From a virus (Duplodnaviria > Caudoviricetes), in the IMG/VR virus record IMGVR_UViG_3300037519_000030, positions 1 to 34,645 of that record: a stretch of DNA of 34,645 bases. One strand, 5' to 3'. Below, one piece after another: positions 1 through 34,645 of this stretch. The number at the start of each line of letters is the position of its first letter. The stretch's first letter is position 1. Under the pieces are notes generated by a model. The model was not told the origin of the DNA. It ran no database searches and was given only the letters and a program-made list of their open reading frames with translations. The position numbers were made by a program, and so were the translations under genes.

Positions 1-140
1 CTTTAAGTCAGGTAAACTCTTGCGGATAATTACCCACCTTGAGCCGCCGTAAGCTAAAGCCAAGTGAGACAAGGTAAGAAGTAGCCAATACGTCTTACCC
101 CCCCTTATACTTCCTCCGAATACTATCACGCGGTAGTTTG
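1..140. repeat. Terminal direct repeat, copy 1 (circular overlap)
   Basis: Matches 34506-34645 at 138/140 nt, with mismatches at positions 127 and 133. Confidence 0.97.
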
Positions 141-195
141 CGCTCAACGCTTGGTCGAATGCAATAGTCTGAGTCTTAGTCAGCGTGTAGCTCAT
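1..195 (-). CDS. terL: Terminase large subunit, 5' part (continues across the circular join into 34505..33423)
   Basis: ATG at 195 overlaps the upstream stop (ATGA). Translates MSYTLTKTQTIAFDQALSANYRVIVFGGSIRGGKTYWLL..., with Walker A GGSIRGGKT. Missed by the ORF track. Confidence 0.9.
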   Translation of the reverse strand, partial: MSYTLTKTQTIAFDQALSANYRVIVFGGSIRGGKTYWLLLTLSHLALAYGGSRWVIIRKSLPDLK

Positions 196-497
196 TCCTT
201 CGGCTTGCTCTCCTCAGTGCGGATAATAACCAACGGCTCACTGCTTGTTATGTTAGTGTCGTGAGTTTGCTTCGGCTTGCCATAAGCGCGGTCAAGCAGC
301 ACTTCAGCAGCCCTTACATCGCCCTTAGTAGCCTTAGCCCTTAGTGCTTTCAATATCGCTTCGCCTGCGGTGATGCCGTCCTTCTCCTCGCCCAAGACAT
401 CAGCCATTAGCTTATCCAATGCAGGTAGCTTGCGAGGTCTGCCTCCGCCGTTGTCGCCTCCCGTTTTTAGTTTGCCGCCGTTCCTACCTTCTCTCAT
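192..497 (-). CDS. terS: Putative terminase small subunit
   Basis: GGRPRK and KGDVRAAEVLLDRAYGKP motifs; translationally coupled directly upstream of terL. Confidence 0.75.
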   Translation of the reverse strand: MREGRNGGKLKTGGDNGGGRPRKLPALDKLMADVLGEEKDGITAGEAILKALRAKATKGDVRAAEVLLDRAYGKPKQTHDTNITSSEPLVIIRTEESKPKE

Positions 498-511
498 TTT
501 TTTACGAGCTT

Positions 512-1789
512 TTACGAGGTTATGTATTCAATTCCATTTCGCTTAACTTTAAGCGATGGGTCAAGTTTTAACATCCTATCAACTATTACTTGGCAATACT
601 TCGGGTCTAATTCCATCCCGTAGCATTTGCGCTTCAGTTGGTGTGCTGCAACCATTGTTGATCCGCTGCCGAGAAATCCATCTGCAACTAATTCTCCAAT
701 CTTAGAAGAGTTTTCTATTAATGGCGCTAATAATAAAATTGGTTTCATTGTCGGGTGTTCTGCGCTTCGGTGTGGTTTATCGCAGTGTATTATTGTTGAC
801 TTGGTTTTATCGCTTAACATTTCAGTTAGCATTTTTTTCATTTCGTCTTTGGTTAATTTATTTACATTTATAGTGTCTTCAATAACCGTTGTATGCGTTC
901 TTTCGTTTGTAAAATAATGCGCTGCTCCTTCTTTCCATCCGTATAGACATAATTCGTGTTTCCATTGGTAATCTTGCCTTCCTAATACCATTGTATTTTT
1001 AACCCATACTAAATATTGTTTTAATAAAAGTCCTGAATTTATCATCGCGGTTGAAAAGTTTACGGTTTCCGTTGACGCGTGAAAAACATACCAAGCTCCG
1101 CCCTTTTTTGTATAGCTTCCCAATGCAGTATAAAAGTCGTATAAAAATTGATAAAAACTTGAGTTGCTCATATTGTCATTTTGTATTGTCAAAGCATCTT
1201 TTGTTTTTCCTTCGTAATCTATATTGTAAGGCGGGTCAGTCATAACCATATCGCAAAGTTTCTCATCCATTACTTTTTGCCAAGTGTCAACTTGCGTGCT
1301 ATCCCCGCAAAGTAACCTGTGTTCGCCTATTTCGAATAAGTCGCCTAAAACAATATCGGTTTCTATTTCGTTTGGTATCTCAAAGTTATCTTCTTCTGCT
1401 ACCAATTCTATTATTTCTTCATCAAAAACTGGTAAGTCTAATCCCCATTCTTCAAGCTCATCTTTATCCCAATCATTGGCAAGCATCTGCCAATCCCATT
1501 CGCCGCCGCTTACGTTATCTTTAATCAAGAACTCGCGCTGCTGCTCCTCTGTTAAGTTATCTGCAATGATGATAGGTACTTCTTTCAATCCTGCTTCTTT
1601 GCAAGCCTTTAAGCGCATATTGCCGCCAAGCACAACCATATCAGTATTTACTACGATAGGTCGAATGGCAAGCATCTGAGGTAAGTCTTTAATTGACTGC
1701 ACCAATTTAGCAAACTTATCATCCTTAATCAATCGAGGATTGTTTGGGTTTACTTTAACATCGCTTATCTTAGCTACTATTGCTTGCAT
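512..1789 (-). CDS. ParB-like N-terminal domain fused to a beta-class N6/N4 DNA methyltransferase
   Basis: NPNNPR...GGNMRLKA (ParB-like), HRLLCGDS, DPPY, HPTMKP, DGFLGSGST, MELDPKY. Start moved to ATG 1789 to avoid overlap with the upstream gene. Confidence 0.9.
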   Translation of the reverse strand: MQAIVAKISDVKVNPNNPRLIKDDKFAKLVQSIKDLPQMLAIRPIVVNTDMVVLGGNMRLKACKEAGLKEVPIIIADNLTEEQQREFLIKDNVSGGEWDWQMLANDWDKDELEEWGLDLPVFDEEIIELVAEEDNFEIPNEIETDIVLGDLFEIGEHRLLCGDSTQVDTWQKVMDEKLCDMVMTDPPYNIDYEGKTKDALTIQNDNMSNSSFYQFLYDFYTALGSYTKKGGAWYVFHASTETVNFSTAMINSGLLLKQYLVWVKNTMVLGRQDYQWKHELCLYGWKEGAAHYFTNERTHTTVIEDTINVNKLTKDEMKKMLTEMLSDKTKSTIIHCDKPHRSAEHPTMKPILLLAPLIENSSKIGELVADGFLGSGSTMVAAHQLKRKCYGMELDPKYCQVIVDRMLKLDPSLKVKRNGIEYITS

Positions 1790-1793
1790 ATAA

Positions 1794-1928
1794 TTATTTT
1801 TTCTTTCTGCTCTTCGCAGCCTCTGCTTCTGCAATCGCTACTGCCTGCGCAGCAGGATATCCTTCGCTTACTAACTTGCGGATGTTCATTGCGATAATTG
1901 CCTGCGAGTCTCCTTGAAATAGTGGCAT
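1794..1928 (-). CDS. Small basic phage protein (44 aa)
   Basis: MPLFQGDSQAIIAMNIRKLVSEGYPAAQAVAIA...KKK; first ORF after the -7 box at 1951-1958. Confidence 0.7.
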   Translation of the reverse strand: MPLFQGDSQAIIAMNIRKLVSEGYPAAQAVAIAEAEAAKSRKKK

Positions 1929-1935
1929 AGTAAAC

Positions 1936-2247
1936 TTACTTTTTATTATACAAAGATATGTTTTTTGCAATATCAATCTGCTCTTGTGTGAGCTTCAATC
2001 TTACAACCTTGTTATACATTATCACATCAGCGGTAAGGTAGCCCTTATCATCGTGCCTAAGCGAGCCTATCAAGTATTCATTAGGCACTTCGACTTGTAT
2101 GTCCTGCGATGCTTCCATAATGCGCTGCATCCTTTCTAAGCCAAATCTTACAAGGGTATCCTGCGCAGTACCAGTCGCAGTGAGGTAACCTACGAAGTGC
2201 TCATCTTCGATAACGAAGTAGCCACTGCGCCATCTATTTTTTTGCAT
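1936..2247 (-). CDS. Hypothetical protein
   Basis: Fills the gap on the coding strand with a short overlap to the upstream gene. Confidence 0.65.
   Translation of the reverse strand: MQKNRWRSGYFVIEDEHFVGYLTATGTAQDTLVRFGLERMQRIMEASQDIQVEVPNEYLIGSLRHDDKGYLTADVIMYNKVVRLKLTQEQIDIAKNISLYNKK
1951..1958 (-). promoter_or_regulatory. Bacteroidota-type -7 box TATCTTTG (no clear -33)
   Basis: 22 nt upstream of ATG 1928, at the head of the methyltransferase/terminase/tail gene run. Confidence 0.55.
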
Positions 2248-2410
2248 TGACCCGGTATTGTAGTAAGTATTGTTTAATCATCTCTCTAACTTCCTCTTTG
2301 CGGCTTGCAGGAATCCTTACTGTAAGGTTGCAAGTTGCTTCGCCGTATGCAAACGGTGGTCCTGCACCTTCGCGCACTCCACCTCTACGTTCTATCTTGG
2401 TCTGTTCCAT
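2234..2410 (-). CDS. Small putative DNA-binding protein (RGGxRxGAG motif plus RHH-like segment)
   Basis: RRGGVREGAG followed by NLTVRIPASRKEEVREMIKQ; ATG 2410 lies just after a promoter. Confidence 0.6.
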   Translation of the reverse strand: MEQTKIERRGGVREGAGPPFAYGEATCNLTVRIPASRKEEVREMIKQYLLQYRVNAKK

Positions 2411-2416
2411 TGGATG

Positions 2417-2447
2417 CAAAGGTAGTAATTAAATTTGATTGTGCAAT
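2417..2447 (-). promoter_or_regulatory. Bacteroidota sigma-type promoter (ATTG-N19-TACCTTTG)
   Basis: Both elements present at consensus spacing. Confidence 0.65.
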
Positions 2448-2761
2448 ATCACTGCAAGAAATTCTGCCTCACTTCTTACGATATGGTATTCGTGCCCGAG
2501 CGAAAGGCAGAGCTGTTGGAACTTGACTTGCTCAGGCGACTGCCTGCCAGTTTCAGTCTTCCATTCAATCCAACAAGTTTTACCTTCGGGCTTTAGAAAA
2601 CACATATCGGCTACGCCTGCTACAACACCTAATGCTTTATTCATTGCGCCTCTTGCACCTCCTACGCTGTTATTATTTATCGCAAAGACGCGCCCACGTA
2701 GGTCGGGGCGGTTGTTCCATAAGTTTTGGAATGCCTTAGATTGGATGGTTGCTTCACTCAT
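2429..2761 (-). CDS. VRR-NUC domain nuclease
   Basis: SEATIQ...GVVAGVAD...WIEWKTETGRQSPEQ, a PD-(D/E)xK VRR-NUC pattern. Confidence 0.85.
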   Translation of the reverse strand: MSEATIQSKAFQNLWNNRPDLRGRVFAINNNSVGGARGAMNKALGVVAGVADMCFLKPEGKTCWIEWKTETGRQSPEQVKFQQLCLSLGHEYHIVRSEAEFLAVILHNQI

Positions 2762-3048
2762 ATTTGTTGCAGCTTGCTTTTAGGGTGCAACAAAAAAAAG
2801 GGGGTGCGACACACCTCAACACTTACAGCCTCTAAGGAAGTAGCTATTTGTTGCAGCTTGTGCCTAAAAAAAACGTACTTAGTACTATATGTGTGTGTGT
2901 GTGTGTGCATAATGTGTGTGTGTATATATATCTCTGTTATTATTAGATTATTAAGATGTAGCTGCAACAAATCGCTGAATGGCTTGGTATCATTGAGCAA
3001 AAGTGTTGCAGCTTTAAAATGAGTAAGCTGCAACAAGCTGCAACAAAT
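2761..3048. repeat. Non-coding repeat region with seven TGCAACA-core copies and (GT)n/(AT)n tracts; candidate replication origin
   Basis: TATTTGTTGCAGCTTG at 2761 and 2845; related copies at 2786, 2960, 3004, 3025 and 3035; dinucleotide tracts at 2886-2931; directly downstream of the primase-helicase. Confidence 0.65.
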
Positions 3049-5174
3049 TAAAGGCTGTTGAGTTTGTTAACATAGTACATCATAACAATTGAATGCCCTC
3101 TGCGCTTGCGGTCTTTAGCATATCCGAGCGATGTAAGGATTGAACCAATACGCTGAGTATTGAGATAATTTATTTTAGTATCTATCATAAGGTACTGTGC
3201 GATTTCGGTAAGCGACATCCACTCTCCGAATGCAGTTGTTGCAATTTCGAGCTTCTTATGTATCATATCTTCCTCAGGTGTTGAAAGTTTAAAGGTCTCG
3301 GTTGATTGGTTTAAAAGCGCGATGTCTTCCTTAAGTATGGTGTACTCAGCCCCTTTGCAGAACATCGCGTATAACTCGCGCCAAAGGGCAGCCTTATCGC
3401 ATTTATTGTAGAACTCATGGTTTATGTTCCTTATGTGAATTGGTATCTGCCTGCGGTTGCCAGTAGGGTCGGATAGTATCTGCGTTTCATTTGATGTGCC
3501 GCAGAATACTGAAAGCCTGCGAAGGTCGGTTGATACTCTGCCGTATGGCTCGCGCACGTTTATAAACTCTTTAGATGTTAACTCCTTAAGCCGCTTCTCC
3601 TCCTTCTTAGACTTACCTCCGTACTCATCATCCATAATGATCCACTTTTTAGTCATTAGTATCTCATCATCTTTGCCAGCATCCATCTTGCTCTCGGCAA
3701 ATAAAAAGCGCAGCTCTTTAGGTAGAAGATATCTAAACCAATGTGTCTTACCAGTGCCCTGCTTTTCACCGCAGAATATTAGCACTAATGGCGAGTGAAT
3801 ACCATAAGCGGAAGCAACGCAAGAGAGAAGCCAAATAAGAATAAATTTATCAGCGTTTGGAGTATCTGAGTCGATGCTTGAAAGTAGCAGCGCGATGTTT
3901 GGGCAGTCGTCTCCGATATGCAAGTCCTTCTCAAAGAACTCGTGTAGTGGGTTGTATGTTTGAATACGATTGGAGAATAGTATGGAGGTAATTAAGTCCT
4001 TTGTTGACTCTTTGAAAATGGCTTTTGAATCGAGGAAGATTGAGTTTATGTCGCTATCATCAATCGGCTTGTTGTTAAGCTCCACGTTGCGAGTAATAGT
4101 GTTTTTTCTCAGTGAAAATGTATTGACAAATACTGCTATGTCGGCACTTACGTTCTCCGATTTATATTTAATATCCTTGCTTACTATCTGCTTAACAATC
4201 TCAGCACTTTGCTCTTGAGTAATGCCTCCAAACTTTTCGAGATTTTTAACTATTTCCTCTGAGCCAACTCCTGCCGCACGTTGCGAAGTTGCCGAGCGCA
4301 TTATCTCTTTAGTCTGATTTGAATAGGCATCTATGCCGTTCTGCTTAGCGTGAAAGTAGATAGTTGCAATGGTTGATTTATTGCCTTTGCTTTCGCTGTG
4401 ATTCTTTAAGCAGGCGGTGTACTGCCTATCGCAATCATCGGAGTTATACTTGGAGGAGTGCGAAGATAAAGTATGAAAATGGTCGCGCCCTTGCTCGCCA
4501 AACTCAGATACAAGCGCATAGCAAATGGAAATCCAATCGCTGTAATCTTCGCAAAGGTTAAGCTGCTTGCGGTCCATCTGCGCAATCATCTCATCAAAAT
4601 CAGTTTTTACAACTACTACTTTGTTAAACTTGATTTCTTTTTTCTTGGGTAGATACTTCTTAAATACTGGAGCTTTGGTATTTTCATATAGGAACGGGTC
4701 GTATGAAGCAAATCGAGCGCGAGCAACATTCTTGCAGGACTGGTCGATTATTAGCTGATATGAATTGTAAAGGTAGGATGCGATGCCGTTGAAAGCATCA
4801 AGATGCCTGCTGCCATCAATTCGATAGATAACGCATAAGCCGTTTCCACTAATGGAAACAAAAACAGCATAAGTATAGGGGTCGTTGCTTAGGAGCTTAC
4901 GAGTCTCCTCAATATTTTCCACGTTGTCAATGTCCATTGCAATGAATCCTGAATGAGTGCGAAGCGCATCATCTTTTCGAGCAGCAAATGAGCCGCTGAT
5001 TGTTACCAGTGGAGCGGTCTTCTTAAGAAGGTCTCTGACTTCTTTGTTCGGAGCTGCTCTGCATTGCAGTACTATGTCTTGCCATCTTCCTGAGCGGATG
5101 CCTTCAAGGAAGGATGTTATTTGGATGTCAACATCTTGGTCATCTTTGATGTTCTTGTAGTAGGAAATCTGCAT
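3048..5174 (-). CDS. Primase-helicase (BT4734-like N-terminal domain, PriCT-2, VirE/VapE P-loop ATPase)
   Basis: SGFIAMDID and FVSISGNG; YSDWISICYAL...SSKY (PriCT-2); Walker A GEKQGTGKT; IIMDDE; REPYGR; GTSN; DPTGNRR. Confidence 0.88.
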   Translation of the reverse strand: MQISYYKNIKDDQDVDIQITSFLEGIRSGRWQDIVLQCRAAPNKEVRDLLKKTAPLVTISGSFAARKDDALRTHSGFIAMDIDNVENIEETRKLLSNDPYTYAVFVSISGNGLCVIYRIDGSRHLDAFNGIASYLYNSYQLIIDQSCKNVARARFASYDPFLYENTKAPVFKKYLPKKKEIKFNKVVVVKTDFDEMIAQMDRKQLNLCEDYSDWISICYALVSEFGEQGRDHFHTLSSHSSKYNSDDCDRQYTACLKNHSESKGNKSTIATIYFHAKQNGIDAYSNQTKEIMRSATSQRAAGVGSEEIVKNLEKFGGITQEQSAEIVKQIVSKDIKYKSENVSADIAVFVNTFSLRKNTITRNVELNNKPIDDSDINSIFLDSKAIFKESTKDLITSILFSNRIQTYNPLHEFFEKDLHIGDDCPNIALLLSSIDSDTPNADKFILIWLLSCVASAYGIHSPLVLIFCGEKQGTGKTHWFRYLLPKELRFLFAESKMDAGKDDEILMTKKWIIMDDEYGGKSKKEEKRLKELTSKEFINVREPYGRVSTDLRRLSVFCGTSNETQILSDPTGNRRQIPIHIRNINHEFYNKCDKAALWRELYAMFCKGAEYTILKEDIALLNQSTETFKLSTPEEDMIHKKLEIATTAFGEWMSLTEIAQYLMIDTKINYLNTQRIGSILTSLGYAKDRKRRGHSIVMMYYVNKLNSL

Positions 5175-6630
5175 TGTATAATTGTTTTAGGGTTGTTTTA
5201 AGTTTATTGTCGACAAGCTCGCGGTGGAAGCGGTTAAAATTCTTCTTTTTTTCCTTACACCACAGCCTCGCAATTTCGTGATTCTTTTTCTCGATGTGCA
5301 AGTAGTTGTCGGAATTTATTTTTTTTATGTTTTTTTTCGCCATAAATGCAACGTGCTCAACGGAAAGAAATAGCGAGCGGTATTCTTTATGATTTGAGTT
5401 CATTGCGATTAGCTTTTTGATGTCAACGCTCTCTGTCATTAGGATAAAGTCATCAATGCCTGCGTCAAGCACAATCTTTTTAGGAAACTCATAGCCGCAA
5501 GTGCAGACCATCTTCGAGGTGTGAAGCAGTGCTTGGCACTTTGGGCATTCTTTTACTGGAGCTATTCCATTTCCCGGCTTCTTAGGATTCTGAAAGATGC
5601 TTTCCCAATTGCGAGGTGATGCCCAAGAGCCATGCGTTAGGCAGTTTCCGCCTAAGTCGATGATGGTAAATGTGAGCTTCACTGGATGCGGTCTTGCACC
5701 TCTGCCGCACATCTGAAGCCATAAAGGCATTGATGCGGTTGCTTTGTTAACAATCACTGTTTCGATGTCGGGTTGGTCAAAGCCAGTTGTGGCGATTCCG
5801 ATGTTATTCAGAATGGCATCAGGAGTATTGGCAAACCATTGCAGGATTTCCTCGCGGTCTGCTGAGGTAGCATCGAGGTGCTTTGAGTTATAGCCTTGCG
5901 CTTTGAAGGCTGCGTTGACCGCTTGGGAATGTTCTACGTTGCAATTAAAGATAATTGTTTTGCGACCAAGTGAGTGCTGCTTGTAGGCGTTAATTGTGGA
6001 GTCGATGTACTTAGGCTCTTTAAACATTGCACCCATCTGCGCTTGGTCGAAGTCGCCTGCTGTCATTTTTAGCTTAGCACGTTCCACTATCTTGGCAGCG
6101 GAGTAGGTTTGCTCAGGGCATAAGAAGCCTTGCTCGATAAGATCAGGTATATCAATGCCGCAAACTATGTCAGAGAAGTAGTTGCGAAGTGGATTGGTCT
6201 TTTTTGCTGCCAGTGGAGTTGCTGTGAAGCCTATTATGTACTGCTCTTTAAAGTGGTCGATTACTTTAGTGAAGTTGCCGATGTGGCACTCATCAACTAT
6301 TACCATTCCAATATTGGTGAATTGATGCAGCCGCTTGTAAGCAGATTCCACCATTGCGACATATACTCTTGCAGGAGGAATGTTGCGCATTCCTGCGACT
6401 ACTTGCTGCGTTGGTAGGTTAATGGCTTTAGAGGCTTGTATGAGCAGTTCTTCTCGGTGAACAAGTATAAGTATATCCTGCGTGCTTTTAGCGCAGAAGC
6501 GGTCGCATATCGCAGAAAAGCAAACAGTCTTGCCTCCTCCAGTTGCGAGCTGCGCAACCACCTTGCGATGGCTGCGCAGCTTGTCGCTGATGTTGTTGAT
6601 AAATCGTTCTTGGTAGGGGCGGAGGGTCAT
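5140..6630 (-). CDS. SF2 DExH helicase (RadD/YejH-like) with a C-terminal Zn ribbon
   Basis: LRPYQ, ATGGGKT, DECH, TATP, TGFDQP, QMCGRGAR, CPKC...CTC. Confidence 0.92.
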   Translation of the reverse strand: MTLRPYQERFINNISDKLRSHRKVVAQLATGGGKTVCFSAICDRFCAKSTQDILILVHREELLIQASKAINLPTQQVVAGMRNIPPARVYVAMVESAYKRLHQFTNIGMVIVDECHIGNFTKVIDHFKEQYIIGFTATPLAAKKTNPLRNYFSDIVCGIDIPDLIEQGFLCPEQTYSAAKIVERAKLKMTAGDFDQAQMGAMFKEPKYIDSTINAYKQHSLGRKTIIFNCNVEHSQAVNAAFKAQGYNSKHLDATSADREEILQWFANTPDAILNNIGIATTGFDQPDIETVIVNKATASMPLWLQMCGRGARPHPVKLTFTIIDLGGNCLTHGSWASPRNWESIFQNPKKPGNGIAPVKECPKCQALLHTSKMVCTCGYEFPKKIVLDAGIDDFILMTESVDIKKLIAMNSNHKEYRSLFLSVEHVAFMAKKNIKKINSDNYLHIEKKNHEIARLWCKEKKKNFNRFHRELVDNKLKTTLKQLYNADFLLQEHQR

Positions 6631-6854
6631 TGGTACATTTCGTTGAAGTAGTGATTGTCTTGTTGAAATCCATTAAAATTTTCTTTTCCACCTTGCCAAT
6701 TCATTGCTCCAGCCCAATGAGCATCCATAATTTGCTCCTTTTCCATTTCTTTGGCTTGGTTAATTAAACTTTCCTTCCAACTAATATCAATTTGGGGGCA
6801 TTGATTTTCTATTTCTTGTACCAACCACTCAACTGCTGTTTGCTTATTTTTCAT
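6627..6854 (-). CDS. Small phage protein, KQTAVEWL type
   Basis: KQTAVEWL...QAKEMEKEQI; ATGA coupling on both sides. Confidence 0.75.
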   Translation of the reverse strand: MKNKQTAVEWLVQEIENQCPQIDISWKESLINQAKEMEKEQIMDAHWAGAMNWQGGKENFNGFQQDNHYFNEMYQ

Positions 6855-7063
6855 TTGCTGTATTTTTTATTGTAAAATTGTTCACCAACGGACTTTCCGA
6901 TGGAGATTTGCCCCCGAAAAATATCGGTTGCACACTCGTTGCAGTTGTCTATTATCTGCTTTTTATCTTTGCGCCTTGCCTCAGCAAATAGATGCGCAAA
7001 TGCTTTTGCTTGTTCTGACTTCTTGAGCTCGCTTATGAGCCAGTTCAATGCTGTTTGTTCCAT
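6851..7063 (-). CDS. Small phage protein, divergent paralog of the adjacent KQTAVEWL protein
   Basis: EQTALNWL...EARRKDKKQII...EQFYNKKY. Confidence 0.7.
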   Translation of the reverse strand: MEQTALNWLISELKKSEQAKAFAHLFAEARRKDKKQIIDNCNECATDIFRGQISIGKSVGEQFYNKKYSK

Positions 7064-7338
7064 TTTTCTATTGAATATATGTCTGTTACTGATTCATTAA
7101 ACTTGTATTCGATTCTCCCTTTTGCACTCCAACAATGCTCAACATAGCGCACATCTTCTGCGAGGGTAACAAACACAGTCATATTATCTGCGTTGTTATA
7201 AAACATCCGAAGATGTCTCTGATAAATCTCTATGTATCTGAACTTTCGATGCAGAAAGTAGTGCATCACATTGGTGAAGGAGTAATTTTCAAATCCTTCG
7301 CAGGACCAAGAACTCTCGGATAAGTTGTTCTGCGGCAT
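7045..7338 (-). CDS. Hypothetical protein (start uncertain)
   Basis: Only ORF filling the gap between the nuclease and the small genes. Confidence 0.55.
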   Translation of the reverse strand: MPQNNLSESSWSCEGFENYSFTNVMHYFLHRKFRYIEIYQRHLRMFYNNADNMTVFVTLAEDVRYVEHCWSAKGRIEYKFNESVTDIYSIEKWNKQH

Positions 7339-7852
7339 CGATTTCGGCTTGTGTATGTCTGTAAATAAAAAGTTCACCTTTGAACTTATTTGGCACTCCT
7401 ATATAGTAGAAGTTTGTTGCAGGAAAGCCAGTTAGGTAAGAGTACCAAACTGCTTGAATGTGATTGAAATGCTTGACCATATCGGAAGCAAAGCTCCGAA
7501 GGTTAGTGCAGGAAGTTGTCTTGATGTCGGCGTTGATTTGGAACTCAGGGCAGTGAATATCTAAAATGCCTTTTGCCGCGATAAGCTCGCCATCAATCGC
7601 GATGTCGCGTATGAAGGTTATCTCCTTTGCTGACCTTTCGAAGATTATACTAAGCATTGGATGCTTTGCGATTGCTTGATGCACTTGCCGAGCATTACTC
7701 GGCATCTCACTCGGCAAAGTCTCAAGCAAATTGCGGTGAAACTCTGCGCCTCTCTCAAGAGCACCAGCAGCAAATATTAAGCTGCCGCTGTAATGCCTCT
7801 TGATAGATGATGCGTTAATTGCATCAATGTTGTTGTAGTGGTCGCGTGTCAT
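7289..7852 (-). CDS. PD-(D/E)xK exonuclease, RecE/DUF3799-like
   Basis: YNNIDAINASSIK, GAEFH, KGILD, ADIKTT, QAVWY; start coupled to the upstream stop (TAATG). Confidence 0.75.
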   Translation of the reverse strand: MTRDHYNNIDAINASSIKRHYSGSLIFAAGALERGAEFHRNLLETLPSEMPSNARQVHQAIAKHPMLSIIFERSAKEITFIRDIAIDGELIAAKGILDIHCPEFQINADIKTTSCTNLRSFASDMVKHFNHIQAVWYSYLTGFPATNFYYIGVPNKFKGELFIYRHTQAEIDAAEQLIREFLVLRRI

Positions 7853-8136
7853 TATAAACTTTGCTTTAGCCAAGCATCAATTTCCGATTTTAAAAATCTT
7901 AACCTTTTGCCGCCTTTATGCAATGGGATTTGTTTTTTATTAACCCATCCGTAAACGGTCGCCTTACTGGGTTTGTCGGGGTGATATTCACAAAACTCAT
8001 CCATATTAAACCATTTATCTTCGTGTTGTTTTTCTGTTTCAATAAATTTATGGTGCTTTAAACACGCATTTACACAATCAATTATTATGGTAGATAATTC
8101 ATCGGGAGTGATTTGGACTATTGTTACTGCTTGCAT
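7852..8136 (-). CDS. Excisionase-like helix-turn-helix protein (HTH_17/MerR-like)
   Basis: SKATVYGWVNKKQIPLHKGGKRLRFLKSEIDAWL. Confidence 0.8.
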   Translation of the reverse strand: MQAVTIVQITPDELSTIIIDCVNACLKHHKFIETEKQHEDKWFNMDEFCEYHPDKPSKATVYGWVNKKQIPLHKGGKRLRFLKSEIDAWLKQSL

Positions 8137-8142
8137 TTTATT

Positions 8143-8355
8143 TTAAGGGTTTAAATTGGTTAATGAATTTTGTTGTACTCCTCGCGGCTCATAATGCTTT
8201 GGATAAGGTAAGCCTTGCTGACCGCTTTCGTATGCTTCGCGTAATGCGCACTTCATTTTCTCCTTAAGAGGTTGCGGCTTTTCGGTTGGCATAATTGTGT
8301 TGAGGTACTCAGTGAACTGATTGAACTCATCAACTATGTTGCTTAGGTAGGTCAT
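8143..8355 (-). CDS. Hypothetical protein
   Basis: ATGA-coupled to the upstream gene. Confidence 0.6.
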   Translation of the reverse strand: MTYLSNIVDEFNQFTEYLNTIMPTEKPQPLKEKMKCALREAYESGQQGLPYPKHYEPRGVQQNSLTNLNP

Positions 8356-9005
8356 CGGATTACTTGGGTTTTAACATCGGTTAACTTGATTCCTTTGATA
8401 GTCGTTGTGCCAGTAAGCTCCATTGCTTTAGGCAGTTTGCGCATTAGCTCGATTACATCGAACATCTCTGCTCGCATAATTGTCATAAGCACCGCTTGCC
8501 AATCTACTTCGCCAACCATCTCAGCTCTCTTGCTGATGCGGATGTTTTTTGTATGGTCGTTGCTCAGCGTTGTTGTGGTCATAGCATCTGTAAAGTGAGC
8601 CATTATATCGGCAACCATTCCTGCACCACTATTCGCAAGTGCTGCTTTTGCTTCGGCTGCAATCTTTAAATCTGCTTCTGCTTTGATGCGCTCAAGCTCG
8701 TTTGAGTATTCTACCATTAAGCTCTTGCGTTGGTCAATGAAATCTCTGAGCGGCTGCGTTGCTGCTTTTTCAATGTCCATTAACTGCTTCTTAAATGAGT
8801 CAAGCGGCAGAGTGATTGTTTTGCGGTGGGTTTCAATATGCTTGATGGCATCGTTAACAGTTTTGATTGCTTCTGCACTGGCATCATAGCTGAATTTGTC
8901 TTCTATTTTGGAAGGTACAGCCTTCATCATCTGCTGCGACTTAAGAACTTCCGCCGAATTTATCGCGTTGTGAAAGTTCGTAAGATTTTCTATATTTGTC
9001 TCCAT
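8352..9005 (-). CDS. Hypothetical coiled-coil protein in the recombination module
   Basis: 217 aa, helical Ala/Glu/Lys-rich, between the SSB-like gene and the exonuclease. Confidence 0.7.
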   Translation of the reverse strand: METNIENLTNFHNAINSAEVLKSQQMMKAVPSKIEDKFSYDASAEAIKTVNDAIKHIETHRKTITLPLDSFKKQLMDIEKAATQPLRDFIDQRKSLMVEYSNELERIKAEADLKIAAEAKAALANSGAGMVADIMAHFTDAMTTTTLSNDHTKNIRISKRAEMVGEVDWQAVLMTIMRAEMFDVIELMRKLPKAMELTGTTTIKGIKLTDVKTQVIR

Positions 9006-9026
9006 GTTTTAGGGATTTTAAAATTA

Positions 9027-9048
9027 GGGAGCGCAGCAAAGCGCCCCC
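9027..9048. terminator. GC-rich hairpin, probable intrinsic (possibly bidirectional) terminator
   Basis: Minus strand GGGGGCGC-TTTGCT-GCGCTCCC then TAATTTT; a T-run also follows on the plus strand. Confidence 0.6.
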
Positions 9049-9059
9049 TTTTTTGTTTA

Positions 9060-9695
9060 TTAAAATGGTGCTTCATTATCATCTTCGCCAAGCCAAGCGG
9101 TTTCAACTGGTGCTCCAACATTAGGCTTAAATGGCTGAGAGATTCTTGCGATGTACTCATCTGAAATCTTGATTTTATCTTGAATAAAGTCGGGCAACTT
9201 TAAGAAGGTAACTTCATCGTGCTCTTGCGTGTTATACATTAGCGGCTCGTTAAATGCAGGAGGGCAAACTAAGCCTTTAGGAAGCGGCGATATTCCAATT
9301 ATGTTAGCGTATGTCGCATCGCCTTTTGTAACGTGGGTGATGTTTAAAAGGCAAGCCTTGCCGATTAATGAGAAGATGTCAAACTTTGCAGCGGTCTCAT
9401 CGGGCATCTTCTTTCCTGCCCAAGATTCGATGTCGCGTCTTAGCACTGACTTGCTATTCATTGACAAGTTGTAGATTGCTCTTGCGTAGAAAGGCTTCAA
9501 GCCTTCGCCTTTTTCAAACTCGTAAGTTTCTGTCGGCAGCTCAAATATTAATTGAACTTTGCGTTTCTTTCCTGGGAACTGCCCTTGTTGCATGGTAGTT
9601 CCTAAGTCGACAATTTGGTAACATCTTGCAGGAAATGCGCCTTCGGGCGCAATCTGACGGGAGGTGTTATTCCCGATGGGTGCTGTTAAAGCCAT
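9060..9695 (-). CDS. Putative ssDNA-binding/replication protein (NGO0469-like)
   Basis: PEGAFPARCYQIVDLGT...FELP and an SSB-like acidic C-terminus EDDNEAPF. Confidence 0.65.
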   Translation of the reverse strand: MALTAPIGNNTSRQIAPEGAFPARCYQIVDLGTTMQQGQFPGKKRKVQLIFELPTETYEFEKGEGLKPFYARAIYNLSMNSKSVLRRDIESWAGKKMPDETAAKFDIFSLIGKACLLNITHVTKGDATYANIIGISPLPKGLVCPPAFNEPLMYNTQEHDEVTFLKLPDFIQDKIKISDEYIARISQPFKPNVGAPVETAWLGEDDNEAPF

Positions 9696-9700
9696 AGTGA

Positions 9701-10000
9701 TTATTTATTAAGTGATTGATTAATTACAATTGAATCGAAGGCTATCATTGCCTCCTCGAATACCTTGCGATATTTATGATGAAATTCTGCTTTGGAGCTT
9801 TCGAAGTACAAGCGATTGCAGTAAGGCACATCTTGTATCTTCTCTTTGCTGAACTGCCTTGCAACAGTGATAGCATCTAAGTCGCATCTTTGGAAGATGC
9901 CCTGCTTGCAGCCATCGTCTACGATGCAAAGTAGCAAGTTTTGAAGATGGTCGTACTGCCAAAATTGTGTGTTGTCGAATGATTTAAAATATGTTTTCAT
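9701..10000 (-). CDS. Hypothetical early protein
   Basis: Clean ORF on the coding strand. Confidence 0.65.
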   Translation of the reverse strand: MKTYFKSFDNTQFWQYDHLQNLLLCIVDDGCKQGIFQRCDLDAITVARQFSKEKIQDVPYCNRLYFESSKAEFHHKYRKVFEEAMIAFDSIVINQSLNK

Positions 10001-10014
10001 AGGGTTAAAATAGT

Positions 10015-10033
10015 GGGCGGTAATTAGCCGCCC
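10015..10033 (-). terminator. Hairpin, probable weak terminator
   Basis: GGGCGG-CTAATTA-CCGCCC followed by ACTATTTT. Confidence 0.5.
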
Positions 10034-10042
10034 GATTAGTGA

Positions 10043-10237
10043 TTAGTGATTAATATCGTTGCCAAGTTTATAAGCGCATAAGATAACTCCTTCAAGTTTT
10101 TTCATAGAAGTTACTAATCCATTGCCCGTATAAATTACATAAATAGTATTTTGTAATTTCCAAGATAATTCTCTTGCTTCCTCTGAAACAAGTTTATAAC
10201 TTAAAGTTTCTTTGATGTTTGCTGTTTCGATTTTCAT
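10043..10237 (-). CDS. Hypothetical AT-rich early protein (64 aa)
   Basis: First ATG downstream of the promoter at 10271-10301. Confidence 0.65.
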   Translation of the reverse strand: MKIETANIKETLSYKLVSEEARELSWKLQNTIYVIYTGNGLVTSMKKLEGVILCAYKLGNDINH

Positions 10238-10249
10238 AGTGAGTAAATG

Positions 10250-10313
10250 TTTGATTGAATAATTATAGGGCAAATGTAAAACTATATTTTAAATACGCAA
10301 TACATAAACAAAA
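10250..10313 (-). promoter_or_regulatory. Main early promoter (ATTG-N19-TACATTTG), copy A of a 64-bp inverted repeat
   Basis: -7 box at 10271-10278 and -33 at 10298-10301; 58/64 identical to 20014-20077. Confidence 0.8.
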
Positions 10314-10377
10314 ATAAATGCAAAATATTTTTATCTCGCAATGCAAGTCGCTGATTATCAGCCTATTTATTTTGTGC

Positions 10378-11001
10378 TTATTTTGCCGCCTTAGCTACCC
10401 CAAAGCCGATTAAAGCTCCAACACCTACTTTGAAAGCAGTTGTTTGATACCACTTCTTCTCCTGCTTGATGTAGATGTTATTCATTCCAGTAATCTGCAT
10501 TGATGGGTTATCGATGCGCATACGAATCACTTTATCTCTGCGCTTAAATAATCCTTTGCGAATTGTATCACCAACGGCATAAGTAAAATCGGCATTCATA
10601 ATTAAGCTATCAATCTGCAAGTTGCCTTTAGTGGTTAGCTGCCCACCGATTACCCAAAACTTCTCAGCCTTGTAGAACTTTAAAGGCAATCGCAAGTGCG
10701 GCACTCGGTCGATGATAACAGTATCAGCAACCTTGAACTCGGTCTTAATTACTGTGCGCGTTTTAAACTTTACCACCTCAACGGGATTCTGTAATTCCAA
10801 TTCGAGTGCTGCAATCTGCTTTGCTTGCATTGACTCTTTAGAGTTGCTCTGCGCTATTATCTGCGCCTGCGTTGCAATAGTTGTGCTATCCTCGAATCGA
10901 GTTGTTGTAAGCTCGCAAGGTGCAGGCTGATTAGCGCAAGTTCTAATTAAGAGCAGCAGCAGTATGAGGCAGATTGTTATCAATAGCTTGTTGTAGTCCA
11001 T
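10378..11001 (-). CDS. Putative spanin-like lysis protein
   Basis: N-terminal hydrophobic stretch ending LIRTC, a short coiled coil, a beta-rich middle, and a C-terminal hydrophobic Gly-rich segment; last gene of the lysis block. Confidence 0.5.
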   Translation of the reverse strand: MDYNKLLITICLILLLLLIRTCANQPAPCELTTTRFEDSTTIATQAQIIAQSNSKESMQAKQIAALELELQNPVEVVKFKTRTVIKTEFKVADTVIIDRVPHLRLPLKFYKAEKFWVIGGQLTTKGNLQIDSLIMNADFTYAVGDTIRKGLFKRRDKVIRMRIDNPSMQITGMNNIYIKQEKKWYQTTAFKVGVGALIGFGVAKAAK

Positions 11002-11143
11002 CTTTTATAAGTTTAAAAAGTTTCTTTTTGCTTTTCTCCAGTAGCCTCTTATTTTTAACTTCCGCCTCTAAAATATTGAGTGCCACGCAAACTGGCATAA
11101 AGTTCTCAACTACGTGCAGCGATAGCTTCTCCTCAATTGTCAT
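10943..11143 (-). CDS. Hypothetical small basic helical protein
   Basis: ATGA-coupled to the PAS-HisKA gene. Confidence 0.6.
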   Translation of the reverse strand: MTIEEKLSLHVVENFMPVCVALNILEAEVKNKRLLEKSKKKLFKLIKDGLQQAIDNNLPHTAAALN

Positions 11144-11700
11144 ATCTCGCGCGATGCTTTTTTTATCAATTGGCGCATTGCCTCATCGAGCTTATCAACG
11201 CAGGCATCCACCATTTCAAGCAGTGCAATCTTCTCATCATCAACATTGGTGTCTCGTAGCATCTTAGTAAGTGGTTTGATATTAACGAATGGCTGCCGCA
11301 ATTCGTGCGATAAGATAAATCGAAACTCCTCAAGCAATGCTCGCTGCCTTTCATATTCGTGCGCTGTGATACTGGATACATCAACGAGCTGAATGCCAAT
11401 AAAAGTTATTCTTGTGCCAATTGCGAAGCAGTTCCAAACATTATAGCGATGCACTAAATTTTTATGCTTTGTTCTTGCATAAACTCTTGCAGGGTCAGGC
11501 GATTGTTTCTTGGCTTTTTTTATTGCCTCAATAAAATCTTCGCGGTCAGTTTCAATATCAATTATGTCGATAATCTTCTTAGGCTGAATGTGACTTGCAT
11601 AGCTCTTGAATAAGCTATTATTACTTATTATGTTGCCATCCATATCAGTGACAACATAAAATAAATCAAGGTTATTCTCTAAGATGAATAGTAGAGACAT
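11140..11700 (-). CDS. PAS-like domain plus HisKA (DHp) domain protein lacking HATPase
   Basis: YVVTDMDGNIISNNSLF (PAS start), GIQLVDVS (PAS end), H-box FILSHELRQPF with His132; ends after the second DHp helix. Confidence 0.8.
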   Translation of the reverse strand: MSLLFILENNLDLFYVVTDMDGNIISNNSLFKSYASHIQPKKIIDIIDIETDREDFIEAIKKAKKQSPDPARVYARTKHKNLVHRYNVWNCFAIGTRITFIGIQLVDVSSITAHEYERQRALLEEFRFILSHELRQPFVNIKPLTKMLRDTNVDDEKIALLEMVDACVDKLDEAMRQLIKKASREI

Positions 11701-12146
11701 TGGCGAAGTTCAGTGTATAGTTTCCCCCAAGAAGCAAGCGAGTTGTAAAGCCAGTAAGCGGTGAGTAATATCGTAAAGCTAAACAGCAATCCCATAACTG
11801 GCGCATCTATTGTATCCTTATGCTCAATCAACGTCTTAGGCTTTATCTCGATGCGCTGATATGGCTTAGGATGCACCAAGAATGGCGAGGTGCTCGGAGT
11901 GATTGTATCGCTTGCGTAGATGTCGTGAATCATAGGCGTTTCTTGGTGCGGCATATTATAATAATCGTGCGCAAGTTCGTAGGTTTGACCCCATTGGTCA
12001 ACTGCGTATTGCTTGCCAAAGATAGTGAACTTTTGCACTGGCTCGCCATAGTGCCAAACTTCATAATGCGTGTGCATCTTGCAGCCTTTGCCTAAGATGC
12101 AGTTGTCGCTAAGAGTAACGATGGTATCAGTTCTTTCAGTTATCAT
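11679..12146 (-). CDS. Hypothetical membrane protein with one C-terminal TM helix
   Basis: TM segment VMGLLFSFTILLTAYWLY; N-terminal CILGKGCKMHTH Cys/His cluster. Confidence 0.65.
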   Translation of the reverse strand: MITERTDTIVTLSDNCILGKGCKMHTHYEVWHYGEPVQKFTIFGKQYAVDQWGQTYELAHDYYNMPHQETPMIHDIYASDTITPSTSPFLVHPKPYQRIEIKPKTLIEHKDTIDAPVMGLLFSFTILLTAYWLYNSLASWGKLYTELRQCLYYSS

Positions 12147-12336
12147 CTTGGTTGGCTTTAGGAATATAACCTGCGGCAATCATAGCTGCCACAATAGCGG
12201 CAAGTGTCTCGGTAGAAATCGCTTTAAAAATCAGCGCAAAGACGCTTGATAGAATTACCAGTGAGCCGATTGTCGACCTCCAGTGCTTAACAACAATATC
12301 TACCATCTGCCTTGACTTGCTGATTTTTCTTCGCAT
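12136..12336 (-). CDS. Putative holin (two TM helices)
   Basis: 66 aa, basic N-terminus, two hydrophobic helices, adjacent to the lysozyme. Confidence 0.65.
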   Translation of the reverse strand: MRRKISKSRQMVDIVVKHWRSTIGSLVILSSVFALIFKAISTETLAAIVAAMIAAGYIPKANQDDN

Positions 12337-12341
12337 AGAGT

Positions 12342-12797
12342 TTATACGCTCTTGGAGAAATAAAGTTCTGCTTCTAATGTTCTGCGCTTAACCAAGCCGT
12401 TGACCTTTTTGCCGCCTGCATTTACCCACTTTCCAAACTCTCTTGAGATTGCAGGGTCGGCAGGATTCGCTTTTACTTTGGTTAGTAATGTTGACTTAGC
12501 AAGCGCACCAGTTCCAAGATTAAAAGCAAAAGACACCAACGCATCAAACTGATTTTGGTTGACTGCTGTTGTATTAAGCAGTGCGCTAACATTCTGCTCG
12601 AAGTCGCGCACTGTTTTACGCAAGAGCGCATCTGCCTGCTCTTTGGTAATCTTATCTCCCATCTTAACCTTTTGGTCGTTCGCATAATAGGTGCTGCCGT
12701 AGCCGATAGTTGGCACGTTAGCACTGCAAAGGTAAGCAGTAAGCCGCAAGCCTTCGAATGATTTAATTAGCTCAAGACCTTTAGGGGAGGTGGTCAT
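12342..12797 (-). CDS. Endolysin, GH24 lysozyme
   Basis: IKSFEGLRLTAYLCSANVPTIGYG (E15-x8-C24-x5-T30), QNQFDALVSFAFNLG, GLVKRR. Confidence 0.95.
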   Translation of the reverse strand: MTTSPKGLELIKSFEGLRLTAYLCSANVPTIGYGSTYYANDQKVKMGDKITKEQADALLRKTVRDFEQNVSALLNTTAVNQNQFDALVSFAFNLGTGALAKSTLLTKVKANPADPAISREFGKWVNAGGKKVNGLVKRRTLEAELYFSKSV

Positions 12798-13264
12798 TAT
12801 GGATAAACGCGGATTTCGATGGGCGTATATGCTAAAACACCATTTGCAGCGTTTAAAGAATTATCAAGAGTATAAATATAAAACGGTCCTTCAAATGTCA
12901 TATATCTTATTGCAGGAGTAACTTCAACCATTGTTGCAGTGTCTCCAAGATTAGTAATACTATACCAAGTTTTTAATTTATCCCACGCAACCGTATTTTC
13001 TATTTCATAAATTCCCACACTTAAATAAGAAAATGTAATTACTCCATCTAAAGTATTTTCCAAAACAATTACTGTAGGCGCATCAGTTCCTATTTGTGAA
13101 ACCAATGCACTATACACCTTATAAGGTCTTATATTCCCAACCTCAATCTTCTTGGTTGTTCCTTCGGGCGATGAAGTCGTGTCGCTTACATCAACAATAC
13201 ATAAGTAGTCATCAGTTGCCGCTGTTGCGAGAGCTGTTAAGTCTGTTATTTTTATTCCTGCCAT
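12797..13264 (-). CDS. Putative virion accessory (decoration/fibre) protein
   Basis: N-terminal KITDL...DDYLCIVD...TTKKI segment followed by a beta-rich YKVYSALVSQ...LENTL...IEIRVYP domain; at the end of the structural block. Confidence 0.55.
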   Translation of the reverse strand: MAGIKITDLTALATAATDDYLCIVDVSDTTSSPEGTTKKIEVGNIRPYKVYSALVSQIGTDAPTVIVLENTLDGVITFSYLSVGIYEIENTVAWDKLKTWYSITNLGDTATMVEVTPAIRYMTFEGPFYIYTLDNSLNAANGVLAYTPIEIRVYP

Positions 13265-13269
13265 AGTTT

Positions 13270-13440
13270 CTAAAAGTTTAGTATAAAGAAAACCGCCTCG
13301 CTTGAGGTCGGGAAAGTTATGTTATTAATGGTGTACTGGTCAACGCTGATAAGCATAATGCCCTGCTCGGTTTCAAGATGGAAGGTGTTATCATCTACCA
13401 CTTCGCAAAACTGCCCCTCTGTAATGTCTATGTTTATCAT
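13270..13440 (-). CDS. Hypothetical 56-aa protein (not in ORF track)
   Basis: MINIDITEGQFCEVVDDNTFHLETEQG...FILNF; ATGA-coupled to the fibre gene and fills the gap. Confidence 0.7.
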   Translation of the reverse strand: MINIDITEGQFCEVVDDNTFHLETEQGIMLISVDQYTINNITFPTSSEAVFFILNF

Positions 13441-16166
13441 TGCTTAATAATTTGGAAGTAAGAGATAATTGTTGAATCACCAATCGCTGCATTCTGAATT
13501 GCAAAGATAATATATTGGTTGACTGTCCAATCAATATTAGAATTTGTTTGCACCCCGTTAAAGTTACCTGCGTCGCCAAATAAACTTGATGCTGCATTGA
13601 TTGTCTGTGTTACAGTTGCACTTTTAATCAGCACTTGCCTTTCTGTTCCTAAGTAGTTGTTGGTTGTATTCGTTGTTGTACTTGTTGCAATTAGCGTAGC
13701 GGCTGGCACTGTCAACGAATCGGCAGTGTTGATGTACATTCTTAATGTTGTTAAGCCAGTTGTAGTTGTTTTACCAAACCTGCATTTTATTTCTATTATA
13801 TCACCAACAGCAAAAGTATTTGCAGGCACTAACTGACTTACAACTTTTGTATTTGCCGTTGTACCAGTTACTGCTGCTTGGTTGTTTAAGTCTTTATAAA
13901 TTGATGAAGTCTTATTGTTAAAGGTAGTCCAATTAGCAGCAGTCAAAAATCCCTTGTTGCTTGCGCTTGCTGCTTGCCCATTTGCATAGTCGATGCTTAT
14001 CACTCCTGCCGTTGCCTCAAAATCATTTGCAGTAAAAGCCGCAGCCCCTTTAGTTGTTCCGTCTGCTGCTGCATCTGCTATGCTTATTGCAGGAGTTGTT
14101 CCTCCGCTTGATGCAATTGGAGATGTTCCGCTAACATTGGTAACAGTGCCATTGCCCTTGTTGTTGAATGTTGTCCAATCAGCCGAGCTTAATGCGCCTC
14201 TATTTGCTGCGCTTGCAGTTGGCAAGTTGAAAGTATGAGTATCAGTTGCGGAAGATATCGCAAAGTCAGTGCCCGAAGTTCCTACCACTAAGGTCTGCGC
14301 CGCTGCGGTTAAGCTATTTATAGCAGTGATGCCAGTGCCTGCCATTATACCACTCTGCTGAGTTACTGTTAGAACAACAGATGCAGTTGATGGAGGAGGA
14401 TTTCCTGCGGGTTCAAATGAAATAAAAACAGCTAAATCTTGGGTGCTCCAAACAAACTCATAATAGTCTCCTGCTACAACATCTAATAAAAAGTTCCAAG
14501 ATGGTAATATGTGCCCATCAAAACTACCGTGCTTTTTTGGAACAAGCACAATTCCTGATGAGCCTGCTACATCAACTCCGTTTTTTCTAAGCCATATAGT
14601 AACATCGTGTTCTGATGCTGTTGGATTTCTAAACTGCGCCGACCATTGAATATTGTATATGCCAGTATTTGCAATTGTAACGCGAGAGCCGCTTACAACA
14701 GTTACTTGATTTGATAAGTCGGTTACTCCTAACAACATTGGATAACCAGTATTGATAACAGTAGCAAATTGGTCTGTCACATCTGAAAACGCACCATAGT
14801 AACCTAATGGAGTTGGTGTAGCAGTGTTATTCAATACCCCTGCGCCCGTTAATGTCAAGCCGCTGCCAATTGCAATCTCCTCCATTATGCCAGTGCTTGG
14901 AGAATATCTACCTACAAGGTTCTGAGTTGCCATTGATGTTGTAACAGTTCCGCTTGCGGTAATTGGACCGCCAGATATTAAGCCAGCAGTTGCAACCGAT
15001 GTAACTGTGCCATTTGTCAGCGTTGGAAATAATGTCGGTGTTCCCGTTCCATCTAAGTAGTCGGCATTTGTTCCCGTTGGCACATCGAACTTGCCGTTAA
15101 AAGTATTCCAATCAGTCGAGCTGAGGTAGCCGTCGCTTGCTGCCCCTGCCTGACTGATTGAAATATCGGGAGTTGCTCCGCCGCTTGAAGCTATCGGAGC
15201 TGTAGCAGTAACATCCTCAACGATAGTTGCAGGAAGCACTGGAATAGTCGGCTTGTTTAATATCTGATTGTTGCCGCTTGTTGAATTCCAATCAATTGGC
15301 TGCTGAATAGTTTGTAAGCCTACTCCCAGATTAACCCAATAAGTTGCATTAGTTGGAAGTATTGAATCATTTGCTGCTATACAGCGATAAACATTGCCGT
15401 TATACCAAACAGTATTACCAACCGCATAAGCATTGCCATTAGCTGCTAAGTGGTCTGTGGTAAATTGCAAAGCTATCAATGCTCCTCCACCGCCTCCGCC
15501 GCCGATTGCCACCAATGGGTCTTCTGCCGTTCCGTTTCCGATTATTGTAACACCATCAACAGCAACTTCGGTTAAACAAGGTGTGCAAGGTTGTAAGTCG
15601 GGTAATGGAATATCGCCAGTAGCGCAAGTATCATAGCAGCCATCTTCTGAACTGGTGATTACTTGCACATCGACATCAACACTAACGCAAGCCCATTCGT
15701 AGTTTGCAGTTAATGTCTTAATCTCGTTTATGTATCCCGATGGTACAACCTCGTAGTTAATAACCCCTATGCTCTGCTTAAATAGTGGGTCAGTGCCTGA
15801 GCTAAGTTTGTAGATTCTTGAAGCAAGCCAGTCCTGAGCATCTTCGCTGTCGCAAGGAAGATGAGATTTGCGCACGATAGCATAAGCAGTTAGCGGAAAG
15901 GTTGTAATATACAACTGCTTGCAGCCGCTCATCTTATAAGAATCAGTCTTACTAACTGTTACCTTGCTTCGCTTAGCCCAAAATAGCGTACCATTCTTAG
16001 CATCAAAGTTGGTAACAACCTCAGCCTGCCCATTGCCGATGTAATGCACCCAAGCCTTATCGTTGCCGTTTGCATTAAGCTCGCATAAGCCGAACTGCTT
16101 ATCGAAGATATTAGCTACCTCGATGCGCTGATTTAGCCTTTCAATTATTGTGCGTAGTAGATTCAT
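13437..16166 (-). CDS. Modular fibre-like structural protein with an N-terminal globular (tail-completion-like) domain
   Basis: Poly-Gly linker, CBM5/12-like motif, repeated PIASSGG and WxTFNxK units, C1q/BclA-like domain (YYGAFSD...GIYNIQWSAQF). Confidence 0.7.
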   Translation of the reverse strand: MNLLRTIIERLNQRIEVANIFDKQFGLCELNANGNDKAWVHYIGNGQAEVVTNFDAKNGTLFWAKRSKVTVSKTDSYKMSGCKQLYITTFPLTAYAIVRKSHLPCDSEDAQDWLASRIYKLSSGTDPLFKQSIGVINYEVVPSGYINEIKTLTANYEWACVSVDVDVQVITSSEDGCYDTCATGDIPLPDLQPCTPCLTEVAVDGVTIIGNGTAEDPLVAIGGGGGGGALIALQFTTDHLAANGNAYAVGNTVWYNGNVYRCIAANDSILPTNATYWVNLGVGLQTIQQPIDWNSTSGNNQILNKPTIPVLPATIVEDVTATAPIASSGGATPDISISQAGAASDGYLSSTDWNTFNGKFDVPTGTNADYLDGTGTPTLFPTLTNGTVTSVATAGLISGGPITASGTVTTSMATQNLVGRYSPSTGIMEEIAIGSGLTLTGAGVLNNTATPTPLGYYGAFSDVTDQFATVINTGYPMLLGVTDLSNQVTVVSGSRVTIANTGIYNIQWSAQFRNPTASEHDVTIWLRKNGVDVAGSSGIVLVPKKHGSFDGHILPSWNFLLDVVAGDYYEFVWSTQDLAVFISFEPAGNPPPSTASVVLTVTQQSGIMAGTGITAINSLTAAAQTLVVGTSGTDFAISSATDTHTFNLPTASAANRGALSSADWTTFNNKGNGTVTNVSGTSPIASSGGTTPAISIADAAADGTTKGAAAFTANDFEATAGVISIDYANGQAASASNKGFLTAANWTTFNNKTSSIYKDLNNQAAVTGTTANTKVVSQLVPANTFAVGDIIEIKCRFGKTTTTGLTTLRMYINTADSLTVPAATLIATSTTTNTTNNYLGTERQVLIKSATVTQTINAASSLFGDAGNFNGVQTNSNIDWTVNQYIIFAIQNAAIGDSTIISYFQIIKQ

Positions 16167-16624
16167 TATTTCGATATATTGTTTGCGATTTGTTCTGCTA
16201 ATAGTTCTGCGTGAAGTTCAAGCATATATTTTTGCTCCTCATCTGTTGGTTTAAAGATAGTGCCGTATAGCTTCTCCAATCCTGCAACCTTGCCTGCCTC
16301 ATCTGCTGTTGTGTAAACGTCTGAATTGAAACCTTGATTAAATACGGAAGTCGCATCTGTTGCAAACGACCTCTTTAAAAAGCCCGTAAGTTCCAATGGT
16401 GGTCTGCCGTTCTTTTGCTTGATTAGCGCATAAGCAGGAGTATAAGGTTTAGTTGGTAGCTTTGCCCCATCTCTATTGCTTCCGCCACTTGTCCCCGTTC
16501 CAAAGATGCGAATGTACATTATACGCCGCATATCTTGCACCGCGAAAAATAGCGGAGTAAAGCCGCCACTCCACTCTGCAAAGAGTGCATTAATTCTTTC
16601 GCTTACTTCTTTAGGTGTTGCCAT
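16166..16624 (-). CDS. Putative neck/virion morphogenesis protein
   Basis: YTPAYALIKQKNGR..LELTGFLKRS motif; position after the adaptor; TAATG coupling. Confidence 0.55.
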   Translation of the reverse strand: MATPKEVSERINALFAEWSGGFTPLFFAVQDMRRIMYIRIFGTGTSGGSNRDGAKLPTKPYTPAYALIKQKNGRPPLELTGFLKRSFATDATSVFNQGFNSDVYTTADEAGKVAGLEKLYGTIFKPTDEEQKYMLELHAELLAEQIANNISK

Positions 16625-17661
16625 TATGGAAGTGCTGTTACATACTTCATATTCTTGCGGCAATCAAAGCAATTACTATCATCAGGCAGTCGCATATTTT
16701 GCAACATCGCTGCAAGCTCTTCATTGTATCTTGTTGCTGCGACATCGCGAGCTGCTATCATACCATCGTTAGGGTCTGATGTTGCGAAACCATTGTTTAC
16801 ACTTACTGTTGTATTTACCCTTTGATTCGGGCTGATTTGTAAGCCATAATTAAATATCTCAACCGCAGTTGCATAAGCTAAAGGCATCGCCATTAAGCCG
16901 CCGATGCTGCAAAGCCATGCCTCTCTGTCGCAGTTGACATTGTAAACCATTGACATACCTTGCGTGTATTTTTTAGTCTTAGAACTTAGCACATTGAAGC
17001 CGTCTGTTGTTAGCTCAATTCCAATTGCATCTACAAACGGGCAGATATGAACGGCTCTTATTCCGCCCCCGCAATCATAGCAACTGCCCTTCTTAGTTAT
17101 CATCTTAGTTGTATCGTATAACGATTCGTAAACAAACGCTAAATCTAACTTCCTGCGATTCGCTTTGTAAGTCCTGCCGATAAACTCCTCAACCGCTTCT
17201 GATTGATAAAAGAATGAATCGACTAACTTCTGCGTAGTCATATCAAATACAAATATCTCAACTGGCGTTGACATCGTATATATGTCAATCTGCAAGCTCG
17301 ATAAATAGAAGTTTAAAAAGCTCAATTGATTTGGGTCAATTGTTACTCTGATGCCTGCATACTTTCCTGCACCAAGAGCTAAGTCAATGTTGCTTGCGTT
17401 GGTCAGCACTTGTCCAATCCTTTTGCTATCAATTACAGTGTCAGCCTTCATCATTGGAGACAATCGGCTCAGCATATCGCTTGACATTTTCTTCCAAGCA
17501 AAAGCGAGCTTCGCATCAAACAGCTCCACTCCGCTCATATATTGATTAGTGATTAGCTGACCTAATAAAGTTTGATTGATGCCCAAGTCATCTATGTACA
17601 AGCCAGTGGTCGGCTCAGGTCTATCGCATCCCTTTAATCCAAGTAATTTATCGTAGCACAT
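16624..17661 (-). CDS. Putative head-tail adaptor
   Basis: Immediately downstream of the major capsid gene; 345 aa, Cys-rich. Confidence 0.5.
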   Translation of the reverse strand: MCYDKLLGLKGCDRPEPTTGLYIDDLGINQTLLGQLITNQYMSGVELFDAKLAFAWKKMSSDMLSRLSPMMKADTVIDSKRIGQVLTNASNIDLALGAGKYAGIRVTIDPNQLSFLNFYLSSLQIDIYTMSTPVEIFVFDMTTQKLVDSFFYQSEAVEEFIGRTYKANRRKLDLAFVYESLYDTTKMITKKGSCYDCGGGIRAVHICPFVDAIGIELTTDGFNVLSSKTKKYTQGMSMVYNVNCDREAWLCSIGGLMAMPLAYATAVEIFNYGLQISPNQRVNTTVSVNNGFATSDPNDGMIAARDVAATRYNEELAAMLQNMRLPDDSNCFDCRKNMKYVTALP

Positions 17662-17678
17662 TGGTTAAATTTTATTTG

Positions 17679-17686
17679 CAAATATA
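17679..17686 (-). promoter_or_regulatory. -7 box TATATTTG directly after the capsid terminator
   Basis: 17 nt upstream of ATG 17661. Confidence 0.55.
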
Positions 17687-17714
17687 AAAAAAAAGGAGAG
17701 GCATACACCTCTCC
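17686..17714 (-). terminator. Intrinsic terminator after the major capsid gene
   Basis: GGAGAGGT-GTAT-GCCTCTCC followed by T9. Confidence 0.85.
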
Positions 17715-17720
17715 AATTTT

Positions 17721-17807
17721 CTATTGCGTTAGAAGATTATCTCCGCCCTCGCTCAACAACTCATCCGAGCTTTCGCTCAGTAGAGGCTGTGAGCCTACTA
17801 CGGGTTT
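17721..17807 (-). other. Predicted -1 frameshift extension of the major capsid protein (26 aa)
   Basis: A_AAC_CCG_TAG_TAG; the -1 frame reads VVGSQPLLSESSDELLSEGGDNLLTQ and stops 6 nt before the terminator hairpin. Confidence 0.65.
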
Positions 17808-18841
17808 ACAATTGAAACGCAGTTTACATAGTTAACACCTGCAAACTTATCGCCTGCCTCATAGATGTCAGTTGGCAATGCTGCGATGATACCAGTTGTA
17901 GTTAATACAATTGATAAGTTACCGCAATCATCCTTCATTGTCAAATCAACTGGCAAGCCAGCAGGAGTGAACAATAAAGTCTTAGAGTAGTTGCTTCCTG
18001 CAACTGGAGTGATGCCAGCGTTCCACTCAGCTAAGTTAAATGACAACCATTGGATTGCTCCTGCCGTTGTGATTAACGCTTTGTTTTGTGAACCTTGAGC
18101 AGCAGCTAAACGAGAATCGTAAGCAAAGCCAAAGCCGTTTTGCTGTGTGATTTCCAATAAGTTGATGCCGTATTGTGAGCAACATCCTGCTGCCATCGCA
18201 TTAGCGTAACGCTGCATTGCAGCACCACCGAAAGCAACTGGAGCAGATGGATAGTTAGCCATTCTTGTAGCTTGCTGAATGTCAGCGATAGCGAATGCGT
18301 TAGGCTCGTTGCTTCCTAACATTGTAGGTACTACTAAGCAGTCAGAAGATACAGTGTAGAAACCTTCAACATCTGTTCCCCAGTTACCGATTGCAGCAAC
18401 CGCTTGAACAGCAGCAGCAGAAGCCACCTTGCGGTCAAGTACATCCATCAATCTCATAATTGACTCCAATACATAACGGCTATTCTCTTGGCAATGGCGA
18501 GCGATGTCAGCAGCATTGATTAATTGAGAAGCAATGTAAGTATCAGTTGTATCAACTGTATAGGTTGTAGTTGTATCGCCGTAAGTGTTATCAGAAGTAC
18601 AAGTTAAGATGTTGCCACCTTCTTCAACTTCCGTCTCAGGCAAGCGTTGAATCCAACGAGCTTGAACAGTTTTAAGTTTGCCGTTGCCCGGTGCAACTTC
18701 TGTTTTAATTAACTTAACATTCTCAGGAGACAATAAGAACTCTAAGAAAGGTAGTTGCTCGCGTTGACCAACTTCGATAAATAATTCGCCTAATGACATT
18801 TGTACATTAGGGCACTCTGAAAGTATTCTTGAAATAGACAT
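17798..18841 (-). CDS. Putative major capsid protein
   Basis: 347 aa, follows a scaffold-like gene, has its own promoter and a strong terminator. Confidence 0.75.
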   Translation of the reverse strand: MSISRILSECPNVQMSLGELFIEVGQREQLPFLEFLLSPENVKLIKTEVAPGNGKLKTVQARWIQRLPETEVEEGGNILTCTSDNTYGDTTTTYTVDTTDTYIASQLINAADIARHCQENSRYVLESIMRLMDVLDRKVASAAAVQAVAAIGNWGTDVEGFYTVSSDCLVVPTMLGSNEPNAFAIADIQQATRMANYPSAPVAFGGAAMQRYANAMAAGCCSQYGINLLEITQQNGFGFAYDSRLAAAQGSQNKALITTAGAIQWLSFNLAEWNAGITPVAGSNYSKTLLFTPAGLPVDLTMKDDCGNLSIVLTTTGIIAALPTDIYEAGDKFAGVNYVNCVSIVNP

Positions 18842-18884
18842 GATATAGTCGTTTGTAGTTTTCAATTAGTGCATCGTATTCTAA

Positions 18885-18908
18885 AGGCTGATGCGATAAT
18901 GCCTACTT
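18885..18908 (-). promoter_or_regulatory. Leader motif copy 1, AAGTAGGCATTATCGCATCAGCCT
   Basis: 17/24 identical without gaps to 25814-25837 in the tail-tube leader. Confidence 0.5.
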
Positions 18909-18947
18909 GTTGCAGCTAAAGTCCTGCCGACTACACATAGAGAATGG

Positions 18948-18955
18948 CAAAGGTA
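18948..18955 (-). promoter_or_regulatory. -7 box TACCTTTG for the capsid gene
   Basis: Intergenic, directly after a terminator T-run. Confidence 0.6.
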
Positions 18956-18956
18956 T

Positions 18957-18989
18957 AAAAAAAGTGCTGAACATTTACGCCCAGCACTC
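18957..18989 (-). terminator. Intrinsic terminator after the scaffold gene
   Basis: GAGTGCTGGGCG-TAAA-TGTTCAGCACTT followed by a T-run; the G-U pairs work only on the minus strand. Confidence 0.75.
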
Positions 18990-19043
18990 AAAAATAAACT
19001 ATCAACCACGCATCACTATACGCAAGTTGATTTCAATAGTTAC

Positions 19044-19856
19044 TTACTTGGTGTAAAATCTTGGATTGATAGATTTTAATTTGTTATTCTGCTGCTCAAG
19101 TATTGGAGTAAATGGCGTTTGCTTTGGGAACTTTGCGCCTGCGTGCGGATTTTTTTGGATGATGCCTGCTTCGGTTGCTTCCTTCAATAGCACATCTGAG
19201 ACGCTTAAGAATGATCCTGCTTTTTCTTTCGACTTCAATCGCTCCCCCGTCTTTTTATCTTTCACAATGAATGCGCCATCTTCCTCAAGGTCGATTGCAT
19301 ACTTCTCAGTAACCGCAGACTTAAAGCCGCGAATAGTGTACTCGTTAACTGTTGGATCTAGCTTCAAATTCGCAAGCTCCTTCTCGAATGAATTGTTAAT
19401 CTTTGAAGTCTTGATGTCGGTTGCAACCTGAGTTTTATACTGCTCGAATTGGCTCATTACATCTTGCCTTGCAGAGTCAAGCTCATTGGTCTTGCGCTCA
19501 AGTGTCTTGTATTTCTTTTCCCACTCTTGGATGAGTGCTTCTGAGCCGTTGCCTGATGCTCGCTTCTCCCAATCTTCGCGCTGCTTTTCGTATTCGCTCT
19601 TAGCTTTTTCTGATGCGTTGCGGATTACCTCCTCAACTTTCTGACCTTTGAAATCTTCATCAGTTAGCACAATGCCGAACGGCTCAAATGCTTTGCGCGT
19701 AACATTTGCAATAGTGCCAGTGAGCTTGCCGATTTTACTGCTGAACTCCTCTTGCTTAATCCAATTTTCTTGGAACTTTTCTTTTGCCGCTTCGAGGTCT
19801 GTTGCCTCCTCTAGGTTCAGGAACTTGACTAGCTCCAGTGCTTCCTCTTGTTTCAT
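19044..19856 (-). CDS. Putative capsid scaffolding protein
   Basis: Glu/Lys-rich coiled coil directly upstream of the major capsid gene. Confidence 0.65.
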   Translation of the reverse strand: MKQEEALELVKFLNLEEATDLEAAKEKFQENWIKQEEFSSKIGKLTGTIANVTRKAFEPFGIVLTDEDFKGQKVEEVIRNASEKAKSEYEKQREDWEKRASGNGSEALIQEWEKKYKTLERKTNELDSARQDVMSQFEQYKTQVATDIKTSKINNSFEKELANLKLDPTVNEYTIRGFKSAVTEKYAIDLEEDGAFIVKDKKTGERLKSKEKAGSFLSVSDVLLKEATEAGIIQKNPHAGAKFPKQTPFTPILEQQNNKLKSINPRFYTK

Positions 19857-19971
19857 AATTTATTGGTATGGGTGTTAGTTTTAATTCTCTTGCGCCCCGT
19901 TTTACAAGCTCTTTGGCAAGCATATCTGTTGCTTGTTTAATACTGCCATCGCTTAATATATAATAGGTCAT
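19756..19971 (-). CDS. Hypothetical protein, probably leaderless; 3' half overlaps the scaffold gene
   Basis: ATG lies 4 nt after TACCTTTG. Confidence 0.55.
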   Translation of the reverse strand: MTYYILSDGSIKQATDMLAKELVKRGARELKLTPIPINYETRGSTGASQVPEPRGGNRPRSGKRKVPRKLD

Positions 19972-19975
19972 GCCA

Positions 19976-19983
19976 CAAAGGTA
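19976..19983 (-). promoter_or_regulatory. -7 box TACCTTTG for the scaffold operon
   Basis: Intergenic, divergent from the island promoter. Confidence 0.6.
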
Positions 19984-20013
19984 AAAAATATTTGAAAATA
20001 AAATACATAATTA

Positions 20014-20077
20014 TTTTGTTAATGTGTTGCGTAATTAAAATATAGTATTATATTTGCCCTATAATTATTCACTCAAA
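20014..20077 (+). promoter_or_regulatory. Island early promoter (GTTG-N19-TATATTTG), copy B of the 64-bp inverted repeat
   Basis: 58/64 identical to the reverse complement of 10250-10313. Confidence 0.8.
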
Positions 20078-20088
20078 AAATCGAAAAC

Positions 20089-20241
20089 ATGAACACAGCA
20101 ACAACTTACGCAAGAATAGAATTTAATGGATCAAAAACTTATATGGTTATTGATAGCGCAAACCAATGTAGATTTGCTACAACTTCTGAGAGAAAAGCAA
20201 AAAACTTTTTAGCCAAACTTTTAAAGCAAGCAGGATTTTAA
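20089..20241 (+). CDS. Hypothetical 50-aa protein (not in ORF track)
   Basis: MNTATTYARIEFNGSKTYMVIDSANQCRFATTSERKAKNFLAKLLKQAGF; first ATG after the promoter, and the next gene starts 2 nt after its stop. Confidence 0.75.
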   Translation: MNTATTYARIEFNGSKTYMVIDSANQCRFATTSERKAKNFLAKLLKQAGF

Positions 20242-20243
20242 CT

Positions 20244-20471
20244 ATGATACACCGCCTTAGAATTATTGACTGCACCCGATGTGAGGGTGCAGGCTTTGAG
20301 CTTGAGCATCCGATACATTGCTTTATAAATGATTGCGAGCTTACTACTATTTGCAGCGATTGCACAGATGATTGCAAAACAAAGCATACAACCGAATGCC
20401 GCCAGTGCGATGGCAGCGGCGAAGAGTACGAAGAAGCACCGAACCGATTTGATGACCCCGAAAGATTTTAA
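20244..20471 (+). CDS. Cys-rich Zn-finger protein with two DnaJ-type CxxCxGxG motifs
   Basis: CTRCEGAG and CRQCDGSG flank five more Cys residues. Confidence 0.7.
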   Translation: MIHRLRIIDCTRCEGAGFELEHPIHCFINDCELTTICSDCTDDCKTKHTTECRQCDGSGEEYEEAPNRFDDPERF

Positions 20472-20474
20472 ATT

Positions 20475-20789
20475 ATGAAAATAAAAATGCCCTTAAAGAA
20501 TATAACTATTGATGCAAGTTTAAATCAATTGCGAGATGGTGCAGAACTATATGTGAATAGCGATATACACGATTTGTTAATTCAAAATAGTAGACAAGAA
20601 GATATGGAGGAAACTATCTTTTATTTGTGGATTAATTGTGGTAAAGATATGGAAGGTTCAATTATGTTTGATGTTGAAATTGATGAGCTTGAAGAGTTTG
20701 CAAATGCGCTTTTAAAGAAAATTGAAATTGTTCGCAAGAATTATTCAGCGCAGATAAAATATCAAATTGATAGAGGTTGTAACGTATAA
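20475..20789 (+). CDS. Hypothetical acidic protein
   Basis: AT-rich; third tightly packed gene of the island. Confidence 0.7.
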   Translation: MKIKMPLKNITIDASLNQLRDGAELYVNSDIHDLLIQNSRQEDMEETIFYLWINCGKDMEGSIMFDVEIDELEEFANALLKKIEIVRKNYSAQIKYQIDRGCNV

Positions 20790-20825
20790 TTTAACTAAGT
20801 ATACCCCTCAGCCTCAGCTCTTGCC

Positions 20826-21776
20826 TTAAGCGGTAAGTGCCTCAGCTCCGCCTCTTGGTTTTGGTGGTGTTGTGTAGCCTTCTGCCTCTGCCCTTGCCTT
20901 AACACTTGCAGGCACTCGGTTAGATATCACTGGCACTAAGTAATGGCGGCAGTTCCAACCTCCAACAAATGTGAATATGCTGCGGCTATCAGTGCCATCG
21001 ATGCGCCCATCCCAAGTGCCGCCTCTTATGTCGTTAATGCCTGCGCTATTTTTACCATTGCCCCACGCTTCAATCTCTTTGCGGTGGAATATCTGCCCTT
21101 CGCGGTGCTCGCAGAAAGGTCTTGTTGTTGCAATCTCGCCGCCTAAGTATTGGAAGTATTCAATGCCTAACTCCTCGTTGACTGCCGCTGCATAGCTTCT
21201 ATCTGCAATCGCCTGAGCAGTTCCTGCCACTGTGCGCACGTTTGCAAGCAGGCGCCCATCGCTTGCTTCTGTTCCTTCAATAACTCCTTTTAATGCTGAT
21301 ACTGCTTGATTAAGCGGTGCTCTTGCTGCAACATTAGCAGTTAGTTGCTCTAAGAATGGCTGAGTAACATTCTGCTTTAAGCCCGAACCAAAGAAGGCAT
21401 CAATCGCATTTTGCTTTGAGATATTAAGTAGTTGCTTCTGCACATTGTTAGGCTGAAAGCTACTATCAATCTTCTTTGCAATATCGTCTGTTAGCTGTAC
21501 TCCTTCATCTATTGAGCCAAGAAACTTCTGCACCGCATCTTTATACTCGCCGCCTGCAAGCGACTTGTTCAGCTCATCGGTTATTAATCCAATTCGTCTA
21601 ATGTTATCTTCGGTCTGTGCGATATTTCCATCGGCATCAACATCCATCTCGGCGAGCATTGGTGCAATCTTTCGCCAAGCATCTTGCTGTGCCTTGATTG
21701 CTGCCGTAGCAATCTCCTCAGGCACATTCTCCAAGAGCTTGATTTTATCTTTAACGAGTTCCTCAAACGATGCCAT
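20826..21776 (-). CDS. Minor head protein, MuF/SPP1 gp7-like
   Basis: TRPFC and GGWNCRH motifs; follows the portal. Confidence 0.75.
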   Translation of the reverse strand: MASFEELVKDKIKLLENVPEEIATAAIKAQQDAWRKIAPMLAEMDVDADGNIAQTEDNIRRIGLITDELNKSLAGGEYKDAVQKFLGSIDEGVQLTDDIAKKIDSSFQPNNVQKQLLNISKQNAIDAFFGSGLKQNVTQPFLEQLTANVAARAPLNQAVSALKGVIEGTEASDGRLLANVRTVAGTAQAIADRSYAAAVNEELGIEYFQYLGGEIATTRPFCEHREGQIFHRKEIEAWGNGKNSAGINDIRGGTWDGRIDGTDSRSIFTFVGGWNCRHYLVPVISNRVPASVKARAEAEGYTTPPKPRGGAEALTA

Positions 21777-23622
21777 TCAATAATGTTTGTTGCGCCTGCG
21801 CGATTGGGTCAAGTTGTACTCTGATTTTTTCCGCTGCCTTCTCCTGCAATAGTCTAATTTTATCGCTCATCGGTAGGCTCAAGAATGATGGCTGCCCTTC
21901 GCTTGGAATGAAGTCTCTTATTAACTCCATAATAAGTTGAGGTGCGCTGTTATGCAATACATCTTGCCACTTCTCAACTGTGCCGCTTGCGAGCCTCGCT
22001 AAGACATCAGCGTTACTCATCAATAGCAATTCATCAGCGTTGATAATTAAGTCGTATATCGCGCTTGTCTCATCATCGGTATAGTGAATCGCTCTGATGT
22101 AATTGTACACATTGCTAAAGGTAATCGATGGCGGCACTCCTGCCTTAACTCCTTCGCTGATAACTGCAAGGTAATCGCTCGGAGTTGATATGTCGAATGA
22201 TGTTGGATAAACTAAGTTTACGCCACCAAACAAATCACCGTATCTCATCCTGCCGATTGTAACCAAGCAGAACTCGTAAATGGTAAATAGTTGGTCTGAG
22301 ATAGGCTTGATAAAAGCATATAAGCTGCGGAGCTTATTCAAGCTACCCGTTGCAGTTGATGCCTCGCCTATTGTTCCGCTCTCATCACTTGATGGTAGGT
22401 GCAATATGCGTCTTGACTTTGCCATCTGCTGCTCTATCTCAGTGCGCAAGAAGTTCAATGTTTCCATTGGAGGCGAAACAAACTTTAAGTATTCACCGCT
22501 TAATCCAGTGTCTCCTTCGCTGATTGAAGTCTTTGGCTTAATGAGTAGCATACCAGTTGGAGAGAATCTGCTTTTTACTCCGCTGCCTGAGCAACTGCCA
22601 CAAGTGCGATAGCCTCCGTTTATAGGGTCGAATATCTGCCCATCGTTACAACGATTGCCTTCCTTATCTGTGAACTCACAAATCTCGCCAAGTGCAACCA
22701 TAAAAGGAAATGCGCTTGTTGCTTTACTCATCTGCAAGTAGCTCTCATCGAGTATCACTTGGTCAAGCAATGGCACTGCTGTAATGAATGGAGATTGAAA
22801 AGCAATCTCATCATTAATTAGCTGAGGTGCGCCCATCAATTTGATGCAGGGCACATAACCTAAGTTATGCTGAAATACAACATAAGGCTCGCCGAATGTC
22901 ATATCAGATTTCTTGCCAGTCTGCTCAATGCGATAGATTGCCTCTTTGTCGTATAGCTCAAGTATAATTCCACTGCGCTCATTCTTGCTGCCTGCTTTAA
23001 CTACCGAGTAATCATCTGTAATAACTAAGTAGTAACTGCCGAACTCCTGCCCTACAATATTTTTACAATTGTAATACTCTGGCATCGGTCTTATCAGCTC
23101 ATTTGTAATAGTTCCTTCTTCGTCTGTATATATGTCCTCAGGGAATATCGCAATGATTCCGTTTGCATCCACGAGCTTTAATGTCGGAAGCATATTCTTA
23201 ATGAACATCTCTAATGAGCCGAACTTCTCAATCTCATTGTTAACGTATTGCTGGAAGGTCTCCTCACCGAAGCGAGGGTCTATCTCTCCGTTGTACTTAA
23301 TGCTCCAGTTTTGGTCAGCAAAAGCTCTTGAAATTGTTGCTCTGAAATCCTCGAATACACTCAGCGTTGTTGCTTTGTAATTCTCTTTAATATAGGTAGC
23401 TTGCGCATCGGTTTGATTAGGAGCGCGAACAGAAAGCAAGTGCTCAGGGTAAACATCGGAGCGGCTGTGCGGCAAGATGCTATCGTACATCTTCGCAGCA
23501 TAGTTGTAGCCACTCCAATACTCAGGATAACCCTTGCGCATTTTATTGTTAGCAGTATTGCTCTGCTCCCAAGTTTTGCGCTTAGCAATAAACCTATCGA
23601 CAATCTTCTGAACGTCTTCCAT
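21763..23622 (-). CDS. Putative portal protein
   Basis: 619 aa; HNLGYVPCIKL motif; upstream of the minor head, scaffold and capsid genes. Confidence 0.7.
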   Translation of the reverse strand: MEDVQKIVDRFIAKRKTWEQSNTANNKMRKGYPEYWSGYNYAAKMYDSILPHSRSDVYPEHLLSVRAPNQTDAQATYIKENYKATTLSVFEDFRATISRAFADQNWSIKYNGEIDPRFGEETFQQYVNNEIEKFGSLEMFIKNMLPTLKLVDANGIIAIFPEDIYTDEEGTITNELIRPMPEYYNCKNIVGQEFGSYYLVITDDYSVVKAGSKNERSGIILELYDKEAIYRIEQTGKKSDMTFGEPYVVFQHNLGYVPCIKLMGAPQLINDEIAFQSPFITAVPLLDQVILDESYLQMSKATSAFPFMVALGEICEFTDKEGNRCNDGQIFDPINGGYRTCGSCSGSGVKSRFSPTGMLLIKPKTSISEGDTGLSGEYLKFVSPPMETLNFLRTEIEQQMAKSRRILHLPSSDESGTIGEASTATGSLNKLRSLYAFIKPISDQLFTIYEFCLVTIGRMRYGDLFGGVNLVYPTSFDISTPSDYLAVISEGVKAGVPPSITFSNVYNYIRAIHYTDDETSAIYDLIINADELLLMSNADVLARLASGTVEKWQDVLHNSAPQLIMELIRDFIPSEGQPSFLSLPMSDKIRLLQEKAAEKIRVQLDPIAQAQQTLLNGIV

Positions 23623-23626
23623 TTTT

Positions 23627-23737
23627 TTACGCTGCTAATTTAATTGGATTTAAGGCAATGCCAGTTGTAGCTCCTGCCCAATTGCTGCCGCACTTCTTGC
23701 CGCCGCACATCTTAATTACTTTAGGTTTAGTTTTCAT
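23627..23737 (-). CDS. Hypothetical 36-aa basic peptide (not in ORF track)
   Basis: MKTKPKVIKMCGGKKCGSNWAGATTGIALNPIKLAA; ATGA-coupled and fills the gap to the portal. Confidence 0.6.
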   Translation of the reverse strand: MKTKPKVIKMCGGKKCGSNWAGATTGIALNPIKLAA

Positions 23738-24297
23738 TTATGTAGAATTGATATGCCTCTGCCTTCTGTGGTGTTCAGCGTTATATTTTTATATCCGAAG
23801 TGTGCTGCGTATTCAACGAGCATTCTCGGTCCTTCTAAGTGAATCGTATCGTGGTAAGCAATAACTCCGCCTCTTGATACAACTTTCTCAACTAACTTAA
23901 ACTCTTTAACAACGTGCTCCCAAGAATGGTCGCCATCAACAAAGATTAAATCAAAGTGATTTGTTGGCAGCTTGCTTAACTCATCAAGTGAATTTCCAAG
24001 TACAAAGTCAATCGCTTTGCCTTTAGAAGTCATCGCCGCCTTAGTCGCATTGGTGCGGTAGTCGTTAATGTCGATGCCTAAGTATTGACCGCCTTGCGGC
24101 AGTGCATTAATTAAGTGCTGAGTTGTCTCGCCCTCGAATACTCCAATCTCTAAGATGGTTCTATACTTCGCCATCTTAACCAGTGCCGCTAAGAATGCGC
24201 CGCACTCATCCTCACTATTCCAATCGTGGCGAGGTTGCTCGCTGAATGTTGCTGTTGTAACAACTTTCTTAGGTCTGCCTACTTTACCTTTTTCCAT
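23734..24297 (-). CDS. Class I SAM-dependent methyltransferase (Methyltransf_24-like)
   Basis: ILEIGVFEGET, FDLIFVDGDHS, GGVIAYHD. Confidence 0.88.
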   Translation of the reverse strand: MEKGKVGRPKKVVTTATFSEQPRHDWNSEDECGAFLAALVKMAKYRTILEIGVFEGETTQHLINALPQGGQYLGIDINDYRTNATKAAMTSKGKAIDFVLGNSLDELSKLPTNHFDLIFVDGDHSWEHVVKEFKLVEKVVSRGGVIAYHDTIHLEGPRMLVEYAAHFGYKNITLNTTEGRGISILHK

Positions 24298-25237
24298 CTG
24301 CAAATTTATTTTGAACAATTCTGTTAATGTAATATATATGTCTTCTGCCAATCGCTTGGTGGTCTGCCTTAAGCATCCTATCAAGCCAGTCAATGTAAAA
24401 GTTCGGTGTGAATCCGTTGCCGCCATAATAAGATTGCAAATAAAACTTTTCAGTAATCTCTTGGAATGTCAAGCCTCTTGTCATCGCAAAGTGAATCATA
24501 CCGCCCTCGCTTGTTTTAATTTTATCGTATGCCTTTAGCGCAGGGTCAACTCCAAGTATCGCCATTGCAATATTCATATACAATTCATCAGGCTGCGAGC
24601 CGCCCCACTTCATTCTTAAGTCCTTTAATGGTATTGGATTATCAAAGTATAACTCTTGCGCCTTGCTGTAAATCGCTGCCGCTTGTTCTCCTTTTACAAC
24701 CCATTGCATCGAGCTATTGATGGCAGGCATAACCGCATCGGCAGGAAGTTCATAGTGCGCCCAAATCTTATCAGCCCAAGCCCACTGCATAGCTTTGAAG
24801 TCGCGCCCCTTGTCGATGGTGTGATAGCCAACTGTATGGCTTATGTAATCTTTGCCCGATTGATTAAGCTCATCAATCATTGGCTGAATGTCTTTAAGCG
24901 CAATAGCATCTACATCAAGGTAGAGGTTGCGCTCGTATGGTAAGTAATCGTATAGCTTAACCTTTAGCTTTGCAGGGTCAAGTTTGTTGTTGGTGTAGAT
25001 GTCACCCTGCGCAATGTCACTAACATAGTCAATGCAATTGTGTAGCTCAGGGCATTGGCTGAACGCCTTGCCTCTGTCATCTACAATTAGCGCAATGTTT
25101 ATTGTAGGGTTAAACTTCTTAATGCTGAAAGCAAGGTTATAAGCAGCCCAATAATACTGCACCTTACCGAATGCAAGAAGCACCACTCCAGTTGTTGGAG
25201 TGATGCTCTGAATAGGATTAGTTGCTTCGCTGCTCAT
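24284..25237 (-). CDS. GT-A fold glycosyltransferase (GT8-like)
   Basis: AYNLAFSIK, KVKLYDYLPYERNLYLDVD (DxD), INSS, PDE. Confidence 0.75.
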   Translation of the reverse strand: MSSEATNPIQSITPTTGVVLLAFGKVQYYWAAYNLAFSIKKFNPTINIALIVDDRGKAFSQCPELHNCIDYVSDIAQGDIYTNNKLDPAKLKVKLYDYLPYERNLYLDVDAIALKDIQPMIDELNQSGKDYISHTVGYHTIDKGRDFKAMQWAWADKIWAHYELPADAVMPAINSSMQWVVKGEQAAAIYSKAQELYFDNPIPLKDLRMKWGGSQPDELYMNIAMAILGVDPALKAYDKIKTSEGGMIHFAMTRGLTFQEITEKFYLQSYYGGNGFTPNFYIDWLDRMLKADHQAIGRRHIYYINRIVQNKFADGKR

Positions 25238-25776
25238 TAGCTGAATACTCCCGCAGGAGCGTCATATTGTGCAGGAATGTTTTTATTTCTCCAAGAGAAA
25301 GTTACCTCATATCTCTGAAGCTCGTTGTTCTGCTCAGGTAAAATGAAGTTCGCTGAGGTAGTGATACCTACTGGAGCGGTAATGTAAATCACCTTTCCGC
25401 TGTCGCACATATACGCAAGAATCCAAGAGATTCTGCGGTTGTTGACATCGTTCCAAAATACACTGTTACCATCAGTAACATTCGCATCGTACAAAGTAGC
25501 TGTTCTATCTTCGTTGATTCTGATTGATGTGCCGCAGCCGATTGGTGAGTCCACTGTTATCGGTGAGCCAGCAGGAAGCGCAAAGCGAATATCGCTTATC
25601 ATCCTTGCTGTGCCTGCCGTAAGCAGTGCATCAACCTCAACTGCATCGGAAGGGTCAACAAGCTCAGTTCCACAAGAGCCAACTATGATGGCGGAAACTC
25701 CGCCGAGTTTATATTCGTTGCAGAGCACTAGGTCGTGCTCAAGCAGTGATGTGTCGCAATATGATACACAAGCCAT
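25237..25776 (-). CDS. Putative major tail tube protein
   Basis: 179 aa, beta-rich, KLGGVSAII motif, own promoter, and a leader motif shared with the capsid gene. Confidence 0.55.
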   Translation of the reverse strand: MACVSYCDTSLLEHDLVLCNEYKLGGVSAIIVGSCGTELVDPSDAVEVDALLTAGTARMISDIRFALPAGSPITVDSPIGCGTSIRINEDRTATLYDANVTDGNSVFWNDVNNRRISWILAYMCDSGKVIYITAPVGITTSANFILPEQNNELQRYEVTFSWRNKNIPAQYDAPAGVFS

Positions 25777-25813
25777 TTTAGAATAGTATTAGTAAATTGT
25801 TGCGCTGTTAGAT

Positions 25814-25837
25814 AGGTCGCTGCAATGACACCTACTT
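25814..25837 (-). promoter_or_regulatory. Leader motif copy 2, AAGTAGGTGTCATTGCAGCGACCT
   Basis: Matches the capsid leader motif with a compensatory stem change. Confidence 0.5.
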
Positions 25838-25854
25838 TATTCTCTATGGTGTTG

Positions 25855-25862
25855 CAAATATA
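25855..25862 (-). promoter_or_regulatory. -7 box TATATTTG for the tail-tube operon
   Basis: Begins immediately after the upstream stop codon. Confidence 0.6.
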
Positions 25863-27500
25863 CTAAAATTGATAATACAAATTAATCGAATCTTCAGTTG
25901 TTATTCTTTGCCCATCTTCTGTCAAGATAAACGGCTCATCATTATTAAGTATCGAAGGCAAGCAATCAGCACTGGTATTGCTGCAAAGAATCTTGCGCAC
26001 CTTCGACTTCTTAAGTGCAAGGTCAACGCTTATCGCTCCCAAGTCATCAGCATCGTTATATTCAACATCGGGAAACTCCCCGTCAATCGGATAGTATAAA
26101 TCGCCATTCACATAGCAGTTATCGTAGTAGAATATTGTACTAAGGAAGTCCAATACATACTCAGGCAATCTACCGAAGGCAAATGTCCACTTCTTCTCGC
26201 GGTCAACGTAGGTGCTTGTCCAACCGCCTGAAGCAAAGCGGAAGTTGTTAACCTCAGTAACATACTGCGCTCTGAACTTGCGCCCTTCAAGTCTTATCGC
26301 AGGAAGGAATGAGCTGCCGCCGAACGCAAGGTTAAACTGGTCTTCTGCGTTGCATCCTTCAATCTTGTAATACTTGCAAGGGTCATTGTAATCTCCGATT
26401 GCAAGCACATCGGTGTACGCATTCCATATAATATCTTCCTCTGCTAACTCAACAGTGATTGCCCTTGTTAGCTCTGCGCTTCCTGCGCTTGGTCCGAACT
26501 GCTCAACTAATATCTGCAATGGTGCGTTGCCTCCTGCAACTATGCTGACTGTCTGACTTCCTGTGCCAGTTATGGAAACTTGGTTAGCTCCTATCACTGC
26601 GTATATGCGCACGTTAGACGCTGACTGAATAAAAATGCTGACGTTATAAGTCAACCCATCACAAAGCTCATTGCCAGTGTTAGAAGTCATTGTTGAATCT
26701 TCAGTAATCAGCACATTGAATAATGCACTGCCCTGCGTTAAGATAGGAGAAACGCTGCCGCCCAATGTCCAACCTTCAACTCCGAACTGCCCCTCCATTA
26801 AGTTGCCATTAAACACATAGCTTTGACCGCAAGTATTAGTGCAGAAGTCAACGAGCGCAAGTCGATAGCAGCCTGCGCCAAGCTCCAAGTCAGTCAGCGC
26901 AAAGCCGCCCGTTATCTTGTTATCCTTTACAGTGTACGTTGGTGCAATCATATCAACTGTTGCAAGCGTCTCCGCATCTACAATTCCAACTCTCATCTGC
27001 TGCACTGAAGCAAGACCATTAACAGTTATGCTCTGAACATCTAAACAACCTATCCAACTTGGCGATTCAAAGATTAAAGTTACGCTGCTTGCCGATACTG
27101 TGGGAGCGTTGAAGTATAGCGTGTATGTTCCTGCCAATGTTATCACCTGAGTTGATGAGCCAACCATACTTACGTTAAGACTCCCCTGCTCTAATGATGG
27201 TACAGTGAACGTAACTTGAAACAGCTCATAGCTGTAATTCATATATAAGTCTAGGATGTAATCACCACCGCTCGGCATAACTGTTGAACAGGCAAGCCCA
27301 TCAACAGGAACTCCCCATCCTCTATCGGCAACATCATAAACATAAAGCTCCGAGCCTTCGCAGGGTGTTGTCTCCACCTGAAAAAATATCTCATCGTTGA
27401 AGTCAACCAACTGCTGATAAGGTGTGCCGCAGCCTTCGCATTGCACCTCGCTTGTCGGGTTAAATATTATCGGTTGGTTTGGTATGGAAGTAAAGCTCAT
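25863..27500 (-). CDS. Putative minor tail/baseplate protein
   Basis: Beta-rich, acidic, two genes after the tape measure; C-terminal ILTEDGQRITTEDSINLYYQF. Confidence 0.6.
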   Translation of the reverse strand: MSFTSIPNQPIIFNPTSEVQCEGCGTPYQQLVDFNDEIFFQVETTPCEGSELYVYDVADRGWGVPVDGLACSTVMPSGGDYILDLYMNYSYELFQVTFTVPSLEQGSLNVSMVGSSTQVITLAGTYTLYFNAPTVSASSVTLIFESPSWIGCLDVQSITVNGLASVQQMRVGIVDAETLATVDMIAPTYTVKDNKITGGFALTDLELGAGCYRLALVDFCTNTCGQSYVFNGNLMEGQFGVEGWTLGGSVSPILTQGSALFNVLITEDSTMTSNTGNELCDGLTYNVSIFIQSASNVRIYAVIGANQVSITGTGSQTVSIVAGGNAPLQILVEQFGPSAGSAELTRAITVELAEEDIIWNAYTDVLAIGDYNDPCKYYKIEGCNAEDQFNLAFGGSSFLPAIRLEGRKFRAQYVTEVNNFRFASGGWTSTYVDREKKWTFAFGRLPEYVLDFLSTIFYYDNCYVNGDLYYPIDGEFPDVEYNDADDLGAISVDLALKKSKVRKILCSNTSADCLPSILNNDEPFILTEDGQRITTEDSINLYYQF

Positions 27501-29494
27501 CGTAGTATCTTGTTTGATTTTAATTCAATAGAAGCATCTTGCTTTATTATGCTCTTAACATTTACATTCTTTATATATCCTTCAATCACTCTCAATGGGT
27601 CATCTGTTCTGCCGAACTTAATCGGCTTGCTCGTGTTGTCCAGTATATCTTCAATCTCCTCCATTCTTAGTGGTCGGTCGAAAGAGTATATAAATCGCTT
27701 TATGCTGTTTGGGTCAACTGGCTGCAACACTTGAGGGAATGGTGTACCAATAGCATCGAACTGAGTGTAATATGTTTCGCTTGTAACTGGGTCAGTCCAA
27801 CTATTTAATATCTCTGCATTAGGTCCAGTAACTTCCGAGCCTCCAAAGATGTTAACAGTCACTTGGTCACCTTGATTGCATATTGTAGTCCAGCTAACTG
27901 TTGTTATTGCTGTAAGTGTAAGTGGGTCGGGTATTACTGGAATAAAATCAGAGTAGCTATCCAACTCAATGCCCGTTCCATTTGACCTTACTATCATTGA
28001 ATAATAACCTAACTCAGCACGACCATCAGCAATGACTGTTGCCGAAAAAGTATATTCGGCAGTATAAGGCACTGTATAAATAATGCCATCAAAGTTACCG
28101 CTTGGGTCAATCAATTCATTTGCAAACTCAATATAAGTTGTTGGAGGTCCTGAAAAAAATGGAGTAAAACAACCAACACTTGGGCAAGAACCGCTAAGCT
28201 CCCAATTCTGTAAAGGGCTTGCATTATCTCTCGCCTGCACCTGAGTGCTGCCAGGAAAGAAGCCCTGCTGATATGAGTAGATGCCGTTTGGATAACCGCC
28301 TACCCAATTAAGCGCAGTCTTTTCATTTGTGTAATCGCCATTGTAAACAGTCTGCCCAATGCTATAAGGGTCAAACTTTCGTGCTAAGCCTTTATTAAGC
28401 GCAACACTCCAAGCCGCCTGAATGATGAACACATTGTTGTTAAAGTTCTCGCTGCCATATCTATAAACATCTTCAATGACATTAGTGTCGAACACTACAT
28501 CGCTGCTATTTAACTTTAAGACATTGCTTGTATTGCATTCACCTAATAGCCCAAAGGTCTCCTCTTTAAATCCTCTAAATGAATCTTGAAAGAATGTGCA
28601 AGGTGCTTCTCCATTATTACATTCGTGCTGCTCTAAGTATGGATTGCTACCAAAGTCTATCGCTGCATATTGCTGCTCTTTATCATACTTTAAAAGTATA
28701 TTAGGCTGGTCGTATAAGTTAACATCAGCACCTAACTGAATGAAGTATGTTGCAAGCTCGATGCGCAGTAATGGTCTGCCGTTTGCCTGCGTTTCAATTA
28801 CCATTCCAAGCCTTAGCTTTTTATTCAAAGCATTATATAAAGACTCAAACGATACAGATGTAGGTACTATGCTCGCATTGAAGATTGATAACCCAACAGT
28901 AACCAAGTCAAAGTTCCCATCAGCAGAATAATCAAAAGCAAACAACGTGCTATCAAAGTCAACAAAGTTATCACTCATACAACTAACCAAGTGTTTAAAC
29001 GCATCGTATATGCTAACTCCGTAAGATGAGTAAAGATAAGCTCCCGTTGCAGGATTAAACATATCAACCTTTCTATAAATCGGAGGTGATACTGGCTGTA
29101 AGTTCTTTGTGATAATGCTATTGAGCGGAAAAGGAATCGCCTTGTTGTTGTTTATCTTGCTGCTAAATGAGTTATCGTATATCTTAGTTGTTACCTCGCA
29201 CCTATCCAAAAGAAAAGTACACTCTGATAAAATTATGTAGCCATTTGTCAATCTCTTAAATACTCCCCCACACTGGTATTGAATCTCAACATTAACCAAT
29301 GAGCAGCCGCCAGTATCAATCAACTCGTTGTATAAGTATTCATAAGCACCGCCAACTAACTTCAAATCATTGTCAAAGGAAACAATGCGCATATTGATTT
29401 CGCTGTTCTCATTTACAGTAACGCCAAAGTCATCTGAGTTAGTCGGCTGCCCTCTATCAGCTCCATCAATTAAAAACTTTAAATCTACTGCCAT
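27497..29494 (-). CDS. Putative tail tip/hub protein with a C1q-like insertion
   Basis: Directly after the tape measure; FDGIIYTVPYTAEYTFSATV. Confidence 0.6.
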   Translation of the reverse strand: MAVDLKFLIDGADRGQPTNSDDFGVTVNENSEINMRIVSFDNDLKLVGGAYEYLYNELIDTGGCSLVNVEIQYQCGGVFKRLTNGYIILSECTFLLDRCEVTTKIYDNSFSSKINNNKAIPFPLNSIITKNLQPVSPPIYRKVDMFNPATGAYLYSSYGVSIYDAFKHLVSCMSDNFVDFDSTLFAFDYSADGNFDLVTVGLSIFNASIVPTSVSFESLYNALNKKLRLGMVIETQANGRPLLRIELATYFIQLGADVNLYDQPNILLKYDKEQQYAAIDFGSNPYLEQHECNNGEAPCTFFQDSFRGFKEETFGLLGECNTSNVLKLNSSDVVFDTNVIEDVYRYGSENFNNNVFIIQAAWSVALNKGLARKFDPYSIGQTVYNGDYTNEKTALNWVGGYPNGIYSYQQGFFPGSTQVQARDNASPLQNWELSGSCPSVGCFTPFFSGPPTTYIEFANELIDPSGNFDGIIYTVPYTAEYTFSATVIADGRAELGYYSMIVRSNGTGIELDSYSDFIPVIPDPLTLTAITTVSWTTICNQGDQVTVNIFGGSEVTGPNAEILNSWTDPVTSETYYTQFDAIGTPFPQVLQPVDPNSIKRFIYSFDRPLRMEEIEDILDNTSKPIKFGRTDDPLRVIEGYIKNVNVKSIIKQDASIELKSNKILR

Positions 29495-31953
29495 AAGTAC
29501 CTTGAATCTTGTTGGTTGATATTGATTACTACGTTGCGATTCTTTAAGTCCTTGCGCATTCCTTTTATCTCCTTCTCCATACTCTTGCTGTTAAGTGATG
29601 CGTTAACTGTTACCCCTTGCTTATTGCGATTTCCTGCCACGTAATCCATCAACGCTGGTCTTACATATCTTTGCTCAATTAACTTTCTAAACGCATCGCT
29701 TGAGCTGTTAATCGCATCAAGCTCGCCGCGATGTCTAATACTCTGCCTTCTGTTTACAATGTACTCATCGCGCTCCGCTTCGACCATTGTGCCTCCGCCG
29801 CTGTGCAACCTTCCTCCAACTACACCGCCTCGCTCGAACTTTGGTATTGGCTTAGCGATTGCCGCTGCTAATTGTACTGCTCCTAATGCAGCAGCGAATA
29901 TGATTGCAGGAATACTTGCAGGTGGTCCGAGTGCATTAGCTTTAGCAATTGCCTGAGCTGTGCTTATTGCAATTTGGAATATTGCAAGTGCCTTGTCTTG
30001 CTTAGCTTGCTTTGTTTTCTCTGCTGCTATCCTTGCGTTAGTTCTTTTCTCTAAATCTTCGCGCTGCTTTGCTTTATCTCTTTCAAGTGCATTAGATGAG
30101 TTGATTGCTTGTAGCTCAGTTTCGCTTTGTGCTGTGATGTCGGAAATTCTATTCTCAGTTAGCTGCTTGCTTAGGTTGTTAACTTCATTAAACAATGCAA
30201 CTACTTGGGATGCGTATTCAGATGCAGTTTCGATTCGCTTATCGGTCTCCTTTTTATTCTCCTCTGTAATAGCTGCTTGCGTTTCAGCATTAATCAATTC
30301 AATCTCGCTGGCGTTACCTTTAGCCGCTGCAACTCTTTTCTTACCATCCGCTTCAATCAACTTGATGCGATTCTCTAAACTGCTGCCCTCAGTTATCTCA
30401 AGCGTCTTTAGCTTATTTATCTCATCGTTGAGCGTTTGGTCTGCAATGTCAGCTCTCGCTTTGCCAATTAGCGGTGCATACTTCTTAATTATCTTTAGCT
30501 TTTCTTCTTCTACATCATCAGTAGCCTCAAGCTCGATTGCAAACTGAGCCTCAAGTGCTGTAAGTTGTTGTTGCAATGTTGCATCATCGGCAGCAGCAAC
30601 AGCATCAAGTTGCTCTTTAAGTGCCTCCTCTCTTTCTTTGTTTATCCTATCATTAACCTCATTACCTAATGCAACTCGTTTCTTAAGCCTATCAATATCT
30701 TCTTTTTGCCTTTCTTCTATATCTTTCTTTTCCTTCTCAGCAGCTTTCTTAATTGCTTCTGCTGCGGCATTTGCCGCTTCAATCCTTGCAACTTTTATTT
30801 TTGACTCTCTATCTAAAACCTCTTGCTGCAATTCAAATATTATCTCGCTTGCTTCTTCGGCAGGTCTATTCAAAGATTTTAATGTTGTCTCAATTACGCT
30901 CTGCTTCTTCTTAGCAAAATCAATAAGTATCTGCTCGCGCTCAATCTCTAATTTAGTTGTGTCTTTGTTGGATGCCTTTAGCAAATCAATCTGCCTTGTG
31001 ATAGAAGACTCGCGAGCTTTAACTTTTCTTTTTTCCTGCTCAACTAACTTCTCAAATACATTTGGATTTTGCTCTTGTTCTTGAATACCAAAGAATTCCT
31101 TAGTCTTATCAATTACTTCTCCAACCCCTTTTGCAAATCCTTCAAGTCCAGGTATGGCATTAAACGCAAATTGCTTCACCTTATCGAAATTCTCAACTAA
31201 AGCAATCAAACCAATAACAAGCAAACCGACTCCAGTTGCAGCAAGTGCAAGCCTGAATACTTTCATTGCTCCAGTTGATGCGCCAACTACTGTGGTAAAT
31301 GCACCTTGTGCAGCTGTTAGCGCAAATGTTCTTGCAGTAAGCACAGCGGTCTTAACTGCGTTCTCCTCTTTAATCAATGCGCTTAGCTGCTGCACCGAGT
31401 TAGCCACCGCCGTTGCTGCGGTAATCTTAACCAATGCTTTTTGCAAATCTTCGTTCTCCTCGCCAAATAATGCCGCTGCACCTTGCGCAAGCTCGAAGCC
31501 TGAAGCGAGTGCCTGCGTTGCACCGACTGCCGCATCGAACTTAAAAGTGTCAGATGCAAGTATCTTTACTCGCGCTCTTGTATCACCTATTTGGTCTTCT
31601 AACTTTGCCGCCGCAATAAGCAACTTATTGAAAGCATCAGTACCTTCTTGCCCTGCAATCTCTAATGCGCTTAGCTCCTGCTTCAACCCTCTTAGCTGAC
31701 CAGTTAAACTCTTGCCCGACTTGCCGACATTATCAATCGCCTTCGCTTGGTTGTCGAGTGCCTTCTTAGCCTGCCCACCGCTAAACGCCGCCGCAAAAGA
31801 GTTGGCAATGCCAGTGTACTCCTTCTTTACTTTAGCCGCTGAGTCCTGCGCTCCCTGCACAACCTTGTCATTGATTTGGTTTATCTCATTGACTGTTGCC
31901 TTGAGGCTCGTGGTTTCCGCCTCGTATGCGACTTGAATCGTAGCTGTTGCCAT
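29485..31953 (-). CDS. Tail tape measure protein
   Basis: 822 aa, Ala-rich and helical, with hydrophobic segments (LALAATGVGLLVIGLIALV) and a PKFERGGVVGG...HSGGG C-terminus. Confidence 0.9.
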   Translation of the reverse strand: MATATIQVAYEAETTSLKATVNEINQINDKVVQGAQDSAAKVKKEYTGIANSFAAAFSGGQAKKALDNQAKAIDNVGKSGKSLTGQLRGLKQELSALEIAGQEGTDAFNKLLIAAAKLEDQIGDTRARVKILASDTFKFDAAVGATQALASGFELAQGAAALFGEENEDLQKALVKITAATAVANSVQQLSALIKEENAVKTAVLTARTFALTAAQGAFTTVVGASTGAMKVFRLALAATGVGLLVIGLIALVENFDKVKQFAFNAIPGLEGFAKGVGEVIDKTKEFFGIQEQEQNPNVFEKLVEQEKRKVKARESSITRQIDLLKASNKDTTKLEIEREQILIDFAKKKQSVIETTLKSLNRPAEEASEIIFELQQEVLDRESKIKVARIEAANAAAEAIKKAAEKEKKDIEERQKEDIDRLKKRVALGNEVNDRINKEREEALKEQLDAVAAADDATLQQQLTALEAQFAIELEATDDVEEEKLKIIKKYAPLIGKARADIADQTLNDEINKLKTLEITEGSSLENRIKLIEADGKKRVAAAKGNASEIELINAETQAAITEENKKETDKRIETASEYASQVVALFNEVNNLSKQLTENRISDITAQSETELQAINSSNALERDKAKQREDLEKRTNARIAAEKTKQAKQDKALAIFQIAISTAQAIAKANALGPPASIPAIIFAAALGAVQLAAAIAKPIPKFERGGVVGGRLHSGGGTMVEAERDEYIVNRRQSIRHRGELDAINSSSDAFRKLIEQRYVRPALMDYVAGNRNKQGVTVNASLNSKSMEKEIKGMRKDLKNRNVVININQQDSRYLWQ

Positions 31954-32240
31954 TACTTCTGTGCTTTAATATTCGCCTCAAATTTACGCAAATAAAAATC
32001 AATATCAGCACGCATCAATTCATTATACTCAATTGCGCTGCCACCACTGAGAATCATACACTGGTCCTTTAAGTGGTCTGCTGCTTTCGCCGCTCGGTAT
32101 CGCGGTGAGTATTTAATCGGAAGATTGTCTCTTTGAGCTTTCGCTGCGCTATTAGGTTGTACTCCCAAAGCGTCTGAAAGTCTTCGGGAGACATAGTGAA
32201 CAAGGGCATCAGCGGAGCGATACCCAAGTTGTAAAAAAAA
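31953..32240 (-). CDS. Tail assembly chaperone frameshifted (T-like) segment
   Basis: The -1 frame is open from the T8 run at 32240 to the stop overlapping the tape measure ATG. Confidence 0.6.
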   Translation of the reverse strand, partial: FFLQLGYRSADALVHYVSRRLSDALGVQPNSAAKAQRDNLPIKYSPRYRAAKAADHLKDQCMILSGGSAIEYNELMRADIDFYLRKFEANIKAQK

Positions 32241-32701
32241 TCTTTCGCACCTCCCTTGCTCAACTTCTCAAATACTTGCAACTTCTGCTCGTGTATATCA
32301 ATGTTCACTGCCGCAGGGTTCTCATCTTCGCGCACTATCCAAGTAGCTGCAATGTTAAGCAAGATGTCGCGGTGAATGACAGTGTCTTGCCTTTCGCGTA
32401 TGATGTGAATGTAAGCAGCAACGAGCGCAGCATTCTTTGCGTTGCTCAAGCCTGCACCTAATGCTTTCTCCATTCCTTCAAGTATCAGCTCCATCTCAGT
32501 GCCTGAGATACCGCAGCTTAATCGCTCAAGCAACCCCATCGACATACTAAACCGCTCCAAAGGTAGATTAAGTTCCTTCGGGAAGCGATAGTATGTATGC
32601 CCTTCGTGCTCGAATACTTTTACTAAGTTGTACTCCGACTTCTTTTGCTTACTGCGGAAGATAGAGCGCACTTGCTCTTTTAATTTGTTTATGTACTTCA
32701 T
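32069..32701 (-). CDS. Putative tail assembly chaperone (G-like)
   Basis: Upstream of the tape measure; contains the slippery GAT TTT TTT TAC. Confidence 0.65.
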   Translation of the reverse strand: MKYINKLKEQVRSIFRSKQKKSEYNLVKVFEHEGHTYYRFPKELNLPLERFSMSMGLLERLSCGISGTEMELILEGMEKALGAGLSNAKNAALVAAYIHIIRERQDTVIHRDILLNIAATWIVREDENPAAVNIDIHEQKLQVFEKLSKGGAKDFFYNLGIAPLMPLFTMSPEDFQTLWEYNLIAQRKLKETIFRLNTHRDTERRKQQTT

Positions 32702-32906
32702 TGATTGATTCTTTTATTTGCAATTCATTAGCGTTGGACATCTTTACAATTGTGCTTCTGCCATCGTGGAAGATATACATAATCTCATTTAAGTTTACAA
32801 TTATATCAGTGTATCCAAGCTCCTCCGTTGTTAACTCTTGCAACTGCTCATCCTCAGTGTCCATAAACTGAATTAGCTTAGTATGAACGTGGATAAAGCC
32901 TGCCAT
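32649..32906 (-). CDS. Hypothetical protein
   Basis: ATG 2 nt after the upstream stop; IIVNLNEIMYI...STIVKMSN...IKESINEV. Confidence 0.65.
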   Translation of the reverse strand: MAGFIHVHTKLIQFMDTEDEQLQELTTEELGYTDIIVNLNEIMYIFHDGRSTIVKMSNANELQIKESINEVHKQIKRASALYLPQ

Positions 32907-32908
32907 CG

Positions 32909-33115
32909 CTACCAGTAACCAAATGGACACTGCGCATCTTCTACTCTCGTCTTTGCAGGCAGGAAGCAGCCGCACTCGTTGCAAGCATTTAGCTTCTTGT
33001 TCTTATGTTGGCATAAGTTGCATATCGCAGTTCGCGGCTTGCTCAGCTCAGTCTTCTTCTTGTTACTGGTAACATAGTACCACCAACCTTCAACTATTGC
33101 AAATATCCTGCTCAT
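32909..33115 (-). CDS. Cys-rich protein (DUF6171-like)
   Basis: RTAICNLC...CNECGCFLPAKTR....CPFGYW. Confidence 0.7.
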   Translation of the reverse strand: MSRIFAIVEGWWYYVTSNKKKTELSKPRTAICNLCQHKNKKLNACNECGCFLPAKTRVEDAQCPFGYW

Positions 33116-33426
33116 TGTATCAATGCAGCTGAGAATGATATACACTTGTAGATATCGCCATCGATTGTGATGTCTTCCTGCGTTTGTTGCCCTGCGGTTA
33201 ATGTTACCCATATCGTATAACCTTGCATCGGGTCAAGGCTCAGCCCTTCAATAGTTATGTTGCCGCCTTCATCGCTCTCCGCTTCAATCATCATTATGTT
33301 GCCAGTAGCATTGTGCTGCACCCATACGAAGTATTCGGTATCAGGCTCAACAGCTCCGAAGGTAAAAGTACCTAAGCACGCATCGATGTAGTTGCCTGCA
33401 TTGTAACAAGGTGTGCATACGCTCAT
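33112..33426 (-). CDS. Hypothetical acidic beta-rich protein
   Basis: ATGA-coupled to terL and to the next gene. Confidence 0.65.
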   Translation of the reverse strand: MSVCTPCYNAGNYIDACLGTFTFGAVEPDTEYFVWVQHNATGNIMMIEAESDEGGNITIEGLSLDPMQGYTIWVTLTAGQQTQEDITIDGDIYKCISFSAALIQ

Positions 33427-34645
33427 AAGTATCTCTTTAAAATTGCATTGACAAAGTAACGAAAACAATCTAAGAAATCTGCACGCTCAGATAATATTTT
33501 TCTATTGCTCTTGATGATGCTGCCGTTGCTATCGCACTGCACTTGCTTTGCATCGAACACGAAGCCCTTGCACTTTACTGAGTTAGCCCTGATGTCGAGC
33601 TTACGAAGCGCAGCATTGCAATCGATGCGGCTGTTGTAGTGGGTAGGGTTAGCAGGAATGATTATCTGTGAATCGCTGAGGTGCAATCTTCTTTTGATTT
33701 GAGTGTATGCGCTTGAGTTGTCTCTCTGCTGCACTGTGCCGCCCTTACCCATCGCATCGCCAGTTATCCGCAGCAAGCCCATAGGTATGCCCATCCTTTC
33801 GATGTAATCGCAGAACGCATCAACGCTTCCCTTATCAATCTTTATCTCATCGACCACCACGCAGCCTCTTGGCAGTTGTTGGATCACAAGTGCGCAGAGT
33901 GGGTTGATGTTGAAATCGACACTTACGAAGATAGGGATGTTCTTGTTCAGCGCAATGCTATCATCAATGTGCTTCTCATCCTGCCACTCGTATAAGAACG
34001 GATTGGCAACATCATCTAAGATATCCCAATCGCCCTCAACGAATCTTTGATATTGGACTGGAGGTAACTCGCGCAAGCTCTCAAGGTATTCGGCAGGGAT
34101 GTGCGGATTGTCAGTTATCTTACTCGGTATGTAGCTCCAACGCTCAGGCAAGCTGCCATCGCGGTATCTATCATAGATAACGCTCTTGACCCAGTTGTTA
34201 GCAGGGTTGCAAGTCGCCAAGCAAACAATCGGAGGCTTGCCGTGCGCCTTGTTCCACGATCCGATTCGCTCCTGCACCTTATAGAAGGTCGGCTCTTGCA
34301 GCTCGTTTACCTCATCAAGCCCTGCGCCGTTTACTTCCAATCCTCTAAAGCGGTTAAGGTCCTTATCCTCATCAAAGCTCTCAGCCATAAAGATAAGCTC
34401 GCTGCCGTTGTTGAATGTAACGACATTGGTGTCTCTGTTCCAACTTCTGATGTGCGCATTTAGCCCATCACCAAGCAGTCCAGTGAATGAGGGAAACGTG
34501 GTGCGCTTTAAGTCAGGTAAACTCTTGCGGATAATTACCCACCTTGAGCCGCCGTAAGCTAAAGCCAAGTGAGACAAGGTAAGAAGTAGCCAATACGTCT
34601 TACCCCCCCTTATACTTCCTCCGAATACTATTACGCGATAGTTTG
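33423..34645 (-). CDS. terL: Terminase large subunit, 3' part (full length 425 aa across the join)
   Basis: Walker B AGLDEVNE, ATCNP, DNPHI, EGDW, nuclease VSVDFNINP and DFLDCFRY. Confidence 0.93.
   Translation of the reverse strand, partial: NYRVIVFGGSIRGGKTYWLLLTLSHLALAYGGSRWVIIRKSLPDLKRTTFPSFTGLLGDGLNAHIRSWNRDTNVVTFNNGSELIFMAESFDEDKDLNRFRGLEVNGAGLDEVNELQEPTFYKVQERIGSWNKAHGKPPIVCLATCNPANNWVKSVIYDRYRDGSLPERWSYIPSKITDNPHIPAEYLESLRELPPVQYQRFVEGDWDILDDVANPFLYEWQDEKHIDDSIALNKNIPIFVSVDFNINPLCALVIQQLPRGCVVVDEIKIDKGSVDAFCDYIERMGIPMGLLRITGDAMGKGGTVQQRDNSSAYTQIKRRLHLSDSQIIIPANPTHYNSRIDCNAALRKLDIRANSVKCKGFVFDAKQVQCDSNGSIIKSNRKILSERADFLDCFRYFVNAILKRYL
34506..34645. repeat. Terminal direct repeat, copy 2
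   Basis: 138/140 identical to 1-140. Confidence 0.97.

Follow-up and report, generated by a model that had tools for sequence, protein, structure and literature searches.

A PAS-DHp histidine protein without an ATPase domain is conserved in the lysis cassettes of uncultured phages and may act as a phospho-accepting lysis switch

Introduction

HisKA sensor kinases with PAS input, such as those of the FixL/YF1, PhoR and WalK types, combine a PAS domain, a signalling helix and a DHp hairpin that carries the H-box. A phospho-accepting histidine on a DHp-like dimer is also found in ChpT and Spo0B, which do not autophosphorylate; these proteins retain a degenerate CA-like domain, lack a PAS domain and act as relays from one receiver to another within a cellular pathway. 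On the phage side, lysis timing determines burst size and how fast phages turn over bacteria, and known regulators of holin timing, such as RI of phage T4, respond to superinfection without phospho-signalling. In T4 lysis inhibition, as given in the accessible part of the source, the holin T works with the antiholin RI (PMC11413866). Phage proteins that act on host two-component signalling have also been reported; PIT4 of Pseudomonas phage LSL4, the product of an early gene, binds host kinase domains and is not described in the accessible text of that paper as a PAS/DHp protein or as linked to lysis (PMC10714779).

In this study we analysed a phage record of 34,645 bases (the window, by which we mean the whole stretch of DNA), which encodes within its lysis cassette a protein with a PAS domain and a DHp hairpin. 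The protein shares the PAS domain, signalling helix, hairpin and H-box with the HisKA sensor kinases, which give its best structural and profile matches, but it differs from them in lacking a CA/HATPase domain, in an acidic H+1 residue that is not conserved in its deep members, in having no Thr or Asn at H+4 and in having no cognate regulator on the phage. It also resembles ATPase-less multi-PAS-DHp proteins of cellular Bacteroidota, which likewise end right after the DHp domain and have the same helix-1 consensus and an invariant histidine. The phage proteins, however, form a separate clade with a shortened PAS domain, sit in lysis cassettes and have two phage-specific partners. The likeness to ChpT and Spo0B lies in the phospho-accepting histidine on a non-autophosphorylating DHp-like dimer. 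As in the T4 RI/T system, so far as the accessible text describes it (PMC11413866), accessory membrane or periplasmic proteins would time a holin on a signal; the T4 system differs in having no phospho-histidine protein, no sequence relation to it was found, and the antiholin role in the present phage is putative. The parts are therefore of known kinds, and their arrangement is undescribed in the searchable literature: in full-text searches of openly available papers, we found no description of a phage PAS-HisKA protein in a lysis cassette and no study of the ATPase-less Bacteroidota DHp family.

Results

The PAS-DHp gene lies at 11140..11700 on the minus strand and encodes 186 amino acids, with the PAS domain at about residues 3-107, a linker helix and DHp hairpin at residues 113-185, the H-box SHELRQP and a stop codon 54 residues past His132. 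The Pfam HisKA profile matches residues 130-178 with an E value of 8e-5 and 23 bits, which is under the cut-off of 26.9. In an AlphaFold2 model built from 32 sequences (pLDDT 84), an alpha/beta domain of the PAS type leads into a hairpin of two helices (residues 113-150 and 154-185). The best Foldseek matches of the model are to LOV/PAS-histidine kinases (8a52, E 2e-7) and to PAS domains, with TM-scores to PAS domains of 0.70-0.77 by target length that support the five-stranded PAS fold. TIGR00229 matches weakly in relatives of the protein, and no LOV-type cysteine motif was seen in the alignment. The residues H37 and W89 are partly conserved, and the phage clade has a conserved PAS motif of its own (H37 in 34/40 and P40 in 37/40 diverse sequences) and a shortened PAS loop. 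Taken together, the HisKA match below the gathering cut-off, the modelled hairpin and the invariant His132 place a DHp hairpin with an H-box histidine in this protein. A CA or HATPase_c domain is absent both in cis and from the neighbouring genes. No match to HATPase_c (PF02518) or Response_reg (PF00072) was found in the phage genome, which is 99% complete according to CheckV; the same scan found PF02518 in 14/14 and PF00072 in 12/14 control genomes. Nor did a HATPase or receiver turn up in four related virus records, of which one is complete. These results agree with the first-pass annotation of this DNA, which had read a PAS-like domain, an intact H-box and a stop after the DHp hairpin in a genome without HATPase or receiver, and the AlphaFold check that it proposed confirmed the fold.

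The predicted phospho-acceptor His132 (codon at 11305..11307, minus strand) is invariant in 176/176 distinct genes. In a set of 40 diverse sequences (19-63% identity), Asn28 and His132 are the only invariant residues, although these sequences were chosen by eye from short hits and profile retrieval could partly produce the invariance of the histidine; genomic context is available for some of them. The H-box neighbours of His132 drift in the same set, with E133 kept in 14/40, R135 in 31/40 and P137 in 31/40 sequences against 40/40 for the histidine. According to the accessible text of a study of HisKA kinases, these enzymes require the H+1 acid for autophosphorylation and a Thr or Asn at H+4 (E/DxxT/N) for phosphatase activity, and in CrdS, where this conserved Thr/Asn is required, the substitution N375Q leaves no measurable phosphatase activity (PMC3510030). 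In the phage proteins the H+1 residue is Glu in 173/176 close genes and Glu or Asp in only 20/40 diverse sequences. The H+4 residue is Gln in 172/176 genes, so that the Thr/Asn required at the phosphatase site is not there; across the diverse set it is Gln in 19, Lys in 7, Ala in 4, Arg in 3 and Asn, Gly and Ser in 2 each, and Thr is not among these seven commonest residues. An H-box could be parsed in 28 cellular ATPase-less members, and not one of these has Thr or Asn at H+4. With the H+1 acid not kept and Thr/Asn at H+4 essentially absent, phospho-acceptance is the simplest role for His132. The alignment contains no second conserved metal ligand close to it. The spacing from Gly102 to His132 is 30 residues in 35/40 phage-clade sequences and 37 in one, and the corresponding linker spacing in cellular relatives steps through 25, 32, 39 and 46; such steps of seven are as expected for a signalling helix. 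The window's own copy differs at residue 143, with Pro143 in place of the Gly found in 33/40 relatives.

We found 53 homologs in a first search restricted to proteins of 102-326 aa; they are 37-97% identical, most have 183-206 aa and none is longer. With a profile search of 1.84 billion representatives, many further short forms at greater distance came to light. Among 236 loci, which include some contigs fetched twice and hold 176 distinct gene sequences, the gene is intact in all that were examined, and its stop lies 54-57 residues after the histidine in 234/236; in a separate count over 159 loci the distance is 54 or 56 residues. The dN/dS ratio (Nei-Gojobori, 252 sampled pairs with dS of 0.05-1 that are not independent) is 0.071 for the whole gene, 0.070 for the PAS part and 0.084 for the linker and DHp. 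The corresponding values for the cassette neighbours are 0.104 for the lysozyme, 0.121 for the holin-like protein, 0.208 for the single-transmembrane (TM) protein, 0.097 for the 66-aa protein and 0.144 for the spanin-like protein, and the PAS-DHp gene is thus under stronger purifying selection than the lysozyme gene. In a FastTree phylogeny the 40 diverse short sequences form a single clade (support 0.97) apart from 100 other relatives. Because His132 is invariant, the stop is fixed and dN/dS is 0.07, the PAS-DHp gene is, judged by its sequence record, a selected gene and no decaying fragment.

The absence of an ATPase domain is shared with cellular relatives. The 150 hits listed include 81 of more than 250 aa that extend to the DHp domain, and 75 of these 81 end no more than 45 residues past it; the other six continue into PAS-like sequence (three), a receiver (one) or a HATPase-like domain (two). 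Named ATPase-less relatives are multi-PAS proteins of Flavipsychrobacter (e.g. P0054), TAH20532.1 of Cytophagales and WP_194774445.1 of Pararhodonellum, and Pararhodonellum marinum carries a single-PAS form of 208 aa on a bacterial contig of 886 kb. Among host loci in genomes sampled from the phylum of a Bacteroidota MAG, 8/9 of the best-scoring ones stop after the DHp domain and 20/20 weaker ones continue; in the 69 best-ranked host stretches, 30 proteins end after the DHp domain and 45 continue. The phage protein has the hallmarks of the family, an end within about 45 aa past the DHp domain and a helix 1 of the form SHxxRxPLAxIxGL, whose PLAxIxGL part matches the cellular proteins, and deep phage members even carry the cellular-type box SHKVRKP. 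The histidine is kept in 100/100 cellular relatives. When receivers were sought near 30 cellular ATPase-less genes with a small profile, which divergent receivers may escape, they were found in the next gene in three cases and in cis in two (4/30 in all), leaving 26/30 members as orphans with no receiver adjacent or in cis. One protein, P0152, is a cellular DHp-REC fusion. The 'unorthodox' kinase RgzA of F. johnsoniae was considered as a member of the family and rejected, as it has a CA domain. Since 75 of the 81 long relatives also end after the DHp domain and the named ones are Bacteroidota, the missing ATPase is, on this comparison, inherited from a large cellular Bacteroidota family and, contrary to what had been supposed, is not a truncation made by the phage; by the same comparison the phage gene is a minimal member of that widespread family. 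Full-length host kinases as homologs would have counted against the first-pass reading, but the homologs are not of that kind. Its suggestion that envelope-stress kinases are the targets lacks support here, as the closest cellular DHp domains, in 8/9 of the top-scoring loci, belong to the ATPase-less family.

The gene is the fourth of a six-gene cassette of about 2.4 kb (10378-12797, minus strand) that encodes a lysozyme, a holin-like protein, the TM protein, the PAS-DHp protein, a 66-aa protein and a spanin-like protein. The lysozyme and holin-like genes are separated by 5 nt, and the following junctions are overlaps of 11 nt (holin-like/TM), 22 nt (TM/PAS-DHp), 4 nt (PAS-DHp/66-aa) and 59 nt (66-aa/spanin-like). 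The overlapping reading frames suggest that expression of the PAS-DHp gene is coupled to that of the lysis genes. The tightly packed chain noticed at first sight was confirmed in its order and overlaps, with the labels holin and spanin assigned by topology and position. The same order is found in 206/236 loci, and most of the others are truncated at a contig end. In distinct loci with sufficient flanking sequence, the lysozyme is present in 157/157, the holin-like gene in 174/174, the TM gene in 176/176, the 66-aa gene in 168/169 and the spanin-like gene in 157/164, counts that include the window itself and use profiles built from the same loci, L081 and L082 among them. The seven loci without the spanin-like gene comprise three apparent contig-end cuts, three with another lipoprotein or DUF6549 gene and L082 with none adjacent.

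Since most loci come from a single phage group and cannot count as independent, the distant cases carry the weight. The contig G002 (71.5 kb, 49% complete) shares only 4/31 window genes, namely the PAS-DHp, holin-like and lysozyme genes and a tail fragment, and G005 (32 kb, 45% complete) shares 7/31, five of them within the cassette. The portal and terminase of each are its own, but the order holin-TM-PAS/DHp-small-spanin is retained in both. The locus L238, on a basal branch with 24% identity, has the holin-like, TM and PAS/DHp genes in a row. In L160 and L236, inserted genes part the TM gene from the PAS-DHp gene and the 66-aa gene stays attached; in L159 the 66-aa gene is missing. Other genes inserted in the cassette encode a secreted-type protein (L081, L162 and L238) or a second endolysin (L160). 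Viral scans with the distant members A7 and P0069 found no loci, and a metagenome scan for distant members, covering 43/64 parts, found at least one. The truncation point, His132 and the cassette position are thus all conserved under purifying selection, the last even across unrelated phage backbones. Together with the homologs and the invariant histidine, this upholds the first-pass view to the extent that the gene encodes a signalling protein under selection and linked to the lysis module.

The neighbours are identified with differing firmness. The phage lysozyme (12342..12797, minus strand) matches PF00959 (E 3.6e-44) and the endolysin family phrog_7, and is the sole cassette neighbour with a firm family match. 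The 66-aa holin-like protein (12136..12336, minus strand) is a small membrane protein named from size, hydrophobicity and position; no holin family matched it or the relatives searched. The spanin-like protein (10378..11001, minus strand) has an N-terminal hydrophobic stretch with a Cys and a C-terminal hydrophobic tail, a layout that we take to resemble a unimolecular spanin. Its relatives match DUF6549 and, weakly, the Rz-like spanin family phrog_214, and they keep the Cys motif in 142/157 and the hydrophobic tail in 157/157 cases. Directly downstream of the PAS-DHp gene lies the second 66-aa gene (10943..11143, minus strand), whose product is a candidate partner and is modelled by AlphaFold2 as three helices. 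The protein had been called basic; it is present where it was placed but is only mildly basic, with a pI of 8.9. It gave no Foldseek match at E <= 0.001, a best VIA Z of 6.5 among unrelated helical proteins, no usable Atlas match and no consistent Pfam family over 29 members. Complex predictions of the PAS-DHp dimer with this protein scored 0.02, 0.57 and 0.26 (median 0.26, mark 0.32), and we count them neither for nor against contact.

The TM protein (11679..12146, minus strand) is 155 aa long when counted from the ATG at 12146. Near its C terminus it has a single TM segment, after which comes a short amphipathic helix containing Trp, and the C side carries the more positive net charge in 33/41 sequences. 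The 41 related TM proteins contain 115 D(S/T)(A/I/L/V/M/T) sequons against 19.5 +/- 4.0 after shuffling, with at least one in 40/41, and the spanin-like proteins contain 132 against 21.7; these are counts over related sequences that are not independent. There is no such enrichment in the lysozyme (3 against 9), the holin-like protein (0 against 6), the PAS-DHp protein (30 against 28) or the small protein (1 against 4). D(S/T)(A/I/L/M/T/V) is the O-glycosylation sequon of Bacteroidota, as given in the accessible part of the source (PMC10897501). The TM protein is probably an N-out, periplasm-facing O-glycoprotein with a cytoplasmic helix. In L238 the TM protein starts with a signal-like peptide, and that of the window has none. 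We also considered frameshift fusions. A split membrane kinase made of the TM and PAS-DHp proteins was rejected because their relative frame varies (162/44/28 loci for the three frames) and gaps reach 40 nt or more in many loci. The relative frame of the holin-like and TM genes is identical in 233/233 loci; here every locus has an ATG 8-17 nt upstream of the holin stop and no shared slippery sequence was evident in the 15 lineages inspected, so this junction is read as translational coupling and a holin-TM fusion was rejected as well.

Discussion

We favour the reading, to which we give a probability of roughly 0.4, that the PAS-DHp protein accepts phosphate from a host donor and serves as a switch that adjusts holin-dependent lysis, with the TM and 66-aa proteins as its partners. 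This reading draws on the invariance of His132 while nearby H-box residues drift, on a cassette position that is kept in phages with unrelated portal and terminase, and on the fact that some cellular relatives carry or adjoin receivers (P0152; 4/30 host genes). In such a mechanism the protein would dimerise through its DHp domain in the cytoplasm, and His132 would be phosphorylated by a host donor, as the phage encodes neither receiver nor CA domain; the donor could be a phosphorylated receiver acting in reverse transfer or a host CA domain acting in trans. The PAS domain would gate phospho-acceptance via the helix of fixed length, and the phospho-state would pass by contact to the 66-aa protein, to the cytoplasmic helix of the TM protein or to both. 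The putatively glycosylated periplasmic part of the TM protein may span to the envelope, and this contact would hold or release the holin in the manner of T4 antiholins, an output that we infer from gene position. Several points speak against this reading. Cassette position alone cannot separate control of lysis from late expression; the TM and 66-aa genes are not obligatory direct neighbours (L160, L236 and L159); most members of the cellular family are orphans; the holin label comes without a family match; and the loci are mostly of one phage group. The wider proposal, that small lytic phages wire their holin to a host phosphorelay by means of an ATPase-less PAS-DHp protein, a periplasm-facing glycoprotein and a small helical adaptor, so that the lysis clock reads the signalling state of the host, is a speculation that we regard as possible but doubtful.

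The main rival reading takes the cassette position to mean late expression only. The protein would then be a phosphate sink or decoy that drains, or heterodimerises with, host ATPase-less DHp proteins and receivers, thereby dampening a host response such as motility, secretion or envelope stress. Hosts indeed carry many related ATPase-less DHp proteins (30 in the 69 top-ranked stretches), helix 1 retains the residues of the cellular family and the operon also takes in other genes; a phage protein that binds host kinase domains has a precedent in PIT4, as far as the accessible text describes it (PMC10714779). However, host-takeover genes like that of PIT4 are early, whereas the PAS-DHp gene stays with the lysis genes throughout, on unrelated backbones too. 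Two phage-specific partners that are themselves under purifying selection would be superfluous for a simple sink, and a PAS sensor conserved at a dN/dS of 0.07 suggests regulation over titration. We consider a sink or decoy somewhat less likely than the switch. Less probable again is a lysis regulator that works without phosphorylation, as an antiholin-like or scaffold dimer, switched by a PAS ligand or not switched at all, with His132 in a structural or metal-binding role. It would account for a phage that encodes no phospho-donor or receiver, for H-box flanks that are eroded in deep branches and for the clade's own PAS motif and shortened loop, but the sole invariant residue of the DHp domain is the one at the phospho-acceptor position, which all 100 cellular relatives share, and it has no conserved metal ligand near it in the alignment.

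A stand-alone phosphatase for host response regulators had been offered as a further option, since DHp domains bear the phosphatase site of HisKA kinases (PMC3510030, accessible text). This option is not supported. Phosphatase activity of the PAS-DHp protein is unlikely because H+4 is Gln instead of Thr or Asn, the very residue that in N375Q leaves CrdS with no measurable phosphatase activity according to the same text (PMC3510030), and we regard the phosphatase reading as improbable. The idea that the gene is a piece of a host kinase, decaying or neutral, that the phage carries by chance could point to the Pfam score under the cut-off and to the unusual Pro143 of the window's copy; it is refuted by the selection and conservation data, that is, by the low dN/dS, the stop 54-57 residues past the histidine, a gene intact in all loci examined and a clade of its own, and it deserves almost no credence. 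The switch reading remains our preference among these. A phospho-histidine sensor that unrelated phages keep among their lysis genes, under stronger selection than the lysozyme, points to a so far undescribed connection of host signalling with lysis, and the cassette of about 2.4 kb could be rebuilt in a laboratory strain of Bacteroidota. If the switch reading is true, the phage gene would become the first tractable model for a large and unstudied family of ATPase-less histidine proteins in Bacteroidota.

The ORFs of the phage record include matches to terminase, portal, primase, helicase and lysozyme, and no integrase was matched among the 41 ORFs scanned. None of the cultured phages in INPHARED matches the PAS-DHp protein. 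Three matches in genome contigs lie on contigs of 2.7-4.7 kb in MAGs of three phyla; these are probably mis-binned phage contigs, and therefore they do not name the host. No further copy of the phage clade was found in 120 more genomes from the phylum of G001. Four lines of evidence make it likely that the host of the window phage is a Bacteroidota bacterium, and likely too that many of the uncultured phages carrying the gene infect Bacteroidota: the nearest named cellular relatives of the PAS-DHp gene are Bacteroidota, the exported phage proteins are rich in the O-glycosylation sequon of that phylum, the upstream regions lack a Shine-Dalgarno pattern (none was seen by eye upstream of 29 genes), and a TAnnTTTG motif, which we take to be the Bacteroidota -7 promoter element, follows the cassette on the sense strand. 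Across the genome this motif is not enriched (43 against 36). Within 200 nt past the spanin-like stop, it occurs on the sense strand in 145/154 loci, against 19 on the antisense strand and 17 after shuffling. In the window it stands just 3' of the cassette, at 10271..10278 on the minus strand, where it likely marks the start of the next transcription unit.

Gene junctions and sequence variants in the cassette

At each of 233 phage loci carrying the PAS-DHp gene, the gene for the TM protein (window 11679-12146, minus strand) begins before the holin-like gene has ended, always in the +1 frame (overlap 12136-12146 in the window) and with an ATG located 8-17 nt ahead of the holin stop. We read the overlap as translational coupling of the two genes. 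The TM protein itself carries a Cys-x4/5-Cys-x2-His motif close to its N-terminus, which is retained in the window and in the related loci L018, L081 and L083 and has been lost in L092 and L096.

Sequence variants are also found in the next two products. In the window PAS-DHp protein (11140-11700), helix 1 of the DHp hairpin has Pro143 (codon 11272-11274), where 33 of 40 diverse relatives have Gly. The PAS-DHp gene of four loci (L083, L110, L113 and L124) lacks ATG at the usual start and has Val at this position, so GTG is probably its start codon. In the 66-aa protein (10943-11143), helix 1 is four residues shorter than in L010, a loss in the window lineage.

Inserted and replaced cassette genes

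Three distant phages have an extra gene immediately 5' of the holin-like gene (L081:3453-4214; L162:3477-4253; L238:305-1009), which follows the lysozyme gene in L081 and L162. The product of 234-258 aa has a signal peptide and, at its C-terminus, a D-x-x-G-R motif that resembles type IX secretion cargo; its only Pfam matches are weak, to F5/8-type. In L160 a second endolysin, an M15 peptidase (1958-2440), is inserted between the TM and PAS-DHp genes. In place of, or ahead of, the spanin-like gene, L159 (1523-1984) and L236 (886-1347) encode a lipoprotein of 153 aa that differs from the usual spanin-like protein, has a TM segment at its C-terminus and gave no family match.

Related proteins and other window genes

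The cellular ATPase-less DHp family of Bacteroidota, as seen among host loci L250-L318, has many copies per genome, with several in G027 and G087. Among its members are a phytochrome-type sensor and a fusion of DHp to a receiver (P0057, P0152). Short PAS-fold proteins of 165-240 aa are also encoded by other phages among BFVD matches, including Cellulophaga phi18:3 (S0A2B2), phi19:1 (R9ZZL0) and several uncultured Caudovirales.

Elsewhere, the window encodes a ParB-like/DNA-methyltransferase fusion (512-1834), a tail-like protein of 909 aa that weakly matches CBM5/12 (13437-16166), an O-methyltransferase amid structural genes (23734-24426), and a solitary plus-strand ORF within a low-GC stretch (20475-20789).
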